Of a stretch of 64,000 bases of DNA, positions 1-64,000 are shown piece after piece (within the stretch, counting starts at the first letter, position 1; each line of letters starts with the position of its first letter). Source of the stretch: an uncultured Gemmatimonadales bacterium (GTDB lineage Bacteria > Gemmatimonadota > Gemmatimonadetes > Longimicrobiales > RSA9); NCBI GenBank assembly GCA_963741945.1, contig CAVUKA010000001.1, forward strand, positions 992,001 through 1,056,000. The letters are read 5' to 3'. The translations under genes were made by a program, and so were the position numbers. Under the pieces are notes generated by a model. That model worked only from the letters and a program-made list of their open reading frames with translations. It was not told the origin of the DNA and searched no databases.

Positions 1-2
1 AG

Positions 3-869
3 GACCCGCACAAGGGCGTGAACCCGGACGAGGTCGTGGCTGTCGGCGCCGCGATCCAGGGCGGCGTGCTGGCCGGAGACGTGAAGGACGTGCTGCTCCT
101 GGATGTCACGCCGCTGTCGCTGGGGATCGAGACGCTGGGCGGTGTCATGACCACGCTCATCCCGCGCAACACCACGATCCCCACGAAGAAGACGGAGACG
201 TTCTCGACGGCCGAGGACAACCAGACCACGGTGGAGATCCACGTGCTGCAGGGCGAGCGCCCGATGGCCGGAGACAACAAGACCATCGGCCGCTTCCAGC
301 TGACCGGCATCCCGCCGGCGCCGCGCGGCATGCCGCAGGTCGAGGTCACGTTCGACATCGACGCGAACGGGATTCTGCACGTGGCCGCGAAGGACAAGGC
401 CACGGGCAAGGAGCAGAAGATCCGGATCGAGGCGTCGAGCGGCCTGAGCGAGTCGGAGATCGACAAGATGGTCGAGGACGCCGAGTCGCACGCGTCCGAG
501 GACAAGTCGCGCAAGGAGAAGGTCGAAGCGCGCAATCAGCTGGACAGCCTGGTCTACCAGGTGGAGAAGGACGTGAGCGAGTGGGGCGACAAGGTCCCCT
601 CGGAGACGAAGCAGCGCATCGACTCGGCGCTGGAGCGCGCGAAGAAGGCGCTCAAGCAGGACGACCTTTCCGAGCTGAACGGGGCCAAGGACGAGCTGAT
701 GCAGGCGTTCAGCGCCGCCGGACAGCAGATGTACCAGGCGCAGCAGGGGGAGGCGGGCGCCGCCGGAGCAGGCGAAGCCGAGCCCGGCACCGCCGGACCC
801 GCGTCGGGCGCCGGTGAGGAGGAGGACGTCGTGGAAGCGGATTACGAGATCGTGGACGAGGAGAAGTAG
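3..869 (+). CDS. dnaK: Chaperone DnaK (Hsp70), C-terminal part; 5' end lies outside the window
   Basis: [47 protein letters not shown] and [14 protein letters not shown] are Hsp70 signatures; the frame is open from position 3. Confidence 0.98.
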
Positions 870-897
870 GCGATTCGGGGTCCGCGGCAGGAAGCTT

Positions 898-940
898 GCC
901 CCGGGTGCGGTTCGGAAGACCGCCCCGGGGCGTTTCCGTT
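898..940 (+). terminator. Probable intrinsic terminator after dnaK
   Basis: GCCCCGGG(T)GCGGT-loop-ACCGCCCCGGGGC stem followed by GTTTCCGTT. Confidence 0.55.
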
Positions 941-954
941 GGCCCCGTTGATGC
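940..954 (+). promoter_or_regulatory. Possible sigma54 -24/-12 promoter for degP
   Basis: TGGCCC-CGTTG-ATGC, correct GG-N10-GC spacing; a TAGATT -10-like hexamer is also present at 972-977. Confidence 0.35.
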
Positions 955-1002
955 GATGCCGCTCCCTGCGGTAGATTCCGTGTGTACCCCCTGAGAGAGC
1001 CC

Positions 1003-2595
1003 ATGCCTCCGACTCGCCCGACCGTCCGACTCCTCACCTTCACCACGCTGGCTTTCCTGTGTGGCGCCGCCTCCAGTGCGCGGGTGCCGGTGGCGCCCAG
1101 CGCGTCGCCCGCGCTGGCGGAGCCGTACCGGCTGGTTGACCTGCCGCAGGAAACGGAGACGCCCGTGCCGCCGGCGTCGAGCCGACCACAGGCGGCTGCG
1201 TCGACGATGGAAGCGGGACAGGCACGGTCGTTCAGTCGAGCGTTCGCGGACGTGGCGGCGGCCGTGACACCGGCCGTTGTGCGGATCCAGGCGGAGCGCT
1301 CGCTGGAGGATGCGCACCCGGGACTGCGCGACCGGCTCCGGGACATGCTGGATCGGCTGCCCGAGGGGCATCCGGACCCGGAGCTCTATCCTGAGATCGC
1401 GGGGGGCACCGGCATTCTGGTGTCACCGGACGGGCTGGTGCTGACGAACAACCACGTGATCGGGGACGCGAACCGGATCACGGTGACGCTGGCGGACAAG
1501 CGCGTGTTCGATGCCACTGTGGTCGGCAGCGACCCCACCACGGACGTGGCGCTGATCCGCATCCACGCCTCGGACCTGCCGGTGGCCCGGCTGGGGGACT
1601 CGGATGCCGTCCGCGTCGGCGAGTGGGTACTTGCCGTAGGGAATCCAGGGTTCCAGCAGGCCAGCACCCTGGACTTCACCGTCACGGGCGGGATCATCAG
1701 CGCGAAGGGGCGTCCGCTCGACATCATCCGCCAGGAGCTGTTCGACCAGAACGCGGCCGCGGCGGCGTACGCCATCGAAGACTTCATCCAGACCGACGCA
1801 GCCATCAACCCGGGAAACAGCGGCGGCCCGCTGGTGGACCTCGATGGTCGGGTGATCGGCATCAACACGGCCATTGCCAGCGTTTCCGGCTACAACGAGG
1901 GCTACGGGTTCGCGGTCCCCATCAACATGGCCAAGCGCGTGATGCACGACCTGCTCGAGCATGGCCGCGTGCGTCGCCCGCTCCTGGGCATCAGCATCCA
2001 GGCCGTCTCCCCGGAGGATGCCGATGTCTACGGCCTCCCTCGCATTGCCGGCGTCCTGGTCGAGGACTTCGCCGACCAGTCTCCGGCCGAGGAGGCGGGA
2101 ATCCGGCGGAACGACGTCATCGTGGCCGTGGACGGCACCACGGTGGAGCGGCTCGGGCAGTTCCAGCGACTGATCGCCGCCCACCAACCCGGGGAGATGG
2201 TGGGAGTGGATGTCATCCGCTACGGCGAGGCGAGGAATTTCTCCGTCCGACTGACGGAAGCGAGCATGGGCGCGCGGGCCGTGGTCCACACGAGCCCACC
2301 ACCGCCCGTGACCGGTCTCGGGATCGAAGTGGTCGACCTCACGGCGGCACTGGCGAGACAGGAGCGGTTCCGGCGCGCCGGCGGTGCGCTGATCTCGTCG
2401 GTGGCCCCGGCCAGCGCCGCCATGCGCAAGGGGATCGAGCCGGGCCTGCTGATCCGGGAGATCAATCGCGAGAGCGTGAGCTCGGCCGACGAAGCGGATC
2501 GCATGCTGCGCGCCCTGCCGTCCGGCTCCATCGCTTCACTCCTGCTGCAAGCCAGCGATGGAGGGACGCTGATTCGCAACGTGCGGGTACCCTGA
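1003..2595 (+). CDS. degP: HtrA/DegP-family periplasmic serine protease with two PDZ domains
   Basis: TNNHV (His), D-x-A-L (Asp), FIQTDAAINPGNSGGPL (Ser); N-terminal signal-like segment; alternative GTG start at 982. Confidence 0.93.
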   Translation: MPPTRPTVRLLTFTTLAFLCGAASSARVPVAPSASPALAEPYRLVDLPQETETPVPPASSRPQAAASTMEAGQARSFSRAFADVAAAVTPAVVRIQAERSLEDAHPGLRDRLRDMLDRLPEGHPDPELYPEIAGGTGILVSPDGLVLTNNHVIGDANRITVTLADKRVFDATVVGSDPTTDVALIRIHASDLPVARLGDSDAVRVGEWVLAVGNPGFQQASTLDFTVTGGIISAKGRPLDIIRQELFDQNAAAAAYAIEDFIQTDAAINPGNSGGPLVDLDGRVIGINTAIASVSGYNEGYGFAVPINMAKRVMHDLLEHGRVRRPLLGISIQAVSPEDADVYGLPRIAGVLVEDFADQSPAEEAGIRRNDVIVAVDGTTVERLGQFQRLIAAHQPGEMVGVDVIRYGEARNFSVRLTEASMGARAVVHTSPPPPVTGLGIEVVDLTAALARQERFRRAGGALISSVAPASAAMRKGIEPGLLIREINRESVSSADEADRMLRALPSGSIASLLLQASDGGTLIRNVRVP

Positions 2596-2639
2596 CCGCG
2601 GACGACGCGCGAAAGCGCGTGTTTCCGCGAAAGATTTGG

Positions 2640-2668
2640 TTGATTGCCATTCCCGCCGCGGTTACATT
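2640..2668 (+). promoter_or_regulatory. Sigma70 promoter for tRNA-Leu/tig-clpPX
   Basis: TTGATT (2640-2645), 17-bp spacer, TACATT (2663-2668), about 15 nt upstream of the tRNA. Confidence 0.7.
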
Positions 2669-2683
2669 TTCATGCTCGTCGGG

Positions 2684-2765
2684 GCGAAAGTGGCGGAACT
2701 GGTAGACGCGCGAGATTTAGGATCTCGTGGGCTCGCCCGTGGGGGTTCGAGTCCCCCCTTTCGCA
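2684..2765 (+). tRNA. tRNA-Leu, anticodon TAG; CCA not encoded
   Basis: Acceptor stem GCGAAAG/CTTTCGC, D-arm TGGCGGAACTGGTAGACGC, anticodon arm CGAGA-TTTAGGA-TCTCG, long variable arm, GGTTCGAGTCC T-arm. Confidence 0.96.
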
Positions 2766-2798
2766 TCGGAGCCCTATCACGCACGAAAGAAGCGACAG

Positions 2799-4046
2799 GT
2801 GAAAATAGACGTGGAGAAGCCGGCCGACTGGCAGCGCCGGCTCAAAATCACGGTCCCCGCGGAGCGGGTGGACCAGGAACGGCGTGAAGTGGCGACGCAG
2901 ATCGCGAAGCGGGTCCGGCTTCCGGGGTTCCGGAAAGGCAAGGTTCCCGGCTCCGTGGTGGAGCGGCACTACAGCGCGTCCATCGACCAGCAGACCATCG
3001 AGCGTGTGGTCAATGAAGCCTATCAGGAAGCGCTCAAGGAGCAGGGCTTCGATCCGATCTCCCAGGCGTCCGTCGAGAACGTCTCGTACGAGCCCGGCTC
3101 GGAAATGTCGTTCGACGTGGCGTTCGAGGTCCGCCCCGAGATCTCGCTGGAGCGGCTCGGCGGCTTCACCCTCAAGCAGCCGCCGGTAGTGGTCGGGGAC
3201 GAGGACGTGCAGCGCGTCCTGACACGGCTGCAGGACCAGAACGCGACGTGGAGCCGACTGGAGGAGGGAAAGCCGGCCGAAGGTGATCGCGTGGAGGTGG
3301 AGATCACACCGCTTCAGGGCGAGAGCGAGGCGGAGCCGGAGCCGCGGAAGTACGAAGTGGTTCTGGGCGCGGGTGAGATCCTGGAAGAGATCGATCAGGC
3401 CATCCGGACGCTGGAGGCAGGGGGCGAGGGCGACTTCAAGATCGCGCTTCCGCGGGCCGAAGAAGAGGGAGAGAAGGACGAGCACGAAATCCATCTGAAG
3501 CTGCTGTCGGCGGAGCGGCCCGAGCGGCCGGAGATGGATGACGCGTTCGCGAAGGAGGTGGGCGGCTTCGACACGATGGAGGAGCTGACGCAGACGGTCC
3601 GGAGCGACCTGGAGCAGGAAGCCACGCGGGAATCGGAGCGGGACCTTCGTCGCCAGCTGATGCAGCAGGTGCTCGAGGCGAACCCGTTCGAGGCCCCGCC
3701 TTCTCTCATCGACCAGTACCTCGACGGTCTGCTCCAGGCGCCGGAGGGGACGGACCCGGGCGAGATGGAGCAGGCAAAGCAGCAGATGCGGCCGGCTGCG
3801 GAGTACGGGGTGCGCCGGATGATGGTGCTGGACCGCGTCGCCGAGCTGGAGAACCTGAGCGCGACGCAGAACGACCTGGACGCGCGGGTGCAGGAGATCG
3901 CGAGCTCCAACGACATGGAGCCCGCGGAAGTGCGGCGCCAGCTCGCGCGCTCGGGCCGCCTTGAGGCCCTCGCCCGCGACCTGACCGAGGAGCGGGTGTT
4001 CGACTACTTGAAATCGTTATCAACGATCGAAAGGGACGGCGCATAG
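2799..4046 (+). CDS. tig: Trigger factor
   Basis: Ribosome-binding signature [14 protein letters not shown]-like middle domain; lies upstream of clpP-clpX. Start placed at GTG 2799 because the longer ORF overlaps the tRNA. Confidence 0.95.
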
Positions 4047-4673
4047 ATGCCAGTGTATCCGCCATACGTCATCGAGCGGACCAGCCGGGGCGAGCGCAGT
4101 TATGACATCTTCAGCCGGCTGCTCATGGACCGGATCATCTTCCTGGGGACGCCGATCAACGACGACGTCGCCAATCTGGTGATCGCCCAGCTCCTGTTCC
4201 TGCAGGCGGATGACCCCGAACGGGACATCTTCCTGTACATCAATTCGCCGGGCGGATCGGTGTACGCCGGACTGGCGATCTACGACACGATCCAGTACAT
4301 GACCGCGCCGGTGAACACGATGTGCATGGGGATGGCAGCGTCCATGGGCGCGCTGCTCCTGGCGGCCGGGGCGGAGGGGAAGCGGAGCGCGCTGCCAAAC
4401 TCCCGGATCATGATCCATCAGCCGTCGGGCGGCAGCCAGGGAACGGCGGCGGACATCGAGATCCAGGCGCGAGAGATCATCTACGCCCGGGAGCGACTGA
4501 ACGAGATCCTGGCCCGCCACACTGGGCAGACGGAAGAGCAGATCGCGATGGATGTGGACCGCGACCGATTCATGAGCCCCGTGGAGGCGCAGGAGTACGG
4601 GCTGATCGATAACGTCGTGACGAACCAGAAAGAGGTCGTGGCGGTAGCAGAAGGTGTGCAACCGGCCGACTGA
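4047..4673 (+). CDS. clpP: ATP-dependent Clp protease proteolytic subunit
   Basis: [27 protein letters not shown] (catalytic Ser), RIMIHQP (His). Confidence 0.98.
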
Positions 4674-4690
4674 CGAGCTACGGGGAAGCC

Positions 4691-5929
<1,239 letters not shown>

Positions 5930-5939
5930 GGCCGCCAGC

Positions 5940-6566
5940 GTGAAGATCCGGTCGGTGGAATTCGTCGGCGCCGTTGCCAGCCCGGATGCCGCTCTGCCGG
6001 AAGGCGGGCTGCCCGAGATCGCTTTCTCCGGCCGGTCCAACGTGGGGAAATCCAGCCTGATCAACCGCCTGCTCGGCCGCACTCGCACGCCGGTGGCGCG
6101 CGTCTCCGGCACGCCCGGGAAGACGCGGGAGGTCAACTTCTACAAGGTCGACGCCCTGCCATCCAGCGCAGAGGAGCCGCTGGATTTCTTCCTGGTGGAC
6201 CTTCCCGGCTACGGCTACGCCCGTGTACCGCGCGAGCACAGGGGTGCGTGGAAGCCGCTGGTGGAAGGGTATCTCGGAAGGTCCGGCGATCTCCGCGGCG
6301 TGGTCCAGCTGGTGGACGCGCGGCACGGCCCCACGCGGGACGACCACCAGATGCTGGAGTATCTTGCCGGCCTGGCAACGCCCGTTCTGGTGGTCCTCAC
6401 GAAAGTCGACAAGCTCAAGCAGGGCCAGCGGAAGGAAAACTTCCGCGCCATCTCTTCGGAGCTCCAACTCGACATGGAACAGATCGTCCCGTTCTCGGCC
6501 GTTTCCGGGGAAGGCCGCGACGAGCTCATCGCCGCTGTGGAAGGACTCCTCCTGGCGGACGCGTGA
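5940..6566 (+). CDS. engB: Ribosome biogenesis GTPase EngB (YihA/YsxC)
   Basis: [26 protein letters not shown] motifs; follows clpX. Confidence 0.95.
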
Positions 6567-7231
6567 GCGCGCGCGTGGAACGGCTCGCGTTGCTCGCCGT
6601 GGCCGGGGTGGGCTGGTTCGGATGCACCCCTGTGCCCCAGCCCCGCCCGGGCGCCCCGGCCGTTCGCCCGGCCGACATCGGCAGCGTCCCGGCGGACACT
6701 GCCCACGCGCTGCCACCGCCCGGCTACGGCAGCCTGCGGCAGGACGAGTTCTCGATGTCGCTCACTGACGGGCCACTCAGCCTGAAAGTGACACCGCTGG
6801 CGGAATCGGTGATCCGGCTGGCTGCGCCCGACACGTACGAGCGGCTGCATGCGCTGGCCTCGAGCCGCTCGGCGGAGGGCGACAGGGCGGCGGATGGAGT
6901 GGCTCCCGCCCTTTTCCTGGTATCGTTCTTCAGCAGGCAGCCGAACACGGAATACCGCCCTGAGGAGCTCCGGCTCACGCACCGGGGCAGAACGCTCCGG
7001 CCGGCGGCGATCCTGCCGCTGACGAGCGGCTGGGGGCGGCAGCTGCTGCAGCCGCAGGCGACGCAGAGCGCCATCTACGTCTTCGACGCCCCGTTCGACT
7101 ACGCCCTCCCCATCACACTCCGCTACGGCCTGCGGCAGAGCGAGGACTGGTACCAGCAGGTGATCCCGCGTCTGGAGGAGGAGCGAACCAGAGTGGAGTC
7201 GAGGGCCAGCGCCTGGCGGCCTCGCCCCTGA
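6563..7231 (+). CDS. Hypothetical lipoprotein
   Basis: GTG start overlaps the engB stop (GTGA); hydrophobic leader ending WFG-C; no family recognised. Confidence 0.7.
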   Translation: MSARVERLALLAVAGVGWFGCTPVPQPRPGAPAVRPADIGSVPADTAHALPPPGYGSLRQDEFSMSLTDGPLSLKVTPLAESVIRLAAPDTYERLHALASSRSAEGDRAADGVAPALFLVSFFSRQPNTEYRPEELRLTHRGRTLRPAAILPLTSGWGRQLLQPQATQSAIYVFDAPFDYALPITLRYGLRQSEDWYQQVIPRLEEERTRVESRASAWRPRP

Positions 7232-7251
7232 GCTGAAGCTGCCGCGCGGCG

Positions 7252-7992
7252 TCAGCGCCTGAGCACGTCCACCACGATCCTCCCCGGGTCCTCCAGGGTG
7301 AACGCGCGGAACGGTCGACGAGCGGCCAGACCGAGCACCCACGCGACTTCGCCTTCGAAGTCGCAGGTCAGACGCGCGGCCTTGATGACGGGGAGCCGCG
7401 GCGCCCGCTCGCGGTCTCTCACGGTGGCGACCCCGGTGGAATCGTGCGCCGCCGCCTGGCGCAGCTCGATCACCAGCGCGGCCGCCCCGGGCATTTCAAC
7501 AGGTGCGCCGGAGCCGCACTCGCGCGGCCGCCCCGCGGCGTAATGGATGGTGTAGCCCGGGAGCGGTCCGGCCTGGAACTCCAGCACGAAGCGATCGAAT
7601 CGCCCGTGCCGGGCGGCGCGTGCGGCAGTGAGGATGGCCTGACCGGCGGGGGCGGGGCGGCTGACGGACCGCTCGGCCCAGCTTTCGGGCGGGAATGTGG
7701 TGTCCGGCGCAGGCGAGGAAGGCGGAGGCGCGACGGGGGCGGACGGTGCGGCGCCGCCGCCGGAATCCGGAGCGGTTGGCGAGCCTGCGGCCCCGGTGTC
7801 GCGCGGTGCAGAGGGCGTGGCGGCGGAGCTGGTGTCGGGGGTCGGCGCGGGGTTGACTGGGGCGGCGGTATCCCGCGCACCGCCTTCTGCGGGCGTATTC
7901 CCGTCCCCTCCCCCTGCGTTGCACCCGAGCGCGGCGAGCAGGAGCAGTGCAGCAGCGCGAGCGAGGGCGGGACGTGGAAGGGTAGCCATCAC
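7252..7992 (-). CDS. Lipoprotein with Pro/Ala-rich linker and AMIN-like C-terminal domain
   Basis: Lipobox ALG-C; C-terminal HGRFDRFVLEF...DFEG...W-LGL...PGRIVVDV pattern. Confidence 0.7.
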   Translation of the reverse strand: MMATLPRPALARAAALLLLAALGCNAGGGDGNTPAEGGARDTAAPVNPAPTPDTSSAATPSAPRDTGAAGSPTAPDSGGGAAPSAPVAPPPSSPAPDTTFPPESWAERSVSRPAPAGQAILTAARAARHGRFDRFVLEFQAGPLPGYTIHYAAGRPRECGSGAPVEMPGAAALVIELRQAAAHDSTGVATVRDRERAPRLPVIKAARLTCDFEGEVAWVLGLAARRPFRAFTLEDPGRIVVDVLRR

Positions 7993-9575
7993 AGGGGGAT
8001 CTCGTATTCCTTGATCTTCCGGTAGAGTGTCCGCTCGCCGATCCCGAGCTTTTCGGCGGCTTCGCGGCGGTTCCCGGCTGTCTCCTTGAGGGCGGCGGTG
8101 ATCGCTTCGCGCTCCAGGTCGCCCATGGTCATGCCGGGACGATACACCACCACGCGCTCGTCTTCCAGCTCCTCGCTCCCGTCGTCCGACAGCTCCGGGT
8201 CGTCCACGGGCGACACGTCCCGCCCTGCGGGCGCGGCGGCGCGCGGGTACGGATACGGCAGCGCGAGGCGTGCCGGGTCGAGCGCGTGCTGCTCGCGGTA
8301 CTCATCGAAGCCGCGCTTCAGGTCCTCCACGTCCATGCGGAGCTGGAGGAGCATGCGGAAGATGAATTCGAGGGCCGGGCGCGTGCCGTCGTCGCCCTCC
8401 TGCCCGCCCCCTTCCCGTGGCCGCGGCAGCGACGGCGCGGGGAGGAGCCGCGTGCCGCCACCTTTGATCGATGGTGGAATGTCGGCCGGGGTGATGGTGC
8501 GGCCGGGCATCATGACGACCACGGACTCGATGAGGTTGCGCAGCTCCCGGATGTTGCCGGGCCAGTCATGCTCGATGAGGAGGGTCATGGCCTCCGGGCT
8601 GATCTCCACGGGAGCCAGGTCGTGCTCGCTGGCCATGGCGCGGATGAACTCGTCCACCAGGAGCGGGATGTCCTCCCTGCGCTCGCGGAGCGGCGGGAGG
8701 TCGATATGGAGGACGTTCAGCCGGTAGTAGAGGTCGCGACGGAACCCGCCCGTCTCGACGAGATGGCGAAGCGGCTGGTTCGTGGCGGCGATCACGCGCA
8801 CGTCCACGCGGATCGGCTGCTCTCCGCCCACCCGCATGAACTCCCGCTGCTCGAGAATGCGGAGCAGCTTGGTCTGCGTGGCGAGCGGCATCTCCCCGAT
8901 CTCGTCCAGGAACAGTGAGCCCCGGTCGGCCAGCTCGAAGAACCCTTTCCGCTGCGCCACCGCGCCGGTGAACGCCCCCTTCTCGTGGCCGAACAGCTCC
9001 GACTCCAGGAGTGTGTCGGGCAGCGCGGCCACGTTGGCCGCGATGAAGGGCCGGTGGCGGCGAGCGGACAGGACGTGGATGCCGCGGGCGACCAGCTCCT
9101 TGCCGGTGCCGCTCTCTCCGGTGATCAGGACGTTCGAGTTCACCGGCGCCATCTGCGTGATCCGTTCGAGGACCTCCTCGACGGCATCCGACTGGCCCAC
9201 GATGCCCGTGAGGGCCCGCAAGCGCCGACGCTCGATCATTCGCCTTCCCGCGAGCGCCACCTCCTCGGGATCGATCGGCTTGAGGAAGGTCTCGACCACG
9301 CCGAGACGGGCCCGGAGCGACGGGGGCGCCTCCTCTTCGGATGCGGCCAGGGCAATGACCGGGAGGCGGTCGAGGGCCGCGGCCTCGGCGGCGAGGCGGC
9401 GCGCGCGTCGGGTGTCCAGGCCACCGGTCAGGATGAGCAGCGCGGGCTCCTCCACGTCCGCGACCTCTTCGGAGGGCGTGAGGAGCTCGACGGCCAGCTT
9501 GTGCCCGGCAAACGCGTCACGCAGCCGGACGGCCGGCTCGAGGTCGTTGGTGGTGATCAGGACGCGCTCAGCCAT
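7989..9575 (-). CDS. Sigma54-dependent enhancer-binding protein with degenerate receiver domain
   Basis: [40 protein letters not shown]-terminal Fis-type HTH; start MAERVL at 9575. Confidence 0.92.
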   Translation of the reverse strand: MAERVLITTNDLEPAVRLRDAFAGHKLAVELLTPSEEVADVEEPALLILTGGLDTRRARRLAAEAAALDRLPVIALAASEEEAPPSLRARLGVVETFLKPIDPEEVALAGRRMIERRRLRALTGIVGQSDAVEEVLERITQMAPVNSNVLITGESGTGKELVARGIHVLSARRHRPFIAANVAALPDTLLESELFGHEKGAFTGAVAQRKGFFELADRGSLFLDEIGEMPLATQTKLLRILEQREFMRVGGEQPIRVDVRVIAATNQPLRHLVETGGFRRDLYYRLNVLHIDLPPLRERREDIPLLVDEFIRAMASEHDLAPVEISPEAMTLLIEHDWPGNIRELRNLIESVVVMMPGRTITPADIPPSIKGGGTRLLPAPSLPRPREGGGQEGDDGTRPALEFIFRMLLQLRMDVEDLKRGFDEYREQHALDPARLALPYPYPRAAAPAGRDVSPVDDPELSDDGSEELEDERVVVYRPGMTMGDLEREAITAALKETAGNRREAAEKLGIGERTLYRKIKEYEIPL

Positions 9576-10071
9576 GATGCGGGTGCATATGGGTGTCCGT
9601 GCCACGCACGAGCTGGACCGCGTGCTCGATGATCCGGTCGAGAACGCGCAGGCCATCACCCACACCTGACGGGCTGCCCGGCAGATTGACGATGATGGTG
9701 CCGCCGCGGATCCCTGCCAGGCCGCGGGAAAGCCACGCCGCCGGCGTATGTGCAGCGCCTTCGAGGCGAATGGCCTCGGCGAGCCCCGGGGCTTCGCGCT
9801 CGATGACGGCACGGGTGGCCTCCGGCGTGGTATCCCGGGCCGTGAAGCCGGTGCCCCCCGTGGTCAGGACCAGGTCGACCCGGGCTTCGTCCGCCAGCGC
9901 CTCCAGGTGCGCCCGCACCACTGCGGGCTCGTCCGGGACCACTTCCGTCCGCACCAGCGCATGGCCGCGCTCCGCGGCCCAGTGGGCGATGGCCGCTCCG
10001 CTCGTATCCTCCCGATCGCCGCGGGTCGCGGCGTCGGACACCGTCAGGATGGCCAGGCGGAGCGGGACCAT
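9568..10071 (-). CDS. moaB: Molybdopterin adenylyltransferase MogA/MoaB family
   Basis: LTVSD...DTSG, VPDE, TTGGTG...RDTTPEAT, SRG.AGIRG, NLPGSP. Confidence 0.9.
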   Translation of the reverse strand: MVPLRLAILTVSDAATRGDREDTSGAAIAHWAAERGHALVRTEVVPDEPAVVRAHLEALADEARVDLVLTTGGTGFTARDTTPEATRAVIEREAPGLAEAIRLEGAAHTPAAWLSRGLAGIRGGTIIVNLPGSPSGVGDGLRVLDRIIEHAVQLVRGTDTHMHPHHG

Positions 10072-10082
10072 CGCGGCCGGCG

Positions 10083-11195
10083 TCAGCGCCGCACCGACCC
10101 TTCCATGTAGAACGGCGGCCGCACGACCTCGGCGGGGATCGCTCGATCGCGAATCACGATCTCGATCCGGGTGCCCGGCTTGGCAGCCTCGACGGGGACG
10201 TACGCCATCCCCACGCCCTTGCCAGTGGAGTGGCTGAGTACTCCGCTGGTGACCTCACCGGCCGGCTCACCGTTGTATCGAACCTCGTAGTGCTGGCGGG
10301 GGAAGCCTTTCTCCTGGAGCACGAATCCCACCAGCTTCTCCGTCAGCCCCTGCTCCTTCTGCTGCTTCAGGGCATCACGGCCGATGAAGTCGTCCCCGTC
10401 GAGCTTCACCACCCAGCCGAGGCCGGCCTCCAGCGGCGTGCGGCGCTCGTCCAGGTCGTTGCCGTACAGGATGTAGCCCACCTCGAGGCGCAGCGAGTCC
10501 CGGGCACCGAGCCCGGCCGGAATGAGCCCGTCCTCCTCGCCGGCGGCGAGAAGCTCCCGCCAGACGTGGGCGGTGTCGCCCTCATCGAGGTAGAGCTCGA
10601 AGCCGTCCTCGCCCGTGTAGCCGGTGCGGCTGATGATGGCGTTCTTCCCCGCCACCGAGCCGGGCCCGAAATGGTAGAAACGGATCCCGTCCAGGTCCGC
10701 ATCGGTGAGCTTCGCCAGGATCTGCTGCGCCTCGGGGCCCTGCAGGGCGATGAGCCCCACCTGGTCGGAGATATCCCTGAACACGACGTCGTAACCCTTG
10801 GCGGCCGTCTCGAACCAGGCGCGGTCCTTCTCCAGGTTGGCGGCGTTGACCACGACCATCCAGTGGTCCGGGAACCGGTAGACGATGCAATCGTCGAGCG
10901 CGAAGCCGTCGGGATTGCAGATGACGTTGTACTGCGCCTGTCCTGGAGTCATGCGCAGCGTGTCGTTCGTCACCATGTGGCGGACGAACGCGTCCGCTTC
11001 CGGCCCCCGTATGTCGAATTCGCCCATGTGCGACACATCGAACAGACCCGCGTCGTTGCGGACGGCGTTGTGCTCCCTGACGATCCCCGTGGGATACTGA
11101 ACGGGCATCGCATAGCCCGCGAACGGGACCAGCTTTCCACCGAGGGCGACGTGCTCCTCGTGGAGCGGTGTATGCTTCAGCGCTTCTTCAGCCAT
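10083..11195 (-). CDS. gcvT: Glycine cleavage system aminomethyltransferase T
   Basis: TPLHEEH...PFAGY.MP, GLFDVSHMGE, SRTGYTGEDGFE, GLGARDSLRLE. Confidence 0.97.
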   Translation of the reverse strand: MAEEALKHTPLHEEHVALGGKLVPFAGYAMPVQYPTGIVREHNAVRNDAGLFDVSHMGEFDIRGPEADAFVRHMVTNDTLRMTPGQAQYNVICNPDGFALDDCIVYRFPDHWMVVVNAANLEKDRAWFETAAKGYDVVFRDISDQVGLIALQGPEAQQILAKLTDADLDGIRFYHFGPGSVAGKNAIISRTGYTGEDGFELYLDEGDTAHVWRELLAAGEEDGLIPAGLGARDSLRLEVGYILYGNDLDERRTPLEAGLGWVVKLDGDDFIGRDALKQQKEQGLTEKLVGFVLQEKGFPRQHYEVRYNGEPAGEVTSGVLSHSTGKGVGMAYVPVEAAKPGTRIEIVIRDRAIPAEVVRPPFYMEGSVRR

Positions 11196-12105
11196 TTCGG
11201 ACTCCCATGAGCTCGATCATGATCGCCTTCTGGGCGTGCAGCCGGTTCTCCGCCTCGTCGAACACGCGCGACTGCGGCCCCTCGAAGACGTCTTCGGTGA
11301 CCTCCTCGCCGCGATGGGCCGGGAGGCAGTGCAGGAAGATGGCGTCGTCGCCGGCGGCGGCCATCACCCCGGCGTTGACCTGGAAATTGCGGAAGGCCGC
11401 GAGCCGCTTCTCCTGCTCCGCCTCCTGTCCCATGGAGGCCCAGACGTCCGTCGTGACCACGTCGGCGCCCTCGGCCGCTTCCATCGGATCGTGCGTGAGC
11501 ATGACCGTGGCCGCAGTGCGGGCCCGGTCGTAGATCTCGCGGCTCGGCTCGTACCCCTCCGGCGTCGCGATCCGGACTTCGAGACCGAACCGGTACGCCG
11601 CGTTCAGCCACGAATTGGCCATGTTGTTGCCATCTCCGATCCAGGCGACCTTCCGCCCCGCCAGGTCCCGCCCGAACGCCTCCTGGATGGTCATGACATC
11701 GGCCATCACCTGACACGGATGAAGCAGGTCGGTGAGCCCGTTGATGATCGGGATGCTGCCGTAATGCGCCAGCTCGACCAGGTCGTTCTGGTCGAACGTG
11801 CGAATCATGATCCCATCCACGTACCGGGACAGAACGCGCGCCGTGTCCTTGATGGGCTCCCCGCGGCCGAGCTGCAGGTCGCGCGCCGACAGGAAGAGCG
11901 CGTAGCCGCCAAGCTGGTACATCCCGGCCTCAAAGGAGACACGGGTGCGGGTGGAGCTCTTCTGGAAGATCATGCCCAGTGTCTTGCCCGCCAGCGGCTT
12001 CCCCTTCTCCTCCCCGGCCTTGAGCCGGTGCGCGAGGTCCAGGAGCCCGTAGAGCCCGTCGGTGTCGAAGTCGGGAATGGCGAGAAAATGTCGATTATCT
12101 GTCAT
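11188..12105 (-). CDS. argF: Ornithine carbamoyltransferase
   Basis: SSTRTRVSFE, HPCQ, GDGNNM, SMGQE, FLHCLP; start MTDNRHFL at 12105. Confidence 0.96.
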   Translation of the reverse strand: MTDNRHFLAIPDFDTDGLYGLLDLAHRLKAGEEKGKPLAGKTLGMIFQKSSTRTRVSFEAGMYQLGGYALFLSARDLQLGRGEPIKDTARVLSRYVDGIMIRTFDQNDLVELAHYGSIPIINGLTDLLHPCQVMADVMTIQEAFGRDLAGRKVAWIGDGNNMANSWLNAAYRFGLEVRIATPEGYEPSREIYDRARTAATVMLTHDPMEAAEGADVVTTDVWASMGQEAEQEKRLAAFRNFQVNAGVMAAAGDDAIFLHCLPAHRGEEVTEDVFEGPQSRVFDEAENRLHAQKAIMIELMGVRNG

Positions 12106-12189
12106 CCGCCCCTCATGCGGTTCACGCCAGAATTGCAGGTGGGTGAAACTAGCCGCAGAGGCGGTGGGGCGGCAACCGAGCGAAGCGGG

Positions 12190-12230
12190 CGAGGGCGGGT
12201 GAGGCGGCTGATCCGCCTTCCCCGCCCTCG
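12190..12230. other. Long GC-rich hairpin between hslU and argF
   Basis: CGAGGGCGGG(T)GAGGCGG-CTGAT-CCGCCTT(C)CCCGCCCTCG; no U-tract. Confidence 0.5.
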
Positions 12231-12262
12231 TCGTCCGGCCGGCTGTTCGCGCCGGGACGGTC

Positions 12263-13786
12263 CTAGAGGATGTAGCGCCGGAGGTCGTCGTCCTCGACCA
12301 CCTTGCGGAGGCGATCGCGCACCATGGCGGCATCGACGTGGACGGGTCCCTCGCGGCCATCGGGGAGCTCGAAGAGGAGATCCTCGAGGAGGGTGGTCAT
12401 GACGGTGTGGAGGCGGCGAGCGCCAATGTTCTCCATGCGCTCGTTCACGTCGGCAGCGATGTGAGCGATCTCGTGAATGGCGTCGTCGGAGAACTCGAGC
12501 TGTACGTTTTCGGAAGCGACGAGTGCCTGGTACTGGCGGACCAGGGCGTTCTTGGGCTCCTGGAGGATGCGGATGAAGTCCTTCTCGGTGAGGGGGGCCA
12601 GCTCGACGCGAATCGGGAACCGGCCCTGGAGCTCGGGGATCATCTCGCTCGGCTTGGCCACGTGGAAAGCCCCGGCAGCCACGAACAGGACGTGATCCGT
12701 GCGCACGATGCCGTACTTGGTCTGTACGGTGCTGCCCTCGACGATGGGGAGCAGGTCGCGCTGCACGCCCTCGCGGGAGATGTCGGGACCCGCGCCGCCG
12801 CGCTGGCCGACGACCTTGTCGATCTCGTCGAGGAAGACGATGCCCATGTCCTCGGTGCGGTCGAGGGCATCACTGACGACCTCGTCCATGTCGACGAGGC
12901 GGTCGAGCTCGTCCTGCACGAGGATGCGGCGGGCCTCGGCGATGCTCACGGTGCGGCGCTTCTTCCGCTTCGGGAGCATGTCCTGGAGCATCTCACTGAA
13001 GTTGAAGTCCATCCCGTCCATGCCGCCGCCCATGGGCAGCATCATGCCATCGATGGAAGCCGACTGGGTCACTTCGACGTCCACCATGCGCTCTTCCAGC
13101 TTCCCGTCACGCAGGAGGGTCCGCAGCTTCTCGCGGGTGCGCTGGCGACGGTCGGATGCGGCGGGCCGCTCGGACCCCTTCTCCTCCGCTGCGCCGGAAG
13201 GTCCCACCACGAAGGCGCGGACGCTCGCGCCGTCGCCTTCCTCTGTCGGCTGCTCATCGACGGGCGGGAGCAGCAGGTCGAGGAGCCGCTCCTCCACGCC
13301 TTCCTCCGCCTGGCTCTCGACCTCGGCCTCGCGCTCGTCGCGGACCATGTTCACGGCCACGTCCACGAGGTCGCGGATCACCGACTCGACGTCGCGGCCG
13401 ACGTAGCCCACCTCCGTGAACTTGGACGCCTCCACCTTCACGAAGGGCGCCCCGGCCAGGCGAGCGAGCCGGCGAGCGATCTCGGTCTTCCCGACGCCCG
13501 TGGGCCCGATCATGATGATGTTGTTCGGCATGATCTCCTCGCGGAGATCCTCCGGGGCCTGCTGGCGACGCCAGCGGTTGCGCAGGGCGATGGCCACCGC
13601 CTTCTTGGCGGCGTCCTGCCCGACGATGTACGTGTCGAGCTCCGCCACGATCTGCCGGGGCGTCAGCTCGTCCAGCCACTGGGGGGTGTCGGGCGCGCCG
13701 TCGCCGGCGGACCCGGGCTCGCCGTCGGCGTTGGGTGAAGGCGTATCGGTGCTGCTGTCGTCGGTGGTGATGGTATCGTGGGTCAT
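12263..13786 (-). CDS. hslU: HslUV protease ATPase subunit
   Basis: [61 protein letters not shown], ends LRRYIL. Confidence 0.98.
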
Positions 13787-14337
13787 TCCGTTGATCCGTC
13801 CAGCTCGAGGACGGTGATGTTCCGATTCGTGTAGATGCAGATGTCCGCGGCGATCTCGAGGGAGCGACGGACGATGTCGGCGGCGCTGAGGTCGTCGCGC
13901 TCGCGGAAGGCGCGGGCGGCGGCGAGCGCGTAGGGGCCGCCGCTGCCGATGGCGACGATCTCGTCGTCGGGCTCGATGACGTTGCCATCGCCGCTGACGA
14001 CGAAGAGCCGCTCGTCGTCCGCCACGGCGAGCAGCGCTTCCAGCCGCCGCAGGTAGCGGTCGGTGCGCCAGTCCTTGGCGAGCTCGACCACGGCGCGCGA
14101 GAGGTTGCCGGGATAGCGCTCGAGCTTCTCCTCGAACTTCTCGAACAGCGTGAACGCGTCGGCCACGGAGCCGGCGAATCCGGCGAGGATCCGGCCGTCG
14201 CGGAGCTTGCGTACCTTGCGGGCGCTGGCCTTCATGACCGTATCGCCCAGGGTGACCTGGCCGTCGCCGCCGAGGGCGACGCGGCCGCCGTGTCGCGCCG
14301 CCACGATGGTGGTGGCGTGGAACTCGAACTCGCTCAT
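13783..14337 (-). CDS. hslV: HslUV protease peptidase subunit
   Basis: HATTI (Thr nucleophile), GDGQVT, GFAG..ADA, IGSGG, DICIYTN. Confidence 0.98.
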
Positions 14338-14386
14338 CTCTTACCTGTACCCCTGACCAGTCGGCGGTTCCGCCCGGGGTCGGTCA

Positions 14387-15325
14387 TCATGCCCGTGGGT
14401 GGGCATCGCGATAGACCTTCCTGAGGCGCTCCCTGGAAGTATGAGTGTAGATGCGGGTGGTCGAAAGCGACGCATGGCCGAGCAGCTCCTTCACCGCCAT
14501 CAGGTCCGCGCCCGCGTCCAGCAGGTGCGTGGCGAAGGAATGGCGGAGCGAATGCGTCGACAGCTCGCCCGCGTCCGCGATCGAATCGAGGACATCACGG
14601 ACGATATCCTGGATCCGGCGTGTCGTGAGTCTGCGGCCGGTCTCCGCCACGAACAGGGCGTCGCGGTCCGGGCGCGAGCCGGCGCGGATGGCCTCGAGGC
14701 GCCGGGGCTCGTAGCGGCGGATGGCCCGGGCCGCGGACTGGCCGAGCGGGACGATGCGCTCCTTGCGGCCCTTGCCGCGCACCTTGACCTGGTCGCCGAC
14801 GAGATCGACGTCCCGGCGGTCGAGCCCCTGCAGCTCCGAAACGCGCATGCCGGTGGCGTAGAACGTCTCGAGGATGGCGAGGTCGCGCTCGCCGTGGAAC
14901 GTGCCCTCGGCCGCGCGGTTCTCCGCAAGCACGAAGAGCCGGTCGACATCGCCGCGCGTGAGCCAGCCGGGGAGCTTCCGCTCGAGACGGGGCGAGTGCA
15001 CCGTGCGCGCGGGATTGCCGTCCACCTCCCCTTCCTGGTGCAGCCAGCGGAAGAAGGAGCGGACTGCGGAAAGCTTGCGCGCGATGCTCCGGGTGGCGAG
15101 CCGCGCGCGGGAGAGGTGGCCGAGGTAGGAGCGCAGATCGAGGCGGTCGACGTCGGCCCAGCGCCACTCGTCGCGCTGCGTGCCCAGCCAGTCCCGGAAC
15201 TGCCGGAGATCGGTGCGGTACGCGGCCACCGTGTGGCGGCTGAGCTGCCGCCCTTCTTCGAGGTAGCGGAGATAGTCGTGGACCGCCCGGTCCGCGCCGG
15301 CGGCGCGCCCGCCCCCGCCGCTCAC
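14387..15325 (-). CDS. xerC: Tyrosine recombinase XerC
   Basis: TGMRVSEL, GKGRKER, HSLRHSFATHLL, LLGH, TRIYTH; sits in the trmFO-xerC-hslVU order. Confidence 0.92.
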   Translation of the reverse strand: MSGGGGRAAGADRAVHDYLRYLEEGRQLSRHTVAAYRTDLRQFRDWLGTQRDEWRWADVDRLDLRSYLGHLSRARLATRSIARKLSAVRSFFRWLHQEGEVDGNPARTVHSPRLERKLPGWLTRGDVDRLFVLAENRAAEGTFHGERDLAILETFYATGMRVSELQGLDRRDVDLVGDQVKVRGKGRKERIVPLGQSAARAIRRYEPRRLEAIRAGSRPDRDALFVAETGRRLTTRRIQDIVRDVLDSIADAGELSTHSLRHSFATHLLDAGADLMAVKELLGHASLSTTRIYTHTSRERLRKVYRDAHPRA

Positions 15326-16665
15326 GCTCCGGCCTCCGCGGGCGCGGAAACGGGCGCCACTCCCGCGTCACGGATCCATGCCGCGAAAGCAGCGCGGGCG
15401 CGATCCACCATCTTCTGGCGCTTCTCGCGCTTCTTGCGGACCCGTTCTTCGAGGGGATCGAGGAGCCCGAAGTTGGAGTTCATGGGCTGGAAGTCCGCTG
15501 GATCGGCGTCGCGCAGGTAGCGGAAGAGCCCGCCGATCATGGTGGTGGGCGGTGGCACGACCGGTTCGAGCCCGGCGACGATGCGGTGCAGGTTGATGCC
15601 GGCCATGACCCCGGACGCGGCGGACTCCGTGTACCCTTCCACGCCCGTGAGCTGCCCGGCGAATACGAGGTCGCGACGCTGTTCTGGCGAGCCGAAGAAC
15701 GTGAGGCACGCCGGGAAGTTGAGGTACGTGTTCCGGTGGATGGAGCCGGTGCGGAGGAACTCGGCCTCCTCGAGGCCCGGGATCATGCGGAACACGCGCC
15801 GCTGCTCGCCCGTGCGGAGGCGCGTCTGGAACCCGACGATGTTCCACATCTGCCCGGTGCGGTCCTCGCGCCTCAGCTGGACCACGGCCCACGGATCGCG
15901 ACCGGTGCGCGGGTCGGGGAGCCCGATGGGCTTCATGGGACCGAAGCGGAGCGTCTCGACGCCACGCTCGGCCATGACTTCCACGGGGAGGCACCCTTCG
16001 AAGAACGGGACGTTCTCCCAGTCGTGCCCGGGATAGACGTCGGCGGCGCGGAGCTCGTGGACGAATGCTTCGTACTCCGACCGTGTCATGGGACAGTTCA
16101 GGTAGTCGTCGCCCTCGCCCTTCCCCCACCGCGATGCGAGCCATGCCCGGCTCATGTCGACGGAGTCGAACGATACGATGGGGGCGATGGAATCGTAGAA
16201 GGCGAGCCCGGTGTCGCCCAGCAGCCGCTGGATCTCCCCCGTCAGCGGCCCGGAGGTCAGCGGACCGGTAGCGATCACCGCAGGTCCGTCCGGGATCGTG
16301 GTGACCTCCGTGCGCTCCACCGTGATGCGGGGATGTCCCTCCATGGCCATGGTCATGCGCCGGGAGAAGCGGACGCGGTCGACTGCCAGCGCAGCGCCGG
16401 CGGGGACACTGGTCACGCGGGCGCAGGCGAGGAGGAGGGAGCCCAGGTCCCGCATCTCGGCCTTCAGCAGGCCGTGCGCGTTGCCCAGGTCCTCGCTCTT
16501 GAAGGAGTTGGTACACACGAGCTCCGCCAGGCCGTCCGTCCTGTGCGCTTCCGTGGAGCGCACGGGGCGCATCTCCAGGAGCACGACGTCGTGGCCGCGC
16601 TCGGCCAGCTGCCACGCCGCTTCACAGCCTGCGAGTCCACCTCCGACTACGGTGACGCTGTCCAT
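15322..16665 (-). CDS. trmFO: tRNA (uracil-54) methyltransferase TrmFO (Gid)
   Basis: GGGLAGCEAAWQ, ELVCTNS, FFEGCLP.E, LRFGPMKP.GL, AGQLTGVEGY; alternative GTG start at 16671. Confidence 0.96.
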   Translation of the reverse strand: MDSVTVVGGGLAGCEAAWQLAERGHDVVLLEMRPVRSTEAHRTDGLAELVCTNSFKSEDLGNAHGLLKAEMRDLGSLLLACARVTSVPAGAALAVDRVRFSRRMTMAMEGHPRITVERTEVTTIPDGPAVIATGPLTSGPLTGEIQRLLGDTGLAFYDSIAPIVSFDSVDMSRAWLASRWGKGEGDDYLNCPMTRSEYEAFVHELRAADVYPGHDWENVPFFEGCLPVEVMAERGVETLRFGPMKPIGLPDPRTGRDPWAVVQLRREDRTGQMWNIVGFQTRLRTGEQRRVFRMIPGLEEAEFLRTGSIHRNTYLNFPACLTFFGSPEQRRDLVFAGQLTGVEGYTESAASGVMAGINLHRIVAGLEPVVPPPTTMIGGLFRYLRDADPADFQPMNSNFGLLDPLEERVRKKREKRQKMVDRARAAFAAWIRDAGVAPVSAPAEAGA

Positions 16666-16667
16666 GC

Positions 16668-18950
16668 TCACTTCCCCGCCTCCGCCTCGATCGTGTCCGG
16701 CGCCAGCTCGGAGCGACACTGGATGCACCTGTAGAACGCCCCCCTCGCCTTCGTCTTCTTCTCCACCAGGTAGGGCGCCGCGCACACGGGACACGCGACC
16801 GGTACCGGGCGATCCCAGCTCGACCAGTCGCATGCCGGGTAGCGCGTGCACCCCCAGAAGCTCTTGCCGCGGCGCGTCCGCTTCTCGCCGATGTCCCCTT
16901 CTCCGCAGACCGGGCACTTCAGGCCGGGAATCGCGAGGGACCTGGTGAAGCTGCATTTCGGGTGGCTGGCGCAGCCGATGAACGGTCCGTAGCGACCGGA
17001 GCGACGCACCAGCGGGGCGCCACAGTCGGGGCAGGCATCGCCGGTGGGCTCCGGAGCCGGCCGGTCGTTGCCGTCGATGGAGCGCGTGTAGGCGCAGCCC
17101 GGATACCCGGTGCAGCCGACGAAGCGGCCGGACCGGTTCCACCGGATCGCGAGCGGGCCGCCACACTCGGGGCAGGACTCGTCCTCCATCTCCATGACGG
17201 AGCGGACGATCTCGGCACCATTCCGTTTGCCGCGCGCGAGCTGCTGCCGGAAGGGGCCGTAGAACGCGCTCAGCACCGCGCGCCATTCGAGGTCCCCGCT
17301 CTCGATCCTGTCCAGCTCCTCTTCCATGCCACTGGTGAACGCGACATCGAAGAGGTCGGGGAACATCCGGACCAGGACCTTGGCCACCGTGTCACCCAGG
17401 GGTGTGGGGACGAACCGCTTGCGGTCCATCTGCACGTACTTCCGATCCCGCAGCGTGGCGATGATCTGGGCGTAGGTGGATGGTCTGCCGATCCCCTGCC
17501 GCTCCATCTCCTTCACCAGGCTCGCCTCCGTGAATCGCGGGGGCGGCTCCGTAAAATGCTGCTGGGGTCGGAGCTCCCGGAGATCGACGGTGTCACCGGG
17601 GCGCAGCACGGGGAGCGGCGACAGATCGTCCAGGGTGCCGGGCTCACCTTCCTCCCGCGCCTCCCGGTACAGGCGAGTGAAGCCGTCGAACTTCATGATG
17701 GATCCCGTGGCCCGGAACAGGTAGCGGTGCGCGTCGCCCCGGAGATCGAAGTCCACGGTGGTGGTGTCGAAGACCGCCGCCCGCATCTGCCCCGCCATGA
17801 AGCGGAGCCAGACCAGCTCGTAGAGCCGGAACTGGTCACGGTTCAGGAAGCGCTTCACCGCCTCCGGCGCGCGCGTGGGGTCGGTGGGCCGGATCGCCTC
17901 GTGCGCCTCCTGCGCTCCCTTCTGCTGCTTCCCCGCCCAGGTCCGCGGAGCGGGCGGCACGTATGCGGCGCCGAACCGGTTCTCGAGGTAGCCGCGTCCG
18001 GTGGCGGCCGCGGCCGCGGACACGCGCGTGGAATCCGTGCGCATGTACGTGATCAGTCCCGTGGCACCCCCGCCGATCTCGATACCCTCGTACAGTGCCT
18101 GCGCGACCCGCATGGTGCGACGGGCGTCGAAGCCGAGACGCTTGGCAGCGTCCTGCTGGAGCGTCGATGTCGTGAACGGAGGCGGCGGACTCTTCGTCCG
18201 TTCCCTCCGCTTCACATGGTTCACGAGGAAGGGGAGCCCGGCGAGTCCGCGGAGGACCTCGTTCGCCTCCTCGCCGTCACGGATGCGGAACTTCCGCCCG
18301 TCGATCTGATGGAGCTTCGCCTCGAAATCCTGATCGTGGGCGCGGAGCAGCGCGGTGATGGACCAGTACTCTTCCGGCCGGAATGCCCGGATCGCGTCCT
18401 CGCGCTCGGCGATGAGTCGGAGCGCGACGGTCTGCACCCGGCCGGCGCTCAGTCCGGGGCGGATCGGCCTCCAGAGGAGCGGGCTGACCTGGTAGCCCAC
18501 GAGGCGATCGAGGATGCGGCGGGCCTGCTGCGCCTCCACCTTGCGCATGTCGAGCGGCTCCGGCCGGGCCAGCGCCCGCCGGACGGCGTCCCTGGTGACC
18601 TCGTGGAAGCGCACTCGCTGGAAGCTCCCATCACGGCGGCCAGGGTCGAAGCCGAGCTGCTCGGCCACGTGGAACGCGATCGCCTCGCCTTCCCGGTCCG
18701 GGTCCGTGGCCAGCACGACCCGGCGGACCCCGTGGGCCGCGCGGGCGAGATCCCGCAGCACTTTCCCCTTTCCCCGGATCGTGACATAGCGCGGCTCGAA
18801 GCCCGCCTCCACATCCACGCCCAGCTCGCGCTCGGGGAGGTCGCGGACATGACCCACCGAGGCCCTGACCGAATATCCCGCCCCCAGGTACCTCTCGATC
18901 GTGCGCGCCTTCGCTGGCGACTCCACGATCACGAGGGTATCAGCGCTCAT
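16668..18950 (-). CDS. topA: DNA topoisomerase I with C-terminal zinc ribbons
   Basis: LVIVESPAKA, ATDPDREGEAI, SAGRVQ, LITYMRTDS, AQEAHEAIRP, GIGRPSTYA; repeated C4 motifs. Confidence 0.97.
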   Translation of the reverse strand: MSADTLVIVESPAKARTIERYLGAGYSVRASVGHVRDLPERELGVDVEAGFEPRYVTIRGKGKVLRDLARAAHGVRRVVLATDPDREGEAIAFHVAEQLGFDPGRRDGSFQRVRFHEVTRDAVRRALARPEPLDMRKVEAQQARRILDRLVGYQVSPLLWRPIRPGLSAGRVQTVALRLIAEREDAIRAFRPEEYWSITALLRAHDQDFEAKLHQIDGRKFRIRDGEEANEVLRGLAGLPFLVNHVKRRERTKSPPPPFTTSTLQQDAAKRLGFDARRTMRVAQALYEGIEIGGGATGLITYMRTDSTRVSAAAAATGRGYLENRFGAAYVPPAPRTWAGKQQKGAQEAHEAIRPTDPTRAPEAVKRFLNRDQFRLYELVWLRFMAGQMRAAVFDTTTVDFDLRGDAHRYLFRATGSIMKFDGFTRLYREAREEGEPGTLDDLSPLPVLRPGDTVDLRELRPQQHFTEPPPRFTEASLVKEMERQGIGRPSTYAQIIATLRDRKYVQMDRKRFVPTPLGDTVAKVLVRMFPDLFDVAFTSGMEEELDRIESGDLEWRAVLSAFYGPFRQQLARGKRNGAEIVRSVMEMEDESCPECGGPLAIRWNRSGRFVGCTGYPGCAYTRSIDGNDRPAPEPTGDACPDCGAPLVRRSGRYGPFIGCASHPKCSFTRSLAIPGLKCPVCGEGDIGEKRTRRGKSFWGCTRYPACDWSSWDRPVPVACPVCAAPYLVEKKTKARGAFYRCIQCRSELAPDTIEAEAGK

Positions 18951-19497
18951 CATCCTCCAGGTCACCGGCCCGGAGCCGGCGGACGACCTCGTCCGCCACG
19001 GCCCCCGGGTCCTTCCCGTCCACGTCCACCACCAGCTCCGCTTCGGCATAGCGCGGCTGGCGCTCCGCGAGGAGCGCGCGCGCCCGATCGACACGGCCTT
19101 CGGCACCACCGAGGAGCGGCCGATCCACGGAATCGGCCTGCGCGCGCCGCACCGCTTCTTCGGGTGTGACCCTGAGCCAGACCCGGACGGTGCCGCTGCC
19201 GAGGGCGGCGGTCAGTTCGGGGCGGGCGGCCCAGCCACCACCCGGAGCGATGACCACGTAGCGACGCCCCGCCAGGCTGCCGGTCAGCTCACGCTCCATG
19301 ATCCGGAAGGCGGCCTCGCCACTCTCGCGGATCACGGCTGCGGGCGACCGCCCCGCGCGCTCCGTGACCAGGACGTCCAGATCGATGAAGGACCAGCCGA
19401 GGCGCTCGGCCAGCAGCGGCCCCACCGTGCTCTTGCCTGCGGCCATGAATCCCACGAGCACTATTCGCTCCGGGAGCGGGGCACCGCCATGGCTCAT
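18940..19497 (-). CDS. aroK: Shikimate kinase
   Basis: [27 protein letters not shown]. Confidence 0.94.
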
Positions 19498-20747
19498 CCG
19501 GCCCCCGACTCGAACGGCCCTTGCTCCGCGGTGTCCGGTGCCACGGCCCGGCCCATCCGCTCCAGCTCATCGCCGTAGGCGGCGGCGTTGCGCAGCAGCT
19601 CGCCCATGGAGTCGCCGCCGAACTTCTCCAGCACGGCGTCCGCCAGCACCATGGCCACCATGGCCTCGCCGACCACGCCGGCCGCGGCCAGCGCGGCCAC
19701 ATCGCTCCGCTCGCGGATGGCGTCGGCGGGCTTCTTGGTGCGCAGGTCGACGCTCGCCAGGGGCCGCATGAGCGTGGACAGCGGCTTCATGGCGACGCGG
19801 GCCACGAGCGGAGCGCCCGTGGTCATTCCGCCCTCCAGGCCGCCAGCCCGATTCGTGAGGCGCTTGTACCCACCCGTGGTGCGTATGCTCCAGGCGGGGT
19901 CGTAATGGATCTCGTCGTGCACGGCCGACCCCCTGCGAGCCGCCGCGCGGAAGCCGAGCCCGATCTCCACGCCTTTCATGGCCGGAATGGACATGAGCGC
20001 GCCGGCCAGGCGGCCATCGAGCCGGCGGTCCCATGCGACGTAGCTGCCGAGGCCGGCCGGCAAACCCTCCGCCACCACCTCGAACTCGCCGCCGAGCGTG
20101 TCGCCCGCCTGGCGGGCGGCGTCCACGGCTTCGATCATGCGCCGCTCCGCCGCGGGATCCAGCGTGCGGAGGGGGGAGGCGTCCGCACCGGCGTTCAGAT
20201 CCTCGGGCCAGTGCTCGGGAGGATCGGCCTCCACATCGCCGAGGCGCACCACATGACTGCCGATGCGGACGCCCAGCTCGCCCAGGAGCCGACGCGCCAC
20301 CGCGCCGGCCGCGACGCGGGCCGCGGTCTCCCGCGCGGACGCCCGCTCGAGGATGTCGCGCGCGTCCTCGCGCCCGTACTTGAGCACGCCCACCAGGTCC
20401 GCGTGCCCGGGACGCGGCAGGTAGACCCGACGAAGGTCGTGGTCCGACGCGCCCGGCTCCGGCGGCTCCGTGCCCATGGCCACGCGCCAGTTCTCCCAGT
20501 CCCGGTTCCGGATCAGGAGCGCGATCGGCGCGCCAATGGTCTCACCGAGACGGACGCCGGCAAGGAGCTCGGCACGATCCTGCTCGATGGCCATGCGCCC
20601 GCCCCGCCCGTAGCCACCCTGGCGGCGGCGAAGCTGGGGATCGATGTCGCGCTCCGCCTCCAGCGAGAGTCCCGCGGGCACGCCCTGGACCAGCGCGATC
20701 AGGCCCTGGCCGTGGGATTCGCCAGCCGTGCTGTACGTGAAGTGCAT
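19494..20747 (-). CDS. aroC: Chorismate synthase
   Basis: [46 protein letters not shown]. Confidence 0.97.
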
Positions 20748-20823
20748 GTTCGTGTCCGTGCGGCGCTCACACCCTGTCCCGCGCCGCTCGAGCCCGGAAA
20801 GTCGGGCGGATCGGCGGGGCCGG

Positions 20824-20855
20824 AAAACAACGAAGCCCCCGCGTGCGGGGGCTCC
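20824..20855 (-). terminator. Intrinsic terminator after pilQ
   Basis: Minus strand GGAGCCCCCGC-AC-GCGGGGGCTTC followed by GTTGTTTT. Confidence 0.75.
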
Positions 20856-20899
20856 GGAGCATGTGGAACCGTGGACCTGTCGTCAACAGGCCGCGGGGA

Positions 20900-22690
20900 T
20901 CACGTCCCGCCGGACCGGTCAATGTAGGGTGTGACCATGATCAGCAGGTCCTGCTTGGATGCCGTCTTGTAGGTGTTCCGGAACAGGGCGCCGATCACCG
21001 GAATGTTCATGAGGATCGGGATCCCCTGCAGCGTGGTCTTCATGTCCGTGGTGGTGAGTCCGCTGATGACCGCGGTCTCGCCGTCGTTGAGCAGGATCTG
21101 GGTGTCGGTCTGCGACGTGCCGAAGACATAGCCGCCGTCCGACGAGAAGCTCTCTATGTTGGAGCGCTCGGCGTGCATCTGCAGGAGCACCTGGTCGGCG
21201 ACCACGTGCGGGGTGACATCGATGATCACACCCGTCTGCTCCATTCGCACCTGGGCCTGCGGACCGTTGCCCGAAGCTGCGCCCTGGTCCACCACGCGGA
21301 TGGGTGTGCGCTCGCCGACGTGAACCTTGGCGGTCCGGTTGTCGAGCACCGTCACCACCGGGTCCGCCTGGAGCTCCGCGAGCTCGAGGCGCTCCACGGC
21401 TTCCAGCCAGGCCACCACCGCGTGGCGCCCGAGGATCAGCGACGTGAGCACCTCGAACGTGGGCTGCTGGATCCGCTCCGCGGCGTTCCCCACCGCGGCG
21501 ATGCTGTTGCCCGTCAGTGTCACCATTTCCGAAGGCGCGTCGACCTGCTCCCCGTCGTCCACCCGCCCGTTCAGGTTCGCATCGTCCCACCCCGGCGTGA
21601 GCCGGTTCACCATGTTCCCCTCGGTGTCCTTGATCTCGTAGTGGATCCCGAGGCCGTCGAAGTCGCTGCGCCGGATCGACAGGATCCGCACCTGCACGGT
21701 GACCTGCGGAGTCCGCTTGTCCAGCGACGGAATGAGCTTGCGCAGCCGATTCACCGTGGACTCGCCGGCAGAAACGATCAGCGAATTGGTGGCCCGGTTG
21801 ACGGCCACGCTGCCGGTGGTGTTCTCGCCCTGCGCCAGGAGCTGCTTGACCTGACCGGCGACGGAATCGGCGGCCACGAACTCGAGCGGGAACGCTTCCG
21901 TGACGGTGGCCTCCTGCTGCTCGACCTGCCGGCGCTGCTCGAGCGAGGTGACCATGATGATGCCGCTCGACATCTCGTCGGCGACCAGGCCCTGGCCGGC
22001 CAGGATCGCGCGCATGGCCTCATCCCAGGGCTGATCCTGGATCGTGGCCGTGACCGCCTGGCTCGTGACGCCCTTGCCCGGGACGATGCTCCGGCCCGCG
22101 AAGTCCGCGAACGTGCCGAGCACGTCGACGATCGGAGTATTGCGGAACTCCACCGTGATGCGCGGCTGCTGGGGCTCCGGTGCCTCGATGATCGACGGGC
22201 GCGTGAGTGCGACGGCCCGAACGGCGGCCGCATCCGCGGTCACCCCCGCGGGCCGGGGCTCCGGCGCCGGGGACGGGGGCGCCTGCGTGGCCGCGACCCC
22301 GCCTGCGCCGGTGCTCCACGCCTCGAAGGGCCCGGTGGGATTGGGGAACGAGATCCGGACGACGTCTCCATCGTCGTCGATCTCGTAATCGACAGCCTGG
22401 GACAGGTCCACGACCACCCGCACCACACCGGCCTGGAACTGGCTCGAACGGAGGGCGACCACGCCGCCGCGATCGATATCCATGAACCGTCGGCCGGGCA
22501 GCGCGAACTCCGAGCCCATCAGGTCCACCACGATGCGCGGCGGTCCGGACAGGATCTGGTGCTGGTAAGTGACGTGGGCATCCGTCCGGATCAGGACGTC
22601 CGTCCGGTCTCCGGACGAGACGACGCTCAATCCGTGAACGCCCGCCAGGGCCGTCAGCAGAAAGGCGCGTAGCGCCATCATGGGGATCAT
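20900..22690 (-). CDS. pilQ: Type IV pilus secretin with N-terminal AMIN domain
   Basis: PPRIVVDL (AMIN), N0/N3 domains, LD..TPQV, secretin core IPILMNIPVIGALF...LLIMVTP; follows pilMNOP. Confidence 0.93.
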   Translation of the reverse strand: MIPMMALRAFLLTALAGVHGLSVVSSGDRTDVLIRTDAHVTYQHQILSGPPRIVVDLMGSEFALPGRRFMDIDRGGVVALRSSQFQAGVVRVVVDLSQAVDYEIDDDGDVVRISFPNPTGPFEAWSTGAGGVAATQAPPSPAPEPRPAGVTADAAAVRAVALTRPSIIEAPEPQQPRITVEFRNTPIVDVLGTFADFAGRSIVPGKGVTSQAVTATIQDQPWDEAMRAILAGQGLVADEMSSGIIMVTSLEQRRQVEQQEATVTEAFPLEFVAADSVAGQVKQLLAQGENTTGSVAVNRATNSLIVSAGESTVNRLRKLIPSLDKRTPQVTVQVRILSIRRSDFDGLGIHYEIKDTEGNMVNRLTPGWDDANLNGRVDDGEQVDAPSEMVTLTGNSIAAVGNAAERIQQPTFEVLTSLILGRHAVVAWLEAVERLELAELQADPVVTVLDNRTAKVHVGERTPIRVVDQGAASGNGPQAQVRMEQTGVIIDVTPHVVADQVLLQMHAERSNIESFSSDGGYVFGTSQTDTQILLNDGETAVISGLTTTDMKTTLQGIPILMNIPVIGALFRNTYKTASKQDLLIMVTPYIDRSGGT

Positions 22691-23148
22691 CGCTCGCTTC
22701 CTCCTCCACTCTTCTTGAGCTCCAGCATTTCCTGCCGCACGTTCCCGAAGCTGTTCACCGCGAACACCACGCGCAGCGGTCCGATCTCCACGACCCGCGT
22801 ATCGCCCAGCACATCCCCCACGCGCACCCGGTGCACGCGGCCGGACCCGTCACCCAGCAGGGCCAGACTGCCGCCCGGGCCGGTGGAGTAAATGATCCCC
22901 TGCAGGCTCAGCTCCTCGAAGCGGGTACCCGCCTCATCGTCCGCGCTCAGAGCGTGGAAGGGATCCCGGTGGCCGCGGCCGTCGTACGTGAAGACCTCCC
23001 GGTCATAGACCAGGGTCAGCTTCGACGCGTCCGTGGTGGCCTGAGGCGCCGCGGGCTTCGAGCCGGCGGCCTGGGCCCGGAGGAGCGAGGGCGCGACCGC
23101 GCTGGCCGCGACCGCGACCAGGGCCACGAGCATCCGTGAGTTACGCAC
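22687..23148 (-). CDS. pilP: PilP-like pilus assembly protein
   Basis: RDPF motif, L.GIIY...ALL...G.V.RV.VGD; lies between pilO and pilQ; start uncertain (23163, 23148 or 23133). Confidence 0.72.
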   Translation of the reverse strand: MRNSRMLVALVAVAASAVAPSLLRAQAAGSKPAAPQATTDASKLTLVYDREVFTYDGRGHRDPFHALSADDEAGTRFEELSLQGIIYSTGPGGSLALLGDGSGRVHRVRVGDVLGDTRVVEIGPLRVVFAVNSFGNVRQEMLELKKSGGGSER

Positions 23149-23755
23149 CGGTGGGTCCTCCATCGTTGGCGGCGGCCGGCGGCGCGGGGTGGTCCGGCAG
23201 GACGTACGTCTCGATGACGAACGTCGCCTGGATCCGCTCCCCGCCGGAGCGATCGGTTTCGTTGCGCGGCATGAGCTGCAGGTCGAGAGGCGTGATGATC
23301 CGCGGCAGCGATCCGATGCTGGACAGCAGCCGCCCGATGTTGTGATACGTGCCGTAGACGGTCAGGTCGAACGTGCGCCGGTCGTAGTGCGGCCCCGGCG
23401 TGCTCTGACCCGGGCGGAACACGGCCACGTCCACCCCCACGCGCTCCGCGGACTGGTTGATCTGGTTCAGCAGCTGCGAGACTTCCTCGCTGCGCGGGAC
23501 CAGCTCCTCGAGCCGATCGATGTGCTTCTCGAACTCGGCCAGCCGCTGCTCGAGCTGCTCACCTTGCACCGAGCGCACGCGGGCCGACGCGTTCTGCGTC
23601 TCCAGTCGCTCGACGTGAGTGCGCAGGTCCGTGAGCTGCGTGGTGTACTTCCCGTGGAGGAAGTACATGTACGCGCCGAGCAGGAGGAGCGGCAGCACCC
23701 CGATCGCGAGCCGCTTCTGCTGCGCGGGATCGTCAGGGAGTCCCAGAAGTGCCAT
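23141..23755 (-). CDS. pilO: Type IV pilus assembly protein PilO
   Basis: TM helix, coiled coil, LVP...EV..LL, G.YH.IG...LPRII. Confidence 0.88.
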   Translation of the reverse strand: MALLGLPDDPAQQKRLAIGVLPLLLLGAYMYFLHGKYTTQLTDLRTHVERLETQNASARVRSVQGEQLEQRLAEFEKHIDRLEELVPRSEEVSQLLNQINQSAERVGVDVAVFRPGQSTPGPHYDRRTFDLTVYGTYHNIGRLLSSIGSLPRIITPLDLQLMPRNETDRSGGERIQATFVIETYVLPDHPAPPAAANDGGPTGA

Positions 23756-24440
23756 GGCTCGTCTCCATTCCTGCCGTGAGCGTGTCGCCGGCCGAAGCCG
23801 GGAAGAGCGACACGGTCTCGATCATCTCCGTCGGCGGCTGCTCGAACCGTCCGGTGAGCAAGAAATTGTTCGCGACCTTGCCGCTGCCCCGACCGCCCAC
23901 CGTCACCTGCTCGCTGGACACGAGCTCGATGTTGCGCAGGAATGGGCTCGCCTCGAGCGCGTCCATGAAGCGCGTGAGGGCGGGCAGCGTGCCGGTCAAG
24001 CCCTGGATCTGCAGGGACGGCACCGTTCCCCCGTCGACCTGGTAGATCCCCGTCAACCATGTATAGGGCGGGAGGGCGAGGCTGACCTCGTCCAGGATGT
24101 GGGGCCAGACGTAGCGGCCCGCGTCGATCTCCTGAATGATGGTCAGCTTCTGCGCGATCGTGTCCTGCCTCGCCCGCAGGTGCTGCTGCGTCTCGATGAC
24201 CCTGGCGTAGCGCGCGGAATCCGCGACGGCCTGGTCGAGGGCCACCTGCGTATCCCCGATCCTGGCATGCACGCTGAAGAACAGCCATGCGATGGCGATG
24301 GGTCCAATGACCCACGCGGCGAGAATGAACCCGCGCATGCGGTCGAAGGGGCCGGCCGACCCCGGGAGCTTCAGCGGGAACCGGCCAGGGGCCTTCTTCC
24401 GCTGCTTCTGTGCGCCAGGGAACAGATTGATCTCAATCAT
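23733..24440 (-). CDS. pilN: Type IV pilus assembly protein PilN
   Basis: MIEINLFP start motif, TM helix, LPPYTWLT, FM..LE.SPF. Confidence 0.9.
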   Translation of the reverse strand: MIEINLFPGAQKQRKKAPGRFPLKLPGSAGPFDRMRGFILAAWVIGPIAIAWLFFSVHARIGDTQVALDQAVADSARYARVIETQQHLRARQDTIAQKLTIIQEIDAGRYVWPHILDEVSLALPPYTWLTGIYQVDGGTVPSLQIQGLTGTLPALTRFMDALEASPFLRNIELVSSEQVTVGGRGSGKVANNFLLTGRFEQPPTEMIETVSLFPASAGDTLTAGMETSHGTSGTP

Positions 24441-24451
24441 GATCGCGTCGC

Positions 24452-25492
24452 TCAGGCCCTCCGCATCGCGAGACCGACCGGGAGCATCAGCATGGGTGCC
24501 ACCTCGTCGACCGCGATTTCCAGGTTCACGTCCGGGTGAACGGCCACCCGCTCCAGGGGGTTGGCGAGCTGTGTGGCAACGCCCAGTCGCTCCCCAAGCG
24601 CGGCCACGACGCCCGGGACCCGGGCGCCGCCACCGCACAGGAACACCTGCGCCACGCCCTCGCCGCCGGACTGCGCCGTGATGAAGGCGATGGCCCGCTC
24701 GATCCCCACCGCAAGCTCGTCCACCCGCTCCGTCACGAACGCTTCGAGATCCACCGCATCCTCGCGTCCCTGGATCACGTCCTCCGCCTGCTCGGCAGTG
24801 AGGCCGCGCTCGCGCTGAAGGGACTCGCGGATGCGGCGCGAGCCGAAGGGAATGTCCCGGACGACGACGGGGACGCCGTCGTCGAGGATGTTCACGTTTG
24901 TGGTTTCGTGGCCCACGTTCACCAGGGCCACCATCCCGCTCATGCGGTCCGGATACCCCTGCTCGAATGCGTTGTGGAGCGCGAAGGCGTCCACGTCAAT
25001 GACGGCGGGAGAAAGGCCCGCGTCGGCGAGGAGCGCCAGTCGATTCTCGATCAGCTCCCGCTTCGCCGCGACCAGGAGCACCGACATCTGCGGATCGGTG
25101 GAGTCCGGATCGAGGATCTGGAAGTCGAGCTGGACGCTCTCCATGTCGAACGGGACGTGCTGGTGCGCCTCCCAGCGGATGAGGTCGCGGGCTTCCGCCT
25201 CGTTCATGCGATCCATCTGGATCTTCTTGATGATCACGTCGTGGCCACCGACCGCAGCGACGACCTGCTGCTTTCCGAGCCCGGCAGCATCGGCGACGGA
25301 GCGGATGGTCTCCGCCACGAGGACGGGGTCCATGACCTCGCCTTCGACGATGGCATCCGCGACCAGCGGGCTGGTGGCGATCTTGGTGATCTCGGGGTCA
25401 CCCTTGGAGTGATCGACGACCACGAGCTTGACGAATCCGCTCCCGATGTCGAGCCCCGCTGTGACCTTGCTCCGGCCGAACAGTCCCATCAT
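24452..25492 (-). CDS. pilM: Type IV pilus assembly protein PilM
   Basis: GLDIGSG.VK, actin-like fold, HVPFD, LLVAAK, IDVDAFAL, LCGGGA. Confidence 0.94.
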   Translation of the reverse strand: MMGLFGRSKVTAGLDIGSGFVKLVVVDHSKGDPEITKIATSPLVADAIVEGEVMDPVLVAETIRSVADAAGLGKQQVVAAVGGHDVIIKKIQMDRMNEAEARDLIRWEAHQHVPFDMESVQLDFQILDPDSTDPQMSVLLVAAKRELIENRLALLADAGLSPAVIDVDAFALHNAFEQGYPDRMSGMVALVNVGHETTNVNILDDGVPVVVRDIPFGSRRIRESLQRERGLTAEQAEDVIQGREDAVDLEAFVTERVDELAVGIERAIAFITAQSGGEGVAQVFLCGGGARVPGVVAALGERLGVATQLANPLERVAVHPDVNLEIAVDEVAPMLMLPVGLAMRRA

Positions 25493-25595
25493 CAGGAATC
25501 CGCGTTGTCGGGGAAGGCCGTTGTGGTGGAATGCTTTAGACTACGTCCGCCACCCTGGCCTGTCAATGATGAACCGGCCCTGCCATCCCGGGCAC

Positions 25596-26783
25596 TCATC
25601 CGCCCGGAAATCCTGTTGCGAGTGCCGCCGGCGCCGCCGCCGACACGTCGATCCACGAGCGGGCGGCCAGGGGCCGGATGCGCAGCGCGGCATCGAAGGC
25701 GCGGTCGACGCGGCATTTCGAGTACTGGACCATCGAGTTGCCGACGGTCGTGCTCTCATCGATGAGTTCCGCACCGTTGTGCACGATGGCAGTGCCGACG
25801 ATCTGGCCGCCCGTCTGCCCCGTGCCCCCCATCCACAGCTTCCCGGTGACCACCACCACGCCGAAGAACTGCATGTTGCCGGCGAGGTCGAGGTCGCCAT
25901 CCACGATCAGGATACCCTGGCCCACACCGCCCGTGATCTTCACATCGTCCTTCGCATAGATGATCGGGAAGCGGTTCCCGCAAACGCCTCCGTCGAGCGG
26001 GTCTCCCCAGTTGAGGCTGTCGGCAGTGTTGCATTCGCCCGCCGCCCCGGTGCTCGGGTCGGGACTCTGGCTGGCCGGAATCCCGTGCTCGAAGACGATG
26101 TCGGCCATCTCCGTCAGGTCGGCGAGCGTGAGCGTGCCGAAAGTGCTGAGGGTCTCCACGTCGAGCGACGGATCTTCCTGGATCGGTGGATCGCCGTTCA
26201 GGTTCGCGGTGGCCTCGATGAGGTCGGGTCGGTTCGTGGTGATCCCGGGCACACCGGCTCCAATGGGCGGGCATCCCGGCTCCGGCTGCTCGAAGCCGTC
26301 GATCTCCGTGGCGTTCCCGTGCATGGTCAGACCGCCGAAGATCGAGAGCGCGCTCTGGCGCGGCAGCTCGGCCCTGGCCGTGCGCACGATACTCGCGACC
26401 TCACGGCTGGCGTTGTCTCTACCCGCGCTCACGGTGCCCGTGGACGTCACCAGGAAGAGGCGCTCGCCCACGCTGCGCGCTTCGATGTCGTAATGCCCGA
26501 GAACCTGGCCGGTGCTCGTGGTCACGTCCGCGCCACCCCAGTCCTCGGGGGCGACCACACCGTTGAAATCGGCAGTGCGCCCGGACGCGAGGATCTGGTC
26601 GAGCCCGTACTCGGCCACGTAGAAGGCCTGCGCCCCCAGCTCGGTGCTCATGCTCACGCGGGCCTCCTGCGACGACGCGTAGAAGCCGCCCGTCACGATG
26701 GCGCCGATGATGATCATGGCGAGCAGCGCCACAGGCAGGGCGAAGCCGTCCCTGGATCCGGAAGCCGGCATCATGATTCGCAT
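25596..26783 (-). CDS. Large PilX/GspK-like minor pilin, cassette 1
   Basis: G|FALPVALL without Glu5, QAFYVAEYG (PilX-N pattern), Gly/Val-rich beta-repeat C-terminus. Confidence 0.8.
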   Translation of the reverse strand: MRIMMPASGSRDGFALPVALLAMIIIGAIVTGGFYASSQEARVSMSTELGAQAFYVAEYGLDQILASGRTADFNGVVAPEDWGGADVTTSTGQVLGHYDIEARSVGERLFLVTSTGTVSAGRDNASREVASIVRTARAELPRQSALSIFGGLTMHGNATEIDGFEQPEPGCPPIGAGVPGITTNRPDLIEATANLNGDPPIQEDPSLDVETLSTFGTLTLADLTEMADIVFEHGIPASQSPDPSTGAAGECNTADSLNWGDPLDGGVCGNRFPIIYAKDDVKITGGVGQGILIVDGDLDLAGNMQFFGVVVVTGKLWMGGTGQTGGQIVGTAIVHNGAELIDESTTVGNSMVQYSKCRVDRAFDAALRIRPLAARSWIDVSAAAPAALATGFPGG

Positions 26784-26791
26784 GGCCTCGG

Positions 26792-27625
26792 TCAGTTGCT
26801 CCGGAAGAAGAGGTTGGTGGTCAGCGACTGCGGGTCTACCGCCGGGTCGTTGCCCAGGATCTGGGTGCGGATCCGCATGCGCGTGATCTGGTCGGGCACA
26901 CTGGTGGCGTTCCCGGCCGCGTCGTAGTAGTCGAAGCGCAGCCCGTCCGGGGGCGGAGCCAGGCCGCCGACCAGGAAGTCGACGCTGTCCGCGCCGGCGA
27001 AGCGCCGCCCGAGTCCCCAGCCGCGGGGCGCAGCGAACTGCCGGATCCCGTACATGACCCACTCGAAGGACCGGACGGGCGAGAAGAGCCGCACGTTGGC
27101 GAGCGCACCAGGTCCGACGTGTACCGTCTGGACCGGGAGACCGGGGAATCGCGTGGCGCACGCTGTGCTCGCGTCCGAGCTGGCGTCCACGACGTTGGAC
27201 GCGATCCAGGCGTCGTCATCCGAGCGGAGGCTGTCTCCGTCGACGAAAATGAGGACGCTGTCCGGGTGGCTCCCGCCGACGAACGCGTCGCCCATGACGG
27301 CCAGCGTCACCTTGTTGTCTCCCGGCGAGGTGGCGCACACGAATCCGAGCTTGCGCTGCGCCCGGAACACCACCGAGTCCGGCGCCGCCGCGCGGATGTC
27401 CGCACCACCGATGTTCGCCTGCGTGGTGCTCACTTCGCGCAGTTCGGACTCCAGGATGCCGAGAGCGGTGCGCATGCTCTCCTGCCCACGGATGACGGCG
27501 CTGCCCGTGCGGTAGCTCATCTCCTGGACATTGAGGGCCTGGTACACGGATCCGAGCACGACGGCGAGGAGCACCGCCACGATCATCATCTCGATGAGGG
27601 TGAAGCCGTCTCGCCGCGCGTTCAT
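26792..27625 (-). CDS. PilW-like minor pilin, cassette 1
   Basis: RRDG|FTLIEMMIV prepilin motif; long globular domain. Confidence 0.83.
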   Translation of the reverse strand: MNARRDGFTLIEMMIVAVLLAVVLGSVYQALNVQEMSYRTGSAVIRGQESMRTALGILESELREVSTTQANIGGADIRAAAPDSVVFRAQRKLGFVCATSPGDNKVTLAVMGDAFVGGSHPDSVLIFVDGDSLRSDDDAWIASNVVDASSDASTACATRFPGLPVQTVHVGPGALANVRLFSPVRSFEWVMYGIRQFAAPRGWGLGRRFAGADSVDFLVGGLAPPPDGLRFDYYDAAGNATSVPDQITRMRIRTQILGNDPAVDPQSLTTNLFFRSN

Positions 27626-28005
27626 GGCTGTGCAATCGCTATGGCCACGGTCTCCTCCACGTCGGGGAGGAAGCGGCCGGCCTGGTATCCCGGACCGGAG
27701 CTGACCAGCTGGACCCGGAGCAGGTTCCCGGCAGCGGACGTGACCGAACAGCTCACATCGAAGTCGTTCATGTGGAACGTGCTGTCGGCGCAAAGCCCGG
27801 AGATCCCGTTCCATTCGGTACCGCGGATGATCTCGGCGGCCTCCCGCACGGCGGTCATGCGCTCGGTGCGGACCTGCGAGAGGCGGATCTGGCTCATGAT
27901 GTAGCCCGTGGACCCGCCCATGGCGAGAATCCCGACGGAAAGGATCAGGAGCGCCACGAGGAGCTCGATGATGGAGAATCCGGAACGGCAGCGCGGGTCG
28001 CTCAT
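27622..28005 (-). CDS. PilV-like minor pilin, cassette 1
   Basis: SG|FSIIELLVALLILSVGILAM; ATGA overlaps with both neighbours. Confidence 0.85.
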   Translation of the reverse strand: MSDPRCRSGFSIIELLVALLILSVGILAMGGSTGYIMSQIRLSQVRTERMTAVREAAEIIRGTEWNGISGLCADSTFHMNDFDVSCSVTSAAGNLLRVQLVSSGPGYQAGRFLPDVEETVAIAIAQP

Positions 28006-28517
28006 CGCTCCACCCTTCCCGCCGCATTGATCGTGACCCAGAGCGTATCGGATTGCGTCCGGAACCCGAGATCCACCGGCAGCCGACTGCCATCGCCGCA
28101 GCCAGGGATGGCGAAGCCGCGGGCCACGTAGCAGATCCGGAACGGCGCCGGCAGCCCGGACTCCATGAGCAGATCGGCGGGCGCCAGCCCGTGCTTGTAG
28201 TCCAGGACCTCCAGGGTGTCGTGCGCATCCGCGCTCATGACGAACACGGAGTCGCGATACGGCCGGATCATGAGCACCACCGCATCCCCGCGCTGCACGG
28301 CGGCGGCCCGTGCCCGGGCGGCGGCCATGGCGAACGCGTCGCGTGCGTTCACGGCCGTGCGCGCGCTCATGTACTGGTGGAAGCGCGGAAAGGCCATCCC
28401 CGCCAGGGTGCTCGCGATGAGGAGCACGAACAGGAGCTCCACGACGGAGAACCCCGTTCGGCCCCGGGGCCCGGGGCAACGCCGCTCCTGCTGGCTGAGC
28501 TGGGTGCAATGACACAT
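28002..28517 (-). CDS. FimT/FimU (GspH-like) minor pilin, cassette 1
   Basis: TG|FSVVELLFVL...AFP, AR.AAVQR, ends INAAGRV. Confidence 0.83.
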   Translation of the reverse strand: MCHCTQLSQQERRCPGPRGRTGFSVVELLFVLLIASTLAGMAFPRFHQYMSARTAVNARDAFAMAAARARAAAVQRGDAVVLMIRPYRDSVFVMSADAHDTLEVLDYKHGLAPADLLMESGLPAPFRICYVARGFAIPGCGDGSRLPVDLGFRTQSDTLWVTINAAGRVER

Positions 28518-28721
28518 CCAATGCTGCCTCCGTTGGTCGAGAGCCCGGCCTGGAGAGCAGCCCCATTGAGGCGGTACATCTCGCGACGGGTCCCCACGTT
28601 CGACCGCCGCAACATACGAAGTTCATGCCGGCACCCGATCCTGTGCGCTCGCAACGGTTTCCGCCGATCGCGCGCGCCGTGGAGGGGACCTTTCTGCCCA
28701 CGCCGGGAACTTTTTTCACCC

Positions 28722-29747
28722 TCAGAAGACCGGCACCCACGAGCGGCCCGGCAGGCGGAAAGCCGCGTCCAGCAGAGGCGCTGACGCCGCCTCGGCCCGG
28801 GCGCACGGGTCGAACGAGATCCGTCCCCCGGAGAGCGTCACCGTCCGGGCGCGAACCGCGCCCCGGATCACGGCCCCGGCGGCCACTTCGAGCGCGCCAT
28901 CGACCAGGACCAGGCCATGGAACCGCACGGCGCCGCCGAGCCGGAGGTCGCCGCGAACGGTCAGGATGCCCCGCCCCTCGCCGGTCCACACCTCGAGCGG
29001 GCCCCACCCTTCGACGAGCGGGAGAAGACCGTAGCAGGGGTGAGCAGGCGAGATGGCGCCCCAGTTTCCGGGCCCCGGGATGCAGCCGTCCGCCGCCGCC
29101 GACGGAGCCGGGGCGGCGGTTCCGGGACCGGCAGTGAAGTGCGGGAGCTGGTCGAGCAGGGGCGGAGACAGGGGATCGACCACCGGCAGCTGCGGAACCC
29201 GGTCCGTGTGAGCCGGCTCGCCCGCCACCTCGACGGCAGGGCCCCGGAACAGGAGTGGCCCCGCGACGCCGACTCCGGCCTCCACTCCGCACCCGGGCGC
29301 CACCTCGATGACGCCGTCGATCAGTGTGGCGCCTTCCGTGGTGGTGACCGCGGCGGGGAAAGCATCCATGATGGAATGAGCGTCGAGGGTCCGGACGAGC
29401 GCGGCGGCTCGCCCGGTCGCTGCACCCCTGCCGCCGCCGACGCGGGTGTCGGCGCGAACCAGGAAGAGCGCTCGGTCGAGCCGGCGGACGGTGACCAGGG
29501 CCCCGGCGCCCGGGCCGGGTCCCTGCCGCGCCCCCGGAACGGGCATTCCCTCGAAATCGCGGGTGGACCAGCGCGCGACGGTGGCGCGCACGGCATCTTC
29601 AGCGCGACGCTGCGCCATGGCGGCGCTCGCGGTCCGGGCCGCGATCGTGCGCTCCCTGGCGCCCACGGCCAGCATGGACGCCCCGAGCCCCGCCAGCGCC
29701 ACGAACACGAGGAGCGAGATCACGAGGGCGAAGCCGCCGCGGATCAC
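28722..29747 (-). CDS. Large PilX-like minor pilin, cassette 2
   Basis: GG|FALVISLL without Glu5; C-terminus aligns by eye with 25596-26783. Confidence 0.72.
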   Translation of the reverse strand: MIRGGFALVISLLVFVALAGLGASMLAVGARERTIAARTASAAMAQRRAEDAVRATVARWSTRDFEGMPVPGARQGPGPGAGALVTVRRLDRALFLVRADTRVGGGRGAATGRAAALVRTLDAHSIMDAFPAAVTTTEGATLIDGVIEVAPGCGVEAGVGVAGPLLFRGPAVEVAGEPAHTDRVPQLPVVDPLSPPLLDQLPHFTAGPGTAAPAPSAAADGCIPGPGNWGAISPAHPCYGLLPLVEGWGPLEVWTGEGRGILTVRGDLRLGGAVRFHGLVLVDGALEVAAGAVIRGAVRARTVTLSGGRISFDPCARAEAASAPLLDAAFRLPGRSWVPVF

Positions 29748-30448
29748 GGGGTCTCCGGATTCAGGCGCGCGATTCGGAGCCGCGCCCGCGGGTGATCCAG
29801 CCGTGGAAGCGACTCCTGCACCATGGAAGCAGCGAGGCGGAAGCTCCGGGGGCCGGCCTGTTCGAGCGTGGCCCCGGCCAGGAGCGATTCCGTGAGCGGC
29901 TGCCGCCCGCCCGCGCCGCGGCGGTACCGCAGCGCGCCACCGGTGACATCATAGACCCCGGTTTCGAACACCAGGGCGAACCCGGCGGGCGTTTGCAGCG
30001 CACGACCGACGCGAATGCGCGTGCCCGGCTCGCCGCACGTCGGGTCCGGCGGACCGACCGCCACGACGTCGACCGCCTCCTCCGTTCCGTCCCCGCGCAC
30101 CAGGAGCAGCGAGTCCTTGGCCGGCTCCGCCAGGCGGACACCGGCGTACGCCACGACGAGCGTGTCCCCGCCGGCGGCGCACGCCGGCCCCCCGCCCCGG
30201 AACGCGCGAACGCGAATGGAGTCCGGAGCGAACGCGCGGACGTCCGCCGGAGCCGCGCTCCGCAGCTCGGAAGAGAGCACCAGGCCCATGATGCGGCTGA
30301 CCTCGTGGGCCCGTGTGCCGTCCGACTGCAGCGCCGCCAGGCGGGACTGCGCCCCGGCGAAGCGCGCGAGTGCGGCCAGCACGAAGGCGAACAGCCAGAA
30401 GACGAGGACCAGCTCCGCCATGGAAGCGGCCCCCGCACGCACCCTCAC
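29744..30448 (-). CDS. Divergent PilW-like minor pilin, cassette 2
   Basis: Degenerate prepilin GAASMAELVLV; ELR..., APDS..RAFR and DSLLL echo the cassette-1 PilW; GTG start overlaps the upstream stop. Confidence 0.65.
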   Translation of the reverse strand: MRVRAGAASMAELVLVFWLFAFVLAALARFAGAQSRLAALQSDGTRAHEVSRIMGLVLSSELRSAAPADVRAFAPDSIRVRAFRGGGPACAAGGDTLVVAYAGVRLAEPAKDSLLLVRGDGTEEAVDVVAVGPPDPTCGEPGTRIRVGRALQTPAGFALVFETGVYDVTGGALRYRRGAGGRQPLTESLLAGATLEQAGPRSFRLAASMVQESLPRLDHPRARLRIARLNPETP

Positions 30449-30801
30449 GGCGCCACCAGCATCGGGCGTGGGGCGGTCCACAGGCCTTCGAGCTCCGCCG
30501 ACACCGCGGGCGCCTCGCGCCTCGCCTCGATGCGAACCACGGCTCCCGCCCCCGCGGGCTCGACCGTCCAGGCCACGAGCACACCCGCCTGTTCGAAGGC
30601 ACCGGATTCCGGCGGGCCGGGCGTGCCCAGGAGAGAGTCCAGCGTGGCTCCGGCCAGCGCGAGCGCCTCCTCCCGCGCCCCCGCGAGCAGCGTCCAGCGT
30701 GCGCCCAGCACGGCAGTCGCCGCGAGCCCGGCGAAGGAAGCGCCGATGAACGTGACCGCCACGATCAGCTCGACCAGGGAATGCCCCGCGCGGGTCACCA
30801 T
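30445..30801 (-). CDS. Divergent PilV-like minor pilin, cassette 2
   Basis: AG|HSLVELIVAV prepilin-like N-terminus, 118 aa. Confidence 0.68.
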   Translation of the reverse strand: MVTRAGHSLVELIVAVTFIGASFAGLAATAVLGARWTLLAGAREEALALAGATLDSLLGTPGPPESGAFEQAGVLVAWTVEPAGAGAVVRIEARREAPAVSAELEGLWTAPRPMLVAP

Positions 30802-31229
30802 CGTCGAACTCTGCCGTAGGCGCTGATCACCGCCCCGCCGCGGGCGCCGCCCCGTCGGAGCGTGACCCGCCGCGACGCCATGCGGCCGATCCCCAGGCCG
30901 TCATATCGGATCCGCACGGGATCCGGAGACCCCACATCGAGGGTGACGCCGTGGCGTGCGTGAAAGTCCAGGGCGGGCCCGGTGGCCCCGTCCTCGAACA
31001 CCATCCAGCCGGTGCCAGCGGCGGGGTCGAGCACGACGGAGGCGCCCCCGTGCGCCACGGCTTCGATCCGGGCAATGGCGAGGGCGCCGATCAGGTCGTC
31101 ACGGGCGGCATGCACGGCGGCGGCGTCGCGCCAGCGCCCCAGGCGCGGGGCCGCCATGGCGAGGAGCGCGCCCGTGAGGGTGAGGACGAGGATCAGCTCG
31201 ATGGACGTGTAGCCGCAGCGTGGTCGCAT
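30795..31229 (-). CDS. FimT/FimU-like minor pilin, cassette 2
   Basis: [12 protein letters not shown]...AAP, AR.EAV, ends [10 protein letters not shown]. Confidence 0.75.
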
Positions 31230-31314
31230 GCGGCAACGGTGTCAGCGGCGTCGGGGCGAAGCCATGGCGCGTGGGGACGAAGTCGCGCCGGCGTCGTCGC
31301 CAGCGGGAAGGTGG

Positions 31315-32673
31315 CTACTCCAGCCCGTAGTCGCGGATCTTGTAGAGGAGGGCGCGGGAGCTGAGCTCCAGCAGATCCGCGGCGCGGGTCCGGTTGCCGC
31401 CCGTACGCTCGAGGGCCTTCTGGATCAGCCGACGCTCGAGCACCGCGCCGTGCTTCTTCACCGAGAGCTCGTCATCGCCGAGCTCCACGTCATCCAGCGG
31501 GCGGACGGGCGACTGCACGTGGTGCGGCAGATCCTTCACTTCGATGCGCGGACCCTCGGCCAGCACCAGGGCGCGCTCGATGATGTTCTCGAGCTCGCGG
31601 ACGTTCCCGGTGAACGCGTAGTCCAGCAGCAGCTTCATGGCCTCGGGCGACACGCCCTCGAGCTCCAGCCCGAGCGCCCGGTTGTACTTGTCCACGAAAT
31701 GCCGGGCCATGAGCGGGATCTCCTCCGGCCGCTGGCGGAGCGGCGGGAGGTGGATCGGCACCACGGCGATCCGGAAATAGAGGTCCTTCCGGAAGTTGCC
31801 CTGCTTGATCTCGTCCTCGAGGTTGCGATTGGTGGCGGAGACGATGCGCGCGTCCACCTTGCGGTTGCGGTTCTCCCCCAGCCGGCGCACTTCGCCCTCC
31901 TGCAGCGTCCGCAGCAGCTTGACCTGGAGCGAGCCGGGCATCTCGCCGATCTCGTCCAGGAAGAGCGTGCCGCCGGTGGCCGCCTCGAAGAGGCCCATCC
32001 GGTCACGATCCGCGCCGGTGAACGCGCCACGTACGTACCCGAAGAGCTCGGACTCCAGCAGGTTCTCCGGGATGGCGCCGCAGTTCACGGCCACGAACGC
32101 GCCCCCGGACCGCTCGCTCTCGTCGTGGATGAGCCGCGCGATGAGCTCCTTCCCGGTCCCGCTCTCGCCGGTCACGAGCACCGTGGACGGGTACCGCGCC
32201 ACCTTGGACGCGGTCTCGACGGCCTTCTTCATGGCCGGCGACCGCGCGATGATCCCGGTGAAGCGGCGGTCGACGGTGACCTCCTCGCGGAGGCGACGCA
32301 CTTCCTGTCGGAGCGCCTCCCTCTCCTCCGCCTTCTTCAGCGTCAGGACCAGCTCGTCCGCGCTGAACGGCTTGGCGATGTAGTCGTACGCCCCCTTCTT
32401 CATGGCTTCCACGGCCAGCTCCGTGCTGCCATAGGCGGTCATGACGATGACCAGCGCTTCCCCGCCCTCCGCCCGGTACCGCTCGAGGAACTCGAGGCCC
32501 GGCATGCCCGGCATGCGCACGTCGGTGAGGACCGTGTCCGGGTCGAGGGAGAGCGCCTTCTCCAGGCCTTCCTTTCCGTCCGAGGCGGTGTGGACCTGGT
32601 ATCCCTCCTCGGACAGGATCATGGACACCGTCTGGCGCAGACTCGGCTCGTCGTCGATGATCAGCACCTTCAT
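31315..32673 (-). CDS. Sigma54-dependent response regulator (PilR2/NtrC family)
   Basis: Receiver IIDDE...[31 protein letters not shown]. Confidence 0.93.
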
Positions 32674-33932
32674 GGCGCCAAGGCCTCCGCTGGCTGGTCG
32701 GATGCGGGGAGCTGGATCGTGAACTCCGCGCCTTCCTCAGTATTGCATGCCCGGATGGTCCCGTCCATCCCGTCGATCAGCCGCGCGCTCACGGCCAGCC
32801 CCAGGCCCGTGCCCTTGCCGGGCTCCTTCGTGGTCATGAACGGCTCGAACAGCCGGGGCAGGACGCTCTCCGGGATCCCGGTGCCGCTGTCCGCCACCGT
32901 CAGCTCCACGATCAGCTGGTCGGGCTCGAACGGGTGGAGTCGGGGCACCGGCTCCGGCCGATTGTAACGGCGGCGGTGCGAGTAGTCGATCCCCGGCGGG
33001 TCGTCGCGTCGCCGAGCCGGCGTGTAGATCGGCGCCTCGTACCGGCGGGCGACGGAAGCGATCCGCACGCGCCGGGTCTCCCGGTCCTCCATGGCGTCCG
33101 CGGCGTTCAGCAGCAGGTTCACCAGCACCTGCTCGAGCTGGTACGGGTCGGCGGAGACGGCCGGCAGGTCACCGGAGAGGGAGGTGATGATCTCGACACC
33201 ATTCAGGCGGGGCTGCGACCGGGCCAGCTCCAGCGTCTTCGCCACCACCGCGTCCACGTCGATGGGCCGGACCTTGGGCTCCCGGGCGCGCGAGTAGTCG
33301 ACCAGGCCGCGAACGATCCGATCAATGCGCACCACCTGCTCCAGCGACGCTTCCACCAGCTCCAGCTCCAGCCCCTCCACTCGTCGCTTCAGCAGGTCCA
33401 TGTTCCCCATGATGGCGGCCAGCGGATTGCCGATCTCGTGGGCCACGCCCGCCGCCATCTGCCCCAGCGACGCCATCTTCTCCGCCCGGATCAGCTCGTC
33501 CCTCGCCGCCGTCAGATCCAGGTTCGTCCGCTGCAGCGACTGGACGTTGCGCGAAAGCTCCATCTGGTGGTTGATCAGCCGCTCCGCCATCCGGTTCAGC
33601 GCGTCCGAAAGACGGTCGATCTCCTCCGAGTCGCTGCGCGGCAGCCGACGCGCGTAGTCGCCCTCCGCGATCGCCTCCGCCTCCTCCACCATCCGGTCCA
33701 GCGGGTACAGCACGCGCGTGCGCACGAGCCACCGCCCGAACACGAAGAAGACCGCCAGGTCGGCCACCACCAGCAGAGAGAGATAGAGGAGCCCTTCCAG
33801 CGGTGAGGCGAACGTCGGAAGCAGGAGCGCGGCACCGATCACCGCCACCGCCAGTGCGCCCGCGAACACAATGGCAAACGCCGCGAGAAGCTCGCGGCGC
33901 AGGCTGTTGCGAGACGTGCCGGCCTCCTTCAC
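32670..33932 (-). CDS. HAMP sensor histidine kinase (PilS2-like)
   Basis: Two TM helices, HAMP, H-box [11 protein letters not shown]-box [27 protein letters not shown] start overlaps the pilin stop. Confidence 0.9.
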
Positions 33933-34339
33933 TGGCAGGTGATCCGCCCTTCCACCGTGGCCGGTCCGGCGCTCCCCTCGGGCACCGTGCCGCGGAAGAC
34001 GCCGCACGTGATGCCGGGGAGCGCCCGGTGCACGGCGGTGGCGGCATACGCCCTTGGCTCCAGGTGCGTGAGCTGCACCGTCACCCCCGACGTCGTGCGG
34101 AAATCATCCAGATCGGCCAGGTCGCCGTAGTGCATTGTGCGCTGATTGACGCTCTCCTCCTCGATCGAGAGCGTCCGGAGGTCGGTCTTCATGGTGGCGA
34201 GATAGGCCCGGTCCGAGACCGGCCGCACCTTCGCGATGGCGATCGTCGCCAGGATACCGAGGATCACCACCACGATCAGCAACTCGATCAGCGTGAAGCC
34301 CGGGCGCCTGATAATCGCCACTTTCCCGCTCCTTGGCAT
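33929..34339 (-). CDS. Second type IVa pilin
   Basis: PG|FTLIELLIVVVILGILATIAI; C-terminal Cys pair; similar to pilA. Confidence 0.87.
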   Translation of the reverse strand: MPRSGKVAIIRRPGFTLIELLIVVVILGILATIAIAKVRPVSDRAYLATMKTDLRTLSIEEESVNQRTMHYGDLADLDDFRTTSGVTVQLTHLEPRAYAATAVHRALPGITCGVFRGTVPEGSAGPATVEGRITCQ

Positions 34340-34415
34340 CGGGATGTCGCACGCGTCGAATGAGAAAGTACTCGCGCCATTCCACCTCGCAAGCGATCAG
34401 CATGTCACAGGCGCC

Positions 34416-34452
34416 AAAACAGAGGGGGTGGGGGGACGTCCCCCACCCCCTC
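34416..34452 (-). terminator. Intrinsic terminator after pilA
   Basis: 13-bp stem GAGGGGGTGGGGG/CCCCCACCCCCTC followed on the minus strand by TGTTTT. Confidence 0.8.
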
Positions 34453-34475
34453 CGTTCCGGCTGCTTGACAGTGCG

Positions 34476-34910
34476 TCAGTCGTCGCAGACGGGCGCGCCC
34501 ATCTGAGTCGGATAGGCGACGGCCGTACCGCCGGGTGTCTCTAGGCCCGGATCAGCGGTGAACTCGCCATACCCAATGGCGCAACCCTTACCGTCCAATG
34601 CCATGTGTTCAGCCGTCGCGGTCCACGCCTGGTAGGGCGCAGCGCCTTTCAGAGTGATCGTCAGTGTCACGCCATTGCTATGGCTGAATTCGATGGCCGT
34701 GGTGTCGTTGGTGTACGAGTAGGACCCGCTCGTCTGATAGTACATCTCCTCGGCGCTGCGGAGGCTGTTCAGGTCGGACTTGAGCGTCGTGAAATACGCC
34801 GCCTCACGCGTCTTGCCGAACTTCGGCAGCGCGATCGCCGCCAGGATGCCGATGATCACGACCACGATCAGCAGCTCGATCAGGGTGAAGCCCTTACGGT
34901 TCCGAAGCAT
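34476..34910 (-). CDS. pilA: Major type IVa pilin
   Basis: MLRNRKG|FTLIELLIVVVIIGILAAIALP; AGGAG RBS; own promoter and terminator; C103/C135 pair in the mature chain. Confidence 0.9.
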   Translation of the reverse strand: MLRNRKGFTLIELLIVVVIIGILAAIALPKFGKTREAAYFTTLKSDLNSLRSAEEMYYQTSGSYSYTNDTTAIEFSHSNGVTLTITLKGAAPYQAWTATAEHMALDGKGCAIGYGEFTADPGLETPGGTAVAYPTQMGAPVCDD

Positions 34911-34977
34911 CGTTGCTCCTTGTTGTGTGACAGGCCGGGGAATGGCCACTCGGTTACGAAGTGCCGCGGTAGTGGAG

Positions 34978-34993
34978 TGCAACGCCTGTGCCC
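34978..34993 (-). promoter_or_regulatory. Sigma54 -24/-12 promoter of pilA
   Basis: Minus strand GGGCAC-AGGCG-TTGCA; matches the known PilR/RpoN control of pilA. Confidence 0.82.
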
Positions 34994-35096
34994 CATCGAG
35001 CATGGCCGGCGCGAGGCAGTACCAAGTTGTTACCCAGCACCAGATTACGTGAGGCGGACGGAGGCAGGAACGGCTCGTCGTCGGCGTTTTTCGGCC

Positions 35097-35109
35097 TTGC
35101 ATACTGCGA
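35097..35109. promoter_or_regulatory. Candidate upstream activator site for pilA
   Basis: TTGCA-TAC-TGCGA near-palindrome 104-116 bp upstream of the -24 box. Confidence 0.45.
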
Positions 35110-35147
35110 ATCGCTTGCACATCACCACGACCGAATGGCGTCGCCGC

Positions 35148-35921
35148 TCAGGCGTCACGGGCCACGCTGCCCACGGGATCGGCGGCGGCGCGGGATGCGG
35201 CGGGGCGGCGGCGGTGGGCGAACACGTTGAAGCGAACGATGTGCCAGAGCGCGGCCACGCCATCCTTCCAGCCGATCTTCTTCCCCTCTGCGTAGGTGCG
35301 GCCGTGATAGCTGATGGGGACCTCGTAGATGCGGGCGCCGGACTGGGCGAGGCGTGCGACGAGCTCCGGTTCGATGCCGAAGCGCTCGGCGCGGAGCGGG
35401 AGCCGCTTGGCCAGGTCCGTGCGCATCATCTTGTAGCAGGTCTCCATGTCCGTGAGGTTCAGGTCGGTGAGCATGTTGGACAGGAGCGTGAGCAGGCCGT
35501 TGCCGATGCTGTGCCAGAAGTAGAGCACGCGGTGGGGGCCGCCGAGGAAGCGGCTGCCGAGCACCGCATCCGCCCGGTCGCGGGCGATGGGGTCGAGGAG
35601 CGCAATGAGCTCGCCGGGGTCGTATTCGAGGTCGGCATCCTGGACCACCACGGCGTCGCCGGACGCGGCCTGGATCCCCGCCCGTACGGCGGCGCCCTTG
35701 CCGCGGTTCGGGTGGTGCCGGATCAGCACGTCCACGAGGCCGCCCGCCTCCAGCGCCCGGAGCACCTCGCCCGTGCCATCGGTGGAGCCATCGTCGATGG
35801 TGATGATCTCCAGGTCGAGGGGGACCTCGCGCACCCGGCGCACCACCTGCTCGACGGTGCCCGCCTCGTTGTAGACGGGGATGATGACGGAGAGGCGGAA
35901 CGGGGAGGTCGGGTCCGTCAT
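35148..35921 (-). CDS. Glycosyltransferase family 2 (DPM1/polyprenol-phosphate type)
   Basis: IIPVYNE, DDGSTDGT, NRGKGAAV, QDADLEYDP, TDMETCYK, GKKIGWKDG. Confidence 0.92.
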   Translation of the reverse strand: MTDPTSPFRLSVIIPVYNEAGTVEQVVRRVREVPLDLEIITIDDGSTDGTGEVLRALEAGGLVDVLIRHHPNRGKGAAVRAGIQAASGDAVVVQDADLEYDPGELIALLDPIARDRADAVLGSRFLGGPHRVLYFWHSIGNGLLTLLSNMLTDLNLTDMETCYKMMRTDLAKRLPLRAERFGIEPELVARLAQSGARIYEVPISYHGRTYAEGKKIGWKDGVAALWHIVRFNVFAHRRRPAASRAAADPVGSVARDA

Positions 35922-37279
35922 TCTGTGACTCCGTAGCGGTTGAGCTTCCGGTAGAGTGTGGACGGGTCGATGCCGAGGACTTCGGCGGCGCGGGCCTTGT
36001 TGCCGCCTTCGGACTGCAGGACCCAGAGGACGTAGGCCCGCTCCACGGCCTCGAGTGTCGGGTTCGTCGGCTCGCGCTCGGAGACCAGGCTCTCGGCCGG
36101 GGGCTCCACCACGCGTTTCGGGAGGTGGTCCCGGCCGATCTCGCCGCCACGGGCGAGCACCGCCGCGCGCTCGAGCGCGTTCTCCAGCTCGCGGACGTTG
36201 CCCGGCCAGTCGTAGCGCCGCAGGCGGTCTCTCGCATCCTCGGAGACCGAGAGCGCCGCGGCGTCGCCGTTGGACGCCGTGCGCTCGAGGAAGTACTCGG
36301 CCAGCAGCACCACGTCATCCGGCCGCTCGCGCAGCGGCGGCATGTGCAGCGAGATGACGTTCAGCCGGTAGTACAGGTCCGTCCGGAACGTGCCCCTCCG
36401 GATCTCGTGCTCGAGGTCCCGGTTCGTGGCGGCGACGACGCGCACGTCGATGTCCACCGGCCGCGTCGAGCCCACGGGCACCACCTCCCGCTCCTGCAAG
36501 GCGCGCAGCAGCTTCACCTGGAGCGCGGCCGACATCTCGCCCACCTCATCGAGGAAGAATGTCCCGCCCCGGGCCGAGACGAGGAGCCCCTCGTTGTCCC
36601 GGACCGCGCCCGTGAAGGAGCCCTTCACGTGGCCGAACAGCTCCGACTCCAGCAGGTTCTCCGGCAGCGCTCCGCAGTTCACCGACACGAACGGGCCATC
36701 GGCGCGCTGCGACAGGGCGTGAAGGTAGCGCGCCAGCACTTCCTTTCCGGTGCCGCTCTCGCCGGTGATGAGGACCGTGGAATCGGTGGGCGCCACGGTC
36801 TCGGCGAGATCGAGGACGTCGAGGAAAGCGCGGTCGCGGCCCACCGGCCGGCCCTCCCGGAAGCTCTCGCGACGCTGGATCTCGCGCCGGAGCGCCACGT
36901 TCTCCCGCTTCAGCGCGCGCGTCTCCGTGGCGCGGCGGCAGAGCGCCACCAGGTCCGCGTTCGGGAACGGCTTCTGGAGGTAGTAGAACGCCCCCTGGTT
37001 CACGGCGTCGATGGCGGATTGCAGTGACGCCTGGGCGGTCATGAGAATGACCGGCAGCTCCGGATCCCGCTCCCGCAGGTCGGAAAGGAGCTGAAGCCCG
37101 CTCGTGCCGGGCATCCGGATGTCGGTGAGCACCAGGTCCGGAGCGAAGGACGGGCACCGCTCCAGCGCCTCCGCGGCGCTGGTGGTCACCGCCACGTCGA
37201 AACCTTCACCGCGCAGGAGGATCTCCAGCGTGTTCAGGATCGACCGCTCGTCGTCCACCACCAGGATCTTCGGCTTCAT
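35918..37279 (-). CDS. pilR: Sigma54-dependent response regulator, PilR-like
   Basis: VVDDE...TDIRMP receiver, [25 protein letters not shown]; lies upstream of pilA. Confidence 0.8.
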   Translation of the reverse strand: MKPKILVVDDERSILNTLEILLRGEGFDVAVTTSAAEALERCPSFAPDLVLTDIRMPGTSGLQLLSDLRERDPELPVILMTAQASLQSAIDAVNQGAFYYLQKPFPNADLVALCRRATETRALKRENVALRREIQRRESFREGRPVGRDRAFLDVLDLAETVAPTDSTVLITGESGTGKEVLARYLHALSQRADGPFVSVNCGALPENLLESELFGHVKGSFTGAVRDNEGLLVSARGGTFFLDEVGEMSAALQVKLLRALQEREVVPVGSTRPVDIDVRVVAATNRDLEHEIRRGTFRTDLYYRLNVISLHMPPLRERPDDVVLLAEYFLERTASNGDAAALSVSEDARDRLRRYDWPGNVRELENALERAAVLARGGEIGRDHLPKRVVEPPAESLVSEREPTNPTLEAVERAYVLWVLQSEGGNKARAAEVLGIDPSTLYRKLNRYGVTE

Positions 37280-38937
37280 CGTTCCCGCTGCCCCGCGCGC
37301 CTGGGGAGGAAGACCGTGAACGTGGTCCCCTGGCCCGGCTCACTGTCGATCAGGATCATGCCCTCGTGCGCTTCCACGGCCCGGTGCACCAGCGCCAGCC
37401 CGAGTCCGCTCCCACCCTCGCGCGTGGTGAAGAACGGGTCGAACACCCGCGACACGGCCGCCGCGGGGATTCCGGCGCCCGTGTCGCTCACCGCCAGCCT
37501 CACCCCGTCATCGAACCCGGCGCCCGGCGGCAGGTCCCGCTCGCCCGCGGGCCCGACCGAAACACGCACCTCCGCCCCCGGCGGCGAATGCTGGATCGCG
37601 TTCAGCACGAGGTTGAACACCACGCGGTGCAGCAGGTCCGCATCCCCCGCCAGCCCGGCGTCGCCGCCCGCCTCGATGACCACGGGGGCGCCGTTCCGGG
37701 CGTCCGGATGCTGCCGCGCCACGTCCACCACCGATCTCGCCACCGCCGCCAGGTCCACTTCCGTGCGCTCGCGCAGCTCCACGCGGCTGAACTCGATGAA
37801 CCCGGACAGGAGGCGACTCAGGCGATCCGATTCCATCGTCACCAGCTCGCCCAGGACCTTCCGGTCCTCACCCCGGAGCGCGCGGCCGTTGCGCGTAAGC
37901 TGCTCCACCGCGCTCCGGATCGATGCCAGCGGGTTCTTGATCTCGTGCGCCAGCGACGCCGCCAGCTCCGCCACCGCCTCCAGCCGCTCCGCCCTGCGGC
38001 TCGCCGCCTCCGCACGCTTCGTGTCCGTGATGTCCTGCACCGCCAGCGTCACCCAGGGCTGCTCGTCACGCCCCAGCGCCGCCGTGCGGACACCCAGCAC
38101 CCGGACCTCCGGCGTCGCCCGCGTGTGCGTCTCGAACCAGTGCACCGGCCCCCGCGTCAACAGCGTCTCGCGGACCACACGGGACAGTCCGGGCGCCGCA
38201 CGATCCATGGCGTCCAGCGCATCACGACCGAGCCACTCCCCCGCCCGAAGACCGAGAAGGAGCTCCGCGGCCGGGTTGATGTAGACCAGCGCGCCGGCCG
38301 AGTCGACCGTCGCCACCCCCGTGTCCAGCGCACCCAGGATGTCGTCCGTATCCAGCTGCAGCTGCCGCAGCTCCGACTCCACCGTCCCCAGCCGCGTTCC
38401 CGCCCGCCGCAGACGGTCGCCCAGCCACACCGTCACCAGCGCGAGCAGCGCGAACAGCACCAGCCGCGTCAGCACCCCCGGGTCCAGCGGCTCCATGAGC
38501 ACCGCCCCGCCGGAAACCACCGACAGCACGCCCCCCCACACCGCATCCACGAAGTACAGCAGCATCGCCAGCGCAGCCACCAGGAACCCGCCGCGCACCG
38601 GCAGAAGCACCGACGCCTCCGCGATCACCAGCACGAACAGCGGCGCGAAATCACTTTCACCGCGCCCCGTCAGGTGCACCACCAGCGTGGCCACCACCAC
38701 ATCGAAAAGCGCCTGCGCATACAGGAAGTTCGTCGATGGGACCCGGCCAGCCACGTGCGTCTCCCAGTAGCTGACCATCGTGAATCCCAGCGCCGTCACC
38801 AGCAGCAGCGTGGCCACCATCGTGGTCTCGGGCGCCACCAGCGGACGCCGCCAGACCAGCAGCGCTGCCGCGAAAATGCCGCCCGCCAGCGTCAGCCGCG
38901 CCAGGTAGATCCAGCGCAGAAAGGCGGTGGAGAACAT
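37276..38937 (-). CDS. pilS: Multi-TM PAS sensor histidine kinase, PilS-like
   Basis: About six TM helices, PAS (INPAAE.LLG), LAHEIKNPL, FFTT...GSGLGL; coupled to pilR. Confidence 0.8.
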   Translation of the reverse strand: MFSTAFLRWIYLARLTLAGGIFAAALLVWRRPLVAPETTMVATLLLVTALGFTMVSYWETHVAGRVPSTNFLYAQALFDVVVATLVVHLTGRGESDFAPLFVLVIAEASVLLPVRGGFLVAALAMLLYFVDAVWGGVLSVVSGGAVLMEPLDPGVLTRLVLFALLALVTVWLGDRLRRAGTRLGTVESELRQLQLDTDDILGALDTGVATVDSAGALVYINPAAELLLGLRAGEWLGRDALDAMDRAAPGLSRVVRETLLTRGPVHWFETHTRATPEVRVLGVRTAALGRDEQPWVTLAVQDITDTKRAEAASRRAERLEAVAELAASLAHEIKNPLASIRSAVEQLTRNGRALRGEDRKVLGELVTMESDRLSRLLSGFIEFSRVELRERTEVDLAAVARSVVDVARQHPDARNGAPVVIEAGGDAGLAGDADLLHRVVFNLVLNAIQHSPPGAEVRVSVGPAGERDLPPGAGFDDGVRLAVSDTGAGIPAAAVSRVFDPFFTTREGGSGLGLALVHRAVEAHEGMILIDSEPGQGTTFTVFLPRRAGQRER

Positions 38938-38960
38938 GGCGACAAGGCTAGTGGCCGCTG

Positions 38961-38989
38961 TTGCAGATTGCAAGCATGCTGGATTGCAA
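38961..38989. promoter_or_regulatory. Candidate upstream activator site(s) for the 39260 gene
   Basis: Palindrome TTGCA-GAT-TGCAA plus a second GATTGCAA; the palindrome is 103-115 bp upstream of the -24 box. Confidence 0.5.
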
Positions 38990-39075
38990 ATTCCAAGCGG
39001 CCTCGGGGGAGGGAACGGAAGCGGGGGGGCGGCGGTACTGATTCGGTTGACGGTGGAGGTGAAGGGGGCGGCGGT

Positions 39076-39090
39076 TGGTACACGCTTTGC
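39076..39090 (+). promoter_or_regulatory. Sigma54 -24/-12 promoter
   Basis: TGGTAC-ACGCT-TTGC. Confidence 0.72.
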
Positions 39091-39259
39091 GCGCAGGCGC
39101 GTTCTTAGAAGCAGGGGGGCGGTCAGCGGCAGGGGGCGGTGAGAAGAGGGGGTCGGTCGGGCGAAGCCAGGGCCGGCGTCAGGACCGGAGAGCGGGCGTG
39201 GGCGGGGCGAGAGCACGGAGCACGCGGTCCCGAGCGGGGGCGCAGCGAGAGGAGACGGG

Positions 39260-42200
39260 ATGGCTGAAGCGAGGGTGAACGAGCGGAGAGCGCGGGCGGG
39301 CGTGGTACTGCTGTCTGCGCTGCTGGTGCTCGGGGTGGTGCCCGCGACGGCGAGCGCGCAGTACTTCGGGCGCAACAAGGTGCAGTACGAGGAGTTCGAC
39401 TGGCGGGAGATGCACACGGACCACTTCGACTTCTACTTCTATCCGCAGGAGCGGGTAGCGGTGGAGGATGCGGGGCGGATGGGGGAGCGGTGGTACGCGC
39501 GGCTGTCGCGGGTGTTCAACCACCAGTTCAGCGGGGAGAAGCCGATCGTCCTGTACGCGAACCACCCGGACTTCCAGCAGACGAACACGACGGAGAGCCA
39601 GGTCGGTGAGGGCACGGGGGGGTTCACGGAATCGGTGAAGAACCGGGTGGTGCTTCCGCTGACGGGGGTGTACGCGGACAACGACCACGTGATCGGGCAT
39701 GAGCTGGTGCACGCGTTCCAGTACGACATCGCGCAGAAGATGGGTGCGATGGGGCAGCAGGGGATGGGGAGTCTGCCGCTGTGGCTGATCGAGGGGATGG
39801 CGGAGTACCTGTCGAAGGGGCGGGACGACCCGTTGACGGCGATGTGGATGCGGGACGCGGCGCTGCGTGGAGACCTGCCGTCGTTCGAGCAGCTGACATC
39901 GGACCGGCGCTTCTTCCCGTATCGGTACGGTCAGGCACTGTGGGCGTACATCGGGGGTCGCTGGGGTGATCGCGCGGTGACGGACCTGTTCAAGGCGTCG
40001 CTGCAGGACGGGTGGGGTGGGGCGGTGCGGCGGGTGCTCCGGACCACGTCGGACCAGCTGAGCCAGGACTGGCTGTCGGCACTGCGCGCGCACTACCTGC
40101 CGCTGATGGAAGGGAAGGAGCGGCCGGGTGAAGTCGCGAAGAAGATCCTGGCCAAGGACATCAATGCCGGGGACATGAACGTGGGCCCGGCGTTGAGCCC
40201 TGATGGTCAGTACGTGGCCTTCTACAGTGAGCGGGCGCTGTTCGAGATCTCTCTCTTCCTGGCGGATGCCCACACGGGGAAGGTCGTGAAGAAGGTGGCG
40301 GACAGTGAGACGAGCCTGCACTTCGACGCGCTGAGCTTCCTGGAGTCGGCGGGTGCGTGGTCGCCGGACGGCACCGAGATGGCGTTCACGGCGTTCGCGG
40401 AGGGGAACGAGGAGCTGGCGGTGATCCGGCTTTCGGACCGGGAGGTGGTGAAGCACATCACGATCGAGGGCGTGGGCGCGCTGAACTCGCCCGCGTGGTC
40501 GCCGGACGGGCGAACAATGGCGGTTTCGGGGAACCGGGGCGGCATCAGCAACCTGTACCTGGTGGACGTGGCGACGGGCCATACGGAGCAGCTGACGGAC
40601 GATCGGTACGCGGAGCTTCAGCCGTCGTGGTCACCGGACGGGCGGACGCTGGCGTTCGTGACGGACCGAGGGGGTACGAACCTTCAGACGCTCGAATACG
40701 GGAACATGCGGATCGGCCTACTGGACGTGGGCACCGGTCAGGTGCGCATGCTGGACCTGTTCGAGGGCGGCAAGCACATCGACCCGCACTTCGGCCCGAA
40801 CGGTGACTGGCTGTACTTCATCAGCGACGCGGACGGGTTCCAGGACGTGTACCGGGTGCGGCTGGCCACGGGCGACATCGAGCGGATCACGCGCATCGCC
40901 ACGGGGGTGAGCGGGATCACGGACCTCTCGCCCGCGCTGACGATCGCGCAGCAGACGGGCGACATCATGTTCTCCGTCTTCAACGAGGGGAACTACACGG
41001 TCTACCGGATGGACGCCGCGCAGGTGGCAGCGCGCGCGGAGGCGGTCCACACGCGTTTCGCGGGCGTGCAGCCGGCGGCGATCCTGCCGCCCGTGGAGGC
41101 CGCGGAGCGCGGGATCGTGGCGTCGTACATGTCCGAGCCGCTCCGCGGGCTGCCCCGGGACACGGTGTTCCCGATCAGCAATTACGGGGCGCGGCTGGGG
41201 CTGGACTACGTGGGCGTGCCCACGCTGGGCGCATCGTTCGGCGGACCGTTCGGCACGATGGTGCAGGGAGCGGTGGCCACGTACTGGAGCGACATGCTGG
41301 GCAACCGGCAGCTCATGGCCGCGGTGCAGGCGAACGGCACGTTCAAGGACGTGGGCGGGCAGGCCCAGTACGTGAACCGCGCCGGCCACCTGAACTGGGG
41401 TGTGCTCGCGGGGCACATCCCGTATCGGCTGGGCTACTACGGGTTCACTCCCGGGTCCAGCTTCAAGGGACAGCCGGCTCTCGAGCAGGACCTCCAGCTG
41501 TTCCGTATCTACCAGGACCAGGCCATGGCGCTGTTCGAGTTCCCGCGCTCGCAGACGCGCCGGTTCGAGGTCAACGCGGGCTACGCCCGCTACGCGTTCG
41601 GGCTGGAGACGCTGCGGGTGTACTACGACCCGGTAACGGGTCGGCAGCTGGGGAGCGAGACGACCACGGACGAGGTCCCCGCGCCGTTCGATCACCCGCT
41701 CAACATGGGGACGGCCACGTTCGCCTACGTGGGCGACTGGTCGAACTTCGGCTTCACCTCCCCCGTCCGGGGCGGCCGGTTCCGGTTCGAAGTCTCGCCC
41801 ATGGTGGGCGACCTGAACGTCGTGAACGCGCTGGCCGACTACCGGCGCTACTTCTGGCGCTATCCGTTCACGTTCGCCGTTCGCGGAATGCACTACGGCC
41901 GCTACGGGCCGGACGCCGAGAGCGGGAACCCGCTCTTCACGCAGCAGCTGTTCCTGGGATACGAGACGCTGGTGCGGGGCTACAACTACAACTCGTTCAA
42001 CCGGAGCGAATGCGTGACGGCCAACGGCTCGGAGGATCCCAACTGCGGGATCTTCGGAAAGCTGTTCGGGTCGAAGGTGGCCGTGGCCAGCGCGGAGCTG
42101 AGGGTGCCGGTCTTCGGCGTCCCGGGCTTCGGGCTGATCAACTTCCCGTTCGTCCCGACCGAGCTGGCGGGGTTCGTGGACGCGGGCGTGGCCTGGAACA

Positions 42201-42427
42201 GCGGGTCGTGCGGCCCGGGCGGCAGCGGCACGGACAGCCAGGGCCTGAGCTGTACCCCGGTCTGGAAGTGGGACGCGCCCGGTCAGCGGACCCCCGTGGT
42301 CAGCGCGGGGATCACGAGCCGCTTCAACGTGCTGGGCTTCGCAGTCCTGGAAGTCTACTACGCGTACCCGTTCCAGCGACCGAAGGAAGGCTGGCACTTC
42401 GGGTTCCAGCTGGCGCCCGGGTGGTAG
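39260..42427 (+). CDS. Outer-membrane fusion: zinc metallopeptidase + TolB-like (PD40) beta-propeller + Omp85/BamA-type barrel
   Basis: Signal peptide; HELVH...WLIEGMAE; repeated P.WSPDG blades; LVRGY, SAELR.P, F.DAG.AW; aromatic C-terminus. Confidence 0.8.
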   Translation: MAEARVNERRARAGVVLLSALLVLGVVPATASAQYFGRNKVQYEEFDWREMHTDHFDFYFYPQERVAVEDAGRMGERWYARLSRVFNHQFSGEKPIVLYANHPDFQQTNTTESQVGEGTGGFTESVKNRVVLPLTGVYADNDHVIGHELVHAFQYDIAQKMGAMGQQGMGSLPLWLIEGMAEYLSKGRDDPLTAMWMRDAALRGDLPSFEQLTSDRRFFPYRYGQALWAYIGGRWGDRAVTDLFKASLQDGWGGAVRRVLRTTSDQLSQDWLSALRAHYLPLMEGKERPGEVAKKILAKDINAGDMNVGPALSPDGQYVAFYSERALFEISLFLADAHTGKVVKKVADSETSLHFDALSFLESAGAWSPDGTEMAFTAFAEGNEELAVIRLSDREVVKHITIEGVGALNSPAWSPDGRTMAVSGNRGGISNLYLVDVATGHTEQLTDDRYAELQPSWSPDGRTLAFVTDRGGTNLQTLEYGNMRIGLLDVGTGQVRMLDLFEGGKHIDPHFGPNGDWLYFISDADGFQDVYRVRLATGDIERITRIATGVSGITDLSPALTIAQQTGDIMFSVFNEGNYTVYRMDAAQVAARAEAVHTRFAGVQPAAILPPVEAAERGIVASYMSEPLRGLPRDTVFPISNYGARLGLDYVGVPTLGASFGGPFGTMVQGAVATYWSDMLGNRQLMAAVQANGTFKDVGGQAQYVNRAGHLNWGVLAGHIPYRLGYYGFTPGSSFKGQPALEQDLQLFRIYQDQAMALFEFPRSQTRRFEVNAGYARYAFGLETLRVYYDPVTGRQLGSETTTDEVPAPFDHPLNMGTATFAYVGDWSNFGFTSPVRGGRFRFEVSPMVGDLNVVNALADYRRYFWRYPFTFAVRGMHYGRYGPDAESGNPLFTQQLFLGYETLVRGYNYNSFNRSECVTANGSEDPNCGIFGKLFGSKVAVASAELRVPVFGVPGFGLINFPFVPTELAGFVDAGVAWNSGSCGPGGSGTDSQGLSCTPVWKWDAPGQRTPVVSAGITSRFNVLGFAVLEVYYAYPFQRPKEGWHFGFQLAPGW

Positions 42428-42501
42428 GCGGGCGGCGAGCCTGCTGACAGCGGGCGGCGAGCCTGCTGACAGCGGGCGGCGAGCCTGCTGAACGCGGGCG
42501 G
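42428..42501 (+). repeat. Tandem 22-bp repeat, about 3.4 copies
   Basis: GCGGGCGGCGAGCCTGCTGACA x2, a third copy ending GAAC, and a partial fourth; no spacers. Confidence 0.9.
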
Positions 42502-42508
42502 ATCGAGT

Positions 42509-42543
42509 GGCCGGGCGGGGAGACCTGCCCGGCCGTTCTCGTT
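42509..42543 (+). terminator. Probable intrinsic terminator
   Basis: GGCCGGGCGGG-GAGA-CCTGCCCGGCC followed by GTTCTCGTT. Confidence 0.6.
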
Positions 42544-42750
42544 GGCGCTGGCAGCTCCATTGTCGGGCAGCTTCGTTCTGAGCATGGGCCTCCTCCGGCA
42601 CTCGGGTAGTCTCGATCCCCCAATGGTCGACCATCCTGGCGGGATGGTGCCGGGGACGCCGGGGATAGCCAAACGGGGCACTTTCCCCCAGACTTTGGCC
42701 ACCAATACGGACGTGAACGGCTGAAGAGCCGCGAAAGGGATAGCAGGCGC

Positions 42751-44868
42751 ATGTACGAAGACGAGAACCGTACCCTGGATCCGATCCTCCGGCCGCGCAG
42801 CATCGCGGTGATCGGGGCGAGCCGGCGGCCCGGCACCATCGGCTACCAGATCGTGGACAACCTGCTCCGGCACGGCTACGAGGGGGTGGTCTACCCCGTG
42901 AATCCGAACGCGGAGTCCGTCCACTCGATCCCCTCCTATCCGTCGGTCGCCGCGATCCCGAGGGACGTGGACCTGGCGATGGTGGTGGTCCCGAAGCAGT
43001 TCGTCCTCGACGTGGTGGACGAGTGCGGGGCGAAAGGCATCAAGGGGCTGATCGTGATCAGCGCCGGGTTCCGCGAAGTGGGCGGAACCGGGGCGCAGCT
43101 GGAGACCGCGCTGCTGGAGCGGGTCCGCCGCTACGGCATGCGGCTGGTGGGGCCGAACTGCATGGGCGTGCTGAGCACGGCGCCGGAGCTGAAGATGAAT
43201 GCCACGTTCGCCCCCACGATGCCGCCGGCGGGCCCGGTGAGCCTCATGAGCCAGTCGGGAGCGATGGGGGTGACGATCCTGGATTACGCGTCGGAGTACG
43301 GGATCGGGATCAACGATTTCGTGAGCGTCGGCAACAAGCCGGACGTGAGCGGGAACGACCTGATCCAGTACTGGGCGGACGACGAGCGCACGAGCGTGAT
43401 CCTCATGTACCTGGAGAACTTCGGCAATCCGCAGAAGTTCACCCACCTGGCGCGGCGGATCACGAAGAAGAAGCCGATCATCGTGGTGAAGGCGGGGCGC
43501 ACGGGCGTGGGTGCGCGGGCGGCGAGCTCGCACACGGGCGCGCTTGCGGGCGCGGACGTGGCTGTGGACGCGCTGCTGTCACAGTGCGGGGTGATGCGGG
43601 TGGACACGGTGGAGGAGCTGTTCGACCTGGCGATGGCGTTCGACGAGCTGCCGGTGCCCGCCGGGAACCGCGTCGCCATCGTGACGAACGCGGGCGGCCC
43701 GGGGATCATCATCGCGGACGCGTGCGAGTCGCGCGGTCTGGAAGTGGTGCAGCTCTCGGACGAGACGCAGGCGTCGCTGCGCGAGGTGCTGGCGGAAGAG
43801 GCGAGCGTGCGGAACCCGGTGGACATGATCGCATCGGCCACGCCCGAGTCGTACCGCCTGGTGCTGGACCGGGTGCTTCGGGACGAGAACGTGGACGCGG
43901 CCATCGCGGCGTTCGTTCCGCCGCTCGGCGTGCGGCAGGAAGAGGTGGCGCACGCGATCGTGGAAGCGAAGCAGGGGCACCAGAAGCCCGTGCTGGCCGT
44001 GCTCATGGGGCGGGAAGGGCTGCCGCAGGGGCGGGCGGAGCTGCACGAGGCGGGGATGCCCGGCTACATCTTCCCCGAGTCGGCGGCGAAAGCGCTGGCG
44101 GCCATGTACCGGTACCGGAAGTGGCTGGAGCGGCCGGAGGGGACGATCCGTGTGGTGGACGCGGACCGGGAGGCCGTCCGTTCGATCATCGGACGTGCGG
44201 TGGAGAGCGGTACCGATCACCTGGCCGGCCCTGACGCCCTGGCCGTCTTCCGGGCGTACGGGATCCCGGTGCTGGAGTCGCGGATCGTCCGCGACGCGGA
44301 TGCGGCCGCGGCGGCAGCGGAGGAGGTCGGGTTCCCCGTCGTCATGAAGGTGGAGTCCCCGGACGTGGTGCATAAGAGCGACGTGGGTGGCGTTGCCGTG
44401 GACCTGCGCTCCGGCGACGCGGTGCGGCAGGCGTACGAGGTCATGATGACCCGGGTCGGCGAAGCGCTCCCCGACGCTCGGCTCGAGGGCGTGCTGATCC
44501 AGCCGTTCGTTTCGGGGGGGAGGGAGACCATCGTGGGCGGCACCACCGACCCGATGTTCGGCCCGCTCCTCATGTTCGGGCTGGGTGGCGTGTACGTCGA
44601 AGCGCTCAAGGACGTGGTGTTCCGTGTCCACCCGCTGACGGACGTGGACGCCCGGGAGATGGTGGGCTCGATCCGCGCCGTGAAAGTACTCGAGGGGATG
44701 CGCGGTGAGCCGCCCTCGGACCGGGAAGCCATCGCGGACGTGATCCAGCGGGTGTCGCAGCTGATGGGGGAGAACCCGGAAGTCCGGGAGCTGGACATCA
44801 ACCCCTTCCTCGTCCGTGAGAAGGGCGGAGTGGCGCTCGATGCCCGGATCCGCGTGAGCTGCGACTGA
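42751..44868 (+). CDS. Acyl-CoA synthetase (NDP-forming), fused alpha-beta
   Basis: SIAVIGAS, YPVNP, GPNCMG, SQSGA, SHTGALAG (phospho-His), ATP-grasp HKSDVGGV, ELDINP. Confidence 0.92.
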   Translation: MYEDENRTLDPILRPRSIAVIGASRRPGTIGYQIVDNLLRHGYEGVVYPVNPNAESVHSIPSYPSVAAIPRDVDLAMVVVPKQFVLDVVDECGAKGIKGLIVISAGFREVGGTGAQLETALLERVRRYGMRLVGPNCMGVLSTAPELKMNATFAPTMPPAGPVSLMSQSGAMGVTILDYASEYGIGINDFVSVGNKPDVSGNDLIQYWADDERTSVILMYLENFGNPQKFTHLARRITKKKPIIVVKAGRTGVGARAASSHTGALAGADVAVDALLSQCGVMRVDTVEELFDLAMAFDELPVPAGNRVAIVTNAGGPGIIIADACESRGLEVVQLSDETQASLREVLAEEASVRNPVDMIASATPESYRLVLDRVLRDENVDAAIAAFVPPLGVRQEEVAHAIVEAKQGHQKPVLAVLMGREGLPQGRAELHEAGMPGYIFPESAAKALAAMYRYRKWLERPEGTIRVVDADREAVRSIIGRAVESGTDHLAGPDALAVFRAYGIPVLESRIVRDADAAAAAAEEVGFPVVMKVESPDVVHKSDVGGVAVDLRSGDAVRQAYEVMMTRVGEALPDARLEGVLIQPFVSGGRETIVGGTTDPMFGPLLMFGLGGVYVEALKDVVFRVHPLTDVDAREMVGSIRAVKVLEGMRGEPPSDREAIADVIQRVSQLMGENPEVRELDINPFLVREKGGVALDARIRVSCD

Positions 44869-44882
44869 CGGAGCTGCCCCGG

Positions 44883-44912
44883 GCGACGGGCGTCTCCACC
44901 GCCGCCCGTCGC
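44883..44912. terminator. Hairpin between convergent genes
   Basis: GCGACGGGCG-N10-CGCCCGTCGC; no U-tract. Confidence 0.4.
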
Positions 44913-44934
44913 GTGTCCGGGGGCGGGATCGGTG

Positions 44935-46242
44935 CTAGAGCAGCCGCGAGGTGAGGGCCCAGAGCTGCTCCTTCGCCCTCTCGCGCACGCTGCGCTGCCG
45001 GAACTGCTCGAGGGACAGCTCGCTGGCGTGCCCGATGTCGGTGCGGAACCGCTCCTCCAGGCGGCCGGCGATCTCCGGAGCGCTGATCATGAGGACCACC
45101 TCGTCGTTCAGCGACATGGAGCGATTGTCGAAATTGGCCGAGCCGATGGCGCACCAGACGCTGTCGGCGCTGAGGGTCTTGGCGTGCACCATGGTGGGGC
45201 TGTACTCGTAGATCCGGATACCGCCCTCCAACAGCTCCTCGTAGTGCTTCCGCGCGGCGTACCAGGTGGACTTCTTGTCGGTGTTCGCACCGGGTGTGAG
45301 GATGCGCACGTCCACGCTGGCGGCGGCCGCTTCCAGGAGGAGGCGGCGGAAGTCGTCATCGGGGACGAAGTAGGCGCTGGTGACCCACAGCCGCTCCCTG
45401 GCGCCGGCGATGGTGACGGCGTAGAAGCGCTCGATGCCGGTGCTCCCGACGGATGGGGAGCCGTAGATGAGACCGGCGGTGTGCGGGCCGTGGCGCTCCA
45501 GCGGCTCGGGCGGGAAGAGGTCGTCGCCCACCAGCAGCTCGCCCGTGGCCTCGGCCCAGTCCCCGGCGAATGCGGCCTGCAGCTGGTGCACGGCCGGGCC
45601 CTCGATCCGGACGCTGGTGTCCCGCCACTGGTGCGGGTGGAGGCCGTCGCCCCGCCAGTCGTCGTGGATGGCGAACCCCCCGGTGTAGCCCACGCTCCCA
45701 TCGATCACCACCGTCCGCATGTGGGTGCGCTTCTGCCACTTGTACATGGTGCTCCACCGGAAGGGGCGGAAGGCGTGCACCTCCGCGCCCGCCTTGCGGA
45801 GCCGCTCCCAGTATTCGTCCTCCACGCCCCAGGAGCCGAAGGCGTCATAGAGCAGCAGCACGCGCACGCCCTCACGCAGGCGACCGATGAGGATTTCAGC
45901 GAGCCGGTCCGCCAGCTCGCCGGGCTTGAACCAGAACACGTGCCAGGTGATGACGGAGCGGGCGTGCTCGAGGTCGGACCACAGGCTCGGGTACACCTCC
46001 TGGCCGTTGAACAGCACGTCCAGCCGGTTCCCCTCCGTGAGCGCCGCGTTCACGTGGCGCTCCATCTGCGCGGTGAACAGCCCCGACGAGACGTTGGGCA
46101 CGCTCTCCTCCCCGCCCACCACCCGCACCCCCTCGACCGGATTTCCGCGCATGACGTAGAAGAAGCCGGCGAGCGCGAAAAAGCCCAGCAGCAACGCCAT
46201 GAGGACGACGAGGCCGAGGAGGGCGACGGTCGTGATGCTCAT
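44935..46242 (-). CDS. cls: Cardiolipin synthase / phospholipase D family
   Basis: N-terminal TM; RTHMRTVVIDG...GG; WRDT; SAYFVP; MVHAKTLSAD...GSANFDNRS. Confidence 0.88.
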   Translation of the reverse strand: MSITTVALLGLVVLMALLLGFFALAGFFYVMRGNPVEGVRVVGGEESVPNVSSGLFTAQMERHVNAALTEGNRLDVLFNGQEVYPSLWSDLEHARSVITWHVFWFKPGELADRLAEILIGRLREGVRVLLLYDAFGSWGVEDEYWERLRKAGAEVHAFRPFRWSTMYKWQKRTHMRTVVIDGSVGYTGGFAIHDDWRGDGLHPHQWRDTSVRIEGPAVHQLQAAFAGDWAEATGELLVGDDLFPPEPLERHGPHTAGLIYGSPSVGSTGIERFYAVTIAGARERLWVTSAYFVPDDDFRRLLLEAAAASVDVRILTPGANTDKKSTWYAARKHYEELLEGGIRIYEYSPTMVHAKTLSADSVWCAIGSANFDNRSMSLNDEVVLMISAPEIAGRLEERFRTDIGHASELSLEQFRQRSVRERAKEQLWALTSRLL

Positions 46243-46316
46243 GACCGTCGTGGGGCGCAAGGAACGGACCGGCACCCGCACGTGTACCGGCGCGCCGCTT
46301 GCCCTATCTTGCTGCC

Positions 46317-47858
46317 ATGCACTACCACCTGATCGGGATCGCGGGAACGGCCATGGGCTCGCTGGCGGGACTGCTGCGCGCGGCAGGGCACACCGTCACG
46401 GGCTCGGACGAGGGCGTGTACCCGCCCATGTCGACGCTGCTGGATGAGCTGGGGATCACCTACGCCCGCGCGTTCGACGCGGGGAACATCGCGCCGGCGC
46501 CGGACGTGGTGGTGGTGGGGAACGCCATCTCGCGCGGCAACCCGGAGCTGGAAGCGGTGCTGGACCGGCGGCTCCGCTACACCTCGGCGGCGAGCGTCCT
46601 CAAGGAGGAGTTCCTCCGGGACCGGCGCGTACTGGCCGTGGCCGGGACCCACGGCAAGACCACCACCACCTCCCTCCTGGCGTGGCTGCTGGAATCGGCG
46701 GGACTGAAGCCGTCGTTCCTCATCGGCGGCGTGGCGGAGAACTTCGGGACATCGTTCCGGCTCGTGGACGCGGAAGAGTCCGACCTCTTCGTGATCGAAG
46801 CGGACGAGTACGACACGGCCTATTTCGACAAGGGCCCGAAGATGTGGCACTACCTGCCGCACACCGCTGTGGTGACCAACATCGAGTTCGACCATGCCGA
46901 CATCTACCGCGACGACGAAGCCTACCGCTTCGCCTTCTCCCGCTTCATCAATCTCGTCCCGCGCAATGGGACGCTGGTGGCGGGGTGGGAGAGCGCGGTG
47001 GTGCGGTCGCTGGCGCGCCGCTCGTTCGCGCCCGTCGAGAGCTTCGGTCTCGGCAGCGGCCCCGGGGCCGGGGCTGGCGCGGGGGCCGGGGCGGGGGCGC
47101 GGGGCGACGATGGCGCGGAGGACAGGCGGCCGCCGGGCACGGGGGAGGTGCGTGCCGCCGGGTCGGCGGAGCCGGAGGGGTTCGAGGCTTCGCGGGAGCA
47201 CCCGCGCTGGCGCGCGGACGGGATCGAGTACGGCCCGGACGGGACCATCTTCAACGTGTACCACGACGGCGAGTGCCTGGGCGACGTGGTCACGCCGCTC
47301 ACGGGCGCGTTCAACGTCCGGAACGCGCTGGCCGCCATGGCGTCGGCCGTGAGCGTGGGGGCGGAGTGGCCGGGGATCCTGGAAGGGCTGCGGACGTTCC
47401 GGAGCGTGCGGCGTCGCATGGAGATACGGGGGGAAGCCCGCGGAGTCACGGTGATCGACGACTTCGCCCACCACCCCACGGCGGTCCGGGAGACGATCGC
47501 GGCCGTTCGCCAGCGCTTCGGCCAGCGGCGGCTGGTGGCGGTGTTCGAGCCGCGCAGCTACACGGCGCAGCGTCGCGAGTTCCAGGAGCCGTACCGCCGC
47601 GCCCTGGGGAGCGCCGACCGCGTGGTCCTGGGCGGGCTGTTCCACCCGGAGCGATACGACGCCGCCACCGGCATGGACCCGGACGAGCTCGTGGCCGCCA
47701 TCGCCGCCGACGGCACGCCAGCCCGCTACATCGCCGACCCGGGCGCCATCGTGGCGGCGCTGGAGCCGGACCTGCGCGAGGGCGACATCGTGCTGTTCAT
47801 GTCGAACGGCGGGTTCGGCGGCGTGCACGGCAGGCTGCTGGCCGCCCTGGGCGGCTAG
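46317..47858 (+). CDS. mpl: Murein tripeptide ligase Mpl (MurC-like)
   Basis: GIAGTAMGSLA, YPPMST, GTHGKTTT, EADEYDTAYFDK, EFDHADI, DDFAHHPTA, EPRS, MSNGGFGG. Confidence 0.92.
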   Translation: MHYHLIGIAGTAMGSLAGLLRAAGHTVTGSDEGVYPPMSTLLDELGITYARAFDAGNIAPAPDVVVVGNAISRGNPELEAVLDRRLRYTSAASVLKEEFLRDRRVLAVAGTHGKTTTTSLLAWLLESAGLKPSFLIGGVAENFGTSFRLVDAEESDLFVIEADEYDTAYFDKGPKMWHYLPHTAVVTNIEFDHADIYRDDEAYRFAFSRFINLVPRNGTLVAGWESAVVRSLARRSFAPVESFGLGSGPGAGAGAGAGAGARGDDGAEDRRPPGTGEVRAAGSAEPEGFEASREHPRWRADGIEYGPDGTIFNVYHDGECLGDVVTPLTGAFNVRNALAAMASAVSVGAEWPGILEGLRTFRSVRRRMEIRGEARGVTVIDDFAHHPTAVRETIAAVRQRFGQRRLVAVFEPRSYTAQRREFQEPYRRALGSADRVVLGGLFHPERYDAATGMDPDELVAAIAADGTPARYIADPGAIVAALEPDLREGDIVLFMSNGGFGGVHGRLLAALGG

Positions 47859-47917
47859 CGGCGGCAGCGACTGCGGCCGCGTCGGCGCGCTTTGGGAGGG
47901 CGCATCGCGCGAGGCCC

Positions 47918-47933
47918 TGGCGCGCCCGTTGCA
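47918..47933 (+). promoter_or_regulatory. Sigma54 -24/-12 promoter of the cytochrome gene
   Basis: TGGCGC-GCCCG-TTGCA, about 90 bp upstream of the ATG. Confidence 0.7.
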
Positions 47934-48021
47934 CAGGCGTCCAGCGCTGGCTCCCCGTGAGTTGGCCCCGGCGAAGCCCCGGCGCCCGACGGCGCCCACG
48001 CTGACAAGACCCGGAGGCGGC

Positions 48022-48648
48022 ATGTCCGCGTTTCACCGGCCCACGTCGTGGCTGTTCACCGCCCTGCTGGCCACGGCCGCCCCGGTGGCGGCGCAGGGCG
48101 CTTTCCCGCACGAGGCTCACAAGGGGCTCTTCCCGCTGTGCCAGGGCTGCCACGACATGAGCTCGGGAAAGGCATCGGCACACTACCCCTCACCAGAGCT
48201 CTGCGGCCACTGCCACGACGGCCAGCTGGAGCCGCGCGTGTCCTGGTCGCCGCCCGCATCGCCCGGCTATCCCCACCCGATTCACCCGCGGGGCACAGGC
48301 GTGCGGCCGTCGTGCACGGACTGTCACGGGACGGACGCGACGCTGGTGGTCGACGCTGGGCGGCCCGCGTGCGAGCAGTGCCACGCGCGGCATCACCAGG
48401 CGAAGTCGCAGTGCCGGCTCTGCCACGTCCCGCCGCCTGAAGCGGCGCACGATGCCTCCGCCCATGCCGGATGCAGCGGCTCCGGCTGTCACGCTGCCGC
48501 GCGCGTGAAGGGGCTCGCGTTCACTCGCCCGCTCTGCCTGCTCTGTCACAGTTCGCGGGCCGATCATTTCGCCGCTCGGCAGTGCGTCGACTGCCACCCC
48601 GTGGGACCGGGCCCAGCCGCGGACGGCGACGCGGGCCGGCGACGCTGA
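48022..48648 (+). CDS. Secreted multiheme c-type cytochrome (7 CxxCH + 1 CX4CH)
   Basis: GGAGG RBS, signal peptide, FPH..H, CQGCH, CGHCH, CTDCH, CEQCH, CRLCH, CSGSGCH, CLLCH, CVDCH. Confidence 0.88.
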   Translation: MSAFHRPTSWLFTALLATAAPVAAQGAFPHEAHKGLFPLCQGCHDMSSGKASAHYPSPELCGHCHDGQLEPRVSWSPPASPGYPHPIHPRGTGVRPSCTDCHGTDATLVVDAGRPACEQCHARHHQAKSQCRLCHVPPPEAAHDASAHAGCSGSGCHAAARVKGLAFTRPLCLLCHSSRADHFAARQCVDCHPVGPGPAADGDAGRRR

Positions 48649-48822
48649 CGGGCGGCCCGCCCCACTCCGCGAACCCATCACTGGAGGGGCCTTCGCCGCT
48701 CCGGCCGGTCCGGTTACATTTCCGCCCGCCGAACGTCGCGCCGCAATGTCGGCGTCGGCAGGGGCGGCGGCCGCGCCGGCCGACCGCGCTCGACAGCCAC
48801 TCCAGCTCACCCCGTGTGCCCC

Positions 48823-50508
48823 ATGGCCCTGGACACGTCGAAGTTCATTTTCGTGATGAAGGATCTCCGCAAGGTGGTCCCGCCCAAGCGGGAGGTCCTG
48901 AAGGGGATCTGGCTGTCGTTCTACCCTGGCGCGAAGATCGGGGTGGTGGGGCCGAACGGGTCCGGCAAGTCCACGGTGCTGCGGATCATGGCGGGTGTGG
49001 ACACGGACTTCCAGGGCGAGGCGTGGCCGATGAAGGGGATCAAGATCGGCTATCTCCCGCAGGAGCCGCAGCTGGACCCGCAGCTGACGGTGAAGGGGAA
49101 CGTGGAGGAGGCGGTGCGCGGGCAGCGGGACGTGCTGCGTCGCTTCGACGAGATCAACGCGAAGTTCTCGGAGCCGATGAGCGATGACGAGATGCAGGCG
49201 CTCATCGACGAGCAGGCGAAGGTGCAGGAGCAGATCGATCACCAGAACCTCTGGGATCTGGACCGGAAGATCGAGATCGCCATGGACGCGCTCCGGCTTC
49301 CCCCTGCGGATGCGGACGTGACCACACTCTCCGGTGGTGAGAAGCGGCGGGTCGCCCTGTGCCGGGTGCTGCTTCAGGAGGCGGACATGCTGCTGCTGGA
49401 CGAGCCGACGAACCACCTGGATGCGGAATCGGTGGCGTGGCTGGAGAACCACCTGGCGGAGTTCGAGGGGACGATCGTGGCGGTGACGCACGACCGCTAT
49501 TTCCTGGACAACGTGGCGAAGTGGATCCTGGAGCTGGACCGCGGCCAGGGCTTCCCGTACGAGGGCAACTACTCCAGCTGGCTGGAGCAGAAGAAGGAGC
49601 GGCTCCGTCTGCAGGAGAAGGAGGAGAGCAGGCGCCAGCAGACGCTCCAGCACGAGCTGGACTGGATCCGCATGGCACCCAAAGCGCGGCACGCCAAGGG
49701 GAAGGCGCGCGTGAACGACTACGAGGCGCTGCTCCAGCAGGACACCCGCGAGCGGATCCGCAGCGCCGAGATCATCATCCCCGCCGGCCCGCGGCTCGGC
49801 GCCGATGTCATCACCGCGAAGGCGCTGACCAAGGGCTACGACGAGAAGCTCCTCATCGACGGCGCCGACTTCAGCATCCCGCCCGGCGCCATCGTGGGAA
49901 TCGTGGGGCCCAACGGCGCGGGCAAGACCACGCTGTTCCGGATGATCGTGGGCGAGGAGGCGCCGGACGGCGGCGAGCTGGCCGTGGGCGGGACGGTGGA
50001 GCTGGCGTACGTGGACCAGAGCCGCGACGCACTGGACGCGGAGAAGACCGTCTACCAGGAGATCAGTGACGGCAGGGACGAGGTCACGCTCGGCAGAGCG
50101 GAAGTCAACGCCCGGGCCTACTGCTCCTGGTTCAACTTCAAGGGCGCGGAACAGCAGAAGCAGGTGGGCGTGCTCTCGGGGGGCGAGCGCAACCGCGTGC
50201 ACCTGGCCAAGCTGCTGAAGAGCGGCGGCAACGTCATCCTGCTGGACGAGCCCACGAACGACCTGGACGTGGACACGCTGCGGGCGCTCGAGGACGCGCT
50301 GCTCGACTTCGCCGGGTGCGTGCTGGTGATCTCCCACGACCGCTGGTTCCTCGACCGCATCTCCACGCACACACTCGCGTTCGAGGGGGACAGCCGCGTG
50401 TTCTTCTATGACGGCCCGTGGAGCGAGTACGAGGCGGATCGGAAGCGGCGGATGGGCGGGGAAGCCGAACAGCCTCACCGGATCCGGTACAGGAAGCTGG
50501 TGCGATAG
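48823..50508 (+). CDS. ettA: ABC-F translational throttle EttA
   Basis: [21 protein letters not shown], two ABC domains, [10 protein letters not shown] linker, VDQSRD, ends [14 protein letters not shown] -10-like hexamer upstream. Confidence 0.95.
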
Positions 50509-50519
50509 CGCCTGCGCGC

Positions 50520-50635
50520 GCGCTGCGGTCCCGTGCCGCCCGCGTCACCCCGCGGCGGCTTCGGGCGCAACGGCCGGGGCGCTACGGTCCCGTGCCGCCC
50601 GCGTCACCCCGCGGCGGCTTCGGGCGCAACGGCCG
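50520..50635. repeat. Direct duplication of 57 bp (period 59) containing the MFS gene stop
   Basis: 50520-50576 and 50579-50635 are identical except for one G/A. Confidence 0.9.
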
Positions 50636-52025
50636 CCGACGCCGCCGCCTGCGCCTCCATGTGTGTCCGCTCGTCCGCGCGGCTCCGGAGCCCGAACGCG
50701 GCCAGCGTCAGCACGGCCATCGCCACGGCCACCAGCAGGAACGCGGCGCCGTAGCTGGCGGTGTTGCCGCCGTGCGATGCGATGATGGCCCCGAGGACTG
50801 CGCTCCCCACCAGCTGACCCACCGAGATGAAGACCGTCAGGATCCCCTGCGCCGCCCCGCGTTCGGAGGCGGGCGCCTCATTGAGCATGAGATAGCGAAG
50901 AGACGACCCGAGCAGGCCGGCCATGCCAAGGCCGATGAGCGTGCCGGCGAAATAGAAGAGGAAGAGCGTGGCGGTGAACGCGCCCACGAGCGCCATGCCC
51001 ACGCCTATCAGCGCCGTGGACACGGTCACGACGGCCCGTGATCCGGCGCGATCGAGCATCCGGCCGAACACGGGCGCGCCGAGGCCGAGGGCAATGACAA
51101 TGGGCAGGAGCATGAACGACGCTTTCGAGACCGTCACGCCGAACGCCGCCACCAGCAGCGCCGGCACGAACACGACGGACGCCTCGCTGAGCCCCGCGCC
51201 GAGGGAGAGCCCGCTGGCGATGACGATCTGGCGGGAGCGGAAGAGGCCGGGCCGGAGCACCGGGTCGTGGGCGCGGCGCTCGACCGCCGGGAAGACCAGG
51301 GCGAGGAGAAGCGCCAGGAGCAGGAGCCCCCAGACGTCCGGGCGGTTCAGGCTCTGGAGCAGGTGCGCGGCGTCCAGGCGGTTGAGCGCGTAGGCAAACG
51401 CACCGAGCATCACGCCCAGCACGGCCATGCCGGCCCAGTCGAACGGGCGGGGCTCGGCCGCGCCGGCGGACGGGAGCACGCGCGCGGCACCGATCACCAC
51501 CACCACGGCGATCGGCAGGTTGACGAGGAACAGCCAGTGCCAGCTCAGCAGGAGGAGCACGCCACCGAGGATCGGGCCGAGGAGGAAGGCCAGCCCGAAG
51601 ACGGCACCGATGAGGCCCAGCGCGGAGCCGCGCTTCTCGGGGGGGAAGACATCCCCGATGACGGCACTGGCCACGGGGAAGACACCGCCAGCCCCGAGTC
51701 CCTGAACCGCGCGTCCTGTCAGCACCCAGCCGAACGTGGGCGCCAGCGCCACGAGCAGCGACCCCGCTCCGAAAATGGTCACGTCCGCCATGTAGATCGA
51801 CCTCCGGCCGTACCGGTCGGAGAGCTTGGCCATCAGCGGAGTGCCGATCAGGTTGAACAGCACGTAGATGCTCAGGATCCAGGCCGCCGCCCGCTCATCG
51901 ATCCCGAACGCCGACCGGACGGCCGGCAGCGCTGGTCCGATGATGGCGATGTCCAGGGCGCCCATGAGCACGCCCGTGAACAGCACGGCCAGGATCCTGT
52001 TCCGTTGCGACTTGGTCACTTCCAC
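50604..52025 (-). CDS. MFS transporter, 14-TM DHA2-like
   Basis: ALD..I.GPALP, LSDRYGRR, GRAVQGLG, GPILGG, W.WLFLVNLP. Confidence 0.9.
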   Translation of the reverse strand: MEVTKSQRNRILAVLFTGVLMGALDIAIIGPALPAVRSAFGIDERAAAWILSIYVLFNLIGTPLMAKLSDRYGRRSIYMADVTIFGAGSLLVALAPTFGWVLTGRAVQGLGAGGVFPVASAVIGDVFPPEKRGSALGLIGAVFGLAFLLGPILGGVLLLLSWHWLFLVNLPIAVVVVIGAARVLPSAGAAEPRPFDWAGMAVLGVMLGAFAYALNRLDAAHLLQSLNRPDVWGLLLLALLLALVFPAVERRAHDPVLRPGLFRSRQIVIASGLSLGAGLSEASVVFVPALLVAAFGVTVSKASFMLLPIVIALGLGAPVFGRMLDRAGSRAVVTVSTALIGVGMALVGAFTATLFLFYFAGTLIGLGMAGLLGSSLRYLMLNEAPASERGAAQGILTVFISVGQLVGSAVLGAIIASHGGNTASYGAAFLLVAVAMAVLTLAAFGLRSRADERTHMEAQAAASAAVAPEAAAG

Positions 52026-52148
52026 TGGCTACTTCCTCCCCGCTTCCGCCTCGCCTGAAGACGGCGAAAGCTCATGGCGAGCTGCTGCTGAAGCAAGGGC
52101 CGAGGCCGCGCCCCCCCCGCGCGAGACCCCGGCCCCTCCGCCCTTCCG

Positions 52149-53612
52149 CTACCGCGGGAGCGGGTCGGGCATGTCGGCGATGACGTAGCTCATGACGGCC
52201 AGGGCCGCAACGCACTCCGCCAGGTCGGCCGGATCCAGCTTGTCGAGCGTGTCGGCGGCGCTGTGGTGATACCAGAAGTACTTCTCGCCCTCGACGTTCA
52301 GCCCCATCCCGGGCACGCCGAGTCGCATCATGGGCCCGATGTCTGCGCCGCCGCCACCGCGCCGGATCTCGCCCGCCTCGATGCGGTCCAGGAGGCTGCC
52401 CACGGTCCGGACCACCTGGAAGGCGGAATCCGAGCCGGTGAAACCGAACCCTTCGGGGTCGAATACACCCTCGTCGGACTCGATCATGAGGACGTGGTCG
52501 CCAGCCTGGTCGGCGTGGTCGCCGGCGTAGGCGCGGCCACCGCGGGTCCCGTTCTCCTCGTTCGTCCAGGCGACGACGCGCACGGTCCGGCGGGGGCGCA
52601 TGCCCAGCTCCTTCATCAGCTTCACGGCCTGCCAGGCCGCGACCACGCCGCCCGCATCGTCCATGGCGCCCTGGCCCACGTCCCAGGAGTCCAGGTGCCC
52701 GCTCACCACCACCACCTCGTCGGGCTTCTCGCTGCCCCGGATCTCGGCGATCACGTTTCGGGACGGGGCGTCGGGCAGGGTTTCCGCGTTCATCTCCAGG
52801 CGAAGCACGGGCGTGACGCCGCGCTCCTGCATCCGGTGCAGCATCTCGGCGTCCTCCACGGCGATGGCGGCGTGCGGGATCTTCGGCACACCGTCCTCGT
52901 AGTGCATTGCGCCCGTGTGCGGGCTGTCCATGGAGAACGACGCCACCGACCGGATCAGGCTCGCAACCGCTCCCGCCTTCGCCGCCTCCACCGCGCCATC
53001 GCTCCGGTAGCGGACGGTCTGGCCGTAGGTGACGAACGGGGCGTCGAAGAGGACGATCTTCCCGCGCGCGTCCGCCGCCCTCTCGTGCAGCTCGTCGAAG
53101 CTGGAGACCACGAGCACGGGCGCCGTGATCCCGCCCGCCGGCGTGGCGACGCTGCCGCCGAGGCCGAGCATGGGCAGCGCCCGATCCCGCGGCTCCACCA
53201 TGCGCAGCGACTCCTCGCCCCGCACCCAGTGCGGCACCATGGCTTCCTCGCCGTGCACGTTCTCGAGTCCGTCCTCCTTCATGCGCGCCATGACCCAGTC
53301 GATGGCGTCCTCGAGCGCCTGCGACCCGCTCAGGCGGGGCCCGAACGTGTCCACCAGCTCGCCCAGCCGCTCGTACGCTGCGCTGTCCCGGAGCGCGGCG
53401 TCGATGAACCGGTCCGCCGACGCGCGGTACGCGGCCACCAGGCCGCCGGTGTCGGGACTCGGTGCGCCGGCCGCAGTGCCGGCCGGTCGGGCAGCCGCGG
53501 CGTGACCGGGCGTCGCGGCACCGGCCTGCGCCGCCAGCGGTGCGGCGGCGGCCGATGTCGCCAGCACGAGGAATGTGGGCAGCGTCGCCCGCAGGATTCG
53601 GTTCTGCTTCAT
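52149..53612 (-). CDS. Secreted M28 metallo-carboxypeptidase (carboxypeptidase Q/PGCP-like, PA domain)
   Basis: FGPRLSGS, SPHTG, GHLDSWDVGQGAMDD, NEENG, ESDEG, YHHS.ADT; start overlaps the permease stop. Confidence 0.9.
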   Translation of the reverse strand: MKQNRILRATLPTFLVLATSAAAAPLAAQAGAATPGHAAAARPAGTAAGAPSPDTGGLVAAYRASADRFIDAALRDSAAYERLGELVDTFGPRLSGSQALEDAIDWVMARMKEDGLENVHGEEAMVPHWVRGEESLRMVEPRDRALPMLGLGGSVATPAGGITAPVLVVSSFDELHERAADARGKIVLFDAPFVTYGQTVRYRSDGAVEAAKAGAVASLIRSVASFSMDSPHTGAMHYEDGVPKIPHAAIAVEDAEMLHRMQERGVTPVLRLEMNAETLPDAPSRNVIAEIRGSEKPDEVVVVSGHLDSWDVGQGAMDDAGGVVAAWQAVKLMKELGMRPRRTVRVVAWTNEENGTRGGRAYAGDHADQAGDHVLMIESDEGVFDPEGFGFTGSDSAFQVVRTVGSLLDRIEAGEIRRGGGGADIGPMMRLGVPGMGLNVEGEKYFWYHHSAADTLDKLDPADLAECVAALAVMSYVIADMPDPLPR

Positions 53613-54490
53613 CAGATCTGGCTCACAGGGTTCTTGGAATGAATCACCGGCCCCGGCTCCTCGCGGAGGTGGCTCAGGGTGGCGGGCTTGCGGACACCGA
53701 GCAGCGGCCTGGCCACGAAAGCCACGACCAGCGCGACACCGAACGAAACCACGAGCAGCGGCCCGGTGGTGACGTCCCAGTACACCGAACCGAGGAGGCC
53801 GGCCACGAGGGCCACTGCCCCGCTCGCCCACGCGATCAGGAGTGCGCGGTTGAACCGTCCGGTGAACGTGAACGCGATCACCGACGGGATCACGAGCGTG
53901 CTGAAGATGAGCAGAACACCGGCGAGTGTCACGGAGAAGGTGATGGCGATGCCGAAGGTGAGATAGAAAATGAAGTCCCACAAGCGGATACGGGATACGC
54001 GCTCGGGATGAAACGTAACCGCGCGCATCTTCTCGCGCGTGATGAAGTGAAACAGCCCTATGGCGGCATACGCCGCGGCGACGACGCCGAAGGTGCCCCA
54101 CGTGGCCCAGATCAGCGAGCCCGTCAGCGTCTCCTTCACGTGCTCCGCCCCCTCGGCCGTGAAGCTGGTGAGCAGGATCACGGTCGCGGACGCCACCACA
54201 TAGACGATCCCGATGATGGCTTCCTGCGGGACGAGCGTTTCCTCATGGCTGCGGGTGAAGCTGAAGATCGCGGCGCCCACCAGCGTGAACGCGAACGTCA
54301 GCGCCCAGGAGAGCGGGGTCCCGATGTGGGCGCCGAAGAGGAGCGCGATCGTGCTGCCGACGGCGGCGACCTGGGCGAACGCGAGGTCCACGAATATGAC
54401 CCCGCGCCGGATGATGTGGAGGCCGAAATAGGCGTTCATGGCCACGACCACCAGTCCGACGGCCAGGGGGGCGAGAATGAGGGAGAACAT
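53612..54490 (-). CDS. Metal ABC transporter permease (ZnuB/ABC-3 family)
   Basis: G.HII.RGVIFVDLA.AQ.A, EAIIG..Y, GVLLIFS.LVIP. Confidence 0.88.
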   Translation of the reverse strand: MFSLILAPLAVGLVVVAMNAYFGLHIIRRGVIFVDLAFAQVAAVGSTIALLFGAHIGTPLSWALTFAFTLVGAAIFSFTRSHEETLVPQEAIIGIVYVVASATVILLTSFTAEGAEHVKETLTGSLIWATWGTFGVVAAAYAAIGLFHFITREKMRAVTFHPERVSRIRLWDFIFYLTFGIAITFSVTLAGVLLIFSTLVIPSVIAFTFTGRFNRALLIAWASGAVALVAGLLGSVYWDVTTGPLLVVSFGVALVVAFVARPLLGVRKPATLSHLREEPGPVIHSKNPVSQI

Positions 54491-54493
54491 GGC

Positions 54494-55663
54494 TCAGCTC
54501 CCCGCGAACGCGGCGGCGAGGGAGCCGACCCAGCGGTCCACCACGTCGAAATAGGTGGGTGTGCCGGGGCCGCCCGGCTGGAGCGGGACGATGACGGCAG
54601 TCCCGCCCGCGCGGGCGGCCACGGCCTTCACCTTCGCGGGATCGAAGTAGTTGGCTGCGAGCAGGACATTGATGCCCTGGTGCTTCATCAGGTCGATGAG
54701 GTCGCCCACGTGTCCCGGCGTGGGCGGGATTCCGGGCTTGGCTTCGACGTAGTCGACGCAGGTGACGCCGAAGCGGTTCTCGAAGTACGCCCAGTTCTTG
54801 TGGTAGCAGACGATCTTCCTGCCGCGAAACGGCTGGGCGGCCCCGAGCCAGCCCCCCAGCCGCGCCGTGAGTGGCTGGCCCTGATAGTCCTGGGCCGCGA
54901 GGAAATCCAGCAGCTTCCCCTGGTGGCTGAGCCGCTCCAGCGTGGCGCCCCCCAGCATGTCGACCAGCGCGTCGCCGTAGAGCCGGCGGTAGAGCCGATC
55001 GGTGTATGCAGCCAGCTTGGCGTCGAACATCGCCGCGTCGCCCGCATCCACGTTCTTGAGCCCGGCCGTGATGTTCCGCGCGATCTGCAGCACGTTCAGC
55101 GGATCGGTAAACAGGTGCGGGTTGCCATAAATGTGGATGTCGCCCTGGGAGCGGTCATGCGAGGTGGGGACGTCGAGCAGCTCGATGCCGGGGTAGGCAG
55201 TGATGTACCCCTGTCCTCCCTCCTTCACTTTCGCGTTCCCCGCCTTGTCCAGGAGGGCGGGTACCCAGAGCTCCAGGTCGAGGCCCGTGGTCACGAAGGC
55301 GTCCGCCTGCCGGATCCTCAGCGCGTAGCTGGGCTTCGGCCGGACGAAATGGGCGTCCTCCGCCGGATCGGCAATGGCCGTGACCTCCACGGCGTCGCCG
55401 GCGATGGTGCGAACCAGCTCGGCGTAGACGGGCAGGGTGGCGACCACGCGGAGGGGCCCAGGGAAGGGCCAGGCTCCAAAATCCGCATTCGGCCGATCGA
55501 GGCATGCTGGCGTCGCGCATGGAAGCGGAAATGGCGTCTCCGCCGGCGCCGGGGCATGGTCGGCCGGGCCGAATGTGGATTTTGGAGCCTGGCCCTGTGG
55601 TTGTGGTTGGGGCGGGGTGGCCAGGGTGACGGCCAGCGCCGCCACCAGATTCAGCATCGTCAT
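54494..55663 (-). CDS. Metal ABC transporter substrate-binding protein (ZnuA/TroA family)
   Basis: LRVVAT, EDAHFV.PKPS, GLDLELW, GDIH..GNPH...DP, YH..W.YF, KPGIPPTP.H. Confidence 0.9.
   Translation of the reverse strand: MTMLNLVAALAVTLATPPQPQPQGQAPKSTFGPADHAPAPAETPFPLPCATPACLDRPNADFGAWPFPGPLRVVATLPVYAELVRTIAGDAVEVTAIADPAEDAHFVRPKPSYALRIRQADAFVTTGLDLELWVPALLDKAGNAKVKEGGQGYITAYPGIELLDVPTSHDRSQGDIHIYGNPHLFTDPLNVLQIARNITAGLKNVDAGDAAMFDAKLAAYTDRLYRRLYGDALVDMLGGATLERLSHQGKLLDFLAAQDYQGQPLTARLGGWLGAAQPFRGRKIVCYHKNWAYFENRFGVTCVDYVEAKPGIPPTPGHVGDLIDLMKHQGINVLLAANYFDPAKVKAVAARAGGTAVIVPLQPGGPGTPTYFDVVDRWVGSLAAAFAGS
55465..55596. mobile_element. 132-bp MITE-like palindromic element inserted in-frame in the SBP gene
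   Basis: 30-bp inverted ends AGGGCCAGGCTCCAAAATCC(G/A)CATTCGGCC with one mismatch, 72-bp interior, length a multiple of 3; no target-site duplication seen. Confidence 0.6.
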
Positions 55664-55682
55664 GTGTGGCTCTCCGTGGTTC

Positions 55683-57065
55683 TCAGTAGGTCTGGTGCTT
55701 GTGGGGTCCCATGGCGAACGTGGTCTGGAGCGTGAGCTGCCTCAGCGTGCCATCCGGCCTGTGCAGGAAGTCCATCTCGGCGCGCAGGCGGACGAACTCG
55801 CTCTGCCAGAACGTGAGCGTCGGGGCGGCGAGCCATGACGACCGTGGCGGATCGAGCGGGTCCTCGGTCCAGCCCCAGCGTCCACCCACCAGCCACCGCG
55901 GTCCCAGGCGCATCTCGGCGTTGGCGAACGCGCCCCAGGCGTTGCCGGGGTCGGGCCCATCCGTCGCTCCGGTGGCCAGCGAGCCGAGCACCGCCCCACC
56001 GCGCAGCGTGATCTCGCGGTAGTGGCCGCGTTCGGGCGGTCGCCAGCTGAGCGTGAAGTCCACACCGCCGACGCGGGTGGCGAAGTCGTCCTCTCCGGTC
56101 CAATCGGGCCCGGCCAGGCCGGTCAGTCCGAGCTCAAAGTAGGTGGAGCGGCTCAGGTCCCAGAACGCGTTCAGGTGCCCGAGGGCGGCGGGGCGGTTGG
56201 CGCCGCCGAAGGCCACCTCGTTCCCGCTGTTCGTCAATTCGGTCCACACCTCCCAGGTGCCCGCTCCGGTCGCGGGCACGAGCCAGTGCACCGACAGCCC
56301 CGTCTCCGCCAGTCCTTCTTCACCGAAGAAGGCGACGTAGGGGAGCGGGAAGCTCTGGCCGGGGAGTGCGTGCGGGTGCCAGCGATTGAGCTGGCCGAAG
56401 CGCTGCCGGAAGCGGCCGAACGTGACGTTCAGCCCACCGGGTAGCCCCGTCCAGAGGATGTATGCCTCTTCCGCGGAGACTTCGGGCCCTTCCTCCGGCG
56501 CGCTCGGATCCTCGAACGGCGCCAGGCCGCCGGCCGGGCGGCCGAAGCTCAGATTGACCTTGGCCAGCGCATACGGATCGAGATTGGACTGGAAGCCCAC
56601 CTCGATCTCACGGGCCACGAACGACTGGTGGCCGGGGTCATCCAAGTCCATGAAGCCGAACAGGTCGCCGGTGACCGTCAGCTCCGGGTTGAGCGCCTGC
56701 AGGTTGCGCTGACGGCCGACGAACGCCGGCTGCGCGGGCTCCTGGGCGGGCGATGCGCCGGTGGTGTCTTCCGCTCCCCCCGCCGCGGCAGCGGCCGCGG
56801 CCCGGAGCGCGGCGAGAGTGTCCCCGGGAGTCTCGCCGGCCTGACCTGGCGCGGCCTGTGAGCCGGCGGCCTGAAGCGCCTTCACCATGCGGGTGAGGCT
56901 GTCCAGGGTGGCGCGGACGCGCGCCACCTCGCGGCGCAGGGAGTCGACTGGCGGCCGGGGCGACGGCTGCTGTGCCGCGAGCGAAGCGGGCGCCGCAAGC
57001 GCCAGGATCGCGGCCGACACGAGCGCGTGGACGGCGCCCGGGCGCCGCCTCGATGTCCATTTCAA
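55683..57065 (-). CDS. Outer-membrane beta-barrel protein associated with metal uptake
   Basis: TTG start after GGAGGA; signal peptide, coiled coil, LNP.L...GD, EEAY, GRFR..FG.LNRWHPH, SEF.RLR, C-terminal GPHKHQTY. Confidence 0.75.
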   Translation of the reverse strand: MKWTSRRRPGAVHALVSAAILALAAPASLAAQQPSPRPPVDSLRREVARVRATLDSLTRMVKALQAAGSQAAPGQAGETPGDTLAALRAAAAAAAGGAEDTTGASPAQEPAQPAFVGRQRNLQALNPELTVTGDLFGFMDLDDPGHQSFVAREIEVGFQSNLDPYALAKVNLSFGRPAGGLAPFEDPSAPEEGPEVSAEEAYILWTGLPGGLNVTFGRFRQRFGQLNRWHPHALPGQSFPLPYVAFFGEEGLAETGLSVHWLVPATGAGTWEVWTELTNSGNEVAFGGANRPAALGHLNAFWDLSRSTYFELGLTGLAGPDWTGEDDFATRVGGVDFTLSWRPPERGHYREITLRGGAVLGSLATGATDGPDPGNAWGAFANAEMRLGPRWLVGGRWGWTEDPLDPPRSSWLAAPTLTFWQSEFVRLRAEMDFLHRPDGTLRQLTLQTTFAMGPHKHQTY

Positions 57066-57134
57066 GGGTTCCTCCGCCGATGTGGGTGATCATCCCCGCG
57101 CCACTGCTGTGGCACGGGCGCCGAAGACGGGGCT

Positions 57135-57464
57135 TCAGCCGGTGGGTGGGGCCCTGGAGCGATACGGTGGGTGGAGGAGCAGCTCGGCCGGCGAGCCCGC
57201 GTCCGCGACGGTCGCGGCCTCGTGGATCCGTTGCGCGAGCGGCGGCGGCGAGGATGTGGGCGGGGCCCAGGGTGTAGCGCCGAAGGAGAGGCAGAGGTGG
57301 TGATCGTGAGCCAGCCAGCCGGGCTGGGTCGGCTTCGCATCAATGGCGAGCCTGTGGAGTTCGGTCCCCACGTCCAGCAGCGGCACGGCCAGCATCGACG
57401 TGCCGAGAAGCACCGCCACGATGAGGCTGATGAGCCGGCGTGGACTTCTGGACCGGAGGGGCAT
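57135..57464 (-). CDS. Putative metal-responsive leader / ribosome-arrest peptide (DUF2946/CruR-like architecture)
   Basis: N-terminal hydrophobic helix, HDHHLC, Pro-rich linker, C-terminal RSRAPPTG-stop; first ORF of the metal-uptake operon. Confidence 0.72.
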   Translation of the reverse strand: MPLRSRSPRRLISLIVAVLLGTSMLAVPLLDVGTELHRLAIDAKPTQPGWLAHDHHLCLSFGATPWAPPTSSPPPLAQRIHEAATVADAGSPAELLLHPPYRSRAPPTG

Positions 57465-57471
57465 GGTACGG

Positions 57472-57501
57472 AGGTTCGTGGACGGACACCGGGTCTGTCA
57501 A
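57472..57501 (-). promoter_or_regulatory. Sigma70 promoter giving a probable leaderless mRNA
   Basis: TTGACA (57501-57496), 18-bp spacer, GAACCT (57477-57472), then 7 nt to the ATG; no SD sequence. Confidence 0.6.
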
Positions 57502-57635
57502 GGAAACGTCCGGGCCGGCCCACACCGGAAGCGGAGCGCGGCGCCCCGGGCGGCGGGGCGGGACTTGCGAGCGGAGCGTCGAGCGGCCAGCATCCGCCGG
57601 GTCGGAACCACGGACCCGGAGTGCAAAGGAACCGC

Positions 57636-59024
57636 GTGAAGACCATCATCGAGCCTTTCAAGATCAAGGCAGTGGAGCCGATCCGCATGACCACGCGCGA
57701 GGAGCGCATGGAGTGGCTGGCGGAAGCGGGATACAACGTATTCCTCCTGAAGTCGGACATGGTGCTCATCGACCTGCTGACGGACAGCGGCACGTCGGCA
57801 ATGAGCGCGGAGCAGTGGGCCGCCATCATGCGGGGCGACGAGGCGTACGCGGGCTCCCGGTCCTTCTACAGGCTGGAGAAGCGGGTGAAGGAGCTGTTCG
57901 GGTTCAAGCACCTGATCCCGACGCACCAGGGGCGCGCGGCCGAGCGCATCCTGTTCAGCACCATGTGCCAGGCCGGGGACGTGGTCCCGAACAACACGCA
58001 TTTCGACACCACGCGGGCGAACATCGAAGCGCGAGGCGCGCAGGCGGTGGACCTGCCGACGCCCAGGGCGAAGAACCGGCAGGAGCCGGCGCCGTTCAAG
58101 GGGGACATGGACGTGGACGGGCTGCGTCGCCTGATCGGAGAGGTGGGCGCGGACAGGATCCCGCTCTGCATGGTGACGGTGACGAACAATTCCGGGGGCG
58201 GGCAGCCGGTGTCGCTGGCGAACATGCGTGAGATCAGCGACGTGTGCCGCGAGCACGGCATCCCCTTCTACATCGACGCCTGCCGGTTCGCGGAGAACGC
58301 GTACCTGATCAAGAGGAACGAGGAAGGTCAGGCCGGGCGGACCGTGGAGGAGATCGCGCGGGAGATGTTCTCCTACGCCGATGGCTGCACGTTCAGCGCG
58401 AAGAAGGATGGCCTGGCCAACATCGGCGGGTTCGTGGCCACGAACGACGACCGTCTGGCCGAGCAGGAGAAGGACCTGCTGATCCTGACGGAAGGCTTCC
58501 CCACGTACGGCGGGCTGGCCGGGCGCGACCTGGAAGCGATCGCGGTGGGTCTCGAGGAAGTCGTGCAGGAGGACTACCTCGAGTACCGGCTCGCTTCCGT
58601 GCGATACCTGGGCGAGCACATCGCCCGGGAGGGCGTCCCCATCATCCAGCCTCCGGGCGGGCACGCCGTCTACCTGGATGCGGCCGCGTTCCTGCCGCAC
58701 GTGGCACCGCTCCAGCTGCCGGGGCAGGCGCTGGTGTCGGAGTTGTACGTGGCGGGCGGGATCCGTGGCGTGGAGATCGGGACGGTCATGTTCGGGCGGC
58801 GGGACCCGGAGACGGGCAAGGAGGAGCCCGGACCCATGGAGCTGGTGCGGCTCACGATCCCGCGGCGCGTCTACACGCAGAGTCACATCGACTACGTGAT
58901 CGAGGTCATCCTCGAAGTGTTCCGGCGCCGCGAGTCCATCGGCGGGTTCAGGATCACGCGCCAGGCGCCGGTCCTGCGGCATTTCACCGCCCGCTTCGAG
59001 CCGCTGTACGCGTTCGGGAGCTGA
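57636..59024 (+). CDS. tnaA: Tryptophanase (beta-eliminating lyase)
   Basis: EPFKIK.VE, IDLLTDSGT, HQGR.AE, SAKKD (PLP Lys), EGFPTYGGL; LRHFT favours tryptophanase over tyrosine phenol-lyase (LRFFT). Confidence 0.88.
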   Translation: MKTIIEPFKIKAVEPIRMTTREERMEWLAEAGYNVFLLKSDMVLIDLLTDSGTSAMSAEQWAAIMRGDEAYAGSRSFYRLEKRVKELFGFKHLIPTHQGRAAERILFSTMCQAGDVVPNNTHFDTTRANIEARGAQAVDLPTPRAKNRQEPAPFKGDMDVDGLRRLIGEVGADRIPLCMVTVTNNSGGGQPVSLANMREISDVCREHGIPFYIDACRFAENAYLIKRNEEGQAGRTVEEIAREMFSYADGCTFSAKKDGLANIGGFVATNDDRLAEQEKDLLILTEGFPTYGGLAGRDLEAIAVGLEEVVQEDYLEYRLASVRYLGEHIAREGVPIIQPPGGHAVYLDAAAFLPHVAPLQLPGQALVSELYVAGGIRGVEIGTVMFGRRDPETGKEEPGPMELVRLTIPRRVYTQSHIDYVIEVILEVFRRRESIGGFRITRQAPVLRHFTARFEPLYAFGS

Positions 59025-59044
59025 GAGCCACGACGAACCACGCG

Positions 59045-59656
59045 CTGGACTTCGATTACATCACCAGGCGCCATTCCTTCCGCGCGGTGCGGCAGCTGGC
59101 GGAAGCGTCGTATGGCGCCGAGCCCCGTGCCACCATGATGGACGAAGAGATGTGGCGCGCGTTCCCCCGTGGCTACGTGGGCGCCTGGAATGAAGCGGAG
59201 CTGACCGGGTGCATCCAGCTCTGGCCGCTGGATGGGATGCGGGCGGGGGACTTTCTCATCGGCGCCCGCTCCGAGGACCACCTCACGGTGGAGGACCTTT
59301 CGGCCGCCTGCAACAGCGGCCGGACTGTCTGGTACTTCGCGGGCCTGCTCGTGGCCACCGCGTGGCGGGGACGCGGGCTGGGTGCCCACCTGTTCGCGGA
59401 AGCCATGGTGCGCTGGCACCGGGACCTGCCGTGGCGGGCGCCGATCCGGTTTGCGGCGCTGGGCGCCAGTCGGGAGGGGATGTCGTTCATCCAGGGGCTC
59501 GGCATGAGCCTGCTGCGGCCGGAGTCCGAGACGGTGGACGGGCACCCGCTCTTCGCGCGCACTTTCGCCTCGGAACGCGAGCTGATCGAGGTGGTGAGTG
59601 CCGCGCGCGCCGCGGCGGACCGCAAGGGTCGGCTGCTCACGGCCGACCGCGTCTGA
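59045..59656 (+). CDS. GNAT-fold hypothetical protein; start uncertain (CTG 59045, GTG 59087 or ATG 59135)
   Basis: Acetyl-CoA motif A-like V...WRGRGLG..L and F...LGM. Confidence 0.62.
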   Translation: MDFDYITRRHSFRAVRQLAEASYGAEPRATMMDEEMWRAFPRGYVGAWNEAELTGCIQLWPLDGMRAGDFLIGARSEDHLTVEDLSAACNSGRTVWYFAGLLVATAWRGRGLGAHLFAEAMVRWHRDLPWRAPIRFAALGASREGMSFIQGLGMSLLRPESETVDGHPLFARTFASERELIEVVSAARAAADRKGRLLTADRV

Positions 59657-59673
59657 CGGCGGGCGGGGCTCCC

Positions 59674-60438
59674 CTGGACGCGCCGTCCACGCTCGCCGAG
59701 AAGTTCCACGCAGCCCGGAGCGAACGGGGGCTCGCGGTGATCGAAGGGCTCCACGCCCTCAAGCACGCCCTCCGCTTCCACGCCCGCGTGCTCGAGGTGT
59801 GGACCCCCGACCCGGCCGCCGTGGGGCGGCTGGCAGAGGAGCTCGCTCCGGATGTGGCGGACGAGATCCGTCGCCTGGCCCGACCACTGGATCGAGATGC
59901 GTTCGGTCGGCTGGCGCCATCGCCGCACCCCACCGGCATCATCGCGCTGGCCGAGCGCGCGACGTGGGGAGCACGGAGCGACGTCGGCGCAGAGGCGGCG
60001 CTCGGCCCGCCCGGACCCGCCCCCGTGGTCTTCCTCGATCGCCCGACCCACCACGGGAACATCGGCGCGGTGGTGCGGGTCGCGGCGGCCGCAGGGGCGG
60101 CGGGGGTGCTGGTGAGCGGCACGCACGACCCGTGGCATCCGGCAGCGCTGCGCGGCGGCGCGGGGCTCCAGTACGCGCTGCCCGTCACACGGGTGGACAC
60201 GCTGCCTGCCAGCGACCGCCCAATCGTGGCGCTGGATCCGGCCGGCGAGCCGCTGTCGGCGCCGCTACCGCCGCGGGCGGTGCTCGTGTTCGGCTCGGAG
60301 CGCACGGGCATCTCGCCCGCACTGCTGGAGCGGGCCGGGCGCGCGGTTTCCATCCCCATGCGCGCCGGCGTCTCCAGCCTCAACCTCGCCACGTCCGTGG
60401 CCGTGGTCCTCTACACCGGGTTCCGGATCGAGCCGTGA
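59674..60438 (+). CDS. SpoU/TrmH-family RNA 2'-O-methyltransferase; start uncertain (CTG 59674 or GTG 59737)
   Basis: GNIGAVVRVAAAAG, LVFGSERTGIS, IPMRAGVSSLNLATS. Confidence 0.88.
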   Translation: MDAPSTLAEKFHAARSERGLAVIEGLHALKHALRFHARVLEVWTPDPAAVGRLAEELAPDVADEIRRLARPLDRDAFGRLAPSPHPTGIIALAERATWGARSDVGAEAALGPPGPAPVVFLDRPTHHGNIGAVVRVAAAAGAAGVLVSGTHDPWHPAALRGGAGLQYALPVTRVDTLPASDRPIVALDPAGEPLSAPLPPRAVLVFGSERTGISPALLERAGRAVSIPMRAGVSSLNLATSVAVVLYTGFRIEP

Positions 60439-60442
60439 GGCG

Positions 60443-62884
60443 TCATTCCGTCTTGAGCGCCCGGACCGGGTCCACGGACGCGGCGCGGCGCGCGGGCAGC
60501 CACGTGGCCAGGCCGGCGGCGCCGAGAAGGACCGCGACGACCACGGCGAACGCCAGCGGGTCGGCGCCCGAGCCGCTGTAAAGGAGGCCACCCACCACGC
60601 GCGCGGCCGCCATGGCCAGGGCGAGCCCCACAACGGCGCCCAGGGCCACGATGGTCATCCCCTGCCGGACGACGAGCATCACCACCTGCCGCCTCGCCGC
60701 GCCCAGTGCAACGCGGATCCCGATCTCCCGGGTGCGCTGCGCCACGGAGTACGCCATGACGCCGTAGATGCCGATGGCGGCCAGGAACAGCCCCAGCAGC
60801 CCGAAGATCCCGAGGACGATCCCGCCCACACGCGCGGGGAGCATCGCGTAGCTGAGGTGCGCGCTCATGGTGCGGACGTCGTAGAGCGGGAGTGTGGGAT
60901 CGAGGTCGCGGACCAGCGTCCGCAGCCGTGGAGCCAGCGGCTCGGGCGGTCCGGCCGTTCGCACGTGCAGCACCAGCTCGGTCTCGTGGTACTGCGGGAG
61001 CGCCAGGTACATGTAGGAGAGCGGGTCCTCCCCCAGCCGCCGGTACTTCCCGTTCGGCACGACGCCCACGACCTCGTGGTCCCCCCGATCGCCGATCTCG
61101 AGCCGTTTCCCGACGGCGTCCTCGCCCGGCCAGAAGCGGGAGGCGAAGCGCTCGTTGACCACCACCACCGCGGGCGCGGCCTCGTCGTCCTGAGCCTCGA
61201 TGCCGCGGCCCCGGAGGATCGGGATGCCCATGGCCTCGAAGTAGCCGTCGCTTACCACATTGAAATCGATGGACAGGAACTCGCCCGGCGCGGGCTCGTA
61301 GCCCGGCACCGCGATGTCCCGCTGCTGGGAGGAGAGGCCCATGGGCACGACCTCCGCCAGCCCCGCCGCCTGCACCTCGGGCCACGTCCGGACGCGCTGG
61401 AGCAGGTCGTGGAAGAACGCGTCACTCCTCGCCTGCGGGTAGCCCTGGAGGCCGGGGTCCATGCCCGCGAGGAGCAGGTTGTCGGCCTGGAATCCCTTGT
61501 CCAGCGATGTCGCCTGCTGGAGGTTGTGCAGGAACAGACCCGCGCTCACGAGCAGGACCAGCGAGAGGGCCACCTGGATGCCCACGAGGGTGCGGGTGGC
61601 CCGGGAGCGGGAGGCGCCCCGTCGCCCGGCATCCCCCTTGAGGGCCGTGACCAGGGAGGGGCGCGACGCGACCACGGCGGGTGCGAGCCCGAAGAGCACG
61701 CCGGTGATCACGGCCGCGGCCAGCGTGAACAGGAGCACGGGCGCGCTCAGGGTGATCCCGAACTCCACGGGGAAGTCGGTGGGCAGCCGGATGCCGTTGA
61801 GCACCCGGACCGTGATCCACGCGAGGACGAGGCCGGCCAACCCGGCCATGAGGGAGAACAGGAGCGCCTCGGTGAGCAGCTGGCGAATGATCCGTCCGCG
61901 GGGCGCGCCGATGCTCAGCCGGATTCCCATCTCCCGCTCCCTGTCCCGGGCGCGGGCCAGGAACAGGTTGGCCACGTTGACGCAGGCCAGCAGCAGGAGC
62001 ATGGCGACCACGCCCATGATGAGCATGGGCATGGTCCGCTGGGCGTCGCCGAGTCCCGGGTGGATGACCACGTCCGACTGGGGCACCACCAGGATCCCGT
62101 TGTTCTCGTAGCTGTCCGGGTAGCGCTCGCGGAGGCCGGCGACGAGCGTTTCCATGGCCGCCCGGGTCTGGCCGACCGTGACGCCGGGCTTCAGCCGGGC
62201 CACCACCGTGAGGAAGTTCCAGCCGCGCTTCTGGATCGCGTTTGTGCCCGGCATCAGCGCCGGCTGCATCATGAGCGGCGCATAGAGATCGGGCGAAATG
62301 GCGGGCATGGCGCCGCGGAAGCCGGCTGGCGCCACGCCCACGACCTGGTAGACGCGGCCATTGACCGTGATCTCCCGCCCCACCACGCCGGGATCCGACG
62401 CGAAGCGGCGCCGCCAGAGCCCATGCCCCAGGACCACGACCGGGTGCTCCCCCTCCCCGACATCTTCCTCCGGCAGGAATCCGCGCCCGGGCGCCGGGCG
62501 GACGCCGAACACCCGGAAGAAGTCCGCCGAGACCAGCGCCCCCATGACCCGCTCGTTCTCCCCGCCCGCGCTCAGGCTCATGGGGATGAACGTCCAGGCG
62601 GTGACATCGCTGAAGACCTGGCTCTCTTCCTTGATGCTGAAGAAGTGCGGGATCGAGCTGGAGCCGTAGGGCAGGTCGTCGCCCCACTGGCGGTAGAGCT
62701 GGACCAGGCGGTCGGGGGCTTCCGCGCCGGGGAGCGGCCGGAGCACCAGCGCCCAGATGGCGCTGAACACGGCGGTGTTCAGCCCGATGCCCAGGGCGAG
62801 GGTGAGGACGGCGGCGGCGGTGAAGCCGACATTCTTCCGCAGCATGCGGAGGGCGAAGCGCACATCGTGCCGCAGCGCGTTCAT
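60443..62884 (-). CDS. Duplicated MacB/FtsX-type ABC permease (ADOP-like orphan permease)
   Basis: DVRFALRML.K..GFT.AAVLTLALGIG.NTA.FS, LACVNVANL.LAR, QRTREIGIRVALGA, PARRAASVDP..AL. Confidence 0.92.
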   Translation of the reverse strand: MNALRHDVRFALRMLRKNVGFTAAAVLTLALGIGLNTAVFSAIWALVLRPLPGAEAPDRLVQLYRQWGDDLPYGSSSIPHFFSIKEESQVFSDVTAWTFIPMSLSAGGENERVMGALVSADFFRVFGVRPAPGRGFLPEEDVGEGEHPVVVLGHGLWRRRFASDPGVVGREITVNGRVYQVVGVAPAGFRGAMPAISPDLYAPLMMQPALMPGTNAIQKRGWNFLTVVARLKPGVTVGQTRAAMETLVAGLRERYPDSYENNGILVVPQSDVVIHPGLGDAQRTMPMLIMGVVAMLLLLACVNVANLFLARARDREREMGIRLSIGAPRGRIIRQLLTEALLFSLMAGLAGLVLAWITVRVLNGIRLPTDFPVEFGITLSAPVLLFTLAAAVITGVLFGLAPAVVASRPSLVTALKGDAGRRGASRSRATRTLVGIQVALSLVLLVSAGLFLHNLQQATSLDKGFQADNLLLAGMDPGLQGYPQARSDAFFHDLLQRVRTWPEVQAAGLAEVVPMGLSSQQRDIAVPGYEPAPGEFLSIDFNVVSDGYFEAMGIPILRGRGIEAQDDEAAPAVVVVNERFASRFWPGEDAVGKRLEIGDRGDHEVVGVVPNGKYRRLGEDPLSYMYLALPQYHETELVLHVRTAGPPEPLAPRLRTLVRDLDPTLPLYDVRTMSAHLSYAMLPARVGGIVLGIFGLLGLFLAAIGIYGVMAYSVAQRTREIGIRVALGAARRQVVMLVVRQGMTIVALGAVVGLALAMAAARVVGGLLYSGSGADPLAFAVVVAVLLGAAGLATWLPARRAASVDPVRALKTE

Positions 62885-62996
62885 GGGTCACGTCGCAGAG
62901 AAAGGGAGCTGCCAGGCTGCCGTTGCCGGGACTCCCTACGTGGGGGCGCGGCGGGAAGATTCGCCCGGTGCGGGCATGGGGCCAACGGGCGGCCGC

Positions 62997-63012
62997 CGGC
63001 CTCCAGGTTGCA
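62997..63012 (+). promoter_or_regulatory. Possible sigma54 -24/-12 promoter
   Basis: CGGCCT-CCAGG-TTGCA about 58 bp upstream of the ATG at 63070. Confidence 0.35.
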
Positions 63013-63069
63013 TGGGCCACGCTGGCGGAGTGAAGCGCCGGACCGTCGACCCGAACCGTGAGCGCGAAC

Positions 63070-64000
63070 ATGGGAAGCAGGAACCGGAGCCCGTCGATGC
63101 TGATCCTCCTGCTGGCGGCCGCTGTCCCCGCGGCGTGCGGCGGCGACACCGGGGGCGGGGCGGCCACTCCCGCCAGCGACACCGCGGCCGGTGCGAGCAC
63201 GAATGACACGCCCGGTGAGTCCATCACCATCGAGGATGTGGGGTTCGAGACGCCCGAGTCCGTCCTCTACGACGAGGAGGCCGGCGTGTACCTGGTCTCC
63301 AACGTGAACGGTGGGCCGCTGGACCACGACGACAACGGGTTCATCTCGCGCGTGGATCCGGACGGCACGGTGAAGGAGCTGCGCTGGGTGGACGCCCAGG
63401 CGCGGGAGGACGTGCGGCTGGACGCGCCCAAGGGAATGGTGTTGAAAGGCGACACCCTGTTCGTGGCGGACATCGACACGGTGCGGGCGTTTCAGCGCGA
63501 GACCGGCGATCCGCTGACCGCCCGGGCGGTGCCCGGGGCGACGTTCCTGAACGACATGGCCGCGGGGCCCGACGGGACGGTCTACGTGTCGGACAGCGGC
63601 GCAGGCTCGGACTCCGCCGGCTCCGGCGCGGGTGCGATCTGGGCCATGGAGTCCACGGGCCCGCGTGAGGTGGTCAGCGGCGCGGGACTGGCGCGCCCCA
63701 ATGGCATCACGGTGGCCGCGGACACCCTCTTCTACGTCACCATGGCGGCAGCCGAGCTCCGTCGCGTGCCCACGGCCGGCGGCGCCGCGCCGGAGGTCGT
63801 GGCCACGCTGCCGGGTGGGCAGCTGGATGGATTGGTCCGGCTGGACGACGGCTCGTTCCTGATCTCGAGCTGGGAAGCGCAGGCGGTGTTCCGCGTACGG
63901 GAGAGCGGCGGAGCGCCGGAGCGCGTGGTGGACGACGTGCCATCCCCGGCCGGGATCGGCTGGGACGGAAGGCGCAGCCGGGTGCTCATCCCGATCTTCA
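63070..64000 (+). CDS. SMP-30/gluconolactonase-like beta-propeller lipoprotein; runs off the window end
   Basis: My translation gives MGSRNRSPSMLILLLAAAVPAA-C lipobox, GFETPESV, SNVNG...DDNGFISR, APKGM, FLND, PNGI, LDGL; absent from the ORF track because there is no stop in the window. Confidence 0.82.
   Translation, partial: MGSRNRSPSMLILLLAAAVPAACGGDTGGGAATPASDTAAGASTNDTPGESITIEDVGFETPESVLYDEEAGVYLVSNVNGGPLDHDDNGFISRVDPDGTVKELRWVDAQAREDVRLDAPKGMVLKGDTLFVADIDTVRAFQRETGDPLTARAVPGATFLNDMAAGPDGTVYVSDSGAGSDSAGSGAGAIWAMESTGPREVVSGAGLARPNGITVAADTLFYVTMAAAELRRVPTAGGAAPEVVATLPGGQLDGLVRLDDGSFLISSWEAQAVFRVRESGGAPERVVDDVPSPAGIGWDGRRSRVLIPIF

Follow-up and report, generated by a model that had tools for sequence, protein, structure and literature searches.

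What does a 109-codon open reading frame do at the head of a metal-uptake operon in a member of the Gemmatimonadota? In the window, that is, the whole 64,000-nucleotide stretch analysed here, an initial annotation had described this frame as a candidate metal-sensing arrest leader. All the features it named (the frame, its hydrophobic helix, HDHHLC, RAPP, TTGACA, a hairpin, GGAGGA, a TTG start, CTCCTCC, and a gap of 69 nt) lie where it had placed them. With a probability of about 0.6, we read the frame as a regulatory gene of the CruR/CutF (DUF2946-like) kind, whose nascent chain would sense a metal and control an operon of a porin, a ZnuA-type binding protein, an ABC-3 permease, and an M28 peptidase. 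Its sensor would probably be a His/Cys variant that responds to zinc. The gene and its parts are the following.

57135..57464, minus strand: leader gene, 109 codons plus TGA, with coding-like G+C, a 68% identical orthologue (P0006), and homologues in family alignments A2 and A5
57375..57434, minus strand: hydrophobic helix LISLIVAVLLGTSMLAVPLL, residues 11-30, from Kyte-Doolittle hydropathy and AlphaFold
57372..57383, minus strand: P-L-L-D closing the hydrophobic helix, with L30 and D31 invariant in 17/17
57291..57308, minus strand: predicted sensor motif H53-D-H55-H-L-C58, residues 53-58, with H53, H55, and C58 invariant in 17/17
57144..57155, minus strand: putative arrest motif R104-A-P-P107, codons AGG GCC CCA CCC, with R104, P106, and P107 invariant in 17/17
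57135..57137, minus strand: stop codon TGA, exactly two codons (T, G) past RAPP, and TGA in 17/17 close relatives

Is this frame a gene at all? Spurious long frames are common in the host genome (70% G+C), and so are C-terminal R[AG]PP motifs: of 40,568 frames that run from stop to stop over 50 codons or more, 158 end in one. A word-indexed protein search with the leader also returned a single relative. A chance frame in G+C-rich intergenic DNA was considered on these grounds and rejected, with a negligible probability, because frame, length, motifs, and position are conserved over dozens of genera and because the G+C content by codon position is coding-like (0.71/0.58/0.85, vs 0.69/0.53/0.89 in 1,406 long ORFs). 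Among the frames ending in R[AG]PP, only the leader also has a hydrophobic helix together with a Cys that precedes the motif by 45 residues. RAPP and RGPP occur 25 and 5 times in the 781,875 residues of the host genome, compared with 64 AAPP and 29 AGPP. The outcome of the word search reflects a limit of sensitivity and not rarity, as shown by the profile search presented below; comparing the single leader protein with DNA confirmed none of 599 candidate stretches as related loci. The decisive point is conservation, since the motifs and their spacings recur across relatives: the leader is a real, conserved gene.

We analysed this recurrence in three sets. The close set gathers the window leader and 16 relatives of the same taxonomic family (n = 17), the wider set contains the best 150 of the 362 cluster representatives found with the leader profile at E ≤ 1e-3 (138 of them at E ≤ 1e-10), and the independent set consists of 80 loci chosen by porin homology alone. 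Three genomes flagged as unpublished (G054, G056, and G057) contribute to none of the claims. Overall identity to the leader is only 24-30% for 15 of the 16 close relatives and reaches 68% for the same-genus orthologue; A105 is nevertheless kept in 16/17, next to the invariant residues listed above. Within the best 150 of the 362 representatives, H[DNHY]HxxC is present in 149 and R[AG]PP in 144, the terminal motif being RAPP in 138, RGPP in 6, and rarely RSPP or RDPP. The initial annotation had named HDHHLC and a Pro-rich spacer: the H-x-H-x-x-C part is conserved, whereas the fourth His and the Pro-rich spacer are not. It had also suggested collecting the frames upstream of porin homologues, and 61 of these 80 loci do encode H-x-H-x-x-C and a terminal R-x-P-P (RAPP 59, RGPP 1, RSPP 1). 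The other 19 comprise 5 with a variant or degenerate leader, 2 on contigs that are too short, and 12 without leader. The leader is thus not obligatory, because 12 of the 78 porin-ZnuA-permease operons with enough upstream sequence do without it; some relatives that lack the leader bear a ATGATGGATCAT palindrome instead.

The distances between the motifs are conserved too. The Cys and the Arg are separated by 45 residues in 17/17 of the close set, in 127 of 143 representatives (44 residues in 10, 46 in 6), and in 58 of the 61 leader loci reached via the porin. The tail past RAPP has two residues in 17/17 of the close set and in 119 of 144 representatives, and the stop is TGA throughout the close set and in 56 of 61 further loci. 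Towards the N-terminus, 146 of 149 representatives have P-x-x-[DE]; its distance to the sensor is 21-23 residues in 135 of them and exactly 22 in 101. The acidic residue that it places at the helix end (D31 in the window) is a candidate fourth ligand or topology mark. Away from the motifs, the linkers keep their lengths while their residues vary freely. Most representatives have an extra Cys (97/149) or an extra His (123/149); the window leader has no extra upstream Cys, and its protein contains neither a second Cys nor a C-x-x-C.

The basic N-terminus of the leader (R4, R6, R9, R10) precedes the hydrophobic stretch, where hydropathy peaks at 2.4 at residue 11 (Kyte-Doolittle, 19-residue window). 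The AlphaFold model consists of just two helices, 8-31 (pLDDT 93-97) and 55-63, with a pTM of 0.37 and no globular domain. The first helix is a candidate export signal or signal anchor. An exported product could also have a function of its own, as a small membrane-anchored or periplasmic metal-binding chaperone or accessory protein, in which case RAPP would slow the end of synthesis or have no regulatory role. The export helix, the conserved His/Cys and acidic residues, the His and Cys added by most relatives, and the constant presence of an uptake system in the same locus would suit such a protein, and CzcI-type CutF-like proteins without Pro motif are discussed as regulators or metal binders (PMC9973294). 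Yet what is conserved beyond the motifs is length and not sequence, the model has no globular fold, and a fixed 45-residue distance to a C-terminal RAPP is of no evident use in a mature protein. In addition, RAPP and RGPP, scarce in the host genome, are described as motifs that proteomes strongly avoid outside arrest peptides (PMC12992588). We therefore find an accessory protein unlikely.

The relation of the leader to known arrest leaders, for which a DUF2946 search had been advised, appears in profile comparisons. The Pfam model of DUF2946 (PF11162) scores the window leader at 14.2 bits (E 0.075), below the gathering cut-off of 23.7, in a weak alignment that covers the C-terminal two thirds of the model and ends on RAPP. 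It matches 4 of the 17 close leaders at E ≤ 1 (best 6.2e-5). The family alignment (A5) and an alignment (A6) of 12 CxxC-RAPP leaders of Gemmatimonadota match in hhalign with 96.7% probability (E 4.4e-10, 107 columns). The members of A6 were found with PF11162, but no more than three of them (L130, L131, and L132) exceed the Pfam cut-off. DUF2946 is above cut-off in just 4 of 151 sampled Gemmatimonadota genomes: two of these loci have RAPP ORFs with C-x-x-C (L130, L131), one has C-x-x-C-D (L132), and in the last (L133) no such ORF was found. Common descent of the leader with the CxxC-RAPP (DUF2946-like) leaders is supported by these alignments. H55-x-x-C58 takes the place of CxxC, 45 residues ahead of RAPP as in CruR, which agrees with the earlier proposal that His ligands replace CxxC. 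Both checks suggested in the initial annotation that could be made by computation, the DUF2946 search and the survey of porin loci, favour its interpretation.

Downstream of the leader, four genes follow.

55683..57065, minus strand: porin-like outer-membrane protein, 460 aa, start TTG at 57065 (AlphaFold and Foldseek)
54494..55663, minus strand: ZnuA-family substrate-binding protein, 389 aa (Pfam ZnuA PF01297, E 3.5e-47)
53612..54490, minus strand: ABC-3 (ZnuB-type) permease, 292 aa (Pfam ABC-3, E 1.8e-20)
52149..53612, minus strand: secreted M28 peptidase, 487 aa (Pfam Peptidase_M28, E 1.2e-29)

The first product matches no family in Pfam or NCBIfam. Its AlphaFold model shows a signal peptide, a coiled coil, and a 16-strand barrel (mean pLDDT 68.2), and the best Foldseek matches are chitoporin, Omp32, OmpU, OmpK36, DcaP, and OprP (E 1e-10 to 1e-8). 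The target-normalised TM score (TMt) is 0.57-0.63 for chitoporin, OmpM1, Omp32, and OmpU and 0.38 for MOMP (ranks 3 and 5). Judged by its modelled 16-strand fold, the protein resembles the general porins, with invariant His at H230, H232, H260, H455, and H457. The binding protein falls below the NCBIfam equivalog cut-offs of AztC, ZnuA, and MntC, and its best solved relative is the ZnuA of Synechocystis (1pq4). Its His residues align with those of the 1pq4 stretches DPH, DPHIW, and FHPSWAYF, which we take to be zinc ligands. The operon has no ATPase gene. The M28 peptidase is probably its fifth gene, because its ATG overlaps the permease stop by a single base. Three of the 16 relatives (L033, L034, L040) have a full-length M28 match behind the permease, over residues 206-650 at ~71% identity or 19-650 at 79%; short matches elsewhere, to the N-terminal residues of the ORF, overlap the permease match and were left out of this count. 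The leader is followed by the porin in 16/16 relatives, by ZnuA in 15/16, and by the permease in 14/16, the gaps being contig ends, and the 61 leader loci found via the porin encode leader, porin, ZnuA-type binding protein, and ABC-3 permease in this order. The transporter type and the lineage thus differ from those of the known copper leaders, as had been anticipated.

We take the metal to be Zn(II) because of the type of transporter. This choice comes only from the neighbouring binding protein, and a His/His/Cys site could equally bind Cu, Ni, or Co. The nature of the downstream genes also bears on a reading without any metal, in which the leader would monitor Sec/YidC export capacity like SecM, ApdA, or ApdP. 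An N-terminal export helix combined with a C-terminal RAPP is indeed the architecture of Sec monitors (PMC10987492, PMC12992588), but what follows here is a porin and a metal importer instead of sec or yidC genes. Force sensing alone would moreover leave the invariant H-x-H-x-x-C at its fixed distance unexplained, and the family is homologous to the CxxC leaders in the hhalign comparison. We regard export monitoring as very improbable.

How would such a leader be expressed? Its putative promoter elements are the following.

57496..57501, minus strand: -35 box TTGACA, with TTGAC conserved in related loci
57472..57477, minus strand: putative -10 hexamer GAACCT, 18-nt spacer from the -35 box and 7 nt before the ATG, placed by position and a weak match

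The mRNA probably begins at or near the leader ATG, because no Shine-Dalgarno sequence precedes it. This leaderless start, already suspected in the initial annotation, fits the family: TTGAC lies 34-39 nt before an in-frame start in 51 of 70 related loci, vs 98 of 21,126 control start-like triplets (0.46%), and TTGAC-N17/18-TAnnnT-N6-9-ATG occurs in 51/70 loci. The -10 hexamers of relatives, 6-9 nt before the ATG, are TAnnnT-like (TAGCGT, TAGCCT, TATAGT, TACAAT). In the window, the TTGACA of the proposed promoter is present but its -10 hexamer is poor, and a strict scan for sigma-70 promoters and terminators between 56900 and 57750 returned none of either; the promoter call therefore rests on the relatives. 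No conserved operator-like block was seen by eye in the promoter spacers of 17 loci. The inverted-repeat scan found only G+C-rich palindromes (57536-57559) and TGATCA (57084-57095), none of them resembling a Fur or Zur box, in line with what the sequence had suggested at first sight. Transcriptional control by zinc may coexist with the leader, since the host genome has three Fur-family genes.

The region between the leader and the porin has three features.

57066..57134, minus strand: leader-porin spacer, 69 nt, compared with the spacers of the family
57095..57118, minus strand: hairpin CCCGTGCCAC-AGCA-GTGGCGCGGG, a 10-bp stem (one G-U) with loop AGCA, which forms in the fold
57070..57075, minus strand: porin Shine-Dalgarno sequence (SD) GGAGGA, 4 nt before TTG; SD and start were assigned in 66 of 70 loci

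Over the 66 assigned loci, the porin starts with ATG (31), GTG (22), or TTG (13). Spacers have a median length of 93 nt in the family and fold better than dinucleotide shuffles (mean z -1.55, 70% below -1, 61 loci); the fold of the window spacer on its own (98 nt) has a z of -1.59, which is not significant, as 14 of 200 shuffles fold equally well. The spacers of the 61 loci contain a stable hairpin (median -20 kcal/mol) at variable positions, from +1 to +75 from the stop. No U tract follows these hairpins, and there is no intrinsic-terminator pattern. Rfam has no family or riboswitch match between 56800 and 57800 at E ≤ 1. Upstream of the spacer, C exceeds G in the family from about -195 to +20 around the leader stop, with a peak of C 0.47 and G 0.24 under the stall site; in the last 150 nt of the window leader, C minus G is +0.20, compared with a genome background of -0.03 (sd 0.09). 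The C-richness of the leader is partly forced by its Pro, Ala, Ser, and Arg codons. The host genome carries a rho gene, and Rho_RNA_bind is above cut-off at two places in it. The earlier idea that the C-rich 3' end could be a Rho site finds support as a property of the whole family.

The output could also be translational. Sensor and arrest would be the same, but the SD of the porin would be shut by the codons of the RAPP tail or by the start of the spacer, and a ribosome that sits on RAPP, or terminates two codons later, would open it; the metal would set the dwell time, and Rho would not be needed. [quoted passage not shown] When the RNA of the 61 loci is folded free, the SD has a mean unpaired probability of 0.16 (below 0.3 in 48/61), and 63% of its pairing mass involves the 27-nt footprint of a ribosome stalled at RAP|P. 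The first Pro codon of RAPP is CCT or CCA in 47/70 loci, and CCT (24/70) gives CCUCC, the exact complement of GGAGG. Finally, the front edge of the ribosome would be fixed relative to the spacer, since the stop is fixed two codons past RAPP. Against this scheme, SD accessibility increases from 0.16 to no more than 0.24 when the stall footprint is masked in silico, and it stays at or below 0.6 in all 48 occluded cases; with so much C in the RNA, the modelled SD can always pair elsewhere. CCT (24/70) is matched in frequency by CCA (23/70), a codon that does not pair with the central A of GGAGG, and the 10-bp hairpin of the window begins 31 nt beyond the P-site codon, outside the reach of the stalled ribosome, in a 98-nt fold with the modest z given above. 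We consider a translational output less likely than one through Rho. The folding also lends no specific support to the initial suggestion that CTCCTCC, in the 3' part of the leader (57179-57173), could pair with the SD: across the family, the main pairing partners of the SD are the RAPP-tail codons, and it is hardly freed when these are masked.

The nascent-chain sensor with a Rho-dependent output, which we prefer, would work as follows. The mRNA would start at or beside the leader ATG, and the N-terminal helix would bring the ribosome to the Sec translocon. Peptide-bond formation would halt at R-A-P|P; by analogy with the CruR toeprint, Pro106 would then occupy the P site and Pro107 the A site. 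At this stall, H53-x-H55-x-x-C58 would be 48-53 residues from the peptidyl-transferase centre and D31 a further 22 residues away; because of this distance, the sensor would be just out of the tunnel or translocon. Without metal, the arrest would persist, and the stalled ribosome and any queued ones, by covering the 3' part of the leader with its many C and few G, would prevent Rho from loading. RNA polymerase held at the structured spacer would proceed into the porin, and the operon would be ON. Metal bound by His/His/Cys, perhaps with Asp31, would pull or fold the chain and release the arrest. Termination two codons later would bare the C-rich RNA, Rho would terminate transcription, and the operon would be OFF. 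Several observations given above count against this reading: the DUF2946 score below cut-off and the missing CxxC, the operons that do without the leader, the lack of an extra upstream Cys in the window leader, the share of the C-richness that its codons dictate, the hairpins without U tract and in varying positions, and the weak -10 hexamer of the window.

A stronger version, which we put forward only tentatively, makes the leader the first zinc-responsive arrest peptide, read by a three-point ruler: acidic helix end, 22 aa, H-x-H-x-x-C, 45 aa, RAPP, 2 aa, stop. With this ruler, a His2-Cys(-Asp) site would sit just where the translocon opens outwards when the ribosome reaches RAP|P; periplasmic Zn(II) would then clamp the loop that runs from the signal anchor to the emerging chain and release the arrest. 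The porin and the importer would thereby be shut off co-translationally and independently of Zur. The A- or U-ending codons at R, A, and the first P might be part of the device, either by the choice of tRNA or by keeping the RNA under the ribosome poor in G for Rho.

The nascent-chain metal sensors CruR and CutF are recent discoveries, and, to our knowledge, work on such sensors has dealt with no metal but copper and has been limited to Proteobacteria. The leader family would be an independent natural variant in another phylum, with His/His/Cys ligands, probably zinc as the metal, and a porin and a ZnuA-type importer as the target. It keeps the 45-residue ruler of CruR and adds two further fixed distances and a probably leaderless mRNA. 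The variant makes it possible to test what the ruler measures, whether the translocon takes part in sensing, and whether the output relies on Rho or on SD occlusion. If true, zinc homeostasis, for which Zur is otherwise the explanation, would gain a post-transcriptional level of control, and a function would be found for a small gene that is invisible to Pfam and found in hundreds of Gemmatimonadota protein clusters.

Among the characterised systems, CruR (Bp2923 of Bordetella pertussis), the copper-sensing arrest leader that is the prototype of DUF2946, is built in a similar way (Roy et al. 2022, PMC9426467). Both leaders are the first gene of a metal-uptake operon, have an N-terminal export signal and a long spacer, place their ligand motif exactly 45 residues before a RAPP near the C-terminus, show a C > G zone in the 3' part, and precede the gene of an outer-membrane importer. 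In CruR, lengthening the distance between CXXC and RAPP by five residues impaired copper control (PMC9426467), and the peptide arrests in vitro with two Pro codons in the P and A sites (toeprint, PMC12992588). The sensor is C-x-x-C in CruR and H-x-H-x-x-C here, the tail has three residues in CruR and two here, the length is 145 aa vs 109 aa, and the spacer 162 nt vs 69 nt (family median 93). Unlike that of CruR, the leader mRNA described here is probably leaderless. The target is a TonB-dependent transporter with a PepSY_TM protein in CruR and a porin with a ZnuA/ABC-3 importer here, in Gemmatimonadota, a phylum that the main text of PMC9426467 does not list.

CutF of Rhodobacter capsulatus belongs to a 'CutF-like' network of 29 clusters (Ozturk et al. 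2023, PMC9973294; bioRxiv 10.1101/2025.02.05.636593). It shares with the leader the Sec-exported type of nascent-chain sensor, a ligand motif followed some 45 residues later by a C-terminal Pro motif, and a structured spacer ahead of the regulated gene. It has CxxxC, PPP, and a dependence on EF-P, whereas the leader has H-x-H-x-x-C and RAPP. In CutF, Cu prolongs the stall and turns a detoxifying oxidase ON; the opposite sign is expected here because an uptake system follows the leader. As presented in these publications, Cu releases the arrest of CruR but prolongs that of CutF, and the two prototypes also disagree on the compartment of sensing, so that both sign and site are guesses in our case. 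The authors of the network describe clusters whose ligand motifs contain Cys, His, or both and propose metals beyond copper (PMC9973294). Its main text names OEP/RND, TonB-like, PCuAC, and HupE/UreJ neighbours and contains neither 'ZnuA' nor 'porin' nor 'Gemmatimonad'; the supplementary cluster logos may include H-x-H-x-x-C.

The terminal motif connects the leader to a broader group, comprising ApdA, ApdP, ApcA, SecM, and the Streptomyces lividans set, in which a small exported protein with a C-terminal R-A/G-P-P is encoded upstream of a regulated gene. RAPP and RGPP stall the ribosome in several sequence contexts, and RSPP and RDPP are described as partly permissive (PMC12992588), which matches the rare substitutions of our family. 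Unlike the leader, the characterised members either monitor export or lack a defined ligand motif at a set distance. In the S. lividans set, SLIV_16130 lies upstream of a metal gene (PMC12992588, PMC10951233), and a 2025 survey of representative genomes reports R-A/G-P-P uORFs upstream of metal genes in many phyla; 'zinc', 'ABC transporter', 'porin', and 'Gemmatimonad' are absent from the main text of PMC12992588, and its appendix gene lists may already include the subfamily. Our literature searches pairing Gemmatimonadota with arrest peptides, or arrest peptides with ZnuA, found nothing, although supplements may list the subfamily, and those joining ribosome stalling, zinc uptake, and upstream open reading frames gave only unrelated topics.

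The cargo, finally, resembles that of the Zur-repressed znuABC operons, with a ZnuA-type binding protein that has the three conserved His and a ZnuB-type permease. Unlike znuABC, the operon lacks an ATPase gene and includes a dedicated porin and an M28 peptidase. Its promoter has no conserved operator-like palindrome, and control appears to reside in the translated leader.

The gene row headed by the 109-codon leader is laid out as follows; on re-reading the sequence, we found every position that the initial annotation had assigned to TTGACA, RAPP, the 69-nt gap, the hairpin, GGAGGA, the TTG start, and CTCCTCC to be correct.

Features of the leader locus, in window coordinates or leader residues.
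57636, plus strand: GTG start of the divergent beta-eliminating lyase gene, upstream neighbour of the leader
57501-57496, minus strand: TTGACA
57464-57135, minus strand: leader ORF (109 codons and TGA), from ORF reading
Leader residues, minus strand: basic N-terminus with R4, R6, R9, and R10
Leader residues 11-30, minus strand: hydrophobic stretch LISLIVAVLLGTSMLAVPLL, terminating in P-L-L-D
Leader residues, minus strand: cluster H53-D-H-H-L-C58, then a Pro-rich stretch
57179-57173, minus strand: CTCCTCC
57155-57144, minus strand: RAPP (R104-A-P-P107), then T, G, and TGA
57118-57095, minus strand: hairpin in the 69-nt leader-porin gap
57070-57075, minus strand: GGAGGA
57065, minus strand: TTG start of the porin gene
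55683-57065, minus strand: 460-aa porin-like protein, first gene 3' of the leader
54494-55663, minus strand: ZnuA-family binding protein (E 3.5e-47)
After the ZnuA-family gene, minus strand: ABC-3 permease (E 1.8e-20)
ATG overlapping the permease stop by one base, minus strand: M28 peptidase
Beyond the M28 peptidase gene: MFS transporter

Because the genome has 70% G+C, and 158 of its 40,568 stop-to-stop frames with 50 or more codons carry a C-terminal R[AG]PP, neither a long ORF nor such an ending is much proof of a gene. The G+C content of the leader by codon position is coding-like (0.71/0.58/0.85 versus 0.69/0.53/0.89 in 1,406 long ORFs). We searched all six frames of the 73 genomes in the window's taxonomic family and ran phmmer on the loci retrieved, which yielded 16 full-length relatives: a same-genus orthologue with 68% identity to the window protein and 15 others with just 24-30%. 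The alignment of these 17 sequences shows no variation at L30, D31, H53, H55, C58, R104, P106, or P107 and very little at P28 and A105. We ran a profile of the 17 sequences against 1.84 billion cluster representatives and obtained 362 matches at E <= 1e-3, including 138 at E <= 1e-10. Among the best 150 of the 362, H[DNHY]HxxC is present in 149 and R[AG]PP in 144 (138 RAPP, 6 RGPP), the remaining six being RSPP (2), RDPP (2), or seemingly truncated or altered (2). Codon-position G+C, relatives, and profile matches establish the leader ORF as a real gene; together with the invariant residues, they exclude a chance ORF.

The residues between the motifs vary freely, and their number is constant. 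Cys and Arg are separated by 45 residues in all 17 close relatives and in 127 of 143 representatives (44 in 10, 46 in 6), and the tail after RAPP has two residues in 17/17 relatives and 119/144 representatives, the other 25 ranging from 1 to 8. The helix end, P-x-x-[D/E], lies 21-23 residues N-terminal to the sensor H53-x-H55-x-x-C58 in 135 of 146 sequences (exactly 22 in 101), and the conserved ATG and the stop are 108-111 codons apart in 45 of 51. An AlphaFold model built with 150 sequences has just two helices, one at residues 8-31 and a short one at 55-63 over the sensor (pTM 0.37), from which we predict that the leader lacks a globular domain. Constant lengths combined with free sequence suggest that the chain is measured before it leaves the ribosome, a pattern unexpected for a folded protein. 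The His/Cys cluster would also suit a working small metal-binding protein, and the hydrophobic helix a peptide that monitors Sec; beside this fixed geometry, both are less likely than a metal-sensing arrest leader.

The genes downstream accompany the leader: a porin homologue follows directly in 16/16 close relatives, with a ZnuA homologue next in 15/16 and a permease in 14/16, the shortfalls occurring at contig ends. As a context test independent of the leader, we searched one genome per species with a porin-only alignment and found 347 stretches encoding porin relatives. Among the best 80 of these, 79 come under titles that name Gemmatimonadota (Longimicrobiales, Gemmatimonadales, and related groups), and one, the fetched locus L107, is titled only 'uncultured bacterium'. 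A full leader by the strict pattern lies upstream of the porin in 61 of the 80 loci, with HxHxxC and the terminal R-x-P-P conserved there, a check that the initial annotation had proposed. Five others carry natural variants or degenerate leaders: L070 reads HDHRLY (Cys lost, RAPP intact), L079 and L098 combine HDHxxxC with RSPP, and L056 and L104 show apparent frame breaks. The contig is too short for leader assessment in two loci, and the family HMM found no leader in 12. With 61 loci carrying it and 12 without, the leader is common but not obligatory. The 12 operons without it all keep the porin, and nine keep the ZnuA-like gene and the permease as well; L086 and L093 have the ZnuA-like gene with no permease match, and L096 has the porin alone. 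In five of the 12 (L082, L099, L105, L112, and L114), the palindrome ATGATGGATCAT, in variant form in one of them, lies just 5' of a TATACT box, ~60-110 nt upstream of the porin match. It may be a Zur/Fur-type operator replacing the leader, and it counts as one observation because the five loci look closely related. Across the phylum the leader is patchy: at least 21 of 151 evenly sampled genomes give a match (E <= 1e-5), in some cases to a CxxC relative.

In its structure model (mean pLDDT 68.2), the porin-like protein combines a 16-strand barrel with a coiled coil and a signal peptide. The best structural matches are the general porins chitoporin, Omp32, OmpU, OmpK36, DcaP, and OprP (E 1e-10 to 1e-8), and the N-terminal coiled coil is a DcaP-like trait; no Pfam or NCBIfam family was found for it. 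His residues 230, 232, 260, 455, and 457 are invariant in its family, in the contexts N-R-W-H230-P-H232, H260, and C-terminal G-P-H455-K-H457-x-x-Y, and the protein may be a metal-selective channel. The binding protein scores below the NCBIfam equivalog cut-offs. Since it is closest to Synechocystis ZnuA (1pq4), with His conserved in three stretches that in 1pq4 presumably bear the zinc ligands, zinc is the most likely cargo, as judged from the neighbouring genes and not from a property of the leader. The first 70 residues of the binding protein form a Pro/Gln-rich N-terminal extension that includes two Cys, and a long insert lies between its two lobes (~224-277), at the position of the classical ZnuA His-rich loop; the insert has one His, within a stretch where the alignment to Synechocystis ZnuA breaks. 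For the importer, the gene row (52149-55663, minus strand) holds the binding protein and the permease only, with no ABC ATPase gene; the M28 peptidase has a signal peptide. A second, more canonical ZnuA is encoded on another contig of the genome (G000:C5:275083-275847), and its locus may lend its ATPase to this importer. The genome also has three Fur-family genes.

TTGAC occurs 34-39 nt 5' of an in-frame start in 51 of 70 distinct loci (ATG in 50 of the 51), against 98 of 21,126 start-like triplets in the control. In related loci a TAnnnT-like hexamer comes next, 6-9 nt ahead of the ATG, and no Shine-Dalgarno sequence (SD) is present, so the leader mRNA is probably leaderless. In the window itself the -10 (GAACCT) is weak; a strict promoter scan of the window region found nothing, and no Rfam family matches the leader region. 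C exceeds G from ~195 nt before the leader stop to 20 nt after it, peaking (C 0.47, G 0.24) exactly at the predicted position of the RAPP-stalled ribosome. Over the last 150 nt, C minus G reaches +0.20 in the window; the mean for 70 loci is +0.127, and the background in 1,406 long ORFs is -0.03 (sd 0.09). Rho_RNA_bind has two matches over the cut-off in the genome. At the third position, the codons for R, A, and the first P of RAPP favour A/U, in the window (57144-57155) and 70 related loci: Arg is AGA in 11/70 (vs 1%), Ala is GCT/GCA in 36/67 (vs 17%), and the first Pro is CCT/CCA in 47/70 (vs 14% of 631 other Pro codons of the same leaders); CCG is depleted at the second Pro. Candidate causes are tRNA choice, slow decoding, G-poor RNA for Rho, and a CCUCC anti-SD.

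The leader-porin spacers (median 93 nt) are more stably folded than their dinucleotide-shuffled versions: across 61 loci the mean z is -1.55, with 70% of the values below -1 and 36% below -2. Every spacer contains a strong hairpin (median -20 kcal/mol) that lacks a U tract and whose position varies from locus to locus. Between hairpin and SD, the window carries GGGGATGATCAC(C/G)CACATCGG with the palindrome TGATCA (57084-57095, minus strand), which is kept in the same-genus orthologue L033 and not in more distant relatives. The main alternative for the output is translational control of the CutF type. In CutF, whose motifs are CxxxC and PPP, periplasmic copper is described as prolonging the stall and thereby opening a stem-loop that covers the ribosome-binding site of the next gene (PMC9973294; bioRxiv 2025.02.05.636593). 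In silico folding leaves the porin SD mostly paired, with 63% of this pairing on codons beneath the stalled ribosome; masking these codons raises SD accessibility from 0.16 to 0.24 only.

By homology and geometry, the leader is most likely a CruR-type device. Its leaderless mRNA would be translated while emerging, the N-terminal helix would engage the translocon, and the ribosome would halt at RAP|P, with the sensor newly emerged, 48-53 residues from the peptidyl-transferase centre, and the acidic helix end 22 residues further along the chain. When metal is absent, the stalled ribosome would cover the most C-rich, G-poor RNA, and transcription would enter the porin gene. Metal bound by His/His/Cys, perhaps with Asp31, would release the arrest, translation would terminate two codons later, and Rho would load and terminate transcription. 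Switching uptake off by metal makes sense physiologically for an importer. The original proposal of a metal-sensing RAPP arrest leader is supported as far as sequence analysis reaches.

[quoted passage not shown] RAPP and RGPP are reported to arrest translation in many sequence contexts, RSPP and RDPP being partly permissive, and in vitro the ribosome on CruR is reported to stall when the two Pro codons occupy the P and A sites (2025 EMBO J, PMC12992588). The window protein scores 14.2 bits with the HMM, below the gathering score of 23.7, and 4 of 17 leader relatives match at E <= 1; yet its alignment extends to the last model position, on RAPP. PF11162 has just four matches over the cut-off among 151 sampled genomes of the phylum, and the RAPP-ending ORFs fetched with it look canonical, with C-x-x-C and a tail mostly of three residues. 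A profile-profile comparison between the window family and these CxxC-RAPP leaders gave 96.7% probability (E 4.4e-10, 107 columns), and the 45 residues from last Cys to Arg recur in the two of them that were counted by hand (L130 and L137). Because of this match and spacing, we class the window family as a diverged branch of a superfamily shared with the CxxC-RAPP leaders. Canonical-looking C-x-x-C leaders occur in other Gemmatimonadota genomes (L130, L131, L134, L137-L140, L145, L147, and L148), usually as H-D-x3-4-C-x-x-C, and the PF11162 search found none in the window's own genome; L137, with H-D-H-M-A-C-Q-F-C, has a form between the two types.

Full-text literature searches found no paper linking arrest peptides to ZnuA, zinc uptake, or Gemmatimonadota. 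CutF-like proteins are grouped in 29 similarity clusters whose motifs contain Cys, His, or both (PMC9973294; bioRxiv 2025.02.05.636593). The main text of PMC9973294 mentions no ZnuA, porin, or Gemmatimonad, and that of PMC12992588 no zinc, ABC transporter, porin, or Gemmatimonad; the supplements of these two papers and of PMC9426467 may list the subfamily. The leader family provides an independent system in which to examine the mechanism of nascent-chain metal sensing. Compared with DUF2946 as defined by Pfam and by Roy et al. (PMC9426467), it departs in HMM score and in lacking CxxC, and shares the other features; H-x-x-C, with an extra His two residues upstream, occupies the position of C-x-x-C, and, as in CruR, the metal would switch uptake off.
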